The notes below the pieces were generated by a model, which was given only the letters and a program-made list of their open reading frames with translations, had not been told where the DNA came from and made no database searches. Made by a program: the position numbers and the translations under genes. A stretch of 64,000 nt of DNA from NCBI GenBank assembly GCA_963813815.1, contig CAWFAD010000012.1, positions 185,421-249,420 of the forward strand, read 5' to 3'. Within the stretch, counting starts at the first letter, position 1. Every line of letters begins with the position of its first letter. Below, piece by piece: positions 1 to 64,000 of the stretch. This DNA comes from an uncultured bacterium (GTDB lineage Bacteria; Krumholzibacteriota; Krumholzibacteriia; Krumholzibacteriales; Krumholzibacteriaceae).

Positions 1-1074
1 GTCGGAGACGTCCCACCCGTACTGGTAGCAGACGATTTCGCCGCCGTAGCTTTCGGCGGTGGCCTCCCAGCGGAAGTTGAGCGTGACGCCCGGAGGTATG
101 TCGCGCTTCTCGGCATTCAGGTTCGTGCCGAGGAACTGAAAGGTTCCGAGAAACGGCTCGGAGATGTTGAGCGTCGGGCCGGCCTGCTCCGACACGATGA
201 ACTGCCGCACGTTGGATTCGCGGTCGAAAATGCTCGTGACCGCTCCCGCCTCGTCCTTCGCCTGAACGGCGAAGATATGCGAGCGGTTCAACTCGAGAAC
301 CTCGTCGTCGCCGAGAATCGTGAGGCGCCCCGAATCCCCCTCCGCTCGATACCAAATCCACGATTGCCATTTGTCTTCGTAGCGTTCGGGGTGGTCGTTG
401 AGGTCGGCGACGATGTCGAAGGTCGCGTCGTATACGCCGAGGGGATTGATGAGGAGACTGTACAGGTACCGGATGGAATCGGGATCCTGCGTGTTGTCGG
501 GCGAATCGATCGGGTCGCGGCCCGTCCATCCGAAAGTGATGATGCGGCTAAGAACCTGGACGGAGGTGGTCGATGGAGGCCGGGGACGATCGATCGTAAC
601 GAACGGAGCGAGCGTCCACGCGGTGAACGAGCGGTACACGGGCACCGAGCGCTTTCCCTGCAAGTCGACGGCGCGCAGGAAGAAGGTGTGCGTCTTGTCG
701 TACCGCGTATAGAGCGTGGTGCCGATGATCACGTTCCGGGAGGTGTCGTCGGCCGAAACCCTGAAGACGCTGTCGTGAGCGACGGTTTGCATCCACTTGT
801 CGAGACCCGTCGTATCCTCTTGATTGAACCCGATCGGATCGCCCGCGGCCACGACGAACTCGTACGCCGTCACCTCGCCGTCGGGATCCCAACCGCCCCA
901 GTAGAAATGCACCTGATATCCCGTCGTGTCCCCTTCCACGGGGCCGCTCGAAAGCCAGACTTCGGGCGGCAGGTTCTGGCCCCGTTCCCCGATGAGGGTG
1001 TTCTCGCACCCGAGCCCCACGGCGAGCGCGGCGAGCGCCGCGAGGACGCCGATACGCAGCAACGACGGTTTCAT
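1..1074 (-). CDS. Lipoprotein with repeated Ig/FN3-like modules (3' end truncated by the window); paralog of the upstream gene
   Basis: Not in the ORF track because it runs off the edge. ATG at 1074 with GAGGAGG RBS. Reads MKPSLLRIGVLAALAALAVGLG-C (lipobox), then NLPPEVWLSSGP...YQVHFYWGGWDPDGEV; open to base 1. Confidence 0.8.
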   Translation of the reverse strand, partial: MKPSLLRIGVLAALAALAVGLGCENTLIGERGQNLPPEVWLSSGPVEGDTTGYQVHFYWGGWDPDGEVTAYEFVVAAGDPIGFNQEDTTGLDKWMQTVAHDSVFRVSADDTSRNVIIGTTLYTRYDKTHTFFLRAVDLQGKRSVPVYRSFTAWTLAPFVTIDRPRPPSTTSVQVLSRIITFGWTGRDPIDSPDNTQDPDSIRYLYSLLINPLGVYDATFDIVADLNDHPERYEDKWQSWIWYRAEGDSGRLTILGDDEVLELNRSHIFAVQAKDEAGAVTSIFDRESNVRQFIVSEQAGPTLNISEPFLGTFQFLGTNLNAEKRDIPPGVTLNFRWEATAESYGGEIVCYQYGWDVSD

Positions 1075-1132
1075 GTTTCCCCGGACCTCCTCATCCCATC
1101 TTGCGGCTGGGATATCGAAACGCTTCAACAAG

Positions 1133-3091
1133 CTACCTCACGAGCTTCAGATACACGGTGCCGTTGCGGCCGACACGCCTCGCGTAGTTCGCGAAAAAGT
1201 AATCCGTCGTGATCCAGTTATCCGCCGGAATTACGACGCCGAGGCTATCGAACGTCGGGCTTTTTCCCCGAATGCCCTCGCTGAACATCTCCGTATCCTT
1301 GACGTCGGATCCGGTCACGTTGATGTACTGAGTCCCGAAAAAGGCGGGCGGATTCGCCACCACCGAATCGGTCTGCGCAAAAAGCTCCTCCGGCGTATCC
1401 ACGTAGGGGACCGTTATGCTGAACGACACCTCCTGCGTGCACGTATTGAGCGGCTTGTCGAACTGCCATTCCCCCTCGCGGTAAAACGCGAGATCCTGAT
1501 CCGGATCGGTCACGTAGTAACGCCACGCCTTGATGCCGGAGCCGATCCGATCCCGTTTGTCGTCATGCCCGCCGACCACGATGTGCCACTTGTAGTATTT
1601 CGTGATCGAAACGCCAAGGACGGTCTTGAGGTCGTACGGGCATACGAGATCGCCCAGCGAGCCGCGGAGCGGCGCGAGCCAGCTGAACCGGATCGTATCG
1701 TTATCCGAGTAGTGGAAGAGGGTCGTCGTCCTTTGGTCGAAAAAGCCCGTTATCATGCTGTCGATCGATGGAACGAAGTTCCCGCTGAACGTCACCACGG
1801 CCGGCGTTCCGTCGGGCCGGCTCTGCTCGTCGTACGATCGCGCCAGGAACCGGTATTCGAACGAGCCCACCCGCATCGTCGTCGAATCGACGTCGCGGTT
1901 GATGTCCTCGACGTCCGCGTTGGGGTTGGTGTCCTCGGGGGTCTTGAGCGGATACCACGGCGACAGCTTGTCCGCGGTCGGCAGTCCGCTCTCGGAGATC
2001 GACCAGCGGTTGTACTGAAACTGGAACCGGATGGGCAGCGGGGGATTCTCGTACTGCAGGTCGTCCTTGGGATCGTCCCATCCGCGGTACCGCATGCGAA
2101 GGCGCGCGTTGTACGGAAGGGTGTCCGGAATGCCGTCGCTGAAATCGACCGACAGGCTCTCCGGAAGACCGGTCGAGGCCGGCCAGTAAAAGCAATCGCC
2201 GCGCAGAATCTCGGTGTCCGGATCGTGGTTGACGACGACGCGGCAGACCCCCTCGCCGGTGATGATGTCGGATCTGGAAAGCGCGCCGGCCTCGTCACGG
2301 GCAATGACCTTGAAGTTGAACGCTCCGCTCGGCAGAACCTCGGCGCCGGTGTTGGGGAGCACGACCGATACGACCTCGTCCTGCCTCTCCGGTATGAGCC
2401 AATCGACGGTGCCGTCGCCGTCGTAGTCCGGATACACGACGCCGCCGTAGCTCCAGCGATACCCCGTGATGACGTTGTTCACGGTCGTCCCGAGGAACTT
2501 GACCGTAAAGGGAGCGAACATGCTGATGGTATCGAGCGCGCTCGGATCGTAGGGCACGTCTCCGGCGCCGAAATTCAGCCAGAACTGAACCTTCGGAATC
2601 CCCCGGACGCGGGCGAAGAACTGAATCCGGGCCGGGCTGGGGTCGATGCGTCCGCCGTCGTCGATCGACGCCACATGAAAGGCCTGCCGGTTGATCATGG
2701 CGAGCTTGACGTCGTCGAATCCCTTGAAAATGATCACGGTGTCGGTCTTCGTGGTGAACCGTCCGCGCAGGTAGTCGGCGATGCGCTGCTCCGGATTCCA
2801 GTCGCGCAGCTCCGTGTCGGGATTGCCTTCGGGATCGAGGGTGAGCAGGGTGTCGGATATGTACCAGATGTAGCGCTTGACCGTTCCGTCATTGTCCGTC
2901 CCGTGCCAGAACATGTGGACGCGATAGTCCGTCGCGGTCGTCTCGGTCGGCGAGTTCGTGAGATACGTCCCTGGCGCCTGATTGCGGTCGAGCGGTTCCG
3001 GCTCGCGCCGGCACGCGGGAAGGAGCATGAGGAGAACGAGCGCGGCCGCGAGCGCGGCCTCAACTGCGAACAATGCCTTCATCCGTCCCAT
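1133..3091 (-). CDS. Lipoprotein with repeated Ig/FN3-like modules
   Basis: Signal ending LLPA-C; NQAPGTYLTNSP...YRVHMFWHGTDNDGTV and VIARDEAGA motifs shared with the downstream paralog; start 3091 or 3082. Confidence 0.8.
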   Translation of the reverse strand: MGRMKALFAVEAALAAALVLLMLLPACRREPEPLDRNQAPGTYLTNSPTETTATDYRVHMFWHGTDNDGTVKRYIWYISDTLLTLDPEGNPDTELRDWNPEQRIADYLRGRFTTKTDTVIIFKGFDDVKLAMINRQAFHVASIDDGGRIDPSPARIQFFARVRGIPKVQFWLNFGAGDVPYDPSALDTISMFAPFTVKFLGTTVNNVITGYRWSYGGVVYPDYDGDGTVDWLIPERQDEVVSVVLPNTGAEVLPSGAFNFKVIARDEAGALSRSDIITGEGVCRVVVNHDPDTEILRGDCFYWPASTGLPESLSVDFSDGIPDTLPYNARLRMRYRGWDDPKDDLQYENPPLPIRFQFQYNRWSISESGLPTADKLSPWYPLKTPEDTNPNADVEDINRDVDSTTMRVGSFEYRFLARSYDEQSRPDGTPAVVTFSGNFVPSIDSMITGFFDQRTTTLFHYSDNDTIRFSWLAPLRGSLGDLVCPYDLKTVLGVSITKYYKWHIVVGGHDDKRDRIGSGIKAWRYYVTDPDQDLAFYREGEWQFDKPLNTCTQEVSFSITVPYVDTPEELFAQTDSVVANPPAFFGTQYINVTGSDVKDTEMFSEGIRGKSPTFDSLGVVIPADNWITTDYFFANYARRVGRNGTVYLKLVR

Positions 3092-3235
3092 AGTTCCCTT
3101 CTTTATGTCTTGTAAATCGCGCGCAACCAACATCCCAACGCTATATGTAATATAGGATTTAATACCGCCCTGTCAAACTGATTTTCACGGGGGGCGAGGG
3201 GGGCCGAAAGGCGTTCCGCGGCGGGGTTCGGAGGC

Positions 3236-3270
3236 AAAAAAAGGAGCCGGGAGCTGAGCTCCCGGCTCCT
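3236..3270 (-). terminator. Rho-independent terminator
   Basis: Perfect 13-bp stem AGGAGCCGGGAGC/GCTCCCGGCTCCT followed by a T run on the minus strand, just downstream of the stop at 3306. Confidence 0.9.
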
Positions 3271-3305
3271 GCCAGGTCAATCAGTGAGACCCGGTCGACG
3301 CCATG

Positions 3306-6300
3306 CTACCGCAGCATGACCATCTTCTTGGTCTGGCTGAAGTCCTTGGTCTCCATCTTGTAGAAGTAGATGCCGCTCGCAACAGCGCCGCCACGGTCGT
3401 TCATGCCGTCCCAGGCGATGTTGTAGGAGCCCGCATCCTTCACGCCGTCAACGAGCGTGCGCACGAGCTGCCCGGCGACGTTGTAGATCTTCAACGTCAC
3501 AAAGCCCTTCTCCCGCATGTCGATCCGGATGGTCGTCGACGGGTTGAAGGGGTTCGGGAAGTTCTGCGCGAGCGCGTAGGCCGACGGAGTCTCGTTGCCC
3601 GAAATCACGAGGTTCGTCTCGTTCTGCATCCAGACGAGCACGTCGTTCGCGATTTCGAACTTGTCCATCGGCACCGTGTTGACGTCGTCACGAACGTACG
3701 AGAAGCTGAACCCGAACCACATGGTGCGGACCGGGAACCCGCTCGTGTTCGTGGTCGCCTTCGAGATGGCGGCGTAGAAGTTCGTTCCGAGGTACGACGG
3801 ATACGTCAGGGCGTACTTTCCGCCGGCCGTCTTCTCGAGGCAGTCGAACTGGTTGATGACGAAGCAACCGCCGAAGGCGTACAGCTTGTCGGGCACGCCG
3901 CTGTGAACGAAGATGCCCGAGTCCGGTGTTGCCCGTGAGAAGCGGCGTCACGACGCCGCCGCTCAACCGGCCGCCCGTCTCTTCGAAGTAGCTCGTCGCG
4001 ACGTAGTCGACGCCGCACCAGGAGCTCATGAGGAGAAGCGCGGAGCCGCCGGCCGCGCCGTCGAGGTCAAAGGCGATGTCGTCGCCGCAGACCCAGAGGC
4101 CGCACTGGTGCTCCGAGAGGCTCATCCAGTCGACGAGCATCTGGCAGTCGTTCGCCTTGTCGCTGTGGGCCGTGCCCTCGCTGATCGTCACGGACTCGAG
4201 ATCGCCGCAATCCCACACGATCGTCTCGTACGTGCTTCTCAGCTGATAGTTCTTCGCACGGCTTCCCGGACCGTTCGAAACGCCCGAGCTCGGGGCGTTC
4301 ACGTCGTAGATGTCGATCTTGGCGTCCGGCAGAGCGAGCACGGCGTCGAACACCGGCAGCCAGTACTGCTCGACCGAGCCGAGGAACGATCCACGACCGG
4401 TGAAGTCGTCCACGAAGAGCACGTCGGTGTTGAGCGTCGGGAAACAGGTCCACTCGAAGTACGGCGGGCCCGAGCGCGAGTAGCGCGGGTAGCGCCGACG
4501 TGACGTTCTTCGCATCCACGGCCGTGAAGTAGAAATCAATCTTGTAGCCGCGGGTGAAGAGCTCGTCGTTGAGGTCGACCATGAACTTGCCTTCGACGAG
4601 GCCAGCGCCCGTCCGGGCCGAGTCGCACTGGATCTTCGTCCAGACGCCGCTCGTGCTCACGTAGTTGAAGTTCACGAACGTCTCCGGATCGTCGTCGATG
4701 AGAACCGATCCGGCGAGCGACGCACCGGTGAGATTCGGCTTCGTCGGCGCGGGGCCGATGTAGGTCGCCTTCACGTTGATGTACACGGCTGCGCCGCCGA
4801 AGGTGTTGTCCTCTTTGAGCCCGTTCGCGAGAAGCGACGTGCAATCGACCACGAGCGAGTCGCCCGGATGAATGACCGGGTTGTCGCCCGCGAAGATGTC
4901 GTTCGCCGCGTCGCAGCGGACGTAGCTCTCGATGTTGTACTCAGCCTCGGGGAAGTTGTCCTGGAAGAAATCCAGGTCGCGGTATCCCCACTGCGGACCG
5001 GCGGTCCGGTACCGGTACAGACGCACGTTGTCGATCCAGGGCGACGGAGTGTGCGCCGCGCAGTTGCCGTACGTGTTGTACCAGGCGTCGCACATGTCCG
5101 AGCAACCGATTCTGAGCTGCACCGGATCGTTGCTGCCGATGAACTTGCTCACGTCGGCGCCCGTATAGATGTAATCCATGTCGGGGCCGTAGTAAACGAA
5201 GTTATCGTCCGCCCACTGGCCGGGGCACCCGTCGATGATCGACCGGACGGACCACGTGTAGAACACGAGGTTCGAGAGCGGCAGATCGCGGTACGAGGTG
5301 AACCGGAGAATGGCTCCGCCGAGCGCGTTCAGATCGGTCGAAGTGATAGTGCCATCCTGAACGTTGTTGCACGCCGTCGAGTACATCGTCATGTTGATGA
5401 CCGGCGATACGATGCCCTCATCCTGGCACGGAGCGCTGGTGCCGCCGGGGCCCGTGCAGAACGGGGTATCGAAGAGACCCGGATAGCTCGTGCTGATCTC
5501 GCCGGAGCCGACGAAGAACACAACCTGCGTGGCGAAGTTGTCGCCGCACGGATCCTTGTCGGACAGGTTGTTGTAGAGGCCGGCGAAGCTGCCGTACGGA
5601 GTCTCCGGACGCGCGTGCCAGATCCCCGCGTCGGTCGCGTTGACGGCCGCGGCCTCGAAGTTTTCGTACAGGTTGAGGGACGCGGCGTCCTGAATGCGCA
5701 GCGCGTCGACGATGGACGCGCCGTTCGTGTTCCACAGGCCGTCCTGATCGCTCCAGGCGCCGTCGGCCGTAAAGTGGAAGCGAAGCTTCGTCCGAGCCTG
5801 CGTCGTGTACACGAACACGGTCCCCGTCGTGTCACCGAGGTCGTCGAACTCCGCGAGCTCCACCCAGTTGCCGCCGCCGCCGTCGTATTCGATCCGCGTG
5901 TAATCGTATCCAGGCTCCGAATCCCATCTCAGCATGTACGAGAAGGTGATCGTGCCCTGGAATGCGAACGGATCGCTCGTCAGCATCTGGTTCCAGTAGT
6001 TGCCGTAGCCAGGCGCGTACTCCCACGAACAGAGGTACGGATCAACGAGATTCTCGCGGCAACCGCACCACATCGACTTCAAGCCCTCGAGCGGAAGCCA
6101 GTCGGTGCCGAGGCCGGCGAAATCGTCCACGTGGAAGAACGTATCAACCTGAGCCGTGTTATCGAGCTTGGTCCAGCCCTGCCAGCTATTCGTCTCGAAC
6201 GTGTACCAGACCATGCAGTACGTATCCACGGCGGCGGACTCGTAGAGACCGCGCAGACCAGGATCGACCGACTCGAGCGACTCTTCGCTCGACCAGTCTC

Positions 6301-6403
6301 TCATGGGACGCTTGCCAGGATTCGTTACTTCGCGGGCTGCGACCGAGCCGATGAGCAGGGCAACAAAGCAGACGCCTAGTAAGAGTACTAGTGCCTTTCT
6401 CAT
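3306..6403 (-). CDS. Large secreted protein (~1030 aa) with C-terminal FlgD-Ig/T9SS-type sorting domain; split by two apparent +1 frameshifts (~4488, ~3924)
   Basis: Signal peptide MRKALVLLLGVCFVALLIGSVAA. Three consecutive ORF pieces rejoin (SALP|RYSRSGPPYFEWTC; TGNT|DSGIFVHSGVPDK). Ends YALAQNFPNPFNPSTTI...GIYFYKME...KKMVMLR. Confidence 0.85.
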
Positions 6404-6444
6404 TATTGTTTTCCCCCCATCGTTAAGAAAACAACGATGTGTAT

Positions 6445-6519
6445 CTACCGCACAACGAATTGAAGGATCTCCAAGCAAAGTGCCAAACCCCCTTTATATC
6501 GAATCATGTTGTATTTCAT
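6445..6519 (-). CDS. Possible upstream micro-ORF (MKYNMIRYKGGLALCLEILQFVVR; alternative start 6507)
   Basis: Full-length SD AAGGAGGTGA at 6528-6519; in-frame ATGs at 6519 and 6507; TAG at 6447-6445. Confidence 0.3.
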   Translation of the reverse strand: MKYNMIRYKGGLALCLEILQFVVR

Positions 6520-6541
6520 CACCTCCTTCCACGATCCGATG

Positions 6542-6675
6542 GCAAGCAGGGCTTCTTCCGTCAGAGTTCCGAAACTTAGTGTCGAGTAAGCCTGGTTCTC
6601 CAAACGGCGGTGGGGGTTGTAACCCCGCTACATAAAGGAGGCAGACCCTCTCGGGTATTCCTCCACTCTGCTTGC
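6542..6675 (-). ncRNA. Candidate structured 5' leader/ncRNA (multibranch)
   Basis: Closing helix GCAAGCAGAGU/GCCCUGCUUGC; internal hairpins GGAGG..ACCC-GAGA-GGGU..CCUCC, GCGG..CCGC, GUUUGG-AGAA-CCAGGC and AGUU-UCGG-AACU; begins right after a sigma70 promoter. Confidence 0.55.
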
Positions 6676-6686
6676 GAGACAGGGAG

Positions 6687-6716
6687 AGTGTAGCACGGAT
6701 TTTGGACCGGTGTCAA
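6687..6716 (-). promoter_or_regulatory. sigma70-type promoter
   Basis: TTGACA-N18-TACACT with extended TG. Confidence 0.7.
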
Positions 6717-6772
6717 GAGCAACTTCGGAGCGAACCGAGAGTGAAATAAAGATTTTTGACGCCGAGGGGAGG

Positions 6773-8932
6773 CTATTCCCCGGCAATCGACGAGAAGTCG
6801 ACGAAGAGCATGAACACCATATAACAGCTTAGCAGAAAAGCGATTCTGTTATTCCTCAATTTTTCGTCCTCGCAATTAACGAGAACGTCGTTGAAGTAAT
6901 TATTAATGAAAGGCGCAAGCGATTTCAGAATATCCAAAGAGAGCTCCACCGCTCCAGAACGCCGGGCCTCCCGCAGCAGGGCGCAGGCAAGGCAGATTTC
7001 TTCGTAGAGCTTTCTCTCCGCTTCGGCCGCGAAGAGAGAGGAAGAAAAGGCGAGATCCTGCTCGCGCCGCTCGGCGAGCCCGTCGAGCGCCTTGAGGCCG
7101 AGCTCCCGCGTGTAGCCCGAGCGCTTCTGTTTCGGAATGATATTGGCGACGCGCTTCATGGCGAGAACGAAGGAAGAGAGGTTCCCCTCCGCCCGCATCC
7201 GCTGCAGGTCCCTCGCCATCGCCGCGACCGCTCCGGGAAACTCCCACGGAGCGGCGAGAACGGCCGCGACGAGATCGTGGTCGTTCCCCTCTCCGCGGAG
7301 CGTGGTGTGGAGCCGCTGCGAGTAGAGCTCCCGGATCGCCGAGGCGAGATCATTCCGGCTCCGCTTCGAAAGCGAAGCGGACTCCCCGAAGAGATCGAGG
7401 CTCGTGTTCACGGCATCCGCGATCGAGAACCTCGCCCCCGTCTCGAGAGCGATCCGCATGACGCCGAGGGCCTGCCGCCGAAGCCCGTAGGGGTCCTGCG
7501 AACCGGTGGGCTCGAACCCGGCGATGAAGCAACCCGTGATCGTGTCGATCTTGTCGGCGAGCGCGACGAGCGTGGCCACGGGGCCGCGGGGAAGGCGGTC
7601 TCCCGCGAAACGCGGGAGGTAGTGCTCGAAAACCGCGTCGGCCACGTCCTCGCTTTCACCCGAGGCTCGGGCGTATTCGCGCCCGATATATCCCTGGAGC
7701 GCGGTGAATTCCTTTCCGTCCTTCACCATCTCGCTCGCGAGATCGGCCTTCGCGAGCGAGGCCGCGCGGGCGACGTGCGCCTCGATCCGCTCCCCTTCCA
7801 CCCCCCACATCTCCCGGATGGACAGCGCGAGCGCTCCGACGCGCCGCGACTTGTCGGCGAGGCTTCCGAGACCCTCGAGCCACACGATCCCCGCGAGCTT
7901 CCCGGCCATGCTCTCGAACGGCTTCGCCGTGTCTTCCTCGTAGTAGAACACGGCGTCATCGAGGCGGGCCCGCAAAACGCGCTCGTACCCCCGCACGATT
8001 CCCGCGGCGTTCCTGCGCACGCCGTCGGCGAAAGCGACGAAGGACGGCAGCAGGGCTCCGTCGTCTCCGGCGATCGAGAAGTAGCGTTGGTGGCTCTTGA
8101 GCGCGGTGACGATCACCTCGCGGGGGAGTTTGAGAAACGAGGGATCGTACGATCCGGCGAGCGCGACGGGGCGCTCGAGCAGATTCGCGACGATCGACAC
8201 GAGCTCGTCGTCCTCGACGAGGCGCCCCCCGGCCCGGGCGGCGAGGCGCTCGGCCCCGGTCCGGACGATCGCTCTCCGTTCGGCGGGGTCGAGGATGACG
8301 CCGTTGCGCTTCATGAGCGAGAAGTACCGCGCCGGCGACTCCACCGGCGTCGACGCCCTGAAGAGCGGCGAGAGCCTCGTGCGGCGGCCCGCCGCGAGGC
8401 CCGCGGCCCGCACCCGCAGGATGTCCGGTCCGTAGAGGCAGAGAATCCAGCGAATCGGCCTCGCGAAGACGGTTCCGACCGCCCCCCAGCGCATGATCTT
8501 GGGGCTCCGCAGCGAGGCGATCCACGCCGGCGCGATCTCCCGCAGGACCGCCGCGGACGGCCGTCCCTCGACGCGCTTCACGGCGGCGAGGTATTCGCCG
8601 CGCTCCGTCTCGACGCGCGAGAGGCTCTCGGGCGCCATTCCCTGCGACTTCGCGAATCCCTTCGCCGCCGCGGTGTAGCTTCCGTCGGGGGCGATCGCGG
8701 CCTTCACCGGAGGGCCGACGACCTTGCTTTCGAGAGTCGCCTGCCGCTCGGCGACGCCCCGCAGATGCACGACGAGACGCTTCGGCGTGCCGAGCACGGC
8801 GACGCCGTCGCGCTCGATACGACTCGCGTCGAGCGAGGAGCCGACCGCCGCGCCGAGCTGCGAGAGGAGGTCGTCGAGATACCCGCTCGGGAGGTTCTCG
8901 CATCCGATCTCGAGGAGAAAATCCCGTTTCAC
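6773..8932 (-). CDS. glyS: Glycine--tRNA ligase beta subunit
   Basis: [42 protein letters not shown] start overlaps the glyQ stop (GTGA). Confidence 0.95.
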
Positions 8933-9825
8933 TTCCGCTCCTTTGCGGGGGAGTTCGCGCGCGCCATGAGTGGAAAACCGAGCAGCTCGCGCCCGGCGAC
9001 GTACGCGCCGGCCGTCTGCCGCGCGAGATCGCGGATACGGGCGATGTAGCTCGTCCGCTCCGATACGCTCACCGCGCCCCGCGCGTCGAGGACGTTGAAG
9101 AGATGCGAGCACTTGACGACGCAATCGTACGCGGGGAGGATGAGTCCCTCCCCGAGAAGCCTGATCGTTTCGCGCTGGAACCGGTCGAACATGTCGAAGT
9201 AGAACGACGTGTCCGCCGCCTCGAAGTTGAACCGGCTCCATTGACGCTCCGCCTCGCGGCCGAGGTCTCCCCACGTCACGCCGCCCCCCCACTCGACCTC
9301 CATGATGTCGTCGACCCCTTGCAGGTACATGCAGATCCGCTCGAGACCGTACGTGATCTCCGCCGAGATCGGATCGAGCTCCATGCCTCCCGCCTGCTGG
9401 AAATAGGTGAACTGCGTGATCTCCATCCCGTCGAGCCAGACCTCCCAACCGAGCCCCGCGGCCCCGAGCGTCGGGGACTCCCAGTCGTCCTCGACGAGAC
9501 GGATGTCGTGCGAGCGCGGATCGATGCCGAGCGCGGAGAGCGAGCCGGCATAGAGGGGAAGGATATCGGCGGGGGAGGGTTTCATGATCACCTGAAACTG
9601 GGTGAACTGCTGGACGCGGTTCGGGTTCTCGCCGTAACGGCCGTCCTTCGGACGCTTGGAAGGCTCGATGTACGCCGCCTTCCAGGGTTCGGGGCCGAGA
9701 ACGCGGAGAAAGGTCGACGGATTCATCGTTCCGGCTCCGACCTCCGAGTTGTACGGCGTGAGAATGAGGCATCCCCGCGCGGCCCAGAACCGCTCGAGCG
9801 AGGCCACCACCTGCTGAAAGGTCAC
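8929..9825 (-). CDS. glyQ: Glycine--tRNA ligase alpha subunit
   Basis: [47 protein letters not shown] start at 9825. Confidence 0.97.
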
Positions 9826-10580
9826 TGGCCGCTCACCCCCTTGCACAGACGCAACGCGTTCGGCAACCGGTATCCCTCGACGTGGTTCGCGAACAGACGG
9901 TGCAGGAGCTCCCCGACCTCCCGGCGCTCGTCTCTGCCGAGCGCTCCGCGCCGCGCCGCGGCGAATCCTTCTCTCGCTATCAGCGAGAGACCGGCCGCCG
10001 CGCCGGACGACAGGACGCCCCCAGCGGCTCCGAGGCACGCCGCGCAGCTCACGTGCCCGCTCGCCGGATCGACGGCGAACCTCTCGCCGGCGAGCTCCCT
10101 GCCGCAGATTCCGCATTCGCCGAGCGAGGGAAGCGAGCCGGCGAGCGCCAGCACGCCGATCTCGAGGGCGTAGAAGAGCGCCCACGGATCCTCCGCGGAC
10201 GGCGCGAGCCGCATGAACTCCTCGATGAGGTCGAAGAGCCTCTCATCCGCGTCCCTCCCGACGACGGAGCGATCGATGATCTCGAGCCCCGCTTGGAAGA
10301 TGCAGAGCCGCTCGAGATCGTCCGCCGGTCCCCCGCAGCTCTCCGCGGCGTCGCACTCCTTGAGAATCTGGAGCCCTCCGTCCGGCCGGAAATAAAACAC
10401 CGTTTCGCAGACGCCCCCCGGGAAGAGGGCCCCGCGAAGCGGGCTCCGCTGGCGCCGCGCCCCCTTCGCCAGCAAGCGGAGCTTTCCGTGCGATCGCGTG
10501 AGGGCCACCACGATGACGCTCGACTCCCCGTACTCGTAGGTTCTCAGCACCACGGCGCGATCCTTCACGATATCCTTCAT
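9822..10580 (-). CDS. recO: DNA repair protein RecO
   Basis: [26 protein letters not shown]; CxxC...CxxC zinc motif; adjacent to glyQ. Confidence 0.9.
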
Positions 10581-11227
10581 CGAGGAAGCGCTCCGTTCTC
10601 CGCCGTCCGGTGGGCGTCCGGCACGACGGCCCCGCCCGAGATGATCACCTTGAAGGCCTCCTGCACCGAGAGATCGGTCGGGAGCGCGTCCTCCGGCGGC
10701 ACGATGACGAGAAATCCGCTCGTTGGGTTCGGCGAGGTCGGGATAAAGACGGCGAGCATGCTCTCGCCGGTTTCCTTCCGCGTCTTCAAACGCCAGTTCG
10801 CCGTGACGAAGCCGAGCATGTACATGTTGGGCCTCGGGTACTCGACGATCACGACGCGATCGAAAACGCTCCGCTCCTCCTTGAGAAACACCTCGCTGAT
10901 CTGCTTGATGGCCAGATAAACGCCGCGCACCATCGGGATCCTCTCGAGCCCACCCTCGAGCCACCGGACGAGGGTGCGCCCGAATATGCCGCCGCCCAAC
11001 ACCCCGGCCGCGAGCACGATGACGACCACCCCGAGGAACCCCAGCCCCGGAATGTCGAGATACGGATGACGTGCGCTCAGGGGCTTCAGGATGCCGTCCA
11101 CCCACACGAAAATGCGGTAGAGCACGTACACCGTCAGAACGGTCGGCAGTGTGATGAGCAGCCCCGTGAAAATTTTCCGCCTGAACCATTTCAGGAATCT
11201 TTGCCCGGCGCGGCGTCGTCCAGCCAT
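10577..11227 (-). CDS. DUF502 membrane protein (start uncertain)
   Basis: VFIPTSPNPTSGF and VVIVEYPR motifs; two N-terminal TM segments. Confidence 0.85.
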   Translation of the reverse strand: MAGRRRAGQRFLKWFRRKIFTGLLITLPTVLTVYVLYRIFVWVDGILKPLSARHPYLDIPGLGFLGVVVIVLAAGVLGGGIFGRTLVRWLEGGLERIPMVRGVYLAIKQISEVFLKEERSVFDRVVIVEYPRPNMYMLGFVTANWRLKTRKETGESMLAVFIPTSPNPTSGFLVIVPPEDALPTDLSVQEAFKVIISGGAVVPDAHRTAENGALPR

Positions 11228-12426
11228 ATGATCACCTCGGCGATGCGTTGTCCCTCGAGCCGTCCCACCCGGAACCGCATCCCCTCGTACGCCACCTCTT
11301 CCCCCTCGTCCGGAACGCGGCCGATCAAGTTATAGATAAATCCGCCGAGCGTGTCAACGTCATCGGCCGGAAGCGAGATCCCGAGCAGCCCGTTGAGCCT
11401 TTCGATCGCGGCGCGCCCGGCCACCGCGTACTGCCGCGGGCCGATCTGGCGCGCCAGCGGCGGCTCGTGATCGTACTCGTCGAGGATCTCCCCGACGATC
11501 TCCTCGAGAATGTCCTCGAGGGTCACGATGCCGGAGGTTCCCCCGTATTCGTCGACGACGATCGCGATGTGATTCTTTTCGCGCTGAAACTCGCGCAGCA
11601 GCGCATCGATCTTCTTTCCCTCGGGGACGAAGTGAGCCTCGCGGACGATCCGGAGCCGTCCCAAGTGCACGTCCTCGTCCCCCGGCGGTATCTTGAGGAG
11701 ATCCTTCACGTAGAGCATCCCGACGACCCGGTCGATCGCGCCGTCCGTGACCGGCACGCGCGAATGCCCGGCGCTCGAAACGCGGCGACGGGCCTCGGCG
11801 AGCGTCGTATGGACGTCGATGGCGAAGATGTCGATGCGCGGCACCATGACCTCGCGCACCTTCTTGACGCCGAACTCCTGTATGCTCCTGATGAGCGAGC
11901 TCCCCTTGTGCTCGATGAAACCCTCCGCGTGGGTGTCCCGCGGGGGGGAAAACAGGAAAAAGGGAGAGGCGATCTCCCGGGGAAGGTTGGGAAACGCGAG
12001 CCCGATGAGCCGCAGAAACAGCCCCGCCACGGGCCGGAACACGAGGTACACCGGCATGAGGGGCCAGGAGACGGCGGCGGCGACGCGCGCGGGGGACATC
12101 GTCGCGAAGCCGAATCCAGCGACGATCACGGCGATCACGGACACCACTATCGCCGCGACGGCGACGGCCGCGTGGAGCATGTTTCCCTCCGCGGCGATCC
12201 AGCCGTGCAGACTGACGGCCATGCAGGAGATGAGAAGTGCCTCGAGGCCGAGCAGCGTGAGGATGAGATGCAGCCGCCCGCGATGCATGATGAGCGCGAA
12301 CGAAGCCCCGCGCATCCCCGCGGGAAAGGCTTCCTTTTCGTGAACGCGCGACAGCATCGCGAAGGCGGCGAACCCCGCGGAGACGATGAACTGGCACGCG
12401 TAGAGAACTCCGAGACTCACGATCAT
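11191..12426 (-). CDS. Hemolysin family/CNNM-CBS-CorC domain protein
   Basis: N-terminal TMs; [40 protein letters not shown]-terminal DTLGGF. Confidence 0.9.
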
Positions 12427-12465
12427 CCGATCGCCACTCCCCCCGCGCCGCCCCTCCGGCGGCGC

Positions 12466-12927
12466 TCAGGCAAAGAGCCTCTCGATCACGCGGGCGGAAA
12501 GACGGCCGCCGAGCAGCCGCCGCTCCGCCGATTCCATGCTCCGCTCCTCGGCGGCGGTGCCGTGCCGGCGCCCCCCGAGATGCAGGAGCCCGTGGACGAC
12601 GAGCCGCACCGCGTACGCCCGGGGCGGGACGCCTCGCCTCCCCGCCCCCCGCTCGAGGGACGCCCAGCAGAGGCATATTTCGCCGAGCGGCGTCTCGCCG
12701 CGCGGACCCGGAGCGCCCGGATACGGAAAGGTGAGTATCTCGGCGGCTCCCCTTCGCCCCTTGTAGCGGCGATTGAGAGAGGCCATGCGGCGCTCGCCGA
12801 CGAGCGCGACCGCCACCGCGCGTCCGCGAGGACGAAGCGGCGCCGCGAGCGCGCGCAGGGTTTCCCCGATCCGATCGATCTCGCTCCGCCCGCGGACTCG
12901 CCGGGAACCGTCGATCACGATCCTCAT
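12466..12927 (-). CDS. ybeY: rRNA maturation RNase YbeY
   Basis: LNRRYKG..ILTFP, LGEI, HGLLHLGGRRH (H3xH5xH); phoH operon context. Confidence 0.85.
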   Translation of the reverse strand: MRIVIDGSRRVRGRSEIDRIGETLRALAAPLRPRGRAVAVALVGERRMASLNRRYKGRRGAAEILTFPYPGAPGPRGETPLGEICLCWASLERGAGRRGVPPRAYAVRLVVHGLLHLGGRRHGTAAEERSMESAERRLLGGRLSARVIERLFA

Positions 12928-15170
12928 GAGGGCTCCCCTCCCTCGGACGCCGAGCCCTCCCCGCGCTGCCCCGGATAGGCGATGCGGGGATGGAACACGC
13001 TCGTGAGGAGCTGGATGAACTTCTCGCGGATCACGGCGATGTCGTTCAACGTCAGCCCGCTCTCGTCGAGCTCGCCGTCGGCGGTGCGCATCTCGATGAT
13101 CTTCTGAACGATCGCCCGAATCTTCGGAACCGTCGGATCGCGGAGCGACCTCACCGCCGCCTCGCAGGAATCGGCGAGCATGATGAGGGCGGTTTCCTTG
13201 GAGCGAGGTCTCGGCCCGGGATAACGGAAATCGTCGGCGTTGACGCTGTCGTTCGAATCGTACTCGAGCGCCTTCTGGTAGAAATAGGCCATCACCGTGC
13301 GCCCGTGATGCTCGCGGATCGCCTCCACGATGATCCGGGGAAGCTTTTCGCTCCGCGCGAGCTCGACCCCTTCCTTCACGTGAGCGACGAGTATAATGGC
13401 GCTCATCCGCGGCGCGAGCTTTTCGTGCTTGTTCTCCCGCTCCCCCGTGTTCTCGAAGAAGTACTCCGGCTTCGAGAGCTTGCCGATGTCGTGGTAGTAG
13501 GCGCCGACCCGCGCCTCGAGCCCGTTCGCCCGGACTTCGCGGGCCACCGTCTCGACGAGATTGCCGACCATGAGCGAATGGTGGTACGTGCCCGGAGCCT
13601 CCATGATGAGCCGGCGCAGCAGCGGCCGGTTGAGGTCGCTCAGCTCCATGAGCGTGAAATTCGTCGTGAGATCGAACAGCGATTCGAAGACGGGCAGGAG
13701 AAACATGACCATGATGGTGCAGACGAGCGCGTTGGCGATTCCGAACGCCACATCCCGGGCGAACGCGGCGGGCGAGATCCCCTCGGCGACTCCGAATCCC
13801 GCGATGCCGATGACGTACGCGGCCGACACGGAGAAGAACACCGTGTAGAAGCTCCGCCGGTCGCGCAGGTGGGCTATGCTGATGATGCCCGCCGCGCCCG
13901 CCATGAGCGCCGTAAAAGCGTACCCCGCCGGAAGCGCCGTGTTGACCACGATGAGAAACGACGCGAAGAGGGTGAGCAGCACCGCGGCGTGCACGCCGAA
14001 GAGCGAGGTCGACAGAAGCGCCACGAAAGCCGTGGGAATGAGCCGCGCGTCGAGAGAGGGAAGCCGCATGACGATCGCCGTCAGGACGAGGTACAGGGCG
14101 ATGATGATGAACGCGAGCGTCGCGCGGTCCCGCTCGGCGGCGAGCCGCGGTTCGAAGCGACGCAGGGCCAGCGCGAGCAGGGCGAGGAGCGAGGCTATCC
14201 GGAGCCCCTTGCCGAACACGAGCCAGAGCCGTCCCCCGATCGACGTGGCGAGCTCGCGCGCCATCCGCTTCTGCTCCATCGCCTGCAGGATGGCGACCTG
14301 GCGCGCCGCCACCCGGTCGTGCCTCGCCACGATCCGCGTGCCCCGCGAGACGGTGAACGAGCGGTCGACCGACCGCATCGCCTCGTCGCGGCGCTTCTTC
14401 GTCTCGGCCACGTCGAACACGAGGTTGGCCGTGAGGTTGGCGCGAAGGACGGAGTGAAAGAGGCGCGCCGCCTTCTCGTTCTGGGGAAAAATCTTGCGCC
14501 CCTCGGCCATGATGACGGTCTCGAGATCGTTCTGATCGACGAGCGAGGCCGCGGAAACGAGCGACTCGTCCTCCTCGGAGATCACGGTGATGCGATCGTA
14601 GGCGCGACGCCGGAGCGGGGCGCCGTCGTTTACGATCCCCCGCTGCAGGAGCGATTTCTGGAGCCGGGCGCTCTCCGTTTGCATCCGGGCGCGGATCGAG
14701 CCGTCGACGAGGAGCTCCACCGCCTCCCTCCGCATCTCGGGCGCGGCGGCCTTGATGCGCGATACCTTCTCGCGAACCGATTGATCGGACTCCGCGATCT
14801 CCCTGATCCGCTCGAAGAGCCCCTTGAGATCGTCGGGGAGATGTTTCGCGGCGCCTTCCTCGCGCACGAACACGGGCGGAATCTCGATGGCGGCCTTCGC
14901 CCGCCCGAGATCCACCTCGTGATCGGGAAGCGGCACGTCGAAGCCGAACGGGGCGACGATGTCGACGTCCGCCACGTCGCCCTCCGAGAACCGCACGCTC
15001 TTCTGCTTGTGCCCCGGGGGAAAGAGGACGAGCGAAAGGACGAGTATCGCCGCCAGGTAGACGAGCGGCAGGCGCCCGCGGCGAAACAGAGCGGCGGGAT
15101 TGAAACGGCTGGACGAGGCGCCCGGGGACGCTTCGCCCCGCTCCCCGGCGCGCGCGAGGCGGCTAGTCAT
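12924..15170 (-). CDS. pgpH: 7TM-HDIG phosphohydrolase, PgpH-like cyclic-di-AMP phosphodiesterase
   Basis: Extracellular domain plus multiple TMs; EAPGTYHHS, YYHDIGK, HHGRT, FRYPGPRP, LADSCEAAVRS. Confidence 0.85.
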   Translation of the reverse strand: MTSRLARAGERGEASPGASSSRFNPAALFRRGRLPLVYLAAILVLSLVLFPPGHKQKSVRFSEGDVADVDIVAPFGFDVPLPDHEVDLGRAKAAIEIPPVFVREEGAAKHLPDDLKGLFERIREIAESDQSVREKVSRIKAAAPEMRREAVELLVDGSIRARMQTESARLQKSLLQRGIVNDGAPLRRRAYDRITVISEEDESLVSAASLVDQNDLETVIMAEGRKIFPQNEKAARLFHSVLRANLTANLVFDVAETKKRRDEAMRSVDRSFTVSRGTRIVARHDRVAARQVAILQAMEQKRMARELATSIGGRLWLVFGKGLRIASLLALLALALRRFEPRLAAERDRATLAFIIIALYLVLTAIVMRLPSLDARLIPTAFVALLSTSLFGVHAAVLLTLFASFLIVVNTALPAGYAFTALMAGAAGIISIAHLRDRRSFYTVFFSVSAAYVIGIAGFGVAEGISPAAFARDVAFGIANALVCTIMVMFLLPVFESLFDLTTNFTLMELSDLNRPLLRRLIMEAPGTYHHSLMVGNLVETVAREVRANGLEARVGAYYHDIGKLSKPEYFFENTGERENKHEKLAPRMSAIILVAHVKEGVELARSEKLPRIIVEAIREHHGRTVMAYFYQKALEYDSNDSVNADDFRYPGPRPRSKETALIMLADSCEAAVRSLRDPTVPKIRAIVQKIIEMRTADGELDESGLTLNDIAVIREKFIQLLTSVFHPRIAYPGQRGEGSASEGGEPS

Positions 15171-16206
15171 GGCTCCCGTCCGCCGGCGGCCCCCCACCCT
15201 CCACCGGGGCCGAAGCCGGAGAGCCGGCGGCGCCCGGGCGTTCGAAGCGCCCCGCGCGGGCGCTCCAGGCGCCGATGATGAGCTTCACGAGCCGGTGGCG
15301 AACGACGTCCTCTTCGCCGAAAGTCACGAACTCGATCCCCTCGACGCCGGCGAGGATTTCGCGCGCGGCCACGAGCCCCGAGCGCGACGGGTCGGCGAGA
15401 TCGATCTGCGTGACGTCGCCGGTGACGATCGCCTTGGACCCTTCGCCGAGTCTCGTGAGAAACATCTTCATCTGGCCGACGCTGCAGTTCTGCGCCTCGT
15501 CGAGAATCGCGAACGCGTTCTCGAGCGTGCGTCCGCGCATGTACGCGAGCGGCGCTATCTCGACGGCGCCCGTTCCGATCATGCGCGCGATCCGGTCGGC
15601 TCCCAGCATGTCGCGGAGCGCGTCGAAGATCGGCCGCAGATAGGGCTCGATCTTCTCCTGCAAATCGCCCGGAAGGTACCCGAGGTTCTCTCCCGCTTCG
15701 ACCACCGGCCGCGATATGAAGATGCGCTCGATGGCGCCGCTCTTGAGACCCGCGAGCGCCGAGGCGATGGCGAGGTAGGTCTTTCCCGTTCCGGCCGGTC
15801 CGATGGCGAAGACGATGTCGTGGGATGCTATGGCGTCGATGTAATCCTGCTGGTGGGCGCTTCTCGCGACGACTCCGCGCCGTCTCGCCGGGGAGTAGAA
15901 AACGCTCGCCGTCTCCTCCCGGGGCGCCGCCCTCCCGATCCTCCCGCCCCCGCCGATCGCGGTGAGGACGTCGCCCTCGGTCACCGGACGCCCACCGCCT
16001 GCGATCTCGATGAGCCTCTCGACGACGCGCGTGAGCTGCTCGACGCGGCGCGGGGAGCCCGTGATGACGATCTCGTCTCCGCGCAGAGCGATCCGCTCGT
16101 CGAAATGCTCCTCGATGAGGCGCAGGTTTCGGTCCCCCACCCCGAGGAGGCGCACCGGGTCGATCCCCGCGATCGATACGAGCCGCCGTTTGAAGTCGCG
16201 TTTCAC
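15163..16206 (-). CDS. phoH: PhoH family ATPase
   Basis: GPAGTGKTYLA, RPVVEAGENLGYLPG, LAYMRGRTL, LDEAQN, DVVRHRLV. Confidence 0.95.
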   Translation of the reverse strand: MKRDFKRRLVSIAGIDPVRLLGVGDRNLRLIEEHFDERIALRGDEIVITGSPRRVEQLTRVVERLIEIAGGGRPVTEGDVLTAIGGGGRIGRAAPREETASVFYSPARRRGVVARSAHQQDYIDAIASHDIVFAIGPAGTGKTYLAIASALAGLKSGAIERIFISRPVVEAGENLGYLPGDLQEKIEPYLRPIFDALRDMLGADRIARMIGTGAVEIAPLAYMRGRTLENAFAILDEAQNCSVGQMKMFLTRLGEGSKAIVTGDVTQIDLADPSRSGLVAAREILAGVEGIEFVTFGEEDVVRHRLVKLIIGAWSARAGRFERPGAAGSPASAPVEGGGPPADGSHD

Positions 16207-16287
16207 GGCACCCCCGAAACACGAGAACTCCTGGCCCCTTCCGCGGAAGCCAAGAGTTCCCGTTCCGAGCCTCTCACGAGCTCCGTA

Positions 16288-16989
16288 TCACTGCAGCGTA
16301 TCCGGCCGCGGTATCACGAGCTCCTGGGCGGGGAAGATGAGATCGGGATCCCGTATCAGGTCCCGGTTCGCCTCGTAGATGAGGGGCCATTTGCTGTAAT
16401 CGCCGTAAATCTCCCAATAGCCCGCGATCCTGCTGAGCCATTCGTCCTGCGCGACCGTGTATTGATACGGATGTTCGCGAGGAATGGTGAGCTCCCAGCC
16501 CGCGAGCACCCAGTCGGGATCCTCGATGAGCTGCTTGTTGCTGCGGTAGATGCGGGGCCACTTGAGGGGATCCTTGTAAATCTCCTCCTTCGACGCGAGC
16601 GTCCAGAGGCATTCGCCGTACTGGAGCTTCCACGTCGCCGGAAGCTTCTCGAGCTCCTGAAGCTGCTTGGAGAGCTCGTCGATCTCCGTCGCATAGGCGG
16701 TGTATTCGCGCTCGGCGTCGCGCACCTCGCGCGTCAGACGCTTGATTTTTTCCTTGTTGCCCTCGAGCTCGGCCTCCGCATTCTTCGACCGGTCTTGCAG
16801 CGCGTCGAACTCGGAGGAGAGCGCCTTGCAGTACGCCTCTCTATCGCTCTTCGAGAGCTTCCCGTACTCCGTATCCTCGTAATACTCGCCCTTCGTGATA
16901 TCAACAGGTCTCGCCTTGTAGCCGCTGCAGCCCGTGATTGCGAGGAGCGCGGGAAGGACCCCGAACAACACGATGCTTCTCATACGCAT
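16288..16989 (-). CDS. Lipoprotein with coiled coil and two LysM domains
   Basis: Lipobox ITG-C; repeats CLWTLA..IYKDPLKWPRIYRSN..IEDPD and WLSRIA..IYGDYSKWPLIYEAN..IRDPDLIFP. Confidence 0.85.
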   Translation of the reverse strand: MRMRSIVLFGVLPALLAITGCSGYKARPVDITKGEYYEDTEYGKLSKSDREAYCKALSSEFDALQDRSKNAEAELEGNKEKIKRLTREVRDAEREYTAYATEIDELSKQLQELEKLPATWKLQYGECLWTLASKEEIYKDPLKWPRIYRSNKQLIEDPDWVLAGWELTIPREHPYQYTVAQDEWLSRIAGYWEIYGDYSKWPLIYEANRDLIRDPDLIFPAQELVIPRPDTLQ

Positions 16990-17010
16990 ATTCGCGACAC
17001 TCCTTGCAGG

Positions 17011-17310
17011 CTATTCCCTGCCGCTCCCCTTCTTGAGATCGTCCACCTTCTTGCGCAATTCGGCCGGCTTTTCCTTGATCTGTTCGATGTCGCCCTTCTT
17101 GCCGGCGAGCTTCTTCTCGAGCTCGGCCACGTTTTTCGCCGTCTCCGCCGCTTCCTGTTCGTATGTCTCCGCGTCGAGCCGCGTCTCGTCGAGCGTCACG
17201 AGACTGGTCTGGCACGGCGGAGCCTCCCCGCATCCTCCGGAAAAGAGGGCGACGGCGAGGAGGAGGAACATACTGCATGCCCCCAAACCGCGCAATTTCA
17301 TAACTCCCAC
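17011..17310 (-). CDS. Small coiled-coil lipoprotein
   Basis: Hydrophobic signal ending SGG-C; charged heptad-rich mature part; AGGAG RBS. Confidence 0.7.
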   Translation of the reverse strand: MGVMKLRGLGACSMFLLLAVALFSGGCGEAPPCQTSLVTLDETRLDAETYEQEAAETAKNVAELEKKLAGKKGDIEQIKEKPAELRKKVDDLKKGSGRE

Positions 17311-17347
17311 TCCTTCTTACGGTTATACTTGACGATGTATAGTAACT

Positions 17348-17376
17348 ACGTTAATAACGCTTCGACGCAAAGTCAA
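17348..17376 (-). promoter_or_regulatory. sigma70-type promoter
   Basis: TTGACT-N17-TAACGT in an AT-rich intergenic region. Confidence 0.55.
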
Positions 17377-17410
17377 GGAAAAAGCCCGCCCCCTCCGCCG
17401 CCGGACCCGG

Positions 17411-19207
17411 CTACCCGCGGCGCCCCTCGTCCTTCTTGATCGCGATGTGTAGATCGTCGAGCAGCTCCGGTTCGACTTCGGACGGAGCGCCCTCCATGAG
17501 GGAGGCGGCGCTCGCCGTTTTCGGGAAGGCGATATAATCCCGTATCGACGAGCCTCCCCCCATGAGCATGGCGATGCGATCGACGCCGAGGGCGATTCCC
17601 CCGTGCGGCGGCGCGCCGTACTGGAACGCCTCGAGCAGAAACCCGAAGCGCTTGGCGGCCTCCTCGCGCGGAATGCCGATGATCTCGAAGAGCCGCTCCT
17701 GCAGCTCGCGGCGATGGATGCGGATGCTTCCCGATCCGAGCTCGGTGCCGTTGCAGACGAGATCGTACAGGTGGCCGCGAACGGAGCCGGGGTCGGCGTC
17801 GAGACGCGCGATATCCTCCTCGAGCGGCATCGAGAATACGTGGTGAGCGGGCTCCCATCCGCCCCCCTCCGCCCTCACAAAGAGGGGAAACCGGTTCACC
17901 CAGAGGAACCGCCGCTCCTCCGAACCGGAGACGAGGTGAGCCCTGCCGATATGGAGCCGCAGCTCCGCGAGCGACCTCGAAACGATCTCCGGGGTTCCCG
18001 AGACGAGCAGTATGAGCGCCGGGCCCCGGGCCGAGAAGACGCCGCGCAGGCTCGCGATCGAGCCTTCGTCGAGAAACTTCGCGATCGAGGAGCTCGTCCC
18101 CGACTCCTCGCATTTCACCCAGACGAGACCGCCGGCCCCCGCGCCCTTCGCGATCGTCTCGAGGTCGGCGATCTGGCGGCGCGAGAAAGACGCGCCCCGC
18201 TCGAAACTGATCCCCCTCACGACCCCTCCCCCCTCTATCGCCGACCGGAAAACGCCGAACGCGCTCCCGCGGAAGAGGTCGCTGCAGTCCCGTATCTCGA
18301 GGCCGAACCTGAGATCCGGCTTGTCGCTGCCGTAGAGGCTCATCGCCTCGCAGTAATCCATCCTCGGGAAGGGAAGGGTGAGCTTCACGCCGGCCGTCGC
18401 CTCCCAGATCACGGCCATGAGGCGCTCGACCACGTCGAACACGTCCTCCTCGGTGATGAAGCTCATCTCGATATCGATCTGCGTGTGCTCGGGCTGGCGA
18501 TCGGCGCGGAGATCCTCGTCGCGCAGGCAGCGGGCGAGCTGAAAATATCGGTCGAATCCCGCGACCATGAGTATCTGTTTGTAGAGCTGCGGGCTCTGGG
18601 GAAGCGCGTAGAACTTGCCGGGCTGGAGCCTGCTCGGCACGAGGTAGTCGCGGGCTCCCTCGGGCGTGCGGCGCACGAGCATCGGCGTCTCGATCTCGAG
18701 AAACCCCTCGCTCGAGAGAAACCGGCGCACGCCGAGCGTGAGATCGTGGCGCATGGCGAGGTTGCGCTGCAGCGGCTCGCGCCGGAGGTCGAGGTAGCGG
18801 TAGCGCAGGCGCAGGTCCTCGTTCGCCTGAACGTCCGTCGTAACGGTGAAGGGCGGCACTTCGCTGCGGTTGAACACGGCGGCCTCCGCGGCGACGACCT
18901 CGATCTCGCCCGTCTTCATCCCCGCGTTAACCATCTCGGCCGGCCGCCCCCGCACGACGCCCTCGCAGGCGATGACGTCCTCCGCGCGAAGCGAGTGGAA
19001 GAGCTCGTGAAGCCCGGCCGCGCCCGACTCGACGACGAGCTGGACGACGCCCGTCCGATCCCAGAGATCGAGAAAGGTGAGCCCGCCAAGCTCGCGGACC
19101 CTCTTTACCCATCCGGCCAGCACGACGCGCGACCCGTCGTCGCGGGCGCACACCTCGCCGCACCGGTGCGTGCGCTTCCATCTGTCACTGTACCGTTCGA
19201 GACCCAT
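17411..19207 (-). CDS. aspS: Aspartate--tRNA ligase
   Basis: RTHRCG, TPEGARDYLVPSR, ALPQSPQLYKQ, RDEDLRADRQPE, GAPPHGGIALG. Confidence 0.97.
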   Translation of the reverse strand: MGLERYSDRWKRTHRCGEVCARDDGSRVVLAGWVKRVRELGGLTFLDLWDRTGVVQLVVESGAAGLHELFHSLRAEDVIACEGVVRGRPAEMVNAGMKTGEIEVVAAEAAVFNRSEVPPFTVTTDVQANEDLRLRYRYLDLRREPLQRNLAMRHDLTLGVRRFLSSEGFLEIETPMLVRRTPEGARDYLVPSRLQPGKFYALPQSPQLYKQILMVAGFDRYFQLARCLRDEDLRADRQPEHTQIDIEMSFITEEDVFDVVERLMAVIWEATAGVKLTLPFPRMDYCEAMSLYGSDKPDLRFGLEIRDCSDLFRGSAFGVFRSAIEGGGVVRGISFERGASFSRRQIADLETIAKGAGAGGLVWVKCEESGTSSSIAKFLDEGSIASLRGVFSARGPALILLVSGTPEIVSRSLAELRLHIGRAHLVSGSEERRFLWVNRFPLFVRAEGGGWEPAHHVFSMPLEEDIARLDADPGSVRGHLYDLVCNGTELGSGSIRIHRRELQERLFEIIGIPREEAAKRFGFLLEAFQYGAPPHGGIALGVDRIAMLMGGGSSIRDYIAFPKTASAASLMEGAPSEVEPELLDDLHIAIKKDEGRRG

Positions 19208-19208
19208 G

Positions 19209-20477
19209 TCACATCCGTTCCCGGCGCACCGCCGCCTCGATGCGCCCGGCGCACTCGGCGGGGGTCAGCGTCTCCTGCAATCCCGTCGCGAGGTCCTTGA
19301 GCGCGACCGTTCCGGGCGCGAGCTCCTCGAGGCCTGCGATCACCGCGAAGCGGGCGCCCAGCGCGGAGGCGGCCCCGAGCTGCTTCTTGAACCCGCGGCC
19401 GGAAAGATCGACCACGGCCGACGCTCCCCGTGCGCGCAGGTCGCGCGCGAGGGAAAGCATCCCGGCCGCGAGCCCCTCGTCGACGACGATGCAGTACGCG
19501 TCCGTCGTCGAAGAGGGCCTGAACCCGGGGGCCGATTGCGGCAGTATCTCCAGCAGCCGCTCGAGGCCGGCGGAAAATCCCACGGCCGGCACGCTCGGCC
19601 CGCCGCAATCCTCGGCGAGGCCGTCGTAACGCCCTCCGCCGCAGAGGGCGTTCTGGGCGCCGAGGGCCGGGTGCAGGATCTCGAAGGCCGTTTTCGTATA
19701 GTAATCGAGCCCGCGCACGAGCAGCGGATCGAGAACGAAGGGGATCCCCATCTCGCGGAGCATCCGCTGGAGGGATTCGAAATGGCTGCGGCAGGAGCCG
19801 CACAGATGCGCCGTGATGAGCGGCAGCTTTTCCTTGACGGGCCCGCATTCCTTGCAATCGAAGATGCGGAGCGGATTCACGGCCGTGCGGCCCGCGCACG
19901 CCGCGCAGAGCTCCGAGACGCGGGATGCGAGAGCCTCGGAGAGAACCTTCCTGAACGCGGGGCGGCATTCCGGGCAGCCGACGCTGTTGAGCCTCACCTC
20001 GAGCGGCGGAAAACCGATCTCGCGATAGAGCCCGAGCGCCACGTCGATGATCTCGGCATCGATGGCGGGGCCGGGAGAGCCGATCGCCTCGGCGCCGATT
20101 TGGTGGAACTGGCGGTACCTGCCCGCCTGCGGCCTGTCATAGCGGAACATCGGACCGATATAATAGAAACGGCTGACGCCCCCCGCGCGCTGAAGACCGT
20201 TCTCGAGGTACGCGCGCATCACGGGAGCGGTGTTCTCGGGGCGGAGGGTGAGGCTGCGTCCCTTCTTGTCGGTGAAGGTGTACATCTCCTTGGTGACGAT
20301 GTCGGTCGCTTCCCCCACCGTGCGCACGAAGAGCTCCGTCGCCTCGAAGACGGGCGTGCGGATCTCGCCGTAGCCGCAGCGCCCGAGGTACGCCGCGAGC
20401 GCGAGCTCGACCTTGCGCCAGAGCTCCATGCTCTCGCCGAAGAAGTCGTTCGTTCCGCGCGGTCTCGTGAATTTCAT
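19209..20477 (-). CDS. hisS: Histidine--tRNA ligase
   Basis: MKFTRPRGTND, LRPENTA, FRYDRPQAGRYRQFHQ, VRGLDYY, GGGRYDGL. Confidence 0.97.
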   Translation of the reverse strand: MKFTRPRGTNDFFGESMELWRKVELALAAYLGRCGYGEIRTPVFEATELFVRTVGEATDIVTKEMYTFTDKKGRSLTLRPENTAPVMRAYLENGLQRAGGVSRFYYIGPMFRYDRPQAGRYRQFHQIGAEAIGSPGPAIDAEIIDVALGLYREIGFPPLEVRLNSVGCPECRPAFRKVLSEALASRVSELCAACAGRTAVNPLRIFDCKECGPVKEKLPLITAHLCGSCRSHFESLQRMLREMGIPFVLDPLLVRGLDYYTKTAFEILHPALGAQNALCGGGRYDGLAEDCGGPSVPAVGFSAGLERLLEILPQSAPGFRPSSTTDAYCIVVDEGLAAGMLSLARDLRARGASAVVDLSGRGFKKQLGAASALGARFAVIAGLEELAPGTVALKDLATGLQETLTPAECAGRIEAAVRRERM

Positions 20478-20905
20478 GATGCTCCGGCGCTCCGGCCATC
20501 CGTCCGCTCGAGACGCATGCCGACGAGAATCCCGGCGAGGAGCCCCGTGGCGTCGGCCGCGAAATCCAGCACGCTCATGTGCCGCCCGGGGATGAGCCCC
20601 TGATAGAGTTCGTCGAGGCCGGCGATGAGGAGCCCCGTCGCCAGCACGAGGAGAACGACCGGGGCCTCGCGCCGCTCGGCTCCTCCGAGGAGCCCGTGCC
20701 GGAACAAAACCGCGAGAACGAGGTACTCGCCGAAATGCGCGACCTTGTCGAATCCCGGCGGCAGTCCGACGGCATCGCTCGTCAGCGTCGGAATCGAGGA
20801 GACCCCGAAGATGAGGACCACCCACATGATGAGCGGCAGCCACCGCCGTATTCGCGTCCAGCGAGCCGTATTCGCCTCCCTGCCGTCGCTCGATGCGGAC
20901 GGCAA
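20474..20905 (-). CDS. VanZ family membrane protein (start uncertain)
   Basis: DKVAHFGEY, DELYQGLIPGR, DFAADATG. Confidence 0.85.
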   Translation of the reverse strand: MPSASSDGREANTARWTRIRRWLPLIMWVVLIFGVSSIPTLTSDAVGLPPGFDKVAHFGEYLVLAVLFRHGLLGGAERREAPVVLLVLATGLLIAGLDELYQGLIPGRHMSVLDFAADATGLLAGILVGMRLERTDGRSAGAS

Positions 20906-20936
20906 TTCATTGATCTAGGGGTCCCGGAGAAGCCGG

Positions 20937-21911
20937 TCAACCGCTTCCGCGCTGTCCCTGTCCATCCGGCCGCTCCCCCGCCTCCGGGTCGCGCCCATCG
21001 AGAGGGGGAACCGGCGCCCTCAGCGACTCGATGCGCCGGAGATCGGCTTCGCGCGTCTCGTAGAGCCCCGCGAAGCCCGCCGCGGCGAGCTCCCGCCGCA
21101 GCGAGCGCGGAGCTTGATCGTACGCCCTGCGGAGGGCGCGCGCGAAGCTTTTCATCTCCGGCGTGTACCGGTCCGAATCGCAGGCGACGACGAGCTCGGG
21201 GACCGCTTCGCCCTCGAGCAGGATGTCGATCTCGGCCTCGTTGACGACGCCCGCCGCCTCGAGGTTCGCCAGGCGCTCGAGCGACACTCCTCCGGCGTCG
21301 TAAACGCCGTGAATGACGGCGAGCACGGTCCTCTCGTCGCGCGGACGCTCGCCCGAAAAGGCGATCGCCCCTCCCGAAAGGTTCACGCCCGCGGTCTCGA
21401 GCGCTTGGTACGGAGCGAGAAAACCCGCCGCCGATCCCGGAGCCGAAAAGATGACGCGCGGAGACTCGGGGAGGGCGCCCGCGCCGCGGCGCACGACCAC
21501 GGCGCTCCGCGAGTACCGGTGCGCCTCCCGCTCCGCGACGAGGAGGGGGCACACGAGCTCCCCCGCGGCGAGCCGCCGTGAAACGGCCATGGTCGGCACG
21601 AGGTAGAGATCGCACCGCTCGAGCGTCGCATCCGGGGCGAGGTAGCGCCATCGAATGTCCCCGCGCCCTTTCTCACGGCAGTAGTCCGCGAGCGATTCGA
21701 GGGCCGCGTGCGAGCGGGTCGAATCGAAGGCGGAGACGCCGATCACGACCCGCAGGTGCGCGAGATCGGTCGAGCGGACGAAGAGGGCCCCCGCGGCGAT
21801 CGCCACGATCGCCGCGAAAACGATTGCCGACGCCCACCGGTTGAGATAATCCGAAACGAGGCTGTACCGCTGTTCGCGCTTGCCGTTCGACGCCGCACGT
21901 TCGCCGATCAT
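20937..21911 (-). CDS. PhnD/SsuA-like substrate-binding domain protein, membrane anchored
   Basis: N-terminal TM; YSRSAVVVR, SAAGFLAP, VLAVIHGVYDAG resemble phosphonate-binding proteins. Confidence 0.6.
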   Translation of the reverse strand: MIGERAASNGKREQRYSLVSDYLNRWASAIVFAAIVAIAAGALFVRSTDLAHLRVVIGVSAFDSTRSHAALESLADYCREKGRGDIRWRYLAPDATLERCDLYLVPTMAVSRRLAAGELVCPLLVAEREAHRYSRSAVVVRRGAGALPESPRVIFSAPGSAAGFLAPYQALETAGVNLSGGAIAFSGERPRDERTVLAVIHGVYDAGGVSLERLANLEAAGVVNEAEIDILLEGEAVPELVVACDSDRYTPEMKSFARALRRAYDQAPRSLRRELAAAGFAGLYETREADLRRIESLRAPVPPLDGRDPEAGERPDGQGQRGSG

Positions 21912-21915
21912 GATC

Positions 21916-22857
21916 CTACCGTTTCGCCGATACCGTAACGTCGAAGGATTTCACCGACAGCCGGAAGCTGTCGATGCCGACGGGCAGAATAACCTCGGGC
22001 TCGATGACGAGCGCCCCGCGGCTCCCGGCGGGTATGCTGAGGATAATCGACACCTCTTCCGCGGTGAGGCTCGCGATGAGGTCCTCGGGGCCCTCGACGG
22101 TGAGATCCGCGCTCGCCGGCGCGCAGACGGCCTCGTACCCCTCCTCGATCTGGAGGAGCGTCGGCGCGATCCCCTCGATGACGCGCTCCGCGCGGCGGGC
22201 GATGGCGAGCTCGACGATCACCGAGCGGGGCTCGATCTCGATCCCCCGGGGGCGGACGATCGGCGTCTCGAGCGACACCTTCCCGCGACGATTCGTGACG
22301 TCGATCGTCTCCGTGAGAACCTCGGTCAGCGACCGCATGGCGTTCGCCGGTCCGCGCGCTATGACGCGGTCGGGGGTAATGGACGGCTGGCCGACGAGGA
22401 TGAGCCCGGGGGGAAGCGTTCCGCGGAAAACGGCGCGCACGGGAATCGGCCCGCTCACACGCCGTTCGAGCTCGATCGAGAGAATTCGGGGCGAGTTGAT
22501 CGAAACTTCGTCGGACGCGATCCCTTCGGGGAGCGTGATCATCCCCTTCGAGAGCGGCACCGTGAGATGCGGCCCCTGCGTCCCCGCGAGATCGACCGTG
22601 AGACGCGCGTTGCCGAAGAGGCGGACCTTGAGGAGGTCGCTCCGCGCGCCCCGCATCGTGACCTCGATACTCCGGGGAATATCGTTGACGACGGTGAGGC
22701 TCTCGGGAATGTTGACGATCTCGAGGGGTATTTTCACCGTCTCCTTTCCCTCCATCTGAGCGGTCACGTAGAACCAGAGCAGCACGGCGAAGACGATCGA
22801 GACGATCTTGAGCCCGATGTTCGCCGTCACCGCGCGCGTTACGCTATCCCATCTCAT
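21916..22857 (-). CDS. CdaR/YbbR-like domain protein
   Basis: NIGLKIVSIVFAVLLWFYV anchor followed by repeated YbbR-like beta modules (V.v.Gp). Confidence 0.85.
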   Translation of the reverse strand: MRWDSVTRAVTANIGLKIVSIVFAVLLWFYVTAQMEGKETVKIPLEIVNIPESLTVVNDIPRSIEVTMRGARSDLLKVRLFGNARLTVDLAGTQGPHLTVPLSKGMITLPEGIASDEVSINSPRILSIELERRVSGPIPVRAVFRGTLPPGLILVGQPSITPDRVIARGPANAMRSLTEVLTETIDVTNRRGKVSLETPIVRPRGIEIEPRSVIVELAIARRAERVIEGIAPTLLQIEEGYEAVCAPASADLTVEGPEDLIASLTAEEVSIILSIPAGSRGALVIEPEVILPVGIDSFRLSVKSFDVTVSAKR

Positions 22858-22866
22858 GGGCCGACC

Positions 22867-24030
22867 TCACTCCGTCGCGGCGGAATCCGCCGCCGGCGGG
22901 TGTTTTTCGAGGAAAACCGCTATGCCGTCGGCGAGCGACCGCGCGAGCCAGCGCAGATAGCCGTCCTTGGAGACGGCCGCCGCTTCCCGGCGATTCGACA
23001 GATACCCTCCCTCGACCAGTATCGACGGCATCGAAATGCCCCGCAGGACGATGAAGTTCTTTTGCTTCACCGTGCGGAACGGAATCGGCGGATCCTTCTG
23101 CAGCACGCGGGCGACCTCCTCCGCGAGGAGCGCGCTCTGCTGCATCGCGTTCGTGCGCGTCACGTCGAAGAGAATCGATTCGAGGTCGCCGTTCACGACG
23201 GCCCCCTGCTCCTGCACCTCCTGCATGAGGTGCTCCCGCTCGGCCACGGCCTCCGCGTTCTCGTCCACGATCCCCTCGGGGGAGATCATGTAGAGCTCGA
23301 TGCCGCTGAGCTTGGCGTCGCGGGCGCCGTTGAAATGAAGACTCACGAAGACGTCCGCCCCGTGCTCGCGGGCCTTGAGGATGCGCCGGTACCAGAGGAT
23401 GTCGTAGTCGCCGTCGCGAACGAGCACCCCCGTGAATCCATGGCGCCGCTCGATCTCCTCCTTGAGCATCCGCGCGAGCTTCAGGTTGAGCGTCTTCTCC
23501 CGGACACCGTGGTGGACCGCTCCCGGCTGGTCCCCCCCGTGCCCCGCGTCGATGGCGATCACGAACCCGGGGCTTTCCGCGACCCGCTTCCTCTCGGCCG
23601 CCCGCCGCTCGATCTCGGCGTCGCTCACGACCCGCGCGAGATCGACGACGATCCGGTGCGGTTTGCCGTCGGCGGCCTTGAGGGGAAAATGCTCGAACGC
23701 GGTCGCGCGCGGCACGTCCAGCACGACCTGAACTCCCGTCTTGAGGCGATTGACCCGGATGCGCTCGATGACGCCGTCCCCCACCGCCGCCCCTCCGACT
23801 CCCTTCGCCGCCACGCAGGAGGGCAACTCTATCACGATTCTCTGCGGCCCGGCCACGGAGCGGATGGTATAGCGGGCGGTAGCGCTCATATCGAGCACCA
23901 CCCTCGTATGGTCGGGCGAGGTGTAAAATCGAACGTCCCGCACCGTAATCGGAGCGGAGCGGGCCTCGGGAACCGCGACGGACACGAGCCATACGAACGC
24001 GGCGGCCGCCGCGACGCGACGATCGATCAT
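22867..24030 (-). CDS. N-acetylmuramoyl-L-alanine amidase (AMIN + Amidase_3)
   Basis: TRVVLD AMIN motif; IAIDAGHGGDQPGA, EKTLNL, FVSLHFN, PSILVEGGYLSN; GAGGAG RBS before ATG 24030. Confidence 0.92.
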   Translation of the reverse strand: MIDRRVAAAAAFVWLVSVAVPEARSAPITVRDVRFYTSPDHTRVVLDMSATARYTIRSVAGPQRIVIELPSCVAAKGVGGAAVGDGVIERIRVNRLKTGVQVVLDVPRATAFEHFPLKAADGKPHRIVVDLARVVSDAEIERRAAERKRVAESPGFVIAIDAGHGGDQPGAVHHGVREKTLNLKLARMLKEEIERRHGFTGVLVRDGDYDILWYRRILKAREHGADVFVSLHFNGARDAKLSGIELYMISPEGIVDENAEAVAEREHLMQEVQEQGAVVNGDLESILFDVTRTNAMQQSALLAEEVARVLQKDPPIPFRTVKQKNFIVLRGISMPSILVEGGYLSNRREAAAVSKDGYLRWLARSLADGIAVFLEKHPPAADSAATE

Positions 24031-24091
24031 GCGACTCCTCTCGGGCGCCCGCCCGGATCCCGCGGCGGGGCCGCGACGGGGCGCCGGGCGG

Positions 24092-24121
24092 AGTCTAGCG
24101 GGGGAAGGCGGGCGCTGACAA
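24092..24121 (-). promoter_or_regulatory. sigma70-type promoter
   Basis: TTGTCA-N18-TAGACT. Confidence 0.5.
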
Positions 24122-24158
24122 TACAATTTACCGGGTGTATCGGGGAAAGCGACGCGGA

Positions 24159-25085
24159 TCAATCGTAGCAGACGCCTTCGGGCATCACGTACTGAAGGGG
24201 ATCGCGATGCACGCCACGGTGGAGCACCTCGTAATGGAGATGGCTCCCAGTCGAGTGGCCCGTGTTGCCCACGAGACCGATGACCTCTCCTCGCTTCACC
24301 TTCTGGCCGCGTGCGACGAGGACCTTTGAGAGATGCGCGTAACGGGTCTTGAAGCCGTTTTCGTGACTGATTTCGATCATGAGTCCGTAGCCGCCGTTGC
24401 GGCCGGCCTGTCTCACGGCGCCGTCCGCGGTCGCCGTGACCGGCGTGCCCGTGCGGGCGCGATAATCGATGCCGGGATGATGGACGCTCTCGCCGCGGAA
24501 CGGATCGATCCGGCGTCCGTAGCGGCTCGACAGGAACCCGCCCCTCATCGGACGGACGGAGGGCGTGCTCAGCCGCACGTCACGCTCGCTCTCGAGAATC
24601 GAGATGATCTCGCGGTAGCTCTCGAGCTGCAGCTCCGTCTGGCGGAGGAGCCGGTCGAGGCTGGAGTCGATGTCGCCGAATAGGCTGTCGGGGTACGCCG
24701 TTTCGAGACGCGCGAGGTCCGGTTCGGGGCCGCCCACGCCGGCCTGCCATACCTCCCCGGGAACCGGATCGACGCTCGCGATGAGGCTGGCGCGATTGTG
24801 CAGCTCGAAGCCGACGTCCATTCGTCCCTCGATCAGCGCAACCTCCTCGCGGAAACGAGCGAGCTCGGTCCTCAACCGCTCGTTTTCGCCGCGCAGATTA
24901 TCCACAGTCGCTGTGCGGACGATCTCCCCGGAACGGACGGCGACGAGCACGATCGCCGCGACGACGATGCCGGCGAGCCCCGCAACGGCGGCGATCGCGT
25001 GCGACCGCCTCACGTGCACGGCCCGAACGCCGGTATTGTCTCCGCGCTCGTAGAAAAAGCGAATATAGCGATTCATCGGCTTCAT
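24159..25085 (-). CDS. M23 family metallopeptidase
   Basis: TM plus coiled coil; HPGID, GGYG, TRYAHL, GNTGHSTGSHLHYEV. Confidence 0.93.
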   Translation of the reverse strand: MKPMNRYIRFFYERGDNTGVRAVHVRRSHAIAAVAGLAGIVVAAIVLVAVRSGEIVRTATVDNLRGENERLRTELARFREEVALIEGRMDVGFELHNRASLIASVDPVPGEVWQAGVGGPEPDLARLETAYPDSLFGDIDSSLDRLLRQTELQLESYREIISILESERDVRLSTPSVRPMRGGFLSSRYGRRIDPFRGESVHHPGIDYRARTGTPVTATADGAVRQAGRNGGYGLMIEISHENGFKTRYAHLSKVLVARGQKVKRGEVIGLVGNTGHSTGSHLHYEVLHRGVHRDPLQYVMPEGVCYD

Positions 25086-25142
25086 GCCCCGAATCCGCTC
25101 CTTCAGGCCCCGATTGTCTTGAACGGCTTTGCTCTGCTACCT

Positions 25143-25172
25143 AAGGTAGTTTCGCCGTCGAGGCCGTGTCAA
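25143..25172 (-). promoter_or_regulatory. sigma70-type promoter
   Basis: TTGACA-N18-TACCTT. Confidence 0.5.
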
Positions 25173-25200
25173 GCGAATATTCCCCCCCGGGGGCATGAGA

Positions 25201-25216
25201 TGCAAGGCACGTACCG
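25201..25216 (-). promoter_or_regulatory. Candidate sigma54 (-24/-12) promoter
   Basis: CGGTAC-GTGCC-TTGCA (GG-N10-GC) upstream of the M23 gene. Confidence 0.45.
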
Positions 25217-25244
25217 GACGACCCCGGGAAGGGCCCAAAAACGC

Positions 25245-25278
25245 AAAAAGGGCGGTGAAATCGCCGTTTCACCGCCCT
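25245..25278 (-). terminator. Rho-independent terminator of the sigma factor gene
   Basis: GGGCGGTGAAA/TTTCACCGCCC stem plus T5 on the minus strand. Confidence 0.8.
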
Positions 25279-25304
25279 CGCTACTGCTTTTTTGCCGTTT
25301 CGGG

Positions 25305-26201
25305 TCAGTCCTGCACGTACCCCTTCAGGTACTTGCTCCGCGAGTTGTGCCGAAGCCGCAGGATCGCCTTTTCCTTGATCTGGCGGATGCGCTCCCGCGT
25401 GAGGTTCATCCGCTTGCCGATCTCTTCGAGCGTGAGCGGCTCCTCCCCCTCGAGACCGAAGTAGAGGTTGAGAATCGCGCGCTCGCGATCGGTCAGGGTG
25501 TCGAGCGCCTTCTGCATATCGTCGCTCAGGGCGTTCACGTACGTTTGCTCGTCGGGAGCCTCGAGGTTGTCGTCCGCGAGGTAGTCGACGAGCGAGTTCT
25601 CCTCCTGGTCGTTTCCGAAGGAGGCGTCGAGCGACAGATGGCTGTTCGCGATCTGCATCGTATCCCGCACTTCGTCGTGCGGGAGCTTCAGCCGCTTGGC
25701 GATCTCGTCGACCTCGGGACTGCGCCCGAGCTCCTGATCGAGCTGCCGGGCTGCCTTCCCGATGCGGTACAGCGTGCCGGCTCGATTGAGCGGCAGCCTT
25801 ACGATGCGCGACTGCTCGGCGAGCGCCTGCAACATCGCCTGACGGATCCACCACACGGCGTAGGAGATGAACTTGTATCCGCGCTTCTCGTCGAAGCGGT
25901 ACGCCGCCTTGATGAGCCCCAGATTCCCCTCGTTGACGAGATCGGCCAACGAGAGCCCCTGATTCACGTACTGCTTCGCGATCGATACCACGAAACGGAG
26001 ATTGGCCTTCACGAGATCGTGAAGCGCATGCTCGTCCCCCTTGCGAATCCGCTTCGCAAGCTCCTTCTCCTGCTCGCGCTTGAGCAGGGGGGTGTTGTTG
26101 ATCTCTTTGAGGTAGAGGTCGAGGCTTCTCTCCCCCGCGTATTCGCTTCTCCTGGGATCCGGGTTCATTTCTTCTTTTTCCCTCAGTTCATCCTCGTCCA
26201 T
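25305..26201 (-). CDS. RNA polymerase sigma70-family factor (RpoD/RpoS-like, short, lacking region 1.1)
   Basis: LDLYLKEI, NLRFVVSIAKQY, DLVNEGNLGL, KFISYAVWWIRQ, LTRERIRQI. Confidence 0.93.
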   Translation of the reverse strand: MDEDELREKEEMNPDPRRSEYAGERSLDLYLKEINNTPLLKREQEKELAKRIRKGDEHALHDLVKANLRFVVSIAKQYVNQGLSLADLVNEGNLGLIKAAYRFDEKRGYKFISYAVWWIRQAMLQALAEQSRIVRLPLNRAGTLYRIGKAARQLDQELGRSPEVDEIAKRLKLPHDEVRDTMQIANSHLSLDASFGNDQEENSLVDYLADDNLEAPDEQTYVNALSDDMQKALDTLTDRERAILNLYFGLEGEEPLTLEEIGKRMNLTRERIRQIKEKAILRLRHNSRSKYLKGYVQD

Positions 26202-26375
26202 GATTTCCCGCCTTCGATTCCCACACGACTCCAGCGCCTTGTTAGAGCACTCGCCAGGTTATACACCTGACGCCCGAAAAAGTTGTTGTTTCGGTGGGGT
26301 TCTAAGTGCAGGTATCGTTGGCGAACGACTTAGCTTCCTGGCACCACTTTGGGTCCCTACACCAATCCGTTAAGA

Positions 26376-26405
26376 ATTGTATCCGAAAATCGCCATTTGT
26401 GTCAA
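26376..26405 (-). promoter_or_regulatory. sigma70-type promoter of the sigma factor gene
   Basis: TTGACA-N18-TACAAT. Confidence 0.65.
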
Positions 26406-26495
26406 GAATAATTACCAAAAAAATGGCGCTTCGTAATATATTGATACAGAGATGGTTAAGCGGCGCGGGGCAATCGACCTCGGGCGGGAGCTTTT

Positions 26496-27254
26496 ATGAA
26501 GGATGCGGCGTATTTTCTCTCGGATGCCCATTTCAAATTCGACGCGGCGGCGCCCCGCGAGCGCCTGAAGCGGGATCTCTTCATCCGGTTCCTCTCCGGA
26601 ATCCGCGGCGCGGAGCGGCTCTACCTTCTCGGGGATATCTTCGATTTCTGGTTCGAATCGCGACGCTACGTGCCTCCCTTCTATGACGACGTTCTCGGCG
26701 CGCTCCGCTCGCTCGGCGCCGAAGGCACGGCGATCCATATCGCCGGAGGAAACCACGATTGGTGGCTCGGCCGCCATATCACCGATACGCTCGGCTTCTC
26801 GGTGCTGCCCCCGCTCGCCACCCATGAGATTCAGGGACGCCGCGTCACCATGTCCCACGGCGACTCGCTGCTTCCGGGGGACGTCGCGTACAAAGCTCTC
26901 AAGGCCGTGATCCGCAGCCGCGCCGTCGTCGCCGCCGCGCGCGAGATGCCCCCGGGCCTCCTCTATGGTTTCGCGCGGCGATTCTCGAAGGCGAGCAAGG
27001 GAATCACCTCGCAGCGCACCGAGCGCTCGGCGCGCGCCCTCGTCGCGATGGCCCCCGGATCCTTCTTTGAATGGGGGAACGACGTCTTCGTGATGGGCCA
27101 CATACACTACCCGTGCCTCGAGCGCTTCGGCGGCCGCACGTTCGCCATCGTCGGCGACTGGGAACGCCATTTTTCGTATCTGGCGCTCGAGAGGGGAGAG
27201 CTCTCCCTGCGGTTTTACGGCGCCGGAGAGGCGACGCGGATCGAGAACCGGTGA
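26496..27254 (+). CDS. lpxH: UDP-2,3-diacylglucosamine diphosphatase (LpxH-like metallophosphoesterase)
   Basis: SDAHF, LLGDIFDFW, GNHD, SHGD, MGHIH, GDW. Confidence 0.8.
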   Translation: MKDAAYFLSDAHFKFDAAAPRERLKRDLFIRFLSGIRGAERLYLLGDIFDFWFESRRYVPPFYDDVLGALRSLGAEGTAIHIAGGNHDWWLGRHITDTLGFSVLPPLATHEIQGRRVTMSHGDSLLPGDVAYKALKAVIRSRAVVAAAREMPPGLLYGFARRFSKASKGITSQRTERSARALVAMAPGSFFEWGNDVFVMGHIHYPCLERFGGRTFAIVGDWERHFSYLALERGELSLRFYGAGEATRIENR

Positions 27255-28144
27255 CTGTCGCCGAGATCGAAATCGAGCGGCAGGTAGGCATAATCGAAGG
27301 CGAGGCTCCGGTACTTGACCCCCGCCCCCAGCGTGAACCCCTGCGAATAGTAGTTGGCCTTGTATCCCGTGCGGACGGAGAGATACGATCCGTAGTTGTA
27401 TTCGACCCCGAGGTGGAGCTTCGCGTCTCCGTCGTTCGGAAAGAGGGCGTCCGCCGCGACGATCGCCTCTCCGCGAAGCCATGGGGCCTCGTAACGGTAC
27501 GCCGCTCCCCCCCGCAGCAGGAAGGGCGGATAAAACTTCTCCTCGACGAACTTCGCCTGCGGGCCGAGGTTCAGCATCGACGCCGCGAGCGTCAGTCCCT
27601 CGATGGCGCTCTTGTGGACCACGCCGGCGTCGAAGGCCCAGCTCGTGGCCGATTCGAAATCGATCTTTTCGTAAATGACCTTGACGGAGACTCCCGCGGA
27701 GAGGTTCGGCAGAACGTCCATCGCGTACCCCCCCGCGACCGAGAGATCGTAGGGAGCGAACGTGCCGTCCGGAACGAGCGACGGATAATCGCCGTAGCGA
27801 TCCATCTCGCCGTAGTAGAGCCCCGTGAAGCTGAGACCCGCCGTGCCGCCGAACATCTCGTTCAGCACCGTGATCTGCTCGAAACGGATGTCCTGAGCCC
27901 ACTCGGTGTGCGACACGTTGATCTCGACGCCCTCGACCGCGGCCATGCCCCCGGGGTTGTAGTAGATGCTCGTCGCGTCGTCGGCGACGGCCGTGAAGGC
28001 CTCCCCCATCCCGCCGGCGCGGGCGCCGTTGCCGAGGCGGAGAAAGAGAAAACCGCTCGTGCCGGCCTCCGCCGCGAAAAGACCCGAGAGCGGCATCGCG
28101 ATAGCGATCGCCGCACCGATCATCCGAATGAATGTGCGCGCCAT
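27215..28144 (-). CDS. PorV/PorQ family outer-membrane beta-barrel
   Basis: FLRLGNGARAGGMGEAFTAVADDATSIYYNPGG; C-terminal FDYAY..LGDSHRFS. Confidence 0.85.
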   Translation of the reverse strand: MARTFIRMIGAAIAIAMPLSGLFAAEAGTSGFLFLRLGNGARAGGMGEAFTAVADDATSIYYNPGGMAAVEGVEINVSHTEWAQDIRFEQITVLNEMFGGTAGLSFTGLYYGEMDRYGDYPSLVPDGTFAPYDLSVAGGYAMDVLPNLSAGVSVKVIYEKIDFESATSWAFDAGVVHKSAIEGLTLAASMLNLGPQAKFVEEKFYPPFLLRGGAAYRYEAPWLRGEAIVAADALFPNDGDAKLHLGVEYNYGSYLSVRTGYKANYYSQGFTLGAGVKYRSLAFDYAYLPLDFDLGDSHRFSIRVASPAP

Positions 28145-28176
28145 GGCTCCTCCAGAAATGGTACGTTTCTTTCCCT

Positions 28177-28205
28177 ATATTAGCGCCGCGCGGGTCCGCG
28201 GTCAA
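28177..28205 (-). promoter_or_regulatory. sigma70-type promoter
   Basis: TTGACC-N17-TAATAT. Confidence 0.55.
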
Positions 28206-28236
28206 TGCCCCGCTCGTCCTGGGCGCCGCACGGCCG

Positions 28237-31200
28237 CTATCGCGTGACGGCGAACTTCCTCGCGCCCTTCCAGCTCCATCCGTCGTCGCCAACGACCTCG
28301 ACGCGGCAGACATAGACTCCGCCCGCGAGCTCCCCGGCCGAAAAGCCCGCCTCGAACGGCACGGCGCTTCCCGACGGCCAGTCGTGACGTGCGTCGCGGG
28401 AGGCGACCTTCTCCCCCTCGAGATCGAATATCGTCACCGCGACGCGGGAGGGCTCGGATATGAGCAGCCGCACGGTGAAAGACGCGCCCCTCACGGGATT
28501 CGGATAGACGATGAAGGACGCGGGATCCACCGCGAGCCCGGACTCGTTTCCTCCCGCGGAGGCGGTCTGCCGGCCGCTCCCCCGTGAATCGTGACGGTAG
28601 CACGGCCAGAGCTGAAGATCCGACAGGGACGTTCCCAGCTCGTACCGCCGGATCGACGTGACGGCGCCCGACGAGATCTCCCCGGCCGGAGCGACGCAGG
28701 CGCAATCGACGATATAAACATCGCCGGCCTCGCTTTCGAGCAGCGCGAGCGAGCCCCCGGCCGCTCCCTCGCCGGGAAGAGGCCAGCCCGGCATTTCGCG
28801 GCCCGCGAACTCCAGAGCGTGGATATCGCCCCCGACGCGGAACAGAATCTCGACGCGGCCGTCGCCCGTTATGTCTCCGGCGACCGGGGGAACCACCGGC
28901 ACCGGCCGGTACGCCTCGGCGACGCCCGCGTCGATCGCGCGCGGCCATCCGGAGACCGGAACGCCGAACCCGGAGAATAGGTACAGGCACGCTTCGTCGC
29001 GCAGCGCCGTCTCGAGCGTCCCGTCGCCGTCCACGTCGGTGAGGATCGGCGATGAGGGCGAGCCTCCTCGAAGGGCCGCCCGGTGCGTCGCGCCGGAATA
29101 TTCGCAGTAGCAGAGGCCCCATCCGGGGATCGCAGCCGCCACTTCATCGGAGCCGTCGCCGTCGATATCTCCCGTCGCGATCGAGAGAAGGCCCGGAGGC
29201 GCTGCGGCGGTGATCTGTGTCAGGGTACGCATATCGCCGGTCCCGGCCGGACCCGAGAACTGCAGGAAATGGAAGCGGATGAATGCTCCCCCGGATGCGG
29301 CGAAGCACATCCCCTCGAGCGCGACGCCGGCGGAGGGTTCCTCCATGACGGCGAATGCCGGAACGGAGGCGAGTCTTCCCCCGGCGATCGGCAGCTCGAT
29401 CCCGTCGATCCCCCGCTCGACCCACCCGGCTCCGGGCCACGTGCCCCCGCAGCCGAGCACGCAGAGATACGTGCTGTCGGCGCTCGAGCTGAGCGCGATG
29501 AGCAAGGGCCCCGGCATGCCGTCGACGCCGTCGGCGATCATGAGGGCGGCCCTCTCCTGCCCCCGGAGCTGGATCGTCATGGGGGTCGCGTCGTCGTCGA
29601 TCTCGACCGGAGCGCCCGACCAATCATAGGCCCGCAGCACGCCACCGCGCGAGACGACGAATATCGCCGGATCGAGGGAAGCTCCCCAGAGGCCGGCGAC
29701 CGGCGAGGCGATCCATTCCGCGCCGGGCTCTCGAACGATCTCCTCCGCCCCCCCGCTCCAGCCCTCCGCGCCCGCCTCGGCGAGCCACAGCGTTCCCGAA
29801 TCGGCGGCGATGAGCATCCGGTCGCCCGTCCCGCCGTCGACCGGCGCGGCGATCGGGGTCGCGGCGCCGAGCCCCGCGGCAAACTCGCCTCTCGTATAAT
29901 CGATCTCGAGCGCGAACCGCACTGAGAGCGTCATGTAATGGCCGGCCCCGGATATCGCGGATATTTCGATCCCGCTCGGAGCGCCGCCGTTCGTATGGCT
30001 CGAGGGATCCGTATCGGCGGCGAAACGATCGTTGTTGCCGGCCCGGTACGAGTCGAGGAAGCTCCCGAACGAGAATTCCCCGCCGGGGCGGTCGAGATCC
30101 TGTATGCCGTCGGCCTCCTCGAGATCGACTCCCTTGAAACGCGGATCGTCGTTCGGGAAGCCGCCCGCTTCGAGGGCCGTCCGGATCGCCGTCTCGTCGA
30201 CGTGCCAGATGAGGAGGCCGCTTCCCGTGACGACGCTGTCCGGCGCCGGGCGCGGGTTGGACGAGGCCGTTATGAAGAAATCGAACTCGGCGCCGCGGAG
30301 CGTGTCTCCGCTCTCCGGTATGCCGTTGAAGTTGCTGTCGATGAAATCGAAATCGCCGCTGAAATCCGCGTCATGGACCCTGTTCTCGACGAGGTAGTAC
30401 TCCGAGGAGTTGACGACGATCTTGACGAGCCCCGTATCGGCGGGGATCGCCGTGCTCACATCCGCGAGACGGAGCGCCGCGTCCCCCGAGACGACGAGCG
30501 GCGCGGCCCAGCCCATGAGGCACCGGTTGAACGCCGAGGGGAACGCCGGAACGAATCCGAGCGCGTTGTAGATTCCGTAACCCATGAGATCGAAATTGCC
30601 GCACCCCTGCGAATCGGGATAGTCCCCGGGAGTCGTATCGAAGAGCGGCACCATCCCGAGGCGCAATCCGACCTGGTAGGCGTAGATGCCGAGCGAGCCG
30701 AAGGTATAGCCGTCTTGCGAGCTCTGCTCCGGCCAGACCATCAGATTGTCGAGGAAGAGCGTGTCGCCGGGAGCGCCGTCGTTCGTGGGAATTCCCGGAA
30801 GGCCGAGGGTGTCGGGGAGCGCTTGCGCCATCTCCTCCGGGTTGACGAACCCCGAATAGAGCTGGTACCGCGAGTCGCCGTTGAAATCGGTCTCCCGCCC
30901 GGCGCCGGCATGAATCACGGCGACGGCGTCGTAGCGGCCGAAATCGACGGAATCGTCGCGAACCCGGACGACCTCCTTGAGAATCTCCGCCATGCGCTCT
31001 TTCCAGAGATTTTCTTCGCCGTAGTACGCCTCCGGCTCGCCCAGCGCGACGATCCCGGGCATGAGCTCCCATCGAAGGTCGAAGATTCCGAGCGAGGCCC
31101 CTTCGAAATACTCGGCGAGGTGCCGCAGCTCGTTCGCGAAATAGATCGAGTCGAAAACCGACTCGAACTCCCGGTCGGCGAACGAGACGCGGAAGACGCA

Positions 31201-31389
31201 GACGCGGAGCGATTCGGCCCGCGCGCCGCCCCCCGCGAGAAGCGTGCTCACCGCCTCGAGCTGATACGGTCCGAGGGAGCCGCCGCGCGGCGCGGCAGGG
31301 ATCGATGTTTCGGCCGTGACGCCGCGCGAGGCGCCCGCAACGAGAAGCGCGCAGAGAAGCGGCGCCGCGATACGATGGATTGGTTTCAT
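28237..31389 (-). CDS. Secreted immune-inhibitor-A (M6)-like protein with degenerate zinc site, FG-GAP/VCBS repeats and T9SS-like CTD
   Basis: IHAGAGRE, DLMGYG, EYYLVENR, SGLLIWHVD, DLEEADG; GDIDGDG repeats; VYPNP..GVYVCRV..RKFAVTR. Confidence 0.8.
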   Translation of the reverse strand: MKPIHRIAAPLLCALLVAGASRGVTAETSIPAAPRGGSLGPYQLEAVSTLLAGGGARAESLRVCVFRVSFADREFESVFDSIYFANELRHLAEYFEGASLGIFDLRWELMPGIVALGEPEAYYGEENLWKERMAEILKEVVRVRDDSVDFGRYDAVAVIHAGAGRETDFNGDSRYQLYSGFVNPEEMAQALPDTLGLPGIPTNDGAPGDTLFLDNLMVWPEQSSQDGYTFGSLGIYAYQVGLRLGMVPLFDTTPGDYPDSQGCGNFDLMGYGIYNALGFVPAFPSAFNRCLMGWAAPLVVSGDAALRLADVSTAIPADTGLVKIVVNSSEYYLVENRVHDADFSGDFDFIDSNFNGIPESGDTLRGAEFDFFITASSNPRPAPDSVVTGSGLLIWHVDETAIRTALEAGGFPNDDPRFKGVDLEEADGIQDLDRPGGEFSFGSFLDSYRAGNNDRFAADTDPSSHTNGGAPSGIEISAISGAGHYMTLSVRFALEIDYTRGEFAAGLGAATPIAAPVDGGTGDRMLIAADSGTLWLAEAGAEGWSGGAEEIVREPGAEWIASPVAGLWGASLDPAIFVVSRGGVLRAYDWSGAPVEIDDDATPMTIQLRGQERAALMIADGVDGMPGPLLIALSSSADSTYLCVLGCGGTWPGAGWVERGIDGIELPIAGGRLASVPAFAVMEEPSAGVALEGMCFAASGGAFIRFHFLQFSGPAGTGDMRTLTQITAAAPPGLLSIATGDIDGDGSDEVAAAIPGWGLCYCEYSGATHRAALRGGSPSSPILTDVDGDGTLETALRDEACLYLFSGFGVPVSGWPRAIDAGVAEAYRPVPVVPPVAGDITGDGRVEILFRVGGDIHALEFAGREMPGWPLPGEGAAGGSLALLESEAGDVYIVDCACVAPAGEISSGAVTSIRRYELGTSLSDLQLWPCYRHDSRGSGRQTASAGGNESGLAVDPASFIVYPNPVRGASFTVRLLISEPSRVAVTIFDLEGEKVASRDARHDWPSGSAVPFEAGFSAGELAGGVYVCRVEVVGDDGWSWKGARKFAVTR

Positions 31390-31398
31390 AGGGCGATT

Positions 31399-31427
31399 AT
31401 TCTACTCGGCCGGGGAGAGATGCGCAA
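31399..31427 (-). promoter_or_regulatory. sigma70-type promoter (near-leaderless transcript)
   Basis: TTGCGC-N17-TAGAAT, 9 nt before the ATG at 31389; no SD. Confidence 0.45.
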
Positions 31428-31553
31428 GGGCCATAAATAATCCGGGGAGAACGAAGTTCTCGTGCCGCCCCTGTACGACATTTGACTTCTTCGTTCTCCC
31501 CTTCGGCCGACCTTCGCGGGTAACACGAACCGTGTTCAGCGTTTGCCAGCGCT

Positions 31554-32516
31554 CTACTCGGTGGTTCGTTGTGCGGACTCATCGTCCCGTGTCCATGCTA
31601 CCCTCTCAACGATGGGGGGAATCGCTGACCTCTCGGCCAAGCTCGTTGTGCTCGCTGTCGGGCCGGGCATCGCGGTCCTCGACGATGACGAAACATCTAT
31701 CTCCGTACCGCTGCCCGGCGCGGCCGGAGCGAGGTCGCGGTTTTCGGGGTCGATCTGATACGCCCACAGGAAGGTGACGTAGTCCCCGTTGACCGCCGTG
31801 ACATACAGCTTCGCGTAATGGTAACCGTCCGTCTCGAGGAGCCGCACGATGTAGCAGTGATCGACGATCGCCTCGACCGTGCGGGAGGGGGACCAGCCAT
31901 CGAGCGGAGCGTAGTTGATCACATCGAAGTCGGTGACGTATCCGTAATCCTGCAGCTCCACGTTGGCCCGCCACGCCTCGATGATGGCGATCTCCGGCGT
32001 GCCGAAGAAGAAGATATCCGTCGTCGAAAGGTTGTACCGCTGCGGGGCGTTGCTGAGGCTCGAGAGATCGTATCCGGCGGTCTCCGGAAAAGTCTCATAA
32101 TCATCGAGAGCGAGTATGCCCTCCGGGCGCGGCGTCGCGGTGACCTCTTCGTAGCTGAGCTCGCTCTCGAGCCCGCCGGTGTCGAACGCCGTCACCGCGT
32201 AGTAGTACTGCTCTCCATTCGGCCTGATATCCTCGAAGCAGAACTCGATCTCGGTCGATTCCTCGACCAGCACGGTGCCGATATGGACGTATTCGCCGTA
32301 GAAATCCACGCCGCGGTAAACGTCGTAACCTTCGACATCGTCCTCGTAGTTCGCGAGCCAGCAGATGAGCGCCGATCCGTCGAGATTCACGGAGTAGACG
32401 TTGCGGGGCGCGGAAGGAGGGCAATCGGCCGGAACGGGCACGATCACGCGCTCCTTCTCACCGCAGGAGATGAGAAGAAGCGTCAGCACCGTTATGATCG
32501 CCGTCAATCTGTTCAT
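31554..32516 (-). CDS. Lipoprotein with fibronectin type III domain
   Basis: Lipobox LIS-C; PPSAPRN..W..GYDVYR..YYYAVTAFD..ESELS; GGAGGA RBS. Confidence 0.85.
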   Translation of the reverse strand: MNRLTAIITVLTLLLISCGEKERVIVPVPADCPPSAPRNVYSVNLDGSALICWLANYEDDVEGYDVYRGVDFYGEYVHIGTVLVEESTEIEFCFEDIRPNGEQYYYAVTAFDTGGLESELSYEEVTATPRPEGILALDDYETFPETAGYDLSSLSNAPQRYNLSTTDIFFFGTPEIAIIEAWRANVELQDYGYVTDFDVINYAPLDGWSPSRTVEAIVDHCYIVRLLETDGYHYAKLYVTAVNGDYVTFLWAYQIDPENRDLAPAAPGSGTEIDVSSSSRTAMPGPTASTTSLAERSAIPPIVERVAWTRDDESAQRTTE

Positions 32517-32543
32517 TTCATCGCTCCTCCGCGCTCGTATATC

Positions 32544-32558
32544 GCAATCGATGTGCCA
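32544..32558 (-). promoter_or_regulatory. sigma54 (-24/-12) promoter
   Basis: Perfect consensus TGGCAC-ATCGA-TTGC just upstream of the RBS and ATG at 32516. Confidence 0.85.
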
Positions 32559-32788
32559 TGTGTCGAAGAAGAGGCGAAAACGGCCGCCGAGGGCAGCTCC
32601 GCGGCAGCCAACGGGAGTGATTTGAACGAATTGCGGCGTGTGAAATTTATTCGCCGAGGCCGCGGAGACGGCGCCGTGCCTCCGGCGATGACCCGTATCC
32701 TGTCGTCGGAACTCTACAGAGATGTCCTCATCGATGGACAGAACCGATTATGGGGAACGACGAATCTCGCGGGGGGCGAAAAAGAATA

Positions 32789-32879
32789 GTCAGAGGCATA
32801 AGGTGTGAGCACCGGAGGGGATGTCCATACTCACGTTCCTTAGGATCTCGCCAATCCAAAAGTTACTTATGCCCCTGAC
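32789..32879 (-). ncRNA. Candidate ~90-100 nt three-way-junction small RNA
   Basis: P1 GUCAGGGGCAUAAG/CUUAUGCCUCUGAC (14 bp); P2 GGAUU-GGCGA-GAUCC; P3 GUGAGUA-UGGA..UCCG-G-UGCUCAC. G-U pairs work only on the minus strand; own promoter; followed by UAUUCUUUUU. Confidence 0.65.
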
Positions 32880-32886
32880 GGAGACG

Positions 32887-32916
32887 ATGCTATGAGAGAA
32901 GGGATTTGAGAGTCAA
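32887..32916 (-). promoter_or_regulatory. sigma70-type promoter for the candidate sRNA
   Basis: TTGACT-N18-TAGCAT; predicted TSS coincides with the 5' end of P1. Confidence 0.6.
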
Positions 32917-32963
32917 GCAAATTTTCGCGGCGCCCGAGAGGTACCGCCTGGCGCCGAGCGCCT

Positions 32964-33106
32964 AAAAATCAAGCGGAGAGAAACCTCCCGCTTCTTGTCC
33001 TAGAGACCCCACCTTTTCCCCTTCTAGCTCCAGGAGAACCTAGCTTGACAAGAAGCCTTTGATCTCTCTCCGCTTTGCCGATCCCCTTCGCCAACCGATA
33101 CCTGAA
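32964..33106 (-). ncRNA. Candidate ~140 nt sigma54-dependent hairpin small RNA
   Basis: Long interrupted hairpin 33075-32971 (AAGCGGAGAGA/UCUCUCCGCUU; GCUUCUUGUC/GACAAGAAGC; CUAG/CUAG) ending in GAUUUUU; upstream -24/-12 motif. Confidence 0.6.
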
Positions 33107-33117
33107 CAGGTGAATAG

Positions 33118-33132
33118 GCATGGGGCGTACCA
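33118..33132 (-). promoter_or_regulatory. Candidate sigma54 (-24/-12) promoter
   Basis: TGGTAC-GCCCC-ATGC (GG-N10-GC), with an AT-rich, IHF-site-like tract at ~33163-33190. Confidence 0.6.
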
Positions 33133-33248
33133 AATGCGTCCAGAAGGTCAAATTGCGCGTGAAATTTAACTTATTATATTACAACAAGATGCGGCGCACC
33201 TCGCCGGGGCGCCCGCGACCCGGACCACGCCATTTCGCCGCGTGGAGC

Positions 33249-33320
33249 AAGAAGCTTGATATTTTTGGGATCGTCCCCGTATCCCATTATTTATAATGCC
33301 GTTAACCTATCAAGCATCTT
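33249..33320. promoter_or_regulatory. Inverted repeat pair, candidate enhancer (UAS) for the sigma54 activator
   Basis: AAGAAGCTTGATA (33249-33261) and TATCAAGCATCTT (33308-33320) are reverse complements at 12/13 positions. Confidence 0.45.
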
Positions 33321-33384
33321 TATAGCGTTTGTATACCACTTGAATAAATCGTACTGGCGGACCACGGGGGGGATTTGAACGCTA

Positions 33385-36300
33385 TCAGTAACCGTCCGCG
33401 ATCCTGAGGTCGCGGATCTTCTTGAGGAGAGTCGGGTAGCTGATGCCGAGCTCGCCGGAGGCGACGCTGCGGTTCCAGCCGTTGCGGATGAGACACTCGG
33501 ATATCACGCGCTTCTCGAGGTCCTTCACGCGGTCGGGCAGCGAAAGGCGATGCCGCTGCATCGTCGAATGCTCGCCCTCGTCGAAATCGATCGCCTCGGC
33601 CGTGATGATCCCCTCATCGTCGGTGATGATCACGGAGCGTTTCACGATTTTTTCGAGCTCGCGAACGTTCCCCGGCCACTCGTAAGCGGCCAGCAGGGCC
33701 AGCGCATCCTCCGCGAAACCGCGCACGTGCTTCTGCATCCGGTCGCCGAAGACCTTGAGGTAATACTCCGCGAGCAGGTGGATATCCTCGATCCGCTCCC
33801 GCAGCGGCGGAATCGTGATCGGAAAATCGTTGATCCGGTAATAGAGATCCTCGAGCATCGCGCCGTCCTTGACCATCGTCATGAGATCGCACTTCGACGC
33901 GAAAACGAGCCGGACGTTCACGGGGAGCATATCGTTTCCCCCCACGGGACGCACCTTCATGGTATCGAGAAACTGCAGCAACTTGCCCTGGAACACGACC
34001 GACGTCTTGGAGATCTCGTCGAGGAACACCGTGCCCCCGTCCGCTTCCGCGATCAGGCCCTTTTTGTCGCAGATGGCGCCGGTGAAGGAGCCCTTCACGT
34101 GGCCGAAAAGCTCGCTCTCGAGAATCGTCTCGGGGAGCGCCGCGCAGTTCACGTGGACGAATTTGCGCTCGCGCCGCGGGCTCATCGCATGGATGGCCTG
34201 GGCGACGAGCCCCTTCCCCGTTCCGGTCTCGCCCATGAGCAGCACCGTCACGTCGGATTGCGCGACCTTCCCCGCGAGGTTGAGCACGCGGAGCATCCTG
34301 TCGTTGCGCGTTATGACGTGGCGGAAATCGCCGATCCTCTTCCCCGGCTCATCCTTCGCCGCGGGAGACTGCACCGCGCTCCCCTGAACGAGGAAATCGA
34401 TGAACGAGGCGTACGAGGCGACGACGTCCGGAACCTGACCGATGCGCGGAGGCAGGCTGCCGTCGGCGTCCGACTGGAAGAACAGAAGCCCGAACGGCTC
34501 GCGGTCGCGGCAGAGCGGGTGGACATAGATCGGCCCGCCGCTGCCCGGAAGCTCGTCGCGGATCGCGGCCGTGCGCCGGTCGCGGAGCACGTCCGTGAGG
34601 AGCGCGCTGGAGGCGCAATCGGCGTCATCCCTGTCGAGGAACCATTCGGTGATCCGGCGGGCGGACTGCTCCGGAACGTCCCGTCTGGCGAGCACCGTCA
34701 CCTTGCGGCCGCCGGCGCCGCCCGCGAAGAGCGCGACGAAGCCGTACCGGAAGGTGATCTTTCCCATGAGATCGCCGAGGAGATAGTCGAGCACCGTGAT
34801 GAGGTGCGGATGTTTGGCGAGCATGCCGGACGTCTCAGCGGAGATCCCGGCCCCCGCCGCGGGCGAAGAGAGGTCTCCGGCGACCTCTTCCTCGATGCTC
34901 CGGCGCATCCTCCGCGCGCGGCGCAGCAGGTTGCGGTCGCGCAGGTCCTCCGCGATGCGCTGCGCCTCGTAGAGGTGCAGGAGGCATTCGTCCCGGTTCT
35001 TCATCTCGCGCTCGACGCGCGCCATGAGGAGATGGCTCTCCACGAGATCGCGGAACTCGTCCGTCCTCTCGAAATAGTCGAGCGTTCCGAGAACGAGCTT
35101 GCGGGCGCGATGGAACGAGTCCGTTCCGGCCTTCGTGACGAGGTGCTCGGCGAAGAGCAGGGCCGTCCGGTGCTCCTCGTACAGATTGTTCGAGTCGTGG
35201 AAGATCCTCATGCCGTCGGCGATGCGACGCTCCGATTCGTCGGAGTTGCCGAGCATCGCGTGGGCGAGAGCGACGGTCCTCTGGATATAGCCGATCTCGT
35301 GCGCTTCCCCGCACTTGCGGGCTACCTCGAGCGCGCGGGTGCCGACCGCGACCGCTTCCTCCGCCTTGCGCTGCCTGAGGAAGATCTCCGTCTCGCGCCG
35401 GAGCACCTCCGCGACGATGTCCCCCTCGGCGGATATCTTCTTTCCGCGCGCGAGCGCGGTCGAGTAGTTCTGAAGCGCTCCATCGAGGTCGCCTCTCGCC
35501 GCCATGAGATCGCCGAGATACTCGTCGGCGAGCGCTATCTCCCGCCCGAACCCGCGCCGCTCGGCGAGAACGCGCGCCTCGAGCAAATGCTTCTCGGACG
35601 CCGCGAACTCTCCGGTCCTCGCCTGGGTGACGCCGAGCTCGAGCGTGCTCCGCACGTAGAGAAGCTCGTTCCCCGCGAGATGACTCATCTTTCGCGCGCT
35701 CGCGAAAGCGCTCTCCGCGCTCGCGAAGTCCCGCGACTTGAGGTGCGTGATGCCGAGGTTGAGCGTCACGCGCGCCCGGTGCTGGCCGAGACCCATCTTC
35801 TCGCACAGCTCGAGCGCGCGGCCGAAGAAATGGATCGATCTCTGGAAACGGCACGCATCCTTGTGGAAAATTCCGAGGTTGTTGAGCACGTGGGCCTCGC
35901 CCACGAGATCCTCGATCCGCCGGTATGAGGCGAGCGCGTCGAGAAAATATTGCTCGGCCTCGTCGCGCTTCCCGAGCCGGTGATGGCAAACCGCCAGCAA
36001 CACCTGCACCCGGCCGACCTCGCGATGCTCGTCGGAGGTGCGGAGCAGGCGGTACGCCGTGAACGCCTCCTGAAGCGCCTTGTCGACCGCGCCCCGCTCG
36101 CGGAGAATGATGCCCCGCAGGTGCGCGAGCGTGCCCTTGCCGAACGAGTCGTTCTCGTCGCAGTTGGCCTCGGCGCTCTTGAGATACGTGGCGGCCTCGT
36201 GCAGCAGCCCCTTTTCGATGTAGGACGCGCTGATTTTGCGGTAGATCCGCAGCAGATCGGCCGGCTGCGGGGCGGCGTGTATTTTCTGGAGGGCCTTCTC

Positions 36301-36444
36301 GTAATACTCGAGCGCCACGGAGAAGTTCTCCGTGGAAAAATGCATGTCTCCGAGCTCTTCCTCGGAGCCTATCGCATTGTACTTCGGCCCGGACTTCTTC
36401 TTTTCGTATTCGAACTCGTCCTTGCCGCGGGAATCGTCAGGCAT
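33385..36444 (-). CDS. TPR-repeat sigma54-dependent transcriptional activator (TPR array - GAF-like - AAA+ - Fis HTH)
   Basis: About 520 aa of TPR-like helices; GETGTGKG, NCAALPETILESELFGHVKGSFTGA, FLDEI, DLYYRIN, WPGNVRELE; C-terminal HTH (NRSVASGELGISYPTL). Confidence 0.92.
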   Translation of the reverse strand: MPDDSRGKDEFEYEKKKSGPKYNAIGSEEELGDMHFSTENFSVALEYYEKALQKIHAAPQPADLLRIYRKISASYIEKGLLHEAATYLKSAEANCDENDSFGKGTLAHLRGIILRERGAVDKALQEAFTAYRLLRTSDEHREVGRVQVLLAVCHHRLGKRDEAEQYFLDALASYRRIEDLVGEAHVLNNLGIFHKDACRFQRSIHFFGRALELCEKMGLGQHRARVTLNLGITHLKSRDFASAESAFASARKMSHLAGNELLYVRSTLELGVTQARTGEFAASEKHLLEARVLAERRGFGREIALADEYLGDLMAARGDLDGALQNYSTALARGKKISAEGDIVAEVLRRETEIFLRQRKAEEAVAVGTRALEVARKCGEAHEIGYIQRTVALAHAMLGNSDESERRIADGMRIFHDSNNLYEEHRTALLFAEHLVTKAGTDSFHRARKLVLGTLDYFERTDEFRDLVESHLLMARVEREMKNRDECLLHLYEAQRIAEDLRDRNLLRRARRMRRSIEEEVAGDLSSPAAGAGISAETSGMLAKHPHLITVLDYLLGDLMGKITFRYGFVALFAGGAGGRKVTVLARRDVPEQSARRITEWFLDRDDADCASSALLTDVLRDRRTAAIRDELPGSGGPIYVHPLCRDREPFGLLFFQSDADGSLPPRIGQVPDVVASYASFIDFLVQGSAVQSPAAKDEPGKRIGDFRHVITRNDRMLRVLNLAGKVAQSDVTVLLMGETGTGKGLVAQAIHAMSPRRERKFVHVNCAALPETILESELFGHVKGSFTGAICDKKGLIAEADGGTVFLDEISKTSVVFQGKLLQFLDTMKVRPVGGNDMLPVNVRLVFASKCDLMTMVKDGAMLEDLYYRINDFPITIPPLRERIEDIHLLAEYYLKVFGDRMQKHVRGFAEDALALLAAYEWPGNVRELEKIVKRSVIITDDEGIITAEAIDFDEGEHSTMQRHRLSLPDRVKDLEKRVISECLIRNGWNRSVASGELGISYPTLLKKIRDLRIADGY

Positions 36445-36517
36445 CGGTTACTCCCAAAGGCAAAAGGTCGGCGATTCATCGTTTCCCGGACGAGAAAATC
36501 TCTCTGTGCTCTCGCAT

Positions 36518-36871
36518 TCAGTTCCTGTCGAGGCGCGGTTTCGAACCGATCCTTTCCAGGCTGCTATCCGCGCAATCGATGATGGTCGTCAGCGTAGAAC
36601 CCGGATTCGCGATTCCGTCCCCGGTTATTCTGCCGTTGCCGAAATCATCAGCATCGCCGCCGAGGATGCAATCCGATCCATCGTCCGACACCGGAATCTC
36701 GCCCTCGGTCATGAAGAAAAACGATCCGCAGAAGGGGAACGCGGTCGTCCGGATGAGGGCGGCGATCGACTGGATACGGAGCTCGAACGATGAACGTGCG
36801 GCAGAGACATCCGAGGAGGCGAAGATGGTGAGAACCAGTAGCGCAGAGAGGAGTGCCATGAGCCGTCTCAT
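36518..36871 (-). CDS. Small secreted protein (117 aa) with Gly/Asp-rich core; candidate signal-peptide precursor
   Basis: GAAGGAG RBS; Sec signal MRRLMALLSALLVLTIFASSDVSA; DDGSDCILGGDADDFGNG core; 73 bp upstream of the TPR activator. Confidence 0.7.
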   Translation of the reverse strand: MRRLMALLSALLVLTIFASSDVSAARSSFELRIQSIAALIRTTAFPFCGSFFFMTEGEIPVSDDGSDCILGGDADDFGNGRITGDGIANPGSTLTTIIDCADSSLERIGSKPRLDRN

Positions 36872-36941
36872 ACTACCATCTCCTTCTAACCTGGAGCCTT
36901 GCGGCCCCCCCCCACACACTCAACCCAAACCTTCACTATCA

Positions 36942-36970
36942 ATAATAATATCCCTCGCTCCCCCCGTCAA
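36942..36970 (-). promoter_or_regulatory. sigma70-type promoter for the precursor + TPR activator operon
   Basis: TTGACG-N17-TATTAT. Confidence 0.65.
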
Positions 36971-36990
36971 ATAATTCTTTTGAAACTACA

Positions 36991-37016
36991 ATAGAAAATC
37001 GGCATTTAGCCGATTT
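36991..37016 (-). terminator. Probable terminator after the NtrX-like gene
   Basis: AAATCGGC/GCCGATTT stem running into a T-rich tail on the minus strand. Confidence 0.45.
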
Positions 37017-37063
37017 ATCGGAAATTTTATTCTATAGGTTCTTCCACCCATCGCGGGGCGGCG

Positions 37064-38455
37064 TTACGGGGAATCTATCGAATCGCCGCCTCCCGCTTCC
37101 TTGCGGAACTCGATCCCGTACTTTTCGAGCTTTTTGTAGAGGTTGCTCCGCTGCATGTCGAGCTGCCGGGCCGTTCGCGAGACGTTGCCGTTGTTCTCCC
37201 GGAGCTTCTTGAGGAGGTATTCCTTTTCCATGAAATCCTTGAACTCCTGATAGGTCTGGAGTCCGAAGGGATCCTTGCGCGCGTCCTCCTCGCGAGTGAG
37301 GGCGAGCGCGGGAAGATCGTCGCGCCGGATCGTCTCGCCGCTCGTGAGGATGCAGAGGCGCTCGATGAGGTTGCGCAGCTCGCGCACGTTACCCGGCCAC
37401 GCGTAGGTCATGAGCGCGTCGAGGGCGTCCGGGGCGAGCTTTTTCGCCGAGCGGCCGAGCTCTCCCGCGACCTGCCGCAGAAAGTACTCGGCGAGCATTT
37501 TGATATCGGATTTGCGCTCGCGAAGCGGCGGAATGCGGATGGGGACGACGTTCAGCCGGTAGAACAAATCTTCCCGGAACCTTCCCTTCCCCGCCTCCTC
37601 GAGCAGGCTCTTGTTCGACGCGGCGAGCACCCGCACGTCGACCCTTTTCGTCTCCGCCGCGCCCACCCGCTCGAAGGCCGACTCCTGGAGAACGCGCAGC
37701 ACCTTCGCCTGCGCCGAAAGGCTCATGTCCCCCACCTCGTCGAGAAAGAGCGTGCCCCCGTCGGCGAGCTCGAACTTGCCGATCCGCTGGGAAACGGCCC
37801 CCGTGAAAGACCCCTTCTCGTGGCCGAAAAGCTCGCTTTCTATGAGGTCTTCGGGGATCGCGGCGCAGTTCACCTCGATGAAGGGCTCGTCCACCCTCTT
37901 GGAGAGCTCGTGCAGCTTGCGGGCGACGAGCTCCTTGCCCGTGCCGTTCTCTCCCGTGATGAGCACGCGGGCGTTCGTCGGCGCCACCCGGCTCACCGTC
38001 TCCATGATGGCGAGCATTTCGCGATGCACTCCGATGATCTCGGTCTTGAGTCCGACGCGCTGCTCGAGCTGGACGTTCCGGCGGGCGAGATCCGCTTGCG
38101 CGAGTCCATTTCGTATGGTGAGGAGCAGGCGCTCCATGTCGATCGGCTTTTCGAGAAAATCGAACGCCCCGAGCTTCGTCGCCTCGACCGCCGTGCCGAT
38201 CGTGCCGTGTCCCGAGATGATGATGACGGGGAGGGAAGGGTGCCGCTCCCTGAGGGATCCGAGCACCTCGAGGCCGTCCATGCCCGGCATCTTTATATCG
38301 AGGAGAACGATATCGACCCGCTCGCTCGCCGCGAGATCGAGGGCGGCGCGGCCGTCGGCGGCGGAGAAGGTCTTGAATTTCTCGAACGAGAGAAGCCTCT
38401 CGAGCGAGCTTCTGATGCTTTCTTCGTCGTCGACGATGAGAACGCGTTTGCTCAT
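37064..38455 (-). CDS. NtrC/NtrX-family sigma54-dependent response regulator (REC-AAA+-HTH)
   Basis: VLIVDDE, LLDIKMPGMDG, GENGTGKE, ESELFGHEKGSFTGA, WPGNVREL, HTH. Confidence 0.93.
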   Translation of the reverse strand: MSKRVLIVDDEESIRSSLERLLSFEKFKTFSAADGRAALDLAASERVDIVLLDIKMPGMDGLEVLGSLRERHPSLPVIIISGHGTIGTAVEATKLGAFDFLEKPIDMERLLLTIRNGLAQADLARRNVQLEQRVGLKTEIIGVHREMLAIMETVSRVAPTNARVLITGENGTGKELVARKLHELSKRVDEPFIEVNCAAIPEDLIESELFGHEKGSFTGAVSQRIGKFELADGGTLFLDEVGDMSLSAQAKVLRVLQESAFERVGAAETKRVDVRVLAASNKSLLEEAGKGRFREDLFYRLNVVPIRIPPLRERKSDIKMLAEYFLRQVAGELGRSAKKLAPDALDALMTYAWPGNVRELRNLIERLCILTSGETIRRDDLPALALTREEDARKDPFGLQTYQEFKDFMEKEYLLKKLRENNGNVSRTARQLDMQRSNLYKKLEKYGIEFRKEAGGGDSIDSP

Positions 38456-39459
38456 CCGCCAGCGCCCCCTCCCGAGAGCACCATGCCCCAGCGCAGATCC
38501 CGTTTGGTCACGCCGAACTCGCGCGCGCCGAGCGCGCGGAGCAACGATTCCGCGAGCATGACCCCCGCGGGGAGAAGCCGCACGCGCGCGGCGTCGAAAG
38601 GCAGGGACCGTTCATCTCCCGAGCGAAGGATACCCGCGAGCCGCAACCGCACCCCCGCGAGCTCCTCGAGGGTCATCGATTCGGTCTCCTCGAAGCCCGG
38701 CGCGAGGCCTCGCATGAGGCGCCGCATCGCGGCGAGCGAGACCGCCGTTCCGCCCGTAACGAGCATTGTAGTGTCTCCAGCGAGCGGCGGCAAGGGATAA
38801 ACGCCCGACCCCGGAGCGGGTTTGCTCGAGTCGTAGCTCTCGAGCGCGTCGGCGACGCGCGAGCGCTCGTCCCCCCCGGCGCCGGATAGGCCGAGCGCCG
38901 CGTCCACGCGGTGCGTGCCGGTGGCGATCCCCGTGAAGCCGTCCATCGACGCTCCCCGCCCCCACGACACCTCGGTGCTCGTGCCGCCGATGTCGACGAG
39001 GCAGAGCCCACCCCGGCGCTTCGCGAAGAAGGCCGCGCCCGCGAACCCGAAAGAGGCCTCCTCGCGCTGCGAGAGAACGCGAACCTTCATGCCCGTCGCG
39101 TCCTCTATCGCGCGAACGATCTCGGGCGCGTTGCGCGCCTCGCGCAGCGTATTCGTCGCGACGAGGAGCGGGACCGGGCACCGGGCGCCGCGCGAGATAT
39201 CCACGAGCTCCGCGAGCGCCCCGAGCGCGCGCGACAGCGTCCGGGCTCCGATCGCCCCCTCCGCCACGAGATCCGCTCCCCAGCCGGCGTAGCGTCGCTC
39301 GTCGCGAACGGAGCGCGGGACGAGCTTCGCGCCTTCGAGAGGGCTCCCCCCGGGAAACGCCGCCTCGACGACGAGCAGACGGAAGTAGCTGCTCCCGAGG
39401 TCGCAGCAGCCCCGGATCTCGATTTTTCGGTGTTGTGGTTCGGCGCTTTTCCGTATCAT
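38452..39459 (-). CDS. Ppx/GppA family phosphatase (short form)
   Basis: DLGSSYFRLLV, ATNTLREARN, LSQREEA, DIGGTSTE, DLRWG; stop overlaps the start of the regulator. Confidence 0.85.
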   Translation of the reverse strand: MIRKSAEPQHRKIEIRGCCDLGSSYFRLLVVEAAFPGGSPLEGAKLVPRSVRDERRYAGWGADLVAEGAIGARTLSRALGALAELVDISRGARCPVPLLVATNTLREARNAPEIVRAIEDATGMKVRVLSQREEASFGFAGAAFFAKRRGGLCLVDIGGTSTEVSWGRGASMDGFTGIATGTHRVDAALGLSGAGGDERSRVADALESYDSSKPAPGSGVYPLPPLAGDTTMLVTGGTAVSLAAMRRLMRGLAPGFEETESMTLEELAGVRLRLAGILRSGDERSLPFDAARVRLLPAGVMLAESLLRALGAREFGVTKRDLRWGMVLSGGGAGG

Positions 39460-39489
39460 GTCCGCATCGCGCCGGGAGGCGCGCAGAGA

Positions 39490-40548
39490 ATGGAAAAACG
39501 GATCATATCGGACCTGTCCATACACGAGCTCGCGGCGGCGATCGCGGCCATGGGCGAGAAGCGCCATCGCGCGGCCCAGATTCTCAAGTGGCTCTACCAG
39601 AAGGGAGCGGCGAGCTTCGCCGATATGACGAATCTCCCGCGAGAGCTGCGCGACCGCCTCGATGAGCGCTTCGTCATCGCCTCGCCGCGGCTCGTCGAGA
39701 GCATACGCTCGGACGCCGACGGGAGCCAGAAGTTTCTGCTCGAGGCCGCGGGCGGCGCGCTCATCGAGGCGGTCCTCATGGAATCGGAAGAGCACAAGAC
39801 GATCTGCGTCTCGAGCCAGGCCGGCTGCTCCCTCGGCTGCACGTTCTGCCGGACGGGGGACGGGGGGTTCGAACGCGATCTCTCGAGCGGAGAGATCCTC
39901 GGGCAGGTTCTCTTTTTCAAATCGGGCCACCTGCCGCCGCGGCGCCGTTTCAACATCGTCTTCATGGGCATGGGCGAGCCGCTGCTCAATATGCGGCATC
40001 TCGAGACGGCGCTCGAGATTCTGAACGCCGAGGAGGGCTTCGGGCTCGGGGAAAAGCGGATCACGGTGAGCACGATCGGCATTCCGGAGCGCATTCGCGC
40101 GCTCACCGGGGCGAGTGCGCGATTCTCCCTCGCCCTCTCGCTCAACGCGACGACGGACGAGACGAGGAAGCGCCTCATGCCCGCCGCGCGCGATCTCGAC
40201 GACACGCTCTCGGCGGCGCGAGACTTCGCGCGGGCGCGGCGCACCCGCGTCACGCTCGAGTACGTTCTCATCGCGGGGGAAAACGACGCCGACGACGACG
40301 CCCACCGGCTCGCGGCGCTCGCCGCGGGAACGTCGTTCAAGCTGAACCTCATCCCCTTCAACGAGTGGGAGGGATGCGCCTATCGCCGCCCGGACGAGGA
40401 GCGCATCGAACGCTTCATCCGCATCCTCCTCCCCGTGGCTCCGGCCGTCACCGTCCGTCGAAGCCAGGGGAGCGACATACACGCCGCCTGCGGACAGCTG
40501 CGGCTGCGCCGCGGGAGAGCGTCCTCGAATCCGCCCATCAGCGAATGA
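39490..40548 (+). CDS. rlmN: 23S rRNA/tRNA A-C2 methyltransferase RlmN (radical SAM)
   Basis: CVSSQAGCSLGCTFCRTG, NIVFMGMGEPL, NLIPFN, DIHAACGQL. Confidence 0.95.
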   Translation: MEKRIISDLSIHELAAAIAAMGEKRHRAAQILKWLYQKGAASFADMTNLPRELRDRLDERFVIASPRLVESIRSDADGSQKFLLEAAGGALIEAVLMESEEHKTICVSSQAGCSLGCTFCRTGDGGFERDLSSGEILGQVLFFKSGHLPPRRRFNIVFMGMGEPLLNMRHLETALEILNAEEGFGLGEKRITVSTIGIPERIRALTGASARFSLALSLNATTDETRKRLMPAARDLDDTLSAARDFARARRTRVTLEYVLIAGENDADDDAHRLAALAAGTSFKLNLIPFNEWEGCAYRRPDEERIERFIRILLPVAPAVTVRRSQGSDIHAACGQLRLRRGRASSNPPISE

Positions 40549-41620
40549 GCAGTAGTTTCCCCGTCGCGGCGTAACGGCCCGCGCGCGCGCGGCAGAGGTA
40601 CACCCCGCTCGCCACGGGAGCGCCGCGCCGGTCGGTTCCGTCCCAGGGCACCGAGAGATCGTTTCCGGAAACCGCGCCGCTGTGGAGCTCGCGGACGAGG
40701 GAGCCGTCGACCCGGTACACGGCGAGCGAAACGTCCTCGCTCTCGAAGAGAGCGGCGTCGCTCAAAACGACGCGCACGATGGTCGAGGGATTGAAGGGGT
40801 TCGGATAGTTCGACACCGAGCAGCCGAGCGGCTCGGGGGAAACGCTCGCGACGATGCGCTCGGGGGCGACGAGCGACACGAAGAAATCCTCGAGCCCCGG
40901 CACGGCTCCCGGCAGCGGCAGGTCCGGGTTCTCGATGGCGCCCGAGAGACACGCCTCGGTGCCGCCGAAGAGGTACCGAAAATCCTCGGCGAAGATCTCG
41001 ACCGGACGGTTCATGTGCTCGGCGTCCGAGCAGTAGATCGATTCGTCCGTGATGCCGCGGATTTCGAGGTATGCGGACCAGCTCTCGTTCTCCTCTTCCG
41101 GAGCGTGCCGCCGCTGAAAGACATGGGCGAGCTCGTGGGTGGCGATCATGGCGACGGAACCGATCGAGAACTCCACCACCCCGGGAGAGAGAAAGATGTC
41201 GCCGCCGCAGGTGGTGCTCGAGAGGAATCCGCTCCGGGGATAGGGAAGAACGAAGACGCGGGCACCGAGGTCGAGATCGGCGTCCGAAACGCCGATCGAG
41301 GAAAGCGCGCCGAGCACCCATTCGACGTCCATCGGATGAAACGCCCCGTCGCCCTTGTTCGTTATCTGCGGGTCGTCGATGTCGTCGATCAGGATGTACG
41401 CCGTGCTCCCGGGCACCTCGAAAATGAGCCTTCCGAGATCGTCCCTATGAGTCAAGGCGAGAACGTCATCCGGCGAGTAGAGCTCTATCTCGAGCCCGTT
41501 TCGAAGAACAAGGGAATTTTCACCAAGCGCCCCCGCCGGCGCAAGCAGGGTGAATCCCACATAGGCCACGATGAATAGGAGTGCTATTCTATTTATTTTA
41601 AATGAATTAAATATACTCAT
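40538..41620 (-). CDS. Secreted HExxH zinc metallopeptidase-like protein with FlgD/T9SS-type CTD
   Basis: Signal peptide; ATHELAHVF..EIFAEDF; NYPNPFNPST..GVYLCR..KLLLIR; GAGGAG RBS at ATG 41620. Confidence 0.8.
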   Translation of the reverse strand: MSIFNSFKINRIALLFIVAYVGFTLLAPAGALGENSLVLRNGLEIELYSPDDVLALTHRDDLGRLIFEVPGSTAYILIDDIDDPQITNKGDGAFHPMDVEWVLGALSSIGVSDADLDLGARVFVLPYPRSGFLSSTTCGGDIFLSPGVVEFSIGSVAMIATHELAHVFQRRHAPEEENESWSAYLEIRGITDESIYCSDAEHMNRPVEIFAEDFRYLFGGTEACLSGAIENPDLPLPGAVPGLEDFFVSLVAPERIVASVSPEPLGCSVSNYPNPFNPSTIVRVVLSDAALFESEDVSLAVYRVDGSLVRELHSGAVSGNDLSVPWDGTDRRGAPVASGVYLCRARAGRYAATGKLLLIR

Positions 41621-41677
41621 CTCCTCACCGGCCGGCCCCGCCGGGGCGCGGCGCGACGGGTTCCTGCCAAAGGAAGT

Positions 41678-41693
41678 TGCAACGTTGGTTCCC
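41678..41693 (-). promoter_or_regulatory. Candidate sigma54 promoter
   Basis: GGGAAC-CAACG-TTGCA (GG-N10-GC); AT-rich IHF-like tract at ~41770-41805. Confidence 0.4.
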
Positions 41694-41942
41694 GATTGCA
41701 GATAGGGACCATTACCCATGTCGCGATCCGTCGAGCCCCGCACCGGGCGCGAGCCCCGAATAGCGCTGTATCTATTTGATTATTATTGAGTTCGCAAGTT
41801 GATTCCGGGCTTCGCTCGAGGCTCAAACGAGCGCTTTTCACCGAAAATAATCCGGCGGCGGGCCAAGTCGCGGGACGAGCCGTGCTCGAAAAACGGGGTT
41901 TTTGCCCCAACGGAGCGGCCGCCCGGAGCCTCTTTCGAGAAT

Positions 41943-41967
41943 TAATTAATTGTCATTGAATTAATTA
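41943..41967. promoter_or_regulatory. AT-only 9-7-9 palindrome, candidate operator
   Basis: TAATTAATT-gtcattg-AATTAATTA in GC-rich surroundings. Confidence 0.4.
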
Positions 41968-42015
41968 GACACAATGATCCCAGGAGGTGCCCCCGCGGGC
42001 GATTTCCCCCAGTCT

Positions 42016-43524
42016 CTAAAAGTCGGTTCCAGAGGTGAGGTAAAAGGCAGGCTTCCCCGTGCCGTCGCTCGCCAGTTCGAAGCGCATGATGTCGCGCAGG
42101 GGGGAAATCATCTCGATGCCGAAACCGACGGTCGAGTGGAAAACAGACGTGTCGAGATCGAGCACGCTCGAGGTGAGCGTTCCCGTGTCGAGGAACGCGG
42201 TCCAGTTGAAGGCGATGTCGAACTCGCCGATTTTCGGGATGCGAAGAATCTTCGGACCGATGAAGCGCGAGCGGTACTGCACGGTCCCGACGAGCTTCAC
42301 CCGCCCCCGCTCGGTCTCGTCGGCGTAGCCCCGTATATCCCGCACGCCTCCGAGCCTCATGTCGAAAAAGGTCGGCAGCGACCCCTCCCGGATATCGCTC
42401 CTCACCGCGACGATAAAGGATCGTTCCCGCCCGACGGGAAGGTAAAAATAGTTGGTGGTTCCGTACATGATGTAGCTCTCGGCGAGGCCGTGAACCGAAG
42501 AGAATCGCCGTATCCTGAAACGCGCGACCGTCCCATCGAACGGCGAAATGCGGTCGCTTCGGCTGTCGAACTCGAGCTCGCCTCCGGTGGCGATGAAGTT
42601 CTGGCGATAGTACGCCGGGGTGACGGTTCCTTCCTCGTCCGGCAGCGCGCGGCGCGAGATTCTCGCCTCGAAGGAGAGGCTCGGCTTGATCCAGATCTGC
42701 CGCACGAGGCTTCGCGACAGCGGGACGCCGACGCCGACTCCGGCGGACACGGTCTCCCGGATGTACTCCTCGTCGTCGTCGGAGGGCTCCTCGAGCCGGC
42801 GGTATGCCCCCGCGTCGGCCCGGAGCCGGATGCGCCGCCCGGCGAACCACGGATTGCTCCACGAGAATCCGGCCCCCTGCTCCTTCTCCTGCCTGCGGAT
42901 GGCTGAAAAGGACAGATCCTCCGCGTTTCCGCGGAAGTTCTTCAGCTTCCACGTGAAGCCGTAGCTCAACCCCTTTTCAAAATCGTAATTCACGACGGGA
43001 TAGGGAAAGCGCATAAAAAGACCGGGACGATCGGTCACCGAGACGATGAGCCGGCACGAGCCCGGCGCGGTCCGCTCGGCGCTGAGATCCACTCCGGCGA
43101 AGTAACCGAGACCGCGAAGGTATGCGGCGTCCCGTCGAACGAGCTTCTCGTCGAGACAGCTCCCCTGCTTCGTCGCCATCTCGCGCAGGATGGAGGCGGG
43201 CTTCGTGTGCTCGTTGTCCCGGACGACGATCGTATCGATCGTGCAGCCGTAGTAAGGGGCGAGATTCCGGCAGGTCTCCTCGATCGCTCCGTCGCCGTCG
43301 TTCGACGCCGCCCAGCGCGCGGCGCCCGCTCCCACGAGTCGATCGAGAAATCCCCCGCGCGACGCGGCGGCCTCCCCGCCTCCCGGAGCCGGATCGGCGG
43401 CTGCGCGGGAGCCCGCGGCAAGAGCCACGGCGAGGAGCGCGCATGCAAAAAAGAGGGCCTTCGGGAAGGCCCTCTTTGCGCCGGGCGATGCGCGCCCCGC
43501 ACTTGTTGCGAGCGATTCCGTCAC
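42016..43524 (-). CDS. BamA/TamA-family (Omp85) protein with one POTRA domain
   Basis: IVVRDNEHTK..ILRE..LGYF POTRA; LGG..DIRGY motif; C-terminal F. Confidence 0.85.
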   Translation of the reverse strand: MTESLATSAGRASPGAKRAFPKALFFACALLAVALAAGSRAAADPAPGGGEAAASRGGFLDRLVGAGAARWAASNDGDGAIEETCRNLAPYYGCTIDTIVVRDNEHTKPASILREMATKQGSCLDEKLVRRDAAYLRGLGYFAGVDLSAERTAPGSCRLIVSVTDRPGLFMRFPYPVVNYDFEKGLSYGFTWKLKNFRGNAEDLSFSAIRRQEKEQGAGFSWSNPWFAGRRIRLRADAGAYRRLEEPSDDDEEYIRETVSAGVGVGVPLSRSLVRQIWIKPSLSFEARISRRALPDEEGTVTPAYYRQNFIATGGELEFDSRSDRISPFDGTVARFRIRRFSSVHGLAESYIMYGTTNYFYLPVGRERSFIVAVRSDIREGSLPTFFDMRLGGVRDIRGYADETERGRVKLVGTVQYRSRFIGPKILRIPKIGEFDIAFNWTAFLDTGTLTSSVLDLDTSVFHSTVGFGIEMISPLRDIMRFELASDGTGKPAFYLTSGTDF

Positions 43525-43529
43525 GTCCT

Positions 43530-43559
43530 AAGATAATATGCCGGACGTGCCGAAGTCAA
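43530..43559 (-). promoter_or_regulatory. sigma70-type promoter, probably leaderless
   Basis: TTGACT-N18-TATCTT, 5 nt before the GTG at 43524. Confidence 0.45.
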
Positions 43560-43563
43560 AATG

Positions 43564-44808
43564 CTATCTCGACGCCGCCGCATCGGGTTCCTGCGAAACG
43601 GGCGCCTTGCCTTTCGACCCCGCTCGCGAGAGGACGAACGCCCCCGTACCAACGAGGAGCGCCACGAACTGGAGCATCCCGCCCACCGTGCGGATGACGA
43701 CGCGCGCGGGGCCGAGCAGCGGGCTCACCGTCATGAAGCTCGCGATGATGCCGAGAATCGCGAGCAGAAAGAGCCCCGCCACGGCGTGGAGGTAGATCGA
43801 ATCGCCTTCGATGCCGAACCTGCGCGTCACGAACGATCCGAGCGCGAGGGCGCTCACCGAGTATCCGATACCGAGCAGCGCGGCGAAGCTCAGCACGAGC
43901 AGGACGGCGACCGGTATCCCGACGATGGTGATGGCGAGGATGATGCCGAGAATGACGACGAGCACGACGCCGCCGAAAAAGAGCAGGAGCCCCATGCCGG
44001 CGGATTTCGGCAGCGAGCGGCCGGCGAAATCGGCGGCCGCGCGCATGCGCTGCGGTATGAAGAAGAGAAGTATGAGCATGAGGAGAACGCCGATGATGAG
44101 GAAGACGATCTTCGCCACCCCGCCGACGACGCTCTCTCCGAACGCGCTCAGCGGGTAGACGATCCCGCGCCGGTCGCAGCTCCCGCCGATGACGGCGGTC
44201 TCGCCGCGCACGATGGAGCCGTCCTCGCGGTCGACGTTTCCGAAAATCGAGACGACCTCGCCGTTCACGATCGCTTCCGGCCCGAGGCGCACGCTCCCGA
44301 AGATCGCCGCCACGTCCCCCCTCACCTTGCCGTCGATGCGTATATCGGACGCTATCGAAACGACGTTTCCGTTGACGAGCTCGTCCGCGCCGACCGTGAT
44401 GTCGCTGCCGAACTCCACGATGTCGGAGCCCTTGATGTTGTCGTACCGCTTTGAGTCGTGCTCATCCCCGAGAAGCGCCGCGAGGGACTCGGGAAGCCCT
44501 TCCAGCCGCTCGCTGAGCTCGCGATCGAGCTTCTCGGCGTCGACCTGAATCTTCATCGTCCCCTCGCCGTCGACATGGATGCCGTCGTCCGTGATCGTGA
44601 TGGTCACCGGCTCGTCGGGCGCCTTCGGCGGCTTCGCGGGCCGCGGAGGGCGCGTCGTATCGGGCGCCGCGGAGGCGATGATCGTCACGACGTCGCCGGC
44701 GCGGGAGATTTCGACGGCATCCGAGCGGACCCCACCGGCGGCGAATCCCGCGACGACGAGCAACACCTTGATCACGGCAGCATTACAGAAGGCAAACATT
44801 GTTCTCAC
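43564..44808 (-). CDS. Membrane protein with bactofilin-like beta-solenoid repeats and C-terminal TM bundle
   Basis: Repeats VNGNVVSI, VRGDVAAIFG, VNGEVVSIFG; LAITIVGIP TM region; in the ECF operon; start 44808 or 44799. Confidence 0.7.
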   Translation of the reverse strand: MRTMFAFCNAAVIKVLLVVAGFAAGGVRSDAVEISRAGDVVTIIASAAPDTTRPPRPAKPPKAPDEPVTITITDDGIHVDGEGTMKIQVDAEKLDRELSERLEGLPESLAALLGDEHDSKRYDNIKGSDIVEFGSDITVGADELVNGNVVSIASDIRIDGKVRGDVAAIFGSVRLGPEAIVNGEVVSIFGNVDREDGSIVRGETAVIGGSCDRRGIVYPLSAFGESVVGGVAKIVFLIIGVLLMLILLFFIPQRMRAAADFAGRSLPKSAGMGLLLFFGGVVLVVILGIILAITIVGIPVAVLLVLSFAALLGIGYSVSALALGSFVTRRFGIEGDSIYLHAVAGLFLLAILGIIASFMTVSPLLGPARVVIRTVGGMLQFVALLVGTGAFVLSRAGSKGKAPVSQEPDAAASR

Positions 44809-45430
44809 CCTTTCTCCGCGCGGAGCCGAGCATCCGGATCAGCACGACCGCGGCGGCGGCCGCGATCGCGACGAGCGCGATTGTCTGCGCGGGGTGCAAA
44901 CCGGCGCCCGGCCGCTGGAGCGCGCGAAGCAGCGTCTGTCCGACGACTTCGTAGTTGCGCACCGTGCCGGAGGCCTTCCACACGCCCACCGCCTTGTCGA
45001 GCAGTTCATGCGTGAAACGCATTCCTTCCCACAGCCCGCCCGCTCCCCGGCCGGCGGTCCGAACGGCGAAATCGAAGAGCGGCTTGTATACGCCGATCAC
45101 GAGCGCGGCGACGGCGGCAACGACGGCGCCCCTTCGCACCGTGGCCGGAAACGCGTTCCACGAGCGCTCGATGTTCCCGAAAAAGCTCCGCACCGGCCCC
45201 TTCCGGTACGCGGCGACGTCGACGCGCGAAAGCACGCGCCGGTCGAATCCGGGAGAGGGCTCGTAGACGGGCATGTCGCCGAGCGCGGTCGCGACCGCCG
45301 CGTAGCTCGCGTCGATCGCGCGGCATGCGGCGCAGGCCCGGCGGTGCTGCTCGTACGCCGCCCGTGCGACCGCGTCGAGCTCGGCGTCATGGTACCGCTG
45401 AACGAGCAGAGTAAAGAGACGGCATTCCAT
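44783..45430 (-). CDS. Zinc-finger (zf-HC2) anti-sigma factor
   Basis: MEC..YHDAEL..HRRACAAC (HxxxCxxC); TM segments. Confidence 0.85.
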   Translation of the reverse strand: MECRLFTLLVQRYHDAELDAVARAAYEQHRRACAACRAIDASYAAVATALGDMPVYEPSPGFDRRVLSRVDVAAYRKGPVRSFFGNIERSWNAFPATVRRGAVVAAVAALVIGVYKPLFDFAVRTAGRGAGGLWEGMRFTHELLDKAVGVWKASGTVRNYEVVGQTLLRALQRPGAGLHPAQTIALVAIAAAAAVVLIRMLGSARRKGENNVCLL

Positions 45431-45436
45431 CGAATC

Positions 45437-46543
45437 TCACTCCTCCACCGATATCGAGATGTTGCCGCTCGAGGTCTCGATCTCGACGAGCGATTTGCCC
45501 TCTCCCACGATGCCGGAGAGATAGCGTCTGCCGACCTTGTGCACCTCGATCGGAAGACGCACCGAGATGTCACCGACGGTCGTCCGCGCCTTGAGCGCGA
45601 AACCGCCCGGCAGCGCGCTCGCGAACACGAGAACGATGTCTCCGCTCGAGGTCGTCATCTCGAAGCTCGCGGGACCGGCCGGCGACGCCGTGACCTCTAT
45701 GTCCCCGGAGGCCGTGCCCGCCTTGACGCCGCCCCGCACGCCGGTGAAAAGCGCGTTGCCGTTCGTGCCGCTGAACTCCACGGATCCGGCGCCATCGACG
45801 CTCACGTCGCCGGACATGCTCGAGAGAACGATGCCGCCGCCGACGGCGGTGATCGTGATGTCCCCCGAGGCGGACTGCACGGCGGCGTCTTTTTTCACGC
45901 GCACCGCGTCGATGTCGCCGCTCGCCGTCGCGAGCTTCACCGGCCCCTCCACGTCCTCCGCCACGATATCGCCGCTCGAGACCTGGACGTCGAGCGAGGC
46001 GCCGATCCTGCGGGCGTCGATATCGCCGCTCGCGGCCGAAATCTCGACGGCGCCGCTTATCCCCGCGACCTCGACGTCGCCGCTGCTCGCGGTCACGGCG
46101 ATCGCGACCGACGCGGGCGCCGATATGTCGAGATCGACGCTCATGCTCGTGTACTGCTGCATGATGAAGGCCAGCAGGCCGCGGTTGCCCTCTCCCCGCT
46201 CCGGATAAACCGCCTCGATCACGAGGTCGTCGCCGCTTCGCGTCACCGCGACGTCCATCGCCGCGAAGACACGGTCGATCTCGTCGCGGTTGCGTCCCCT
46301 CGCCCGCTTCAGATACTGACAGCGCACCTCGTCGCGGCCCTGCTCACCCACGATCCGGATGTCGCCGCGCGCATTTTTCACGACGATTCGTTTCGCCCCG
46401 TCGAGCGGCGCCCGTTTTTCGAGCGTATCCTCCCGCTCCTCGGCATGGGCCGCGACCGCGATAACCGCGACCGCCGCGAGAACGCCGGCCGCGATTCGCG
46501 CCGTCTCTCTCCATCTCATCCTCATCCGCCGCGTCATACGCAT
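45437..46543 (-). CDS. DUF4097 beta-strand repeat protein
   Basis: Signal peptide; many T/A-S-S-G-D-I/V repeats. Confidence 0.85.
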   Translation of the reverse strand: MRMTRRMRMRWRETARIAAGVLAAVAVIAVAAHAEEREDTLEKRAPLDGAKRIVVKNARGDIRIVGEQGRDEVRCQYLKRARGRNRDEIDRVFAAMDVAVTRSGDDLVIEAVYPERGEGNRGLLAFIMQQYTSMSVDLDISAPASVAIAVTASSGDVEVAGISGAVEISAASGDIDARRIGASLDVQVSSGDIVAEDVEGPVKLATASGDIDAVRVKKDAAVQSASGDITITAVGGGIVLSSMSGDVSVDGAGSVEFSGTNGNALFTGVRGGVKAGTASGDIEVTASPAGPASFEMTTSSGDIVLVFASALPGGFALKARTTVGDISVRLPIEVHKVGRRYLSGIVGEGKSLVEIETSSGNISISVEE

Positions 46544-47136
46544 TCACCACCAATCTCCAGGTCTCCGGGAAGAATGCCCTTCTTCCTGAAATGTTCCACG
46601 ATCATGTTCCGCGCCCGGTGAATCCTCGCCTTGACGGTTCCGAGCGGGATGCCGAGCGTATCGGAAATCTCCTCGTAGGAAAGCTGCTCCTGGTGCCTCA
46701 GCACGACGATGATCCGGTAATGCTCGGGCAACAGGGCGAGCGCTTCCTCCAGTATTGCCATCATCTCTTTCGACTCCGCCTCCCGGTCGGGCCCTGCGGC
46801 CCCTGAAGCGAGCTGGATGACGAGATTGTCGTCCGCGCCCGCCGGCTGATCGAGCGACACGAGCCGTTCCTTCTCGCGCCGCAGGTAGTCGATGCACAGA
46901 TTCGAGGTGATCCGGTTGAGCCATGCAGCGAACGGAAACGCCGGATCGTAGCGATTGAGCGCGGAGAAAACCTTGACGAAGACCTCCTGGGCGATGTCCT
47001 CCGCGGTCGCGCGGTTCCGCACCATCCTGAGGCAGATGCTGAAGACCGTTCCGCGATACTTGACCAGCAGCGCTTCAAAGGCCTTCTCATCTCCTTTCAG
47101 GCAACGCTCGATCAGGATTTTATCTTCGTCGATCAA
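46534..47136 (-). CDS. ECF sigma factor (SigW/RpoE-like)
   Basis: GDEKAFEAL, AEDIAQEVF, WLNRI..NLCIDYLR, SYEEIS..LGIPLGTVKARIHRAR. Confidence 0.93.
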   Translation of the reverse strand: MIDEDKILIERCLKGDEKAFEALLVKYRGTVFSICLRMVRNRATAEDIAQEVFVKVFSALNRYDPAFPFAAWLNRITSNLCIDYLRREKERLVSLDQPAGADDNLVIQLASGAAGPDREAESKEMMAILEEALALLPEHYRIIVVLRHQEQLSYEEISDTLGIPLGTVKARIHRARNMIVEHFRKKGILPGDLEIGGECV

Positions 47137-47152
47137 GCTTCACACCCTCTAG

Positions 47153-47178
47153 TACGGCGGGAGATTCGGAATGTTTCG
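47153..47178 (-). promoter_or_regulatory. ECF (SigW-like) autoregulatory promoter
   Basis: CGAAAC-N16-CGTA, close to the B. subtilis SigW consensus TGAAAC-N16-CGTA, directly upstream of the ECF gene. Confidence 0.6.
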
Positions 47179-47345
47179 CGGTTTCATCACAATAATCGCG
47201 CGACGAGATTGCCCGTATCGCCGCCGACGATAACAGCTTCCCGCGGCCTTGCAAAGACGAATGTTGCCTCCCTCCGGCGCCGGACCGGTCTCCCGCGACG
47301 CCCCCGCGCGGGGACGCCGCGGCGCGCCCGGCGCCCTGATTTCCC

Positions 47346-49117
<1,772 letters not shown>

Positions 49118-49135
49118 TATATAGCGACGATTTGA

Positions 49136-49212
<77 letters not shown>

Positions 49213-49216
49213 ACGT

Positions 49217-49245
49217 GAAGCCCCCGGCGCCGAGCCGGGGGCTTC
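49217..49245. terminator. GC-rich hairpin between convergent genes (terminator-like)
   Basis: GAAGCCCCCGGC/GCCGGGGGCTTC stem; weak T tail. Confidence 0.6.
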
Positions 49246-49290
49246 CGCATCTCTCGTCCGGATATTCCGGCCCTTCCGGCCGCCGCGCGC

Positions 49291-51180
49291 TCACCGGATG
49301 ACGACGAGCTTGCGCTGCGCCGCCGCCCTCCCCGAGACCACCCGCGCGAAATACACGCCGCTCGAGAGCTCCGCTCCGCGGTCGTCGCGGCAATCCCACG
49401 TGACGCCATGCCTCCCCGTCGGAAGCCGCCCGTCGAGCAGGCGCCGGACGAGGCGTCCGGCGACGTCATAGATCGTCACCGACACCGCGGCCTCGCCCGC
49501 GGTGGAAGCCGGCACGTCGAACTCGATCGCCGTCAGCGATCCGAACGGGTTCGGCGCGTTCACGACCGGCGACGGAGGCGGCACACCCTGCCCGCCCTCG
49601 TCGACGCCCGTCAGGGCGTCGGAGGCGAGATTCTCGTAGTACTCGCGGGCCGCGGCGAGCTCGGCGAGCGCGCGAACGCGCGCCTCGGGATAGGGCCAGG
49701 AATCCGCCGTATCGGCGATGGCCTCGAGCGCGGCGATCCATTGAACGAAGTAGCTCGCGTCCTCCGCGACGACGACCGGCTCATCCCACACCGTGAGATA
49801 CACCGGGCTCGTGTGCGCGAAGAGCTGCGATCCGATGGTCAGCCAGCCGATATCGGGGCCGGTGACCCTCGCGGCGATCCAGGCGCTCCCCGAAATGCCC
49901 ACGGAAAAGCTCGTATCGATCGATCCGCGCGGAGGATCGATCTGTATCGTCTTCGCCACGTCGCCGTTCATGACGATTTCGACGCTCGCGACCGGATACA
50001 TGCTCCGGACCGAAATCGAGCCCGAGACCGAGGGCGTGGGCGGCGCGAGCTCGGCGGCCTCGCCCGGCTCGAGCCCCTCGACCGAGAACTCGGTGATGAG
50101 CGGGCCATTCGTGACGAAGGTCCTCCCGGCGGCGAGGCTCTCGAGCCACTCCTGAAAATCGAAGTCGGTGCCGGGGAGCCTCGCGTAGACGCGGTACCCG
50201 CCGAGCGGCAGCGATTCGACGTGATTCATGACCGCGTCGGTGCCCGCGCTCGCCGGGATGCGGAACCCGCAGTTGAGCAGCCGGTACCACAGGTCGAGCT
50301 CGATTCCCCCGTGCAGCTCGTTGCTGTAGCTCATCACGTCGAAGGCGTCGAAGCGGCCGCCGATGGCGTCGACGGGAAGCTCGCGGGCGAGGCCGCTGCC
50401 GGGCCACGCGTCGACCTCATCGAAATCGCCGGTCGTCACCGGGTGCGCCCAGACGGCGACGCCGCCGGCGGCGAGGCGGCAGGAATCCACCGCGTCCATC
50501 GCGAGCGGCCACCACGTCGAGCCCACGGGCTCGACGAGGGCGCTCACGTCGAGAAACCCGACGTGCCCCCAGGGGGAACAGCGCCATTCCTCGGACATGG
50601 ACACGACGCAGTCCGACGTGCCGCAGGGCGTCGTCGCTCCGGTGAAAAAGTAGTCGTTGTCGAGACAATTGACCGCGAGGAGTCCCTCGGCCCGCCCCAT
50701 GAAGCACGCATCGGTCGGCGTGAGGGCATAGGATCCCGTCGCATGATTGATGTGAACGTGCGAGTCGCCGGGGAACCATCTCCGTTCGGCCATCGAAACG
50801 CCGCGCGCGAGCGTCAGGGTGAAATTGGTGCCGCTGTCGTACGCGAGCTCGAGAGTGTCGACCCTCTCCCGGTACTCGAACCCGTTCCCGGCGTGCAGAA
50901 TCACGCGGCCGTAGGGAACGTAGAGGCTGAACACGCCCTCCGTGTAAAAATACCCGCCGTTCCCCGTGTGGAACAGGGAAAGGGACGGGTACCGGTTGCT
51001 GTTGTATTGGTCGATGATGCGGCACCGCGCCGCCATGGGCGCGCCGGTCGCCGAATCGACGACGGTGACCGTTATCGTCGGCGGAGCCGCCGAGACGCGC
51101 CCGGCCGGCAACCCGGCCGCCGCCGCGAGCAGCGCGGCCGCGAGAGCGCTCCCGATGATCCGCGGCGCGTTGTTTCTCAT
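49291..51180 (-). CDS. CehA/McbA-family (PHP-like) metallohydrolase with FlgD/T9SS-type CTD
   Basis: GDSHVH, SEE..WGH, WAHP, WYRLLNCG..SAGTD, GRTFVTNGP, AHTSPVY; NAPNPF..GVYFAR..KLVVIR. Confidence 0.85.
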   Translation of the reverse strand: MRNNAPRIIGSALAAALLAAAAGLPAGRVSAAPPTITVTVVDSATGAPMAARCRIIDQYNSNRYPSLSLFHTGNGGYFYTEGVFSLYVPYGRVILHAGNGFEYRERVDTLELAYDSGTNFTLTLARGVSMAERRWFPGDSHVHINHATGSYALTPTDACFMGRAEGLLAVNCLDNDYFFTGATTPCGTSDCVVSMSEEWRCSPWGHVGFLDVSALVEPVGSTWWPLAMDAVDSCRLAAGGVAVWAHPVTTGDFDEVDAWPGSGLARELPVDAIGGRFDAFDVMSYSNELHGGIELDLWYRLLNCGFRIPASAGTDAVMNHVESLPLGGYRVYARLPGTDFDFQEWLESLAAGRTFVTNGPLITEFSVEGLEPGEAAELAPPTPSVSGSISVRSMYPVASVEIVMNGDVAKTIQIDPPRGSIDTSFSVGISGSAWIAARVTGPDIGWLTIGSQLFAHTSPVYLTVWDEPVVVAEDASYFVQWIAALEAIADTADSWPYPEARVRALAELAAAREYYENLASDALTGVDEGGQGVPPPSPVVNAPNPFGSLTAIEFDVPASTAGEAAVSVTIYDVAGRLVRRLLDGRLPTGRHGVTWDCRDDRGAELSSGVYFARVVSGRAAAQRKLVVIR

Positions 51181-51299
51181 ACGATGCTTCCCCTCCGCGG
51201 TGACGTCGAGGCGCCCCGGCGATCGGGGCGCTTCATACAATTATATAACGTACGGAGAACCCCCGCAGCAGCGATTTTCGCGAGAGACACGCGCCGGAA

Positions 51300-53072
51300 T
51301 CAGGAGCGACGGAGCAGCGCGCCGAGCGCCGCGATCGCGGCGCCCCCGAGCCCGAGCAGAAGCGCGCCGTGTCCGTGGCGTCCGAGGACGACGGCACCGA
51401 TGCCGAAAAGAATGAGGTAGAGAGCGGCGACGCCGCAGACGATTCGCAGCGCCGTTCCCGCGCCGGGCCCGGCGGAGGGCACGCCCGGAAGGGCGCGGCT
51501 CACCTCGCGCCATCCCGGCCCCCCGGGATAGCAGCGTTCGTAGAACCGCAGGAGATGCTCGCGACGAACCGGCTTCGTGAGGAGAGTCACCGCGATCCAG
51601 ACGGGAGTCGTAACGAGAACGGTGAGCGCCGTCGAATAGGGAAACCGGACAGCCGCGAGCGATCCGTAGCGCTCGCTCGAGGCGAGCGCCCCGATGACGA
51701 AGGTGCACACCAGCGCCGCCGCCATGGCCGAGATCTCGGACCACGCGTTGACGCGCCACCAGTACCAGCGGGCGATGTAAACCGATCCGACCCCCGCCGT
51801 CACCGAGATGATGAGCTTCCAGGCGAACGAGATGTCGTCGATGGCGAAGGAGGCGAGCGCCCCGAGGATCGCGAGCGCCACGACCGACGCCTGCGCGGCG
51901 GCGAGATACTGCCGCTCCGATCTGCCCTTCCAGACGAAGCGCCGCAGGAAATCGTTGACGACGAGCGACGCCCCCCAGTTGAGCTGGGTGCTCTCCGTCG
52001 ACATGAAGGCCGCGAAGAACGAGGCGAGCACGAGGCCGAAGATTCCCGGCACGAGCACGGCTCGCATCACCATCGGGTAGAGGCGCTCGGGATCGTCGAC
52101 CTTGCCGTAGAACGCCATTCCGCACAGGCCGACGACGATCCAGGGCCAGGGACGGAGCGCCACGTGCGCGACGCTGTACCAGAGATATCCGAACACGGAA
52201 TGCCGCTCGTTTTTGGCGGCGAAGAGGCGCTGGGCGAGGTACCCCCCGCCGTCGATCGTGTAGGAAGACCACCACACGACGAGGACGAGGATGAGAAACT
52301 CCCAAAAGGGGCCCGCCGCCGCGAGGGAGGAGGCCGCGGGTATCATGCGAAACGTCTCTTCGACGGAGAATCCGTTCGCCGCGATGCTCTCCCGGATCGG
52401 TCCCCATCCCCCCGCCGCGCGGAAGGCGAGGCTCGCCGTGGCGATGCATCCGCTCATGGCGAGCACGAACTGAAAGAAATCGGTGACGACGACTCCCCAG
52501 AGTCCCGAGATCGTCGTGTAGCCGACGGTGACGATGAAGAGGGCGAGGACGGCGAACGATTCCGCCTCCATGCCCATGATCGTCTTCGACTCGTCCCAGC
52601 CCATGACGACCACGACGATCTTCACCATCGCCTTCATGACCCACGCGATGATGAGGATGTTTTGCAGGACGCCGAACCAGATCACACGATAGCAGCGCAG
52701 GAAGGCGGCCGGGCGCCCGTCGTAGCGCAGCTCGATGAGCTCGGCGTCCGTCGTGATCCGCGCCCGGTGCCACAGCCCGGCGAAGAGGAACACGGTCACG
52801 ATTCCGCCGATCCCCCACTGCCACCAGAGCCAGTTCTGCCAGATGCCGCCCTTGGCGACGAGCCCCGAGACGACGAGCGGGGTATCCGCGGCGAAGGTCG
52901 TCGCGACCATGGAGGTCCCGATGAGCCACCAGGGAAGCGATCGGCCCGAGACGAAATACTCCTCGGTGCTGCGCCGCGCCCGCTTCGCGAGCAGCAGGCC
53001 CACGACGAACGAGGCGACGAGGTACGCCGCGATGATGAGGATGTCGACCGGGGCGAGGTGCATGCGATTCAT
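51300..53072 (-). CDS. Sodium:solute symporter family protein
   Basis: EYFVSGRSLPWW, SMVATTFAADTPL, QRLFAAK, AAFMST. Confidence 0.92.
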   Translation of the reverse strand: MNRMHLAPVDILIIAAYLVASFVVGLLLAKRARRSTEEYFVSGRSLPWWLIGTSMVATTFAADTPLVVSGLVAKGGIWQNWLWWQWGIGGIVTVFLFAGLWHRARITTDAELIELRYDGRPAAFLRCYRVIWFGVLQNILIIAWVMKAMVKIVVVVMGWDESKTIMGMEAESFAVLALFIVTVGYTTISGLWGVVVTDFFQFVLAMSGCIATASLAFRAAGGWGPIRESIAANGFSVEETFRMIPAASSLAAAGPFWEFLILVLVVWWSSYTIDGGGYLAQRLFAAKNERHSVFGYLWYSVAHVALRPWPWIVVGLCGMAFYGKVDDPERLYPMVMRAVLVPGIFGLVLASFFAAFMSTESTQLNWGASLVVNDFLRRFVWKGRSERQYLAAAQASVVALAILGALASFAIDDISFAWKLIISVTAGVGSVYIARWYWWRVNAWSEISAMAAALVCTFVIGALASSERYGSLAAVRFPYSTALTVLVTTPVWIAVTLLTKPVRREHLLRFYERCYPGGPGWREVSRALPGVPSAGPGAGTALRIVCGVAALYLILFGIGAVVLGRHGHGALLLGLGGAAIAALGALLRRS

Positions 53073-53078
53073 GGCGTC

Positions 53079-54476
53079 TTAGCTCCGCGCCTCCTCTCCG
53101 TTCGCCGGCCGGTCGCCGGCGAATCGGTCGTAGACGAAGAGGGCGGCGAGCGACGCGGCGCCGATGGCCGCGAACGTGAACCACATGACGCGCGGTTCAC
53201 GCGCGCCCGTTTCGGGGATGTACCGCATGACGAGGTACGCCGAGAGCGGCGCCCCGGCGCTGTTGGCGATGAAGCTCCGGAGGTACGAGTACCCGAGATA
53301 GAGACCGACCTTGCCCTTCGGCGCGAGACTCGCCACGTAATCGAGAAAACGGGGGGCGAAGGTCATCTCGCCGATGGCGAAGGTGGCGATCGCGATGCAG
53401 GCCCCCCAGAGCGTGGGGACGAGCCCGAGAATCGCCATGGCGGCCGTGGAGATCCCCATGCCGAGGGCCATCGTCGCCACGGGCCGCATCCTCGACACGG
53501 CCCAGGCGACCGGCATCTGCAGGAGAATGATCATGCCCGGATTGATGGCGACGATCCACTCCATGGGCGCGCGCTCGGAGATGTGGCGCACAATGTAGAA
53601 CGGAACCGAGAGATAGAGCTGCCAGAACATGAGATCGAAGCCGGCGAAGATCAGTATGAACGCCATGAACTTCCTGTCGGCCAGCACCCGAAACATGTCG
53701 GCGAAGGTCCGCTTCGTCGAGCGGACCGGCTCTCCCGAGCGATCCGGCTCCCGGTACGCGAGCGCGGTGAAGAGGAGCGCCGCGAGCGCCATCGCCATCG
53801 AGAAGAAGCAGATGACCTGCATCCCGAAGCCCTGCCACTTCAGCATCTCGACGAAGGACTCGGGCGTCATCGGCGGCGTCTGCCCGGCCGCCCGGGCCGC
53901 GATCTCCGGCGTGACGGAGAAGGGCGGCACGCGGGAGATGACCCAATCCCGCAGCGACGCGAACTGCGAATGGGAGAGCCATCCCCCGAGATCCTGGCGA
54001 AGCGCCTTGGCGATGATCTTCCCGGAAAATCCGCCGACGTTGACCATCATGTAGAAGATCGAGAATCCGAACTTCGAGAGGTCGCCGGGGGACGTTTTCT
54101 TCACCGTGCCGGAGATGACCGGCTTGACGAAAGAGCCTCCCGCGGCGATGAGAAAGAGCGCGACAAGGGCCGTCGTCTTCGAGGGGAACGCGCCGAGCAC
54201 GCCGTACCCGGCGGCCAGGGCCCCGAAGGCGATGAAGAGGCCCTTTCGGAATCCGATCGTGTCGGAGATCGCCCCCGCCGGAATCGGCAGCAGGTAGAGG
54301 GACGAGATGAAGATGGACGTGATCGCGACCGCGGCGGCGTCGTCGTATCCGACGCGCCGCGTCAGATAGATCGCGAGCACGATGTTCATGCCGTAGTACG
54401 CGATCCGCTCGAGGAGCTCGATCGCGTTGGCCGCCCAGAAGGTGCGGGGGAACCGTCTGATGTCCGCCATCGCCAT
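53079..54476 (-). CDS. MFS transporter, POT/peptide transporter-like
   Basis: ELLERIAYYG (ExxER), FVKP, FSIFYMMVNVGG, GEM..P. Confidence 0.85.
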   Translation of the reverse strand: MAMADIRRFPRTFWAANAIELLERIAYYGMNIVLAIYLTRRVGYDDAAAVAITSIFISSLYLLPIPAGAISDTIGFRKGLFIAFGALAAGYGVLGAFPSKTTALVALFLIAAGGSFVKPVISGTVKKTSPGDLSKFGFSIFYMMVNVGGFSGKIIAKALRQDLGGWLSHSQFASLRDWVISRVPPFSVTPEIAARAAGQTPPMTPESFVEMLKWQGFGMQVICFFSMAMALAALLFTALAYREPDRSGEPVRSTKRTFADMFRVLADRKFMAFILIFAGFDLMFWQLYLSVPFYIVRHISERAPMEWIVAINPGMIILLQMPVAWAVSRMRPVATMALGMGISTAAMAILGLVPTLWGACIAIATFAIGEMTFAPRFLDYVASLAPKGKVGLYLGYSYLRSFIANSAGAPLSAYLVMRYIPETGAREPRVMWFTFAAIGAASLAALFVYDRFAGDRPANGEEARS

Positions 54477-54550
54477 GCCGAGGGCCTCCCGCGGCCGGAC
54501 GCCGGCGCCGCGGGGCCGCCGAGGGGCCCCGGGCGGAACGGAGCCCAGCC

Positions 54551-55342
54551 TCAGAACGATACGTGAACGCCGAGCGAGATCCCGTATCCGGTGAGATCGA
54601 CCGAGCCTTCCCCCGCCCCGGCCGCGTCATCGACCCCCACGGGGCCGTAAATCATGTACCCCCCGTCTCCCTCGTAGAAGCCGAGGATGACATCCGCCGT
54701 TTCGCCGTCCGTGCTCGTCGCGGTTCCCTCGAAGCCGGTGATCTTCGCGTAGCGGCCCTCGACCGCGAGCTCGATGCCCACCATCGGCGCGACGCTGAAG
54801 GAAAGCCCCACTCCGCCGTGCGCGCCGAATCCCCAGGACGACAGATCGGCGTCGTACCCGAAAATATCCCCGACCCCGCCGACGCGCTCCTCGAAGGTGA
54901 GCTTCGTGTAGTAGGCGCCGCCACCCGCGAAGGCGAACGGCTTCGCGAAGCCGAGCAGCGCCGGAACGTCCGCGTAGAGCGTCGCCGTGATGGGGTACGC
55001 CTTGACCGCGTGCTCGAACGAGAAGGTCGATCCCTCCGCGGTGAACTCGAACGACGACGAGCCCCAGAGCATCCCGGCGCCCGCTCCGATCGAGAGCGTC
55101 GGGATGACGTGATGGGTCGCCTCGATCCCGATCTCGGGAATCCAGTGGATCGAGCCGAGCTCGCCGGTCATCGCCGGATCGGCCGCGATGAGATCGTTGA
55201 CGCCGTCCACGAATTCGTTGTAATCGCCGTAGGCGATCCGCGTGTAACCGCCGGTCACGCGGAGACCGACGGCGCCCGCCTGGCCCGCCGCGCACAGAAC
55301 GATGACGAGACACGATGCGAGGGTTCTCTTCCGAAGCGTCAT
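54551..55342 (-). CDS. Outer-membrane beta-barrel protein
   Basis: Signal peptide; amphipathic strands (KPFAFAGGGAYY); C-terminal LGVHVSF; start 55342 or 55348. Confidence 0.75.
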   Translation of the reverse strand: MTLRKRTLASCLVIVLCAAGQAGAVGLRVTGGYTRIAYGDYNEFVDGVNDLIAADPAMTGELGSIHWIPEIGIEATHHVIPTLSIGAGAGMLWGSSSFEFTAEGSTFSFEHAVKAYPITATLYADVPALLGFAKPFAFAGGGAYYTKLTFEERVGGVGDIFGYDADLSSWGFGAHGGVGLSFSVAPMVGIELAVEGRYAKITGFEGTATSTDGETADVILGFYEGDGGYMIYGPVGVDDAAGAGEGSVDLTGYGISLGVHVSF

Positions 55343-55395
55343 GGACATCTCCCTTTCTCCCGGCTTCGCCCGGCGGCGCCCGTCCGGGGCGCCGG

Positions 55396-56076
55396 TCATT
55401 TCTTCTCCTTGAGGGTCTTGATCTTCTGGATATCGAGACGCTTGCCGATCACGATGAGAATGTCGCTGTCCTTGATGACGAAGCTCGCCGGCGGCACGAG
55501 GATGAAGTTCTCCGGCACGAGCTCCTTGATCCCGATGACCGTGATGCCGTACCGCGACCGCAGCTGCAGCTCGGCGAGGCTCTTGCCGACGAAGGCCTCG
55601 AGCGGCGCTATCTCGGCGATGAGGAAATCGCCCGACATGGGGATGTAATCGAGAACGTCGGGCGTCGAGAGGCTCCGGGCGACCTTGATCGCCATGTCCT
55701 TCTCGGGATGAATGACGTCCGTGGCGCCCACCTTGCTCAGAATCTTCCCGTGATCCTCGCCCGACGCCTTGACGACGATCCGTTTCACGCCGAGCTCGCG
55801 CAGGTAGAGCGTGATGAGCGTCGCGGCGTTTTGGTTGTCGCCCATGCTGACGATCACGGCGTCCATCCCCTCGAGCCCGAGCGTCCGAATCATGTCCTTC
55901 TGCGTCGCGTCCGCGAGTATCGCCTGCGTGCAGTACGGCTGCACCCGCTGGATGGCGTCCTCGTCCCGGTCGATCGCGACCACGTCGTGCCCCTCCTCGA
56001 AGAGGGTTTTCGTCACGTTGAGCCCGAAGTTGCCGAGCCCGATCGTCGCGTATTGTTTGCCCATGACCCCTTGCAC
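55396..56076 (-). CDS. ktrA: TrkA/KtrA-family K+ uptake regulatory subunit (RCK_N + RCK_C)
   Basis: IGLGNFG, HDVVAID, VIHPEKDMA, VGKSLAELQLRSRYG; start 56076 or 56064. Confidence 0.9.
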   Translation of the reverse strand: MQGVMGKQYATIGLGNFGLNVTKTLFEEGHDVVAIDRDEDAIQRVQPYCTQAILADATQKDMIRTLGLEGMDAVIVSMGDNQNAATLITLYLRELGVKRIVVKASGEDHGKILSKVGATDVIHPEKDMAIKVARSLSTPDVLDYIPMSGDFLIAEIAPLEAFVGKSLAELQLRSRYGITVIGIKELVPENFILVPPASFVIKDSDILIVIGKRLDIQKIKTLKEKK

Positions 56077-56097
56077 ACTCCTTCCGGCGGCCGCCGG

Positions 56098-57513
56098 CTA
56101 ACCGATCATGACCCTTCCCTCGCCGTACTGGAACGGCGCCGCCACGCGGCGCGAGGTGACGACGTACGCCACGGTCAGGAGCCCCACGCGTCCGAGCAGC
56201 ATGAGCACGATGATGATGAGCTTGCCCGTCGCCGTGAGCGCCGGAGTGACGCCCATCGACAATCCCACCGTACCGAACGCGGATACGGCCTCGAAGACGT
56301 ACGTGAGAAAATACTCGCGCGGCGGCGGCTGCTGCGTGATGAGCAGCAGAACGATCCCGGCCGTGAGCGTGATGACGGCGAGGATGAACACGGCGAGCGC
56401 GCGCGACACCGTCTCGTCCGGGATCGTCCGGCGGAAGAGGCTCGTCACCGCGCGGCCGCGGATGCGGCTCGAGAGAATGGCGACGAGAACGGCGAGCGAC
56501 GTCGTTTTGATGCCCCCTCCGCACGAACCGGGGCTCGCCCCGATGAACATGAGCATGACGAGCACGAAGAGCGTCGCGACGGCCAGGGAGCCGGTATCGA
56601 GGGTGTTGAATCCCGCCGTCCGCGCCGTGATCGACTGAAACAGCGAGGCGAGCACCTTCTCCCCCATGGGGAGCCCGGCGAGGGCGCTTTGATACTCGAG
56701 CGCGAAGACGAGCACCGCCCCGGCGAGGATGAGCACCGCCGTCATCGTGAGCACGGCGCGCGTGTGAAGCGACAGGGCGACGCGGCGGCGCTGGCGCCTC
56801 GCGCGGATACGGCCCGCGATCTCGTGAATGACCGGAAAACCGATCCCGCCGAGCACGATGAGGCAGCAGATCGTCGCATTGAAAAGCACGTCGCCGCGAT
56901 ACCGGACGAAGTTCGTGTCGAAAAAAGAGAAGCCGGCGTTGCAGAAAGCCGACACCGAGTGAAACGCGCCGGCGAAGAGCGCCTGCCCGGCGGCCATCTC
57001 GCCGCGCCAGTCGAGAAAGAGAATCAACCCGCCCAGACATTCGACGAGCAGCGTAAAGAGAAAGATCGAGGCGAGCAGGCTCGGGACGTTGCGTATCGGC
57101 GAGGGGGTGAAGCCCTCCGTGATGATCCAGCGGCCCCGCGCGCTGAATCCGCGGCCGAGGAAGAGAAAGAAGAGAACCGAAAAGGTCATCACGCCGAGCC
57201 CGCCCAATTGCATGAGCAGGAGAATGATCGTCTTGCCGAACGCCGTGAAGGTCGTCCCCGTGTCGACGACGTTGAGGCCGGTGACGCAGAGCGCCGAGGT
57301 GGCCGTGAAAAGGGCGTCGACGGCCCCGATCGGATCGCCGGCGGAGGCGATGGGCAGCGACAGGAGCAGCGTTCCGGTGAGGATCGCGAGGACATAGCTG
57401 TAGATGATGATCGCCGCGGGATGGAGCGTCCGGAAATACCGCGCGAGCCGGTTTCGGCTCGCCCGGCGGGTTCCCGGCATTCCCTCCTCGAGCATGGCGA
57501 TGAGCTCTTTCAT
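56098..57513 (-). CDS. ktrB: TrkH/KtrB-family K+ uptake membrane subunit
   Basis: TATSALCVTGL, SAFCNAGF, TARTAGF, GASPGSCGGGIKTT, SAFGTVGLS; start 57513 or 57480. Confidence 0.92.
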   Translation of the reverse strand: MKELIAMLEEGMPGTRRASRNRLARYFRTLHPAAIIIYSYVLAILTGTLLLSLPIASAGDPIGAVDALFTATSALCVTGLNVVDTGTTFTAFGKTIILLLMQLGGLGVMTFSVLFFLFLGRGFSARGRWIITEGFTPSPIRNVPSLLASIFLFTLLVECLGGLILFLDWRGEMAAGQALFAGAFHSVSAFCNAGFSFFDTNFVRYRGDVLFNATICCLIVLGGIGFPVIHEIAGRIRARRQRRRVALSLHTRAVLTMTAVLILAGAVLVFALEYQSALAGLPMGEKVLASLFQSITARTAGFNTLDTGSLAVATLFVLVMLMFIGASPGSCGGGIKTTSLAVLVAILSSRIRGRAVTSLFRRTIPDETVSRALAVFILAVITLTAGIVLLLITQQPPPREYFLTYVFEAVSAFGTVGLSMGVTPALTATGKLIIIVLMLLGRVGLLTVAYVVTSRRVAAPFQYGEGRVMIG

Positions 57514-57851
57514 TTCACGAACCCGATGCGCCCTTCCCGCCCGGCGCGCTCGCCGAGCACCGCCTCTCCTGCGCCGGGCGCCTCCCCCTCCGTGAATCGC
57601 ACGACGGTGTGCACGATGCGCCAGGGAATGAGGAGGTTCGCGACGCTCCGCTTCGGTTTCTGGCGACGCTTCGGAATGTATTGCCCTTCCGTCGTTCGCA
57701 CCTCGATCGTGACGAAGTTCCGGTTTTCCACCCACATGCCGATCTCATCGACCGCCACGACGCGGCAGAACACCGGCCCCTCCGCCGGAAAGCCGGCGAA
57801 GGAAAGCCCCTCGTTGTCCACGAGCTTCACGAGCACGGTCTCGCCGATCAT
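57510..57851 (-). CDS. Small hypothetical protein, possible Sm/Hfq-like fold
   Basis: Beta-rich pattern VLVKL..CRVVAVDEIGMWVE..LLIPWRIVHTVV; stop overlaps the ktrB ATG; start uncertain. Confidence 0.55.
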   Translation of the reverse strand: MIGETVLVKLVDNEGLSFAGFPAEGPVFCRVVAVDEIGMWVENRNFVTIEVRTTEGQYIPKRRQKPKRSVANLLIPWRIVHTVVRFTEGEAPGAGEAVLGERAGREGRIGFVK

Positions 57852-57989
57852 ATCCCGCGCATCTTCCATGCCGGGCATCCTTTCTCGAGCCGGGAGCGCC
57901 CTTGATCCGCCCGAGCGACGATTGTGGGGGGTCGAAGCGAAAATTTCAAACAAAAACGGCGGCCGGCCTGCGCGGGGACGCCCCGCCCA

Positions 57990-59654
57990 TCAGGTCCGGC
58001 CCGGCCGGGACCGGCCGACGAGGGCGAAATAGAGGCGGGTCGCCTCCCCCGGGGCGTCGAGGCGGCGGCGGTGGAGGGCCCGCATCTCCGCCGGCGACAG
58101 CCGCCCCTCGAGCACGAGACGGTGCAACCCGCCGGCGAGGCGCGCTCCGAGCGCGCGCTCGATCGCGGGCCGCGCCCCGGGGCCGAGCGCGAAGATGCGC
58201 CGCAGCGGGCGCGTCATCCGCGGGACCTTCGGGGCGGCGCCCTCGCGCCCGGCGTGATACCTCGCGAGCCTCTCGATCGTCCGGCGTTCGCTCGAAACGC
58301 GCCGGTCGCCGCAACCGGATTGCGGGCCCGAGCCGCCGGCCGTGCCGCCCGAAGGAGCGGCCTCGTGGGAGTTCCCCGCGGGGTTCATCATCTCGGCGGC
58401 GAGGCAGACGAGCGCCTCGTCGATCACCCCGCGGTAAAAGGCGTCGGCTCCGGACGGCGCCGAATGGGGCCCGCGATTGATGTCGTCCCGCATCGCGTGG
58501 ACCACGAACCGCGCCGCCTCCCGGATGGCGGCCGAACGATCGAACGCCGTGACGAGCAGGGCGTTCTCGGCGGGAACGTACGCCGCGCCCCCGGTCCGCA
58601 GCCGCTCGAGAACGCGCAGGATCTCGCGCGGGCCGACCCGGCGCGAGCGGAGATAGGACGAGAAGGCCTGATAGGTTCTGCGGAAGTGAACCTCGGGGAG
58701 CGCGTCGCCGACCGGCGCGCGCCAGCCATTCCGGATCGTCACCCGCCGCTTCATGCCGCCGGTGTCGAGGAGGCCGATGAGGCTCCGGATCGAGTCGTGC
58801 ACGAACGGCGTGTATTGGTCTCCATCCTCCCCCTCCGCCCAGACGTCGATAATGTCGCGGTACGCCTGATACTTGAGAAGCGGAGAGGTAGTGAGGAGGC
58901 AGAAGCGCGAGCGGTCGATCTCGACCGCTTCCGCGTCCCCGCGCCCGGCCCGCAGCAGATCCCAGTGGATGTCGTCGACGTTCTGCACGACGATCGTTTC
59001 GCGAAACCTCTCTCCGGCCGCCGACCTGACCGCGTCGGGCAGATGGAGGGAAGCGAGATGCGACTCGCCCACGACGACGAGTATCACGTGCCCCGGAAAG
59101 AACCGTCGGATCGTAGCTATCCGCCGGGCCGCGAGGCGATCGCGCCGGCGGATGTAGCGGAGGTTCTCCCGCGGTCCGGAATCGATGCCGAAGATCGGTA
59201 TGAAGGGATCCTTGGCGAGCTCGAAGAAGCGGCGGAAGCTCTTCCAGTCGAATCCCCATTCGGACCGGTAGTCGATCGCCTCGAGAAACTCCTCCTCCGT
59301 CATGCTCCCCTGCATCCACCGGTCGAGGTGCTCCTGCTGGTGGACGTAGAGCATCTCGAGGGCGAGCACGACAGGCCTCCCACGGGAGGAGAGATCGCGC
59401 ATGAAGCGCAGCGCCCAATCCTGGCTCGACTCGAGCGGGTGATAGTCGCCGAAGTAGACGATGTCGGATTTCGCGGCCCTGTCGATCACGGCCTCCGCCG
59501 TCACGACGCGCCGAAAATCGCGAAACTCAGCGTTGAACTCCTTGATGTAGAGCGAATTATGGGTCTTGTCGACGCCGAAAATCTCCCGCTTGAGGCGCGA
59601 AATGAGGCGCCGCTGCGTCTCTATCTCGCGCTCGATAACCGCGGTCGCCGCCAC
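57990..59654 (-). CDS. ChaN-like domain protein with C-terminal extension
   Basis: DIVYFGDYH, LALEM..QEHLDRW, RRRD, VVVGESHL; AAGGAGG RBS before the GTG at 59654. Confidence 0.7.
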   Translation of the reverse strand: MAATAVIEREIETQRRLISRLKREIFGVDKTHNSLYIKEFNAEFRDFRRVVTAEAVIDRAAKSDIVYFGDYHPLESSQDWALRFMRDLSSRGRPVVLALEMLYVHQQEHLDRWMQGSMTEEEFLEAIDYRSEWGFDWKSFRRFFELAKDPFIPIFGIDSGPRENLRYIRRRDRLAARRIATIRRFFPGHVILVVVGESHLASLHLPDAVRSAAGERFRETIVVQNVDDIHWDLLRAGRGDAEAVEIDRSRFCLLTTSPLLKYQAYRDIIDVWAEGEDGDQYTPFVHDSIRSLIGLLDTGGMKRRVTIRNGWRAPVGDALPEVHFRRTYQAFSSYLRSRRVGPREILRVLERLRTGGAAYVPAENALLVTAFDRSAAIREAARFVVHAMRDDINRGPHSAPSGADAFYRGVIDEALVCLAAEMMNPAGNSHEAAPSGGTAGGSGPQSGCGDRRVSSERRTIERLARYHAGREGAAPKVPRMTRPLRRIFALGPGARPAIERALGARLAGGLHRLVLEGRLSPAEMRALHRRRLDAPGEATRLYFALVGRSRPGRT

Positions 59655-59740
59655 AAGATGCCTCCTTTCCGCGCCCCGCCGAAATTTCCGTCGACAACGG
59701 CTCCGTTTCAATATAGCATGGCCCGTACCACGGAGGGTTT

Positions 59741-62018
59741 ATGAGCGCGCTTGGCGAGGAAAATATCCGCGCAATGGAGGCACTGTTCGCCCGGGCGGCC
59801 GGGGAAGGCCGGGGGAGCCTCCACGAGCACGAGGTGTACGCCGTCCTGAGCGCGGCGGGATTCCGGGTTCCCGCGGCGCGGTTCTTCGCGGAGCGGCGGG
59901 AGATCGACGACGACGCCATCGGCTCGCTCGGCGGCGCCGAGGTCGTCTGCAAGCTCATCTCCCCCGGCATGCCCCACCGGACCGAGCACGGCGGCGTGCG
60001 GTTCGTGCCGCGCTCGCGAAAGGCGCTCGCGCAGGTCTTCGACGATTTCGCGCGCATCGCCGCCTCCGCGGCCGTCGATTTCGCCGGCATGCTCGTCGCC
60101 GAGCTCGTGCAGGGCTCCGACTGCATCCCCCGCCAGCTTCTCCTCTCGCTGCGCCAGGACCCGTCGTTCGGCCCCGTGGTGTTCTGCGGCCTCGGCGGCG
60201 TCGGGACCGAGCTCTACCAGAGGAGCCTCCTGCCGGAAAAAGGGCTTTTCATGCGGGCGGCTTCCCTCGTGCGCGACCGCGCGGCCACGGAGAAGGCCCT
60301 CGGCGGGACCCTCTTCTATCCGATGATCACGGGCGCGACGCGCGGCAGCGCCGGCGCGCTCGTCGAGAAAGAAAAGCTCCTCGCCTCGCTCGAGGCGTTC
60401 GCCGAGATCGCGGAGCGCTTCTCGCATCGTTCGAAAGCGTCGCCCTACACGATCGAGGAGCTCGAGGTGAACCCCGTCCAGATAACCGCCGAGGGGGAGC
60501 TCGTCCCGCTCGACGCGCTCATGCGATTCTCGATGGAGAAGCATCTCGAGACGGGCCCGCCGGGGGAGCTCATCGACAGGCTGCTCCGGCCGAAGAGCGC
60601 GCTCGTCGTCGGCGCATCGGCGAACAAGATGAACACGGGGCGGATCATTCTCCGCAATCTCGTCAAGGGAGGCGGCGTCCCGCGCGACCGCATCTACTGC
60701 CTCCATCCCGACGCGGCCGAAATCGACGGCTGCCGGGCCTTCCCCGGCGTCGAGGCCCTCCCCGAGAAAACCGACATGACCGTTTTCACCGTGCCGGCGG
60801 ACGAGAAGGCCGCGGCGCTTCTCGACACTCTCATCGAGGACGATAAAACGTCGTCCATCACCGTCATCTCGGCGGGATTCGGCGAAACGGAGCGCGGGCG
60901 CGATCTCGAGGCGCGGCTCCGCGACACGATCCTCCGGGCCCGGTCGCGGCCCGGCGGGGGCGCGGCCGTGAACGGTCCGAACTGCATGGGGATCGTTTCG
61001 AAACCGGGGGGGTACAACACCTTTTTCATCCCCGAGCACAAGCTGCCGTTCCGGGGGGCGTACGGCGACCACTGCGCCGTCATCAGCCAGAGCGGCGCGT
61101 ACGTCGTCACGCTCATGAGCAACCTCGGACATCTCTTCAATCCGAGATACCTCATCACCTTCGGAAACCAGATCGACGTCACGGTGACCGATTACCTCCT
61201 CGCGTTCAAGAACGATCCCGGCATCGATCTCTTCGTTCTCTACATCGAGGGATTGCGGCCCTACGACGGCGAGCGTTTCCTCGCGGCGGCCCGCGAGATC
61301 GTCGGGAGCGGCAAGAGCATCATCCTGTACAAGGCGGGGCGAACGGCCGCCGGGGCGACGGCCGTGGCATCCCACACGGCCGCCATGGCGGGGGATTTCG
61401 CCGTGATGAAACGGCTTCTCGAGGAGGCCGGCGTCGTCCTGCTCGACGGCCTCGACGAGGTCGAGGACGCGATCAAGGTGTTCGTGCTGCTCCAGGGAAA
61501 GCGGGCGTCGGGACGCCGCGCGGGCATATTCTCCAACGCCGGGTTCGAATGCTCCGTCGCGGCGGACACGCTCGGCTCGCTCGAGCTCGCGCGGTTCTCG
61601 GAAGCGACGAGCAAGCGCCTGCGCGAGACTCTTCCCCCCGGTATCATCGACGTTCACAATCCGGTCGACGCGACGCCGCTCACGAACGCGGTGAACTACG
61701 GACGGTGCCTCGAGGCGATTCTGGCCGACGACGGGGTCGACTGTCTCATGGCGGCGAACGTCGCGCCGACGCCCTTCATGGAGAATCTTCCCGCGGGAGA
61801 GGGACACGCCGAGGACATCCGCCACGAGAACTCCTACCCGAACGTCACGATCCGCGTGTTCGCCGCCTCGACCAAACCGATGGTCGCATGTCTCAACTCC
61901 GGCCCCCTCTACGATCCGGCCGCCCGGATGATCGAGGATGCCGGCGTTCCGTAGCTTCAGGAAGATCGACCGCGCGATGAAGGCCCTCGATCTCTTCGTG
62001 CGCCAAACCCGCCGCTAG
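59741..62018 (+). CDS. ADP-forming acetate/acyl-CoA ligase, ATP-grasp N-terminal fusion; apparent +1 frameshift at ~61953
   Basis: KLISPGMPHRTEHGGV, DPSFGPVV, LEVNP, VVGAS, GPNCMG, SQSGA, ASHT (phospho-His), NPVD. Removing one A gives the typical tail VPCFRKIDRAMKAL..TAG 62018. Confidence 0.88.
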
Positions 62019-62205
62019 CGGCCGGCTCCCTTCCATCGCCCCTCCCCCCTTCTCCGGCTTTTGAACGCGCGGGAACAGCGTTTCCGGCGCCGTGAACGGG
62101 ACCGTTCATGTCTCGAGCCGGAGACGGCGACAGTTTGAATCATACAAACCGCATAACCAATTGCAAAGTAGCTATTTGTCGCCAATTCAACCGAGGCGAG
62201 GCGAC

Positions 62206-62221
62206 AGGCACCGCTTCTGCA
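62206..62221 (+). promoter_or_regulatory. Candidate sigma54 promoter
   Basis: AGGCAC-CGCTT-CTGCA (GG-N10-GC) after an AT-rich tract, upstream of the lipoprotein. Confidence 0.45.
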
Positions 62222-62320
62222 TAGGATAGGGGCAGGAGGGGCGATACTCCCAATATCCCATACCGAGCGACGCTCGATGTGAAACAGGCGACGAACCGGT
62301 GAACCATGGAGGGTGGTGTG

Positions 62321-63435
62321 ATGAAGTACTTGTTTCCCGTTCTGGCCGCGGCGCTCATCGCCGTATTCCCGGGATGTTTTCTGAGCGAGGACTCGCCGAT
62401 CTCGCCGGAGCCGGTCCCGGAGGTCCCGGCCACCGTGATCAATCTCGACTCGCCGACCGGCGGGTTCACGACCGCGGATGAGGCGCCCGCCTTCGGCGAG
62501 CCCGAGGCGTACGCGGCGCTTTCCATAGAGGCGCCCGTGCTCGACCCGATCGTGAACACCTACGAGTACCAGACTCGAGCTCCGCGCCGACGGCGCCCGG
62601 ATCTTGGAGCTCCGCGCCGTCTGGGGCGACCTGTTCGATATCGACGACTCCACGCAAACCGAACCGTGCCCGCTCGACTGGTCCGGAACGCTCCATCTCT
62701 CGGGCGGCCTCGTGTGCATGCTGAAAACGATCGCCTTCGAGCCCGGCGATTCTCTCTACCGCATCGACCAATCGACGATCGGCTTCGTCTCGCGGACGGG
62801 TCCGCACGTCGACGGCATACACGTGAGGCTCGTGCTGCCGCCGGTTCCTCCGGAGGACAGCGCGAGCTTCGACAAGACGGCGCAGCGGCTCGTGCTCACG
62901 ACGGGGCCTTACAGCCGGACCTTCACGATCGACGAGCTCGCCGCGCTGAACCTCATCGAGCCCGTCGACCGATGCGGCAACGGCATATCGATCGCGAGCG
63001 TCCCGGTCCTTCCGCTGTGCCCGCATGGCCAGCTCTTCGGCGGGTCGAAGCTTCTGCCGGCCGACAGCGTCGCGGCGCCGGATTCGAACGGCACCGTGTA
63101 CGGCAACTTCAGGGGTGTCTGGGTGGGCGGGCGGCCGGATCGCCGGCCACCTGCGCGGCGTCTTCGGAATGAGGAGCGACGGCGCGCCGCGGGTGTTCTT
63201 CGGAAAGTACATCGACACGACCGGCCGCTTCATGGGGATCCTCCGGGGCGAATACGGCTCGCGCCTCGACGGGGACGCGTGCATCGAGTCCCGCGCGGTT
63301 ACTTCGTCGGCCAGTCGATTCGGCGAGGAAATGGAAGCGCAGGGGCGGCTCAAGGGCCTTTGGATGATAGACGAAGACACTGGTAGAGGATGCTTCCACG
63401 GCGTGTGGGGTGTCAACTGCAGCTCGAATCTCTGA
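62321..63435 (+). CDS. Lipoprotein of unknown function, split by two apparent frameshifts (~62573, ~63129)
   Basis: MKYLFPVLAAALIAVFPG-C; GGFTTADEAPAFG; pieces rejoin (YEYQ|LELRADGARILELRAVWG; GVWVG|GGRIAGHLRGVFG); C-terminal G.F/W.G repeats. Confidence 0.75.
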
Positions 63436-63460
63436 CCGCGCCGCGCGTTCATCCTCGACA

Positions 63461-63494
63461 GCGGGGCCGCAAGCAGCTGCGGCCCCGTTTTTTT
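63461..63494 (+). terminator. Rho-independent terminator
   Basis: GCGGGGCCGCA/TGCGGCCCCGT stem plus T run. Confidence 0.85.
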
Positions 63495-64000
63495 ATCTCC
63501 CCTGCCGGCTTCCGCGGGCCGCGACGCCGGTGAGACGCCTCGGCAGCGCCACGTCGAGCTCCGCGGCGAGCACGGCGAGAAACGCCCTCACGGCGGCGCT
63601 CAGGTACCCGCGCGCGGGAATGACGATCCCGAGCGTGCGCTCGAGGGCGAGATCGGCCACCTTCGGGGCGCGCACGAGCCCCCGCCGCACGTCGTCGCGG
63701 GCGACGCGCTCCGGCAGGATGGCGAGCCCGAGCCCCGCGGCGACGAGATTCCGTATGGCCTCGGGGCTATCGGTCGTGATCGTGACGCGCGGCGTGGCGC
63801 CGTGCCTCGCGAGCCCCTCCTCGATGATGCGCCTCGTCGTCGCGCCCTCGTGGAACGAGATAAAAGCCTCCCCCGAGAGATTCCGCCGGCGCGAGCCGGC
63901 GCTTGCGCGCCAGCGGATGCCCCGGCGGGGCGATGAGGACGAGCCGCTCCCGGGTCACCGGATGAACCTCGAGATCGCCGCCGCGCTCGACGGGGAGCGT
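63493..64000 (-). CDS. LysR-family regulator, C-terminal substrate-binding domain (5' truncated; apparent +1 frameshift at ~63881)
   Basis: ERLVLIAPPGHPLA..DLSGEAFI..DSPEAIRNLVAAGLGLAILP..LSAAVRAF. Confidence 0.85.

Follow-up and report, generated by a model that had tools for sequence, protein, structure and literature searches.

Downstream of a sigma54 activator gene lies an element, here called RNA1, that is almost certainly a real non-coding RNA. It is probably an Hfq-independent, base-pairing small RNA (sRNA) which is induced by the activator and represses it; for its loop, pairing with further leaders is predicted. A feedback role by base pairing is considered likely because the 5' arm of RNA1 complements the start of the activator's mRNA. 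This reading was built from sequence, covariation, synteny and computed complementarity and co-change; expression, activator binding, repression and an effect on a lipoprotein gene are what we infer from them. In the proposed mechanism, the activator would switch on RNA1 through a sigma54 promoter and upstream palindromes. The 5' arms of RNA1 would pair with the activator message over its AUG and upstream of its Shine-Dalgarno (SD) sequence and block its translation, giving negative feedback, and this pairing would be independent of Hfq. The GUGGGG loop would pair with other leaders, e.g. that of a beta-helix lipoprotein. Positions are given in Table 1 and refer to the window, i.e. the whole stretch of 64,000 nt that was analysed.

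Table 1. Features of the module and its predicted targets (positions in the window unless a contig is named)
Feature	Position	Strand	Basis or remark
RNA1, predicted sRNA, ~145 nt	33106-32962	minus	inferred +1 to U-run
Sigma54 -24/-12 box (TGGTAC-N5-ATGC)	33132-33118	minus	orthologous regions vs shuffles
RNA1 5' arm 1	33092-33105	minus	antisense over the activator AUG; 14 bp, G-U pairs included
RNA1 5' arm 2	33073-33092	minus	antisense to activator leader upstream of SD; duplex, cofold, covariation within f1
RNA1 long interrupted hairpin, 105 nt	33075-32971	minus	helices P1 and P2
Outer helix P1, 11 bp	33075-65 with 32981-71 (11-bp helix); 32983-71 as P1	minus	lengthened by G-U pairs on minus strand
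Inner helix P2, 10 bp	33056-47 with 32999-90	minus	fold and covariation
Small apical hairpin P3	33027-33039	minus	read by eye from alignment and folds
RNA1 seed loop GGUGGGGUCUC	33003-33013	minus	GUGGGG core near-invariant across phylum
RNA1 U-rich 3' end, terminator-like, after P1	32962-32970	minus	sequence and alignment
RNA2 (domain B), three-way junction	32879-32789	minus	loops UGGCGAGAU (32853-43) and AUGGACAUCCCCUCCGGU (32828-11)
Sigma70-type -35/-10 ahead of RNA2	32887-32916	minus	sequence and alignment
Second conserved sigma54 box	32544-32558	minus	ahead of lipoprotein-like gene
Lipoprotein-like gene, 320 aa	31554-32516	minus	synteny with the RNA locus kept up to class level; without Pfam match
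Activator, 1019 aa, TPR + sigma54 AAA + Fis-HTH	33385-36444	minus	likely driver and feedback target of RNA1
Activator-mRNA sites complementary to RNA1 arms	36437-36474	minus	36450-36437 over AUG; 36474-36459 upstream of SD
Small protein, 117 aa, hydrophobic N-terminus, GGDADDxxNG core	36518-36871	minus	upstream of activator; no Pfam family
IHF-like AT-rich site (weak)	33167-33184	minus	between enhancer and promoter; loose consensus match
Proximal palindromic upstream activator site (TRTAAAG-N3-CTTTAYA type)	33245-33261		129 nt before box
Distal palindromic upstream activator site	33308-33324		192 nt before box
Beta-helix/PKD lipoprotein gene (L088)	G000:C16:78254-79537 (gene handle G000:C16:78281)		between rsmG-like and parA-like genes

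The original prediction had described the sigma54 box, a transcription start near 33106, a 105-nt interrupted hairpin with helices of 11 and 10 bp and a U-rich end. All of these were located, and the +1, placed by the usual -24/-12 spacing from the box, fits. RNA1 begins 255 nt past the end of the activator gene and lies ahead of the lipoprotein-like gene; GAUUUUUAG directly follows its hairpin on the 3' side. Promoter, U-run and antisense arm all favour assignment to the minus strand. The hairpin is more stable than expected by chance, and its folding scores do not by themselves favour the minus strand: it had a z-score of -2.4 on the minus strand (4 of 200 shuffles equally stable) and of -3.8 on the plus strand (0 of 200).

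No Rfam family matches the element. Rfam 15 gave no match at the gathering score for the locus or for 39 related loci (best E 0.3), and with E-value thresholds there was likewise nothing for RNA1. The sole Rfam match in the window is a tRNA gene (49136-49209, plus strand). 6S RNA and SRP RNA were rejected: neither family matched, and ordinary 6S and SRP genes are present elsewhere in five of five genomes. Searches of the 2.5-Mb genome by blastn, nhmmer and the family profile returned no second copy of RNA1. A multi-copy REP/MITE repeat, named at the outset as one case against an sRNA, was ruled out because RNA1 is single-copy in its own genome. The literature search covered main texts and returned no description of RNA1; one might still stand in a motif catalogue within a supplement or a subscription paper.

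A DNA search with the element gave matches in 28 of 61 genomes including its own; two were flanks and the others were the RNA. The regions downstream of the activator were read in 37 genomes of the same order (families f1-f3) and in 53 more distant ones (f4-f9), excluding genomes with a contig end or gap at the locus. Six genomes (G008, G011, G013, G014, G031 and G042) are cut or fragmented there, and an apparent loss of RNA1 in G023 was an assembly gap. The sigma54 box was found in 87 of the 90 regions, compared with a mean of 2.8 (maximum 8) in shuffles; GUGGGG was present in 37 of 37 (f1-f3) and 51 of 53 (f4-f9), the exceptions being one masked sequence and one GUGGGA, with the caveat that related genomes are not independent of one another. 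The distance from the activator-gene end to the box was 211-475 nt (median: 280 nt; 88 genomes). An independent scan of all GTDB species with the 19-nt loop hairpin of distant families as the query gave 35 matches, of which 31 had the box upstream, three were chance matches and one was cut.

The relatives that keep RNA1 also show covariation in its helices. In 31 f1/f2 sequences, both-side changes occurred at 18 of 22 pairs of P1 and P2 (0 of 500 shuffles), and 89% of cells were paired, compared with 40–59% in slid controls. The distant families carry the seed in a loop of 7 nt; its short stem covaries, with compensatory variants, and opening the seed is predicted to cost ~0 kcal/mol. In the own genus, the seed loop is often predicted to be buried (median: 3.2 kcal/mol to open, a maximum of 8.6); the value for this genome is 0.4 kcal/mol. 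The loop and its closing A-U/G-C pairs are near-invariant. Size varied: the distant members are elaborate, with 280-350 nt or more. Longer versions, of ~260-330 nt, which have an additional domain at the 5' end and more invariant loops, such as GCUGCUGGCU, were seen in f6 and f9 (L058, L059, L301-L313), and ACCGGC is a further invariant loop in f4/f8. In G024 (L047, L018; G024:C74), ~2.3 kb of other sequence lies between the activator and the RNA, with the promoter kept.

The prediction of a sigma54-dependent regulatory sRNA was backed by the conserved box, the tandem upstream palindromes, covariation and synteny. RpoN was present in five of five genomes tested. Two 17-bp palindromes stand at fixed distances in f1-f3 (-128 to -133 and -192 to -195). 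At a threshold of at least 11 of 14 matches they were found in 33 and 46 of 88 regions, with 0.7 in proximal-region shuffles; the consensus was derived from the same sequences, and the spacing is independent of that. Among 14 such sites in the own genome, the two at the locus rank first and fifth and are the sole pair beside a sigma54 box. The adjacent activator is the protein that would bind them. Between them and the promoter, a loose IHF consensus was matched in 35 of 37 regions, compared with 20 in shuffles. The own genome (2.5 Mb) makes unusually heavy use of sigma54, with 29 near-consensus boxes and at least 13 matches to sigma54 activators. The promoters of the module could also be served by another sigma54 activator (receiver-AAA-HTH, NtrC/NtrX-like; 37064-38455, minus), encoded immediately upstream.

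RNA1 is presumably made. The sole sign from RNA libraries is one contig of a relative in a soil RNA-Seq run (154 nt, depth 3, 90-95% alike), which covers 32914-33064; the rest of 31400-33700 had no match in that run. This is a weak hint of transcription: the run was found via this very stretch, and the contig could derive from DNA. It lacks the 5' arm of RNA1 and extends 50 nt beyond the U-run.

Three features described below go beyond the original prediction: the antisense arm, the seed loop and a second RNA. Of 201 genomes of the phylum, 183 have the activator (E<=1e-95), and pairing between arm and leader was tested in 63 genomes. The first 14 nt of RNA1 pair with the message over the activator AUG, and another part of the RNA does so upstream of the SD. 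Among 2,046 start regions, predicted from our own crude gene calls, the activator ranked first for the arm (-21.5 kcal/mol, next -17.4; and -42.5 kcal/mol, next -36.4). The cofold of the whole RNA1 with the activator leader gave -23.9 kcal/mol and left the hairpin intact. When hexamer seeds were ranked on the activator's own leaders, motifs of these RNAs came near the top.

The pairing partners change together. In f1, a cognate helix of 10-15 bp was found in 24 of 24 genomes, 20 of them over the AUG, with compensatory changes (e.g. G022, G019); the second helix, of arm 2, differs between the own genus and other genera. The cognate helix has 13 bp in f2. In f3, it consists of 7+7 bp round a bulged U in four of six genomes and is weak in the other two. 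Families f6/f9 have an unrelated arm that forms 9-11 bp on activator codons 3-6 in 12 of 12 genomes, where synonymous positions are fixed (the start of one leader in this set was hand-corrected). Arms of f1/f2 and f6/f9 do not cross-pair (-17 vs -5 to -7; -19.6 vs -7). In f4, f5, f7 and f8, the 5' end pairs over only 6-9 bp, no better than with other clades. In f4, f5 and f8, a different element stands in front of the activator SD: CUCGCC, the complement of a loop of domain B, in 10 of 10 leaders of f4, four of five of f5 and four of four of f8. None of the 12 f6/f9 leaders has it, and domain B is mostly missing in these two families. In nine of the 10 f4 leaders, CUCGCC adjoins (U/C)CC(A/G)C, a pentamer compatible with the seed.

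Selection appears to act on the arm, since compensations maintain it and other clades replaced it; the arm possibly arose from an inverted copy of the leader. Pairing of RNA1 with the activator message is highly probable. Because arm and site co-change across families, negative feedback of the LuxO/Qrr type without Hfq is suggested. The AUG and codons 3-6 lie within the region covered by the initiating ribosome, and it is the position of the helices that points to repression. The opposite sign, i.e. pairing that raises activator expression by protecting the message or holding the SD open, is unlikely. The predicted helices lie on either side of the SD and leave it in a 9-nt loop, and the best helix of G019 lies upstream of the SD, as such positive feedback would have it; but the longest helix covers the AUG (20 of 24 genomes in f1; f2/f3) or codons 3-6 (f6/f9).

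The second RNA, RNA2, follows RNA1 and showed both-side changes at 15 of 26 pairs. It lies behind a sigma70-type promoter in 34 of 37 f1-f3 genomes; two of the other three are cut, and G020 lacks RNA2. In f4/f8, RNA1 and RNA2 are contiguous and share one terminator, and RNA2 was not seen at the f6 locus. The GGCGAGA loop of RNA2 is complementary to the activator leaders in f4/f5/f8. The CCCCUCC loop resembles an anti-Shine-Dalgarno seed, for which no target was found. In G027 and G032 (L013, L016), the 3' half of RNA2 is partially duplicated in tandem directly after it. A role of RNA2 as a sponge of RNA1 was not supported: the isolated loops gave -10 to -12 kcal/mol, swaps were non-discriminating and the cofold gave -1.3, loop-loop pairing being beyond cofold.

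For the GUGGGG loop of RNA1, the leader of the beta-helix lipoprotein is a fairly likely target, to judge by complementarity and its conservation. In this genome, the gene was chosen on account of its site; the seed duplex ranks it in places 3-5 of ~2,050 leaders. Judging by their protein sequences, its neighbours are rsmG and parA. CCCC(A/G)C was found in 34 of 50 orthologous lipoprotein leaders (outside the genus, 21 of 36), compared with 3/18, 4/30, 1/68 and 0/28 in control sets (together 8/144). Three loci were dropped from the lipoprotein set for N or for want of a start, and f7/f8 matches without an adjoining rsmG, 0 of 9 with the site, were excluded from the 50. Among 4,096 hexamer seeds, GUGGGG ranked first on the lipoprotein leaders, outside the genus too (24 of 36). 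At the variable position of the motif, 35 of 40 cases have A or G, both of which pair with U. The seed-complement motif was retained in three family-level groups. The gene itself was found in 0 of 7 genomes of f3 and 0 of 5 of f5, and the leader in G037 is without the site. GTTTCACGTGAAAC repeats, which we take to be parS-like, lie upstream of the lipoprotein locus in many relatives.

The cofold of RNA1 with the lipoprotein leader is uninformative on the seed, as cofold cannot model loop-loop pairing. With the site occupied, the ribosome site became easier to open, by >1 kcal/mol, in only 20 of 40 leaders, so that control may go in either direction. In f1, the site forms the predicted first ten nucleotides of the message, which tips the balance slightly away from repression and towards stabilising the message or exposing its ribosome site. 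A complement of an RNA2 loop in the lipoprotein leader was rejected, being unconserved and within the -35/-10 spacer.

Other targets were sought. The seed complement showed no genome-wide excess in leaders (30 vs 35 of 907), and among seven orthologous leaders from three relatives, none carried a core site that is also in this genome's leader. Scans for a regulon pattern gave no further shared target (loci were given to 30 of 34 matches in G033 and 30 of 79 in G040). The glnA leader was rejected with the site in only three of 18, and the flagellin leader with the site in one f7 locus and not in the sole f1 locus seen. The leader of an outer-membrane beta-barrel gene opens with a C-rich, seed-compatible site in eight of eight f3 loci (L271-L277, L290). 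As it is at background in f1, it was rejected as a general target; it is at most a possible f3-specific one.

That few trans targets were found would also suit an RNA whose GUGGGG and GGCGAGA loops mainly bind protein, as a scaffold or decoy, with base pairing secondary. The near-invariant loop with its closing pairs and the elaborate distant members agree with this as well, but we consider it improbable: the leader motif for which GUGGGG ranks as the best seed persists in three family-level groups, the seed-compatible pentamer adjoins CUCGCC in the f4 activator leaders, Hfq was not detected and ProQ was found in 0 of 5 genomes tested.

A translated micro-ORF, or a 5' leader/terminator element instead of a free RNA, is very improbable. 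The 16-codon GTG frame of the original prediction does exist, a purine-rich run stands before the GTG, its first three codons are invariant, and in f4/f8 the element continues into domain B as one unit. The frame, however, spans 4-85 codons with frame changes across 37 genomes, i.e. neither frame, length nor stop is conserved as in a small-protein gene; the invariance extends to third positions, RNA1 has its own U-run and the downstream gene its own sigma54 box. A CsrA/Hfq sponge in the manner of CsrB or CrcZ, the function once proposed on the strength of six GGA triplets (which this copy does contain), can practically be dismissed: none of 201 genomes yielded Hfq (control rings: 5 of 14), and CsrA, although present in 117 of the 201, was not found in the own genome, in 14 genus relatives, in 23 genomes of f6 or in 12 of f9 (sampled f6/f9 members keep the RNA), while GGA counts vary from 2 to 9 per RNA with none invariant, unlike the many conserved loop GGAs plus genomic CsrA of CsrB/RsmZ.

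Upstream of the activator, a small protein of 90-140 aa with a hydrophobic N-terminus and a GD(A/P)DD-type acidic core was found in 63 of 63 rows (two repeat a locus; the motif regex matched in 44 of 63). By analogy, it is hypothesised to be a candidate signal precursor, and peptide signalling is a tentative reading. The predicted complex of the activator TPR region (22-525) with small-protein residues 58-92 scored 0.02, compared with a mark of 0.32. Speculative too is the complete circuit, phylum-wide in Ca. Krumholzibacteriota, in which a secreted GDADD-core pro-peptide would be sensed by the TPR-sigma54 activator. As the activator's main output, an Hfq-free, modular RNA would silence its translation by means of arms invented anew in different families and set envelope genes via a G-rich loop. 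Tuning would come from the second RNA, which is fused or separate or has been lost, depending on the lineage. This would combine peptide quorum sensing with a LuxO/Qrr-like loop.

The RNA family is new to Rfam and to the literature searched, and is kept across a whole uncultured phylum in which Hfq was not detected. Its targets are readable from sequence. The same feedback site is served by different co-evolving arms from family to family, a rare natural record of sRNA-target rewiring with the circuit kept. If the secreted protein upstream is the signal, this would be the first cell-to-cell signalling system for the phylum.

Several known systems resemble parts of the module. In RRNPP peptide receptors, the gene of a TPR sensor adjoins that of a small secreted precursor, whose conserved core is short. 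Here, a small protein with a hydrophobic N-terminus and a conserved core is likewise encoded beside a TPR regulator. The difference is that the TPR region here forms one protein with a sigma54 AAA activator; that it binds the core is hypothetical. CrcZ is encoded downstream of cbrB and is reported to be an RpoN- and CbrB-linked sRNA, which likens it to RNA1. In contrast to CrcZ and CsrB-type RNAs, the protein partners are missing or patchy here and there is no conserved repeated motif.

FasX is not known to be sigma54-dependent. The predicted pairing of the RNA1 seed with the +1 of a lipoprotein leader is like that of FasX with ska. The FasX seed is C-rich, whereas here a G-rich seed meets a C-rich target, and there is no sequence likeness. 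In the available part of the source, FasX of Streptococcus pyogenes is described as pairing by a short motif with the 5' end of ska mRNA, which stabilises it (PMC4691137).

Pxr of the Myxococcales (RF01812) is described, in the parts of the two sources available, as a stem-loop sRNA with a sigma54 promoter ~260 nt downstream of the sigma54 regulator nla19/pxrR and with tandem paralogues in some species (PMC5568312, PMC5684412). The RNA1 box likewise lies downstream of a sigma54 regulator, at a similar median distance (280 nt). RF01812 exceeded its cut-off in 0 of 10 genomes, and the own genome had no match at E<=1. PxrR differs in being an NtrC-like response regulator with a kinase, and these parts of the sources describe no pairing of Pxr to the activator message (PMC5568312, PMC5684412).

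The closest parallel in function is LuxO-Qrr of Vibrio. LuxO is a sigma54 activator, and the Qrr sRNAs depend on sigma54. According to the part of the source available, LuxO turns on the Qrr sRNAs, which repress the luxO message in negative feedback, use distinct pairing regions for different targets and require Hfq (PMC3262071). The likeness here is the complementarity to the activator's own translation start (first of 2,046, with clade-specific co-change), from which repression is presumed. LuxO is a phospho-receiver, whereas the present activator has a TPR sensor; the Qrr sRNAs need Hfq, and none was found here in 201 genomes; RNA1 lies downstream of its activator in tandem and is without an Rfam match. 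RNA1 thus works most like LuxO-Qrr, is laid out like Pxr and is a member of neither.
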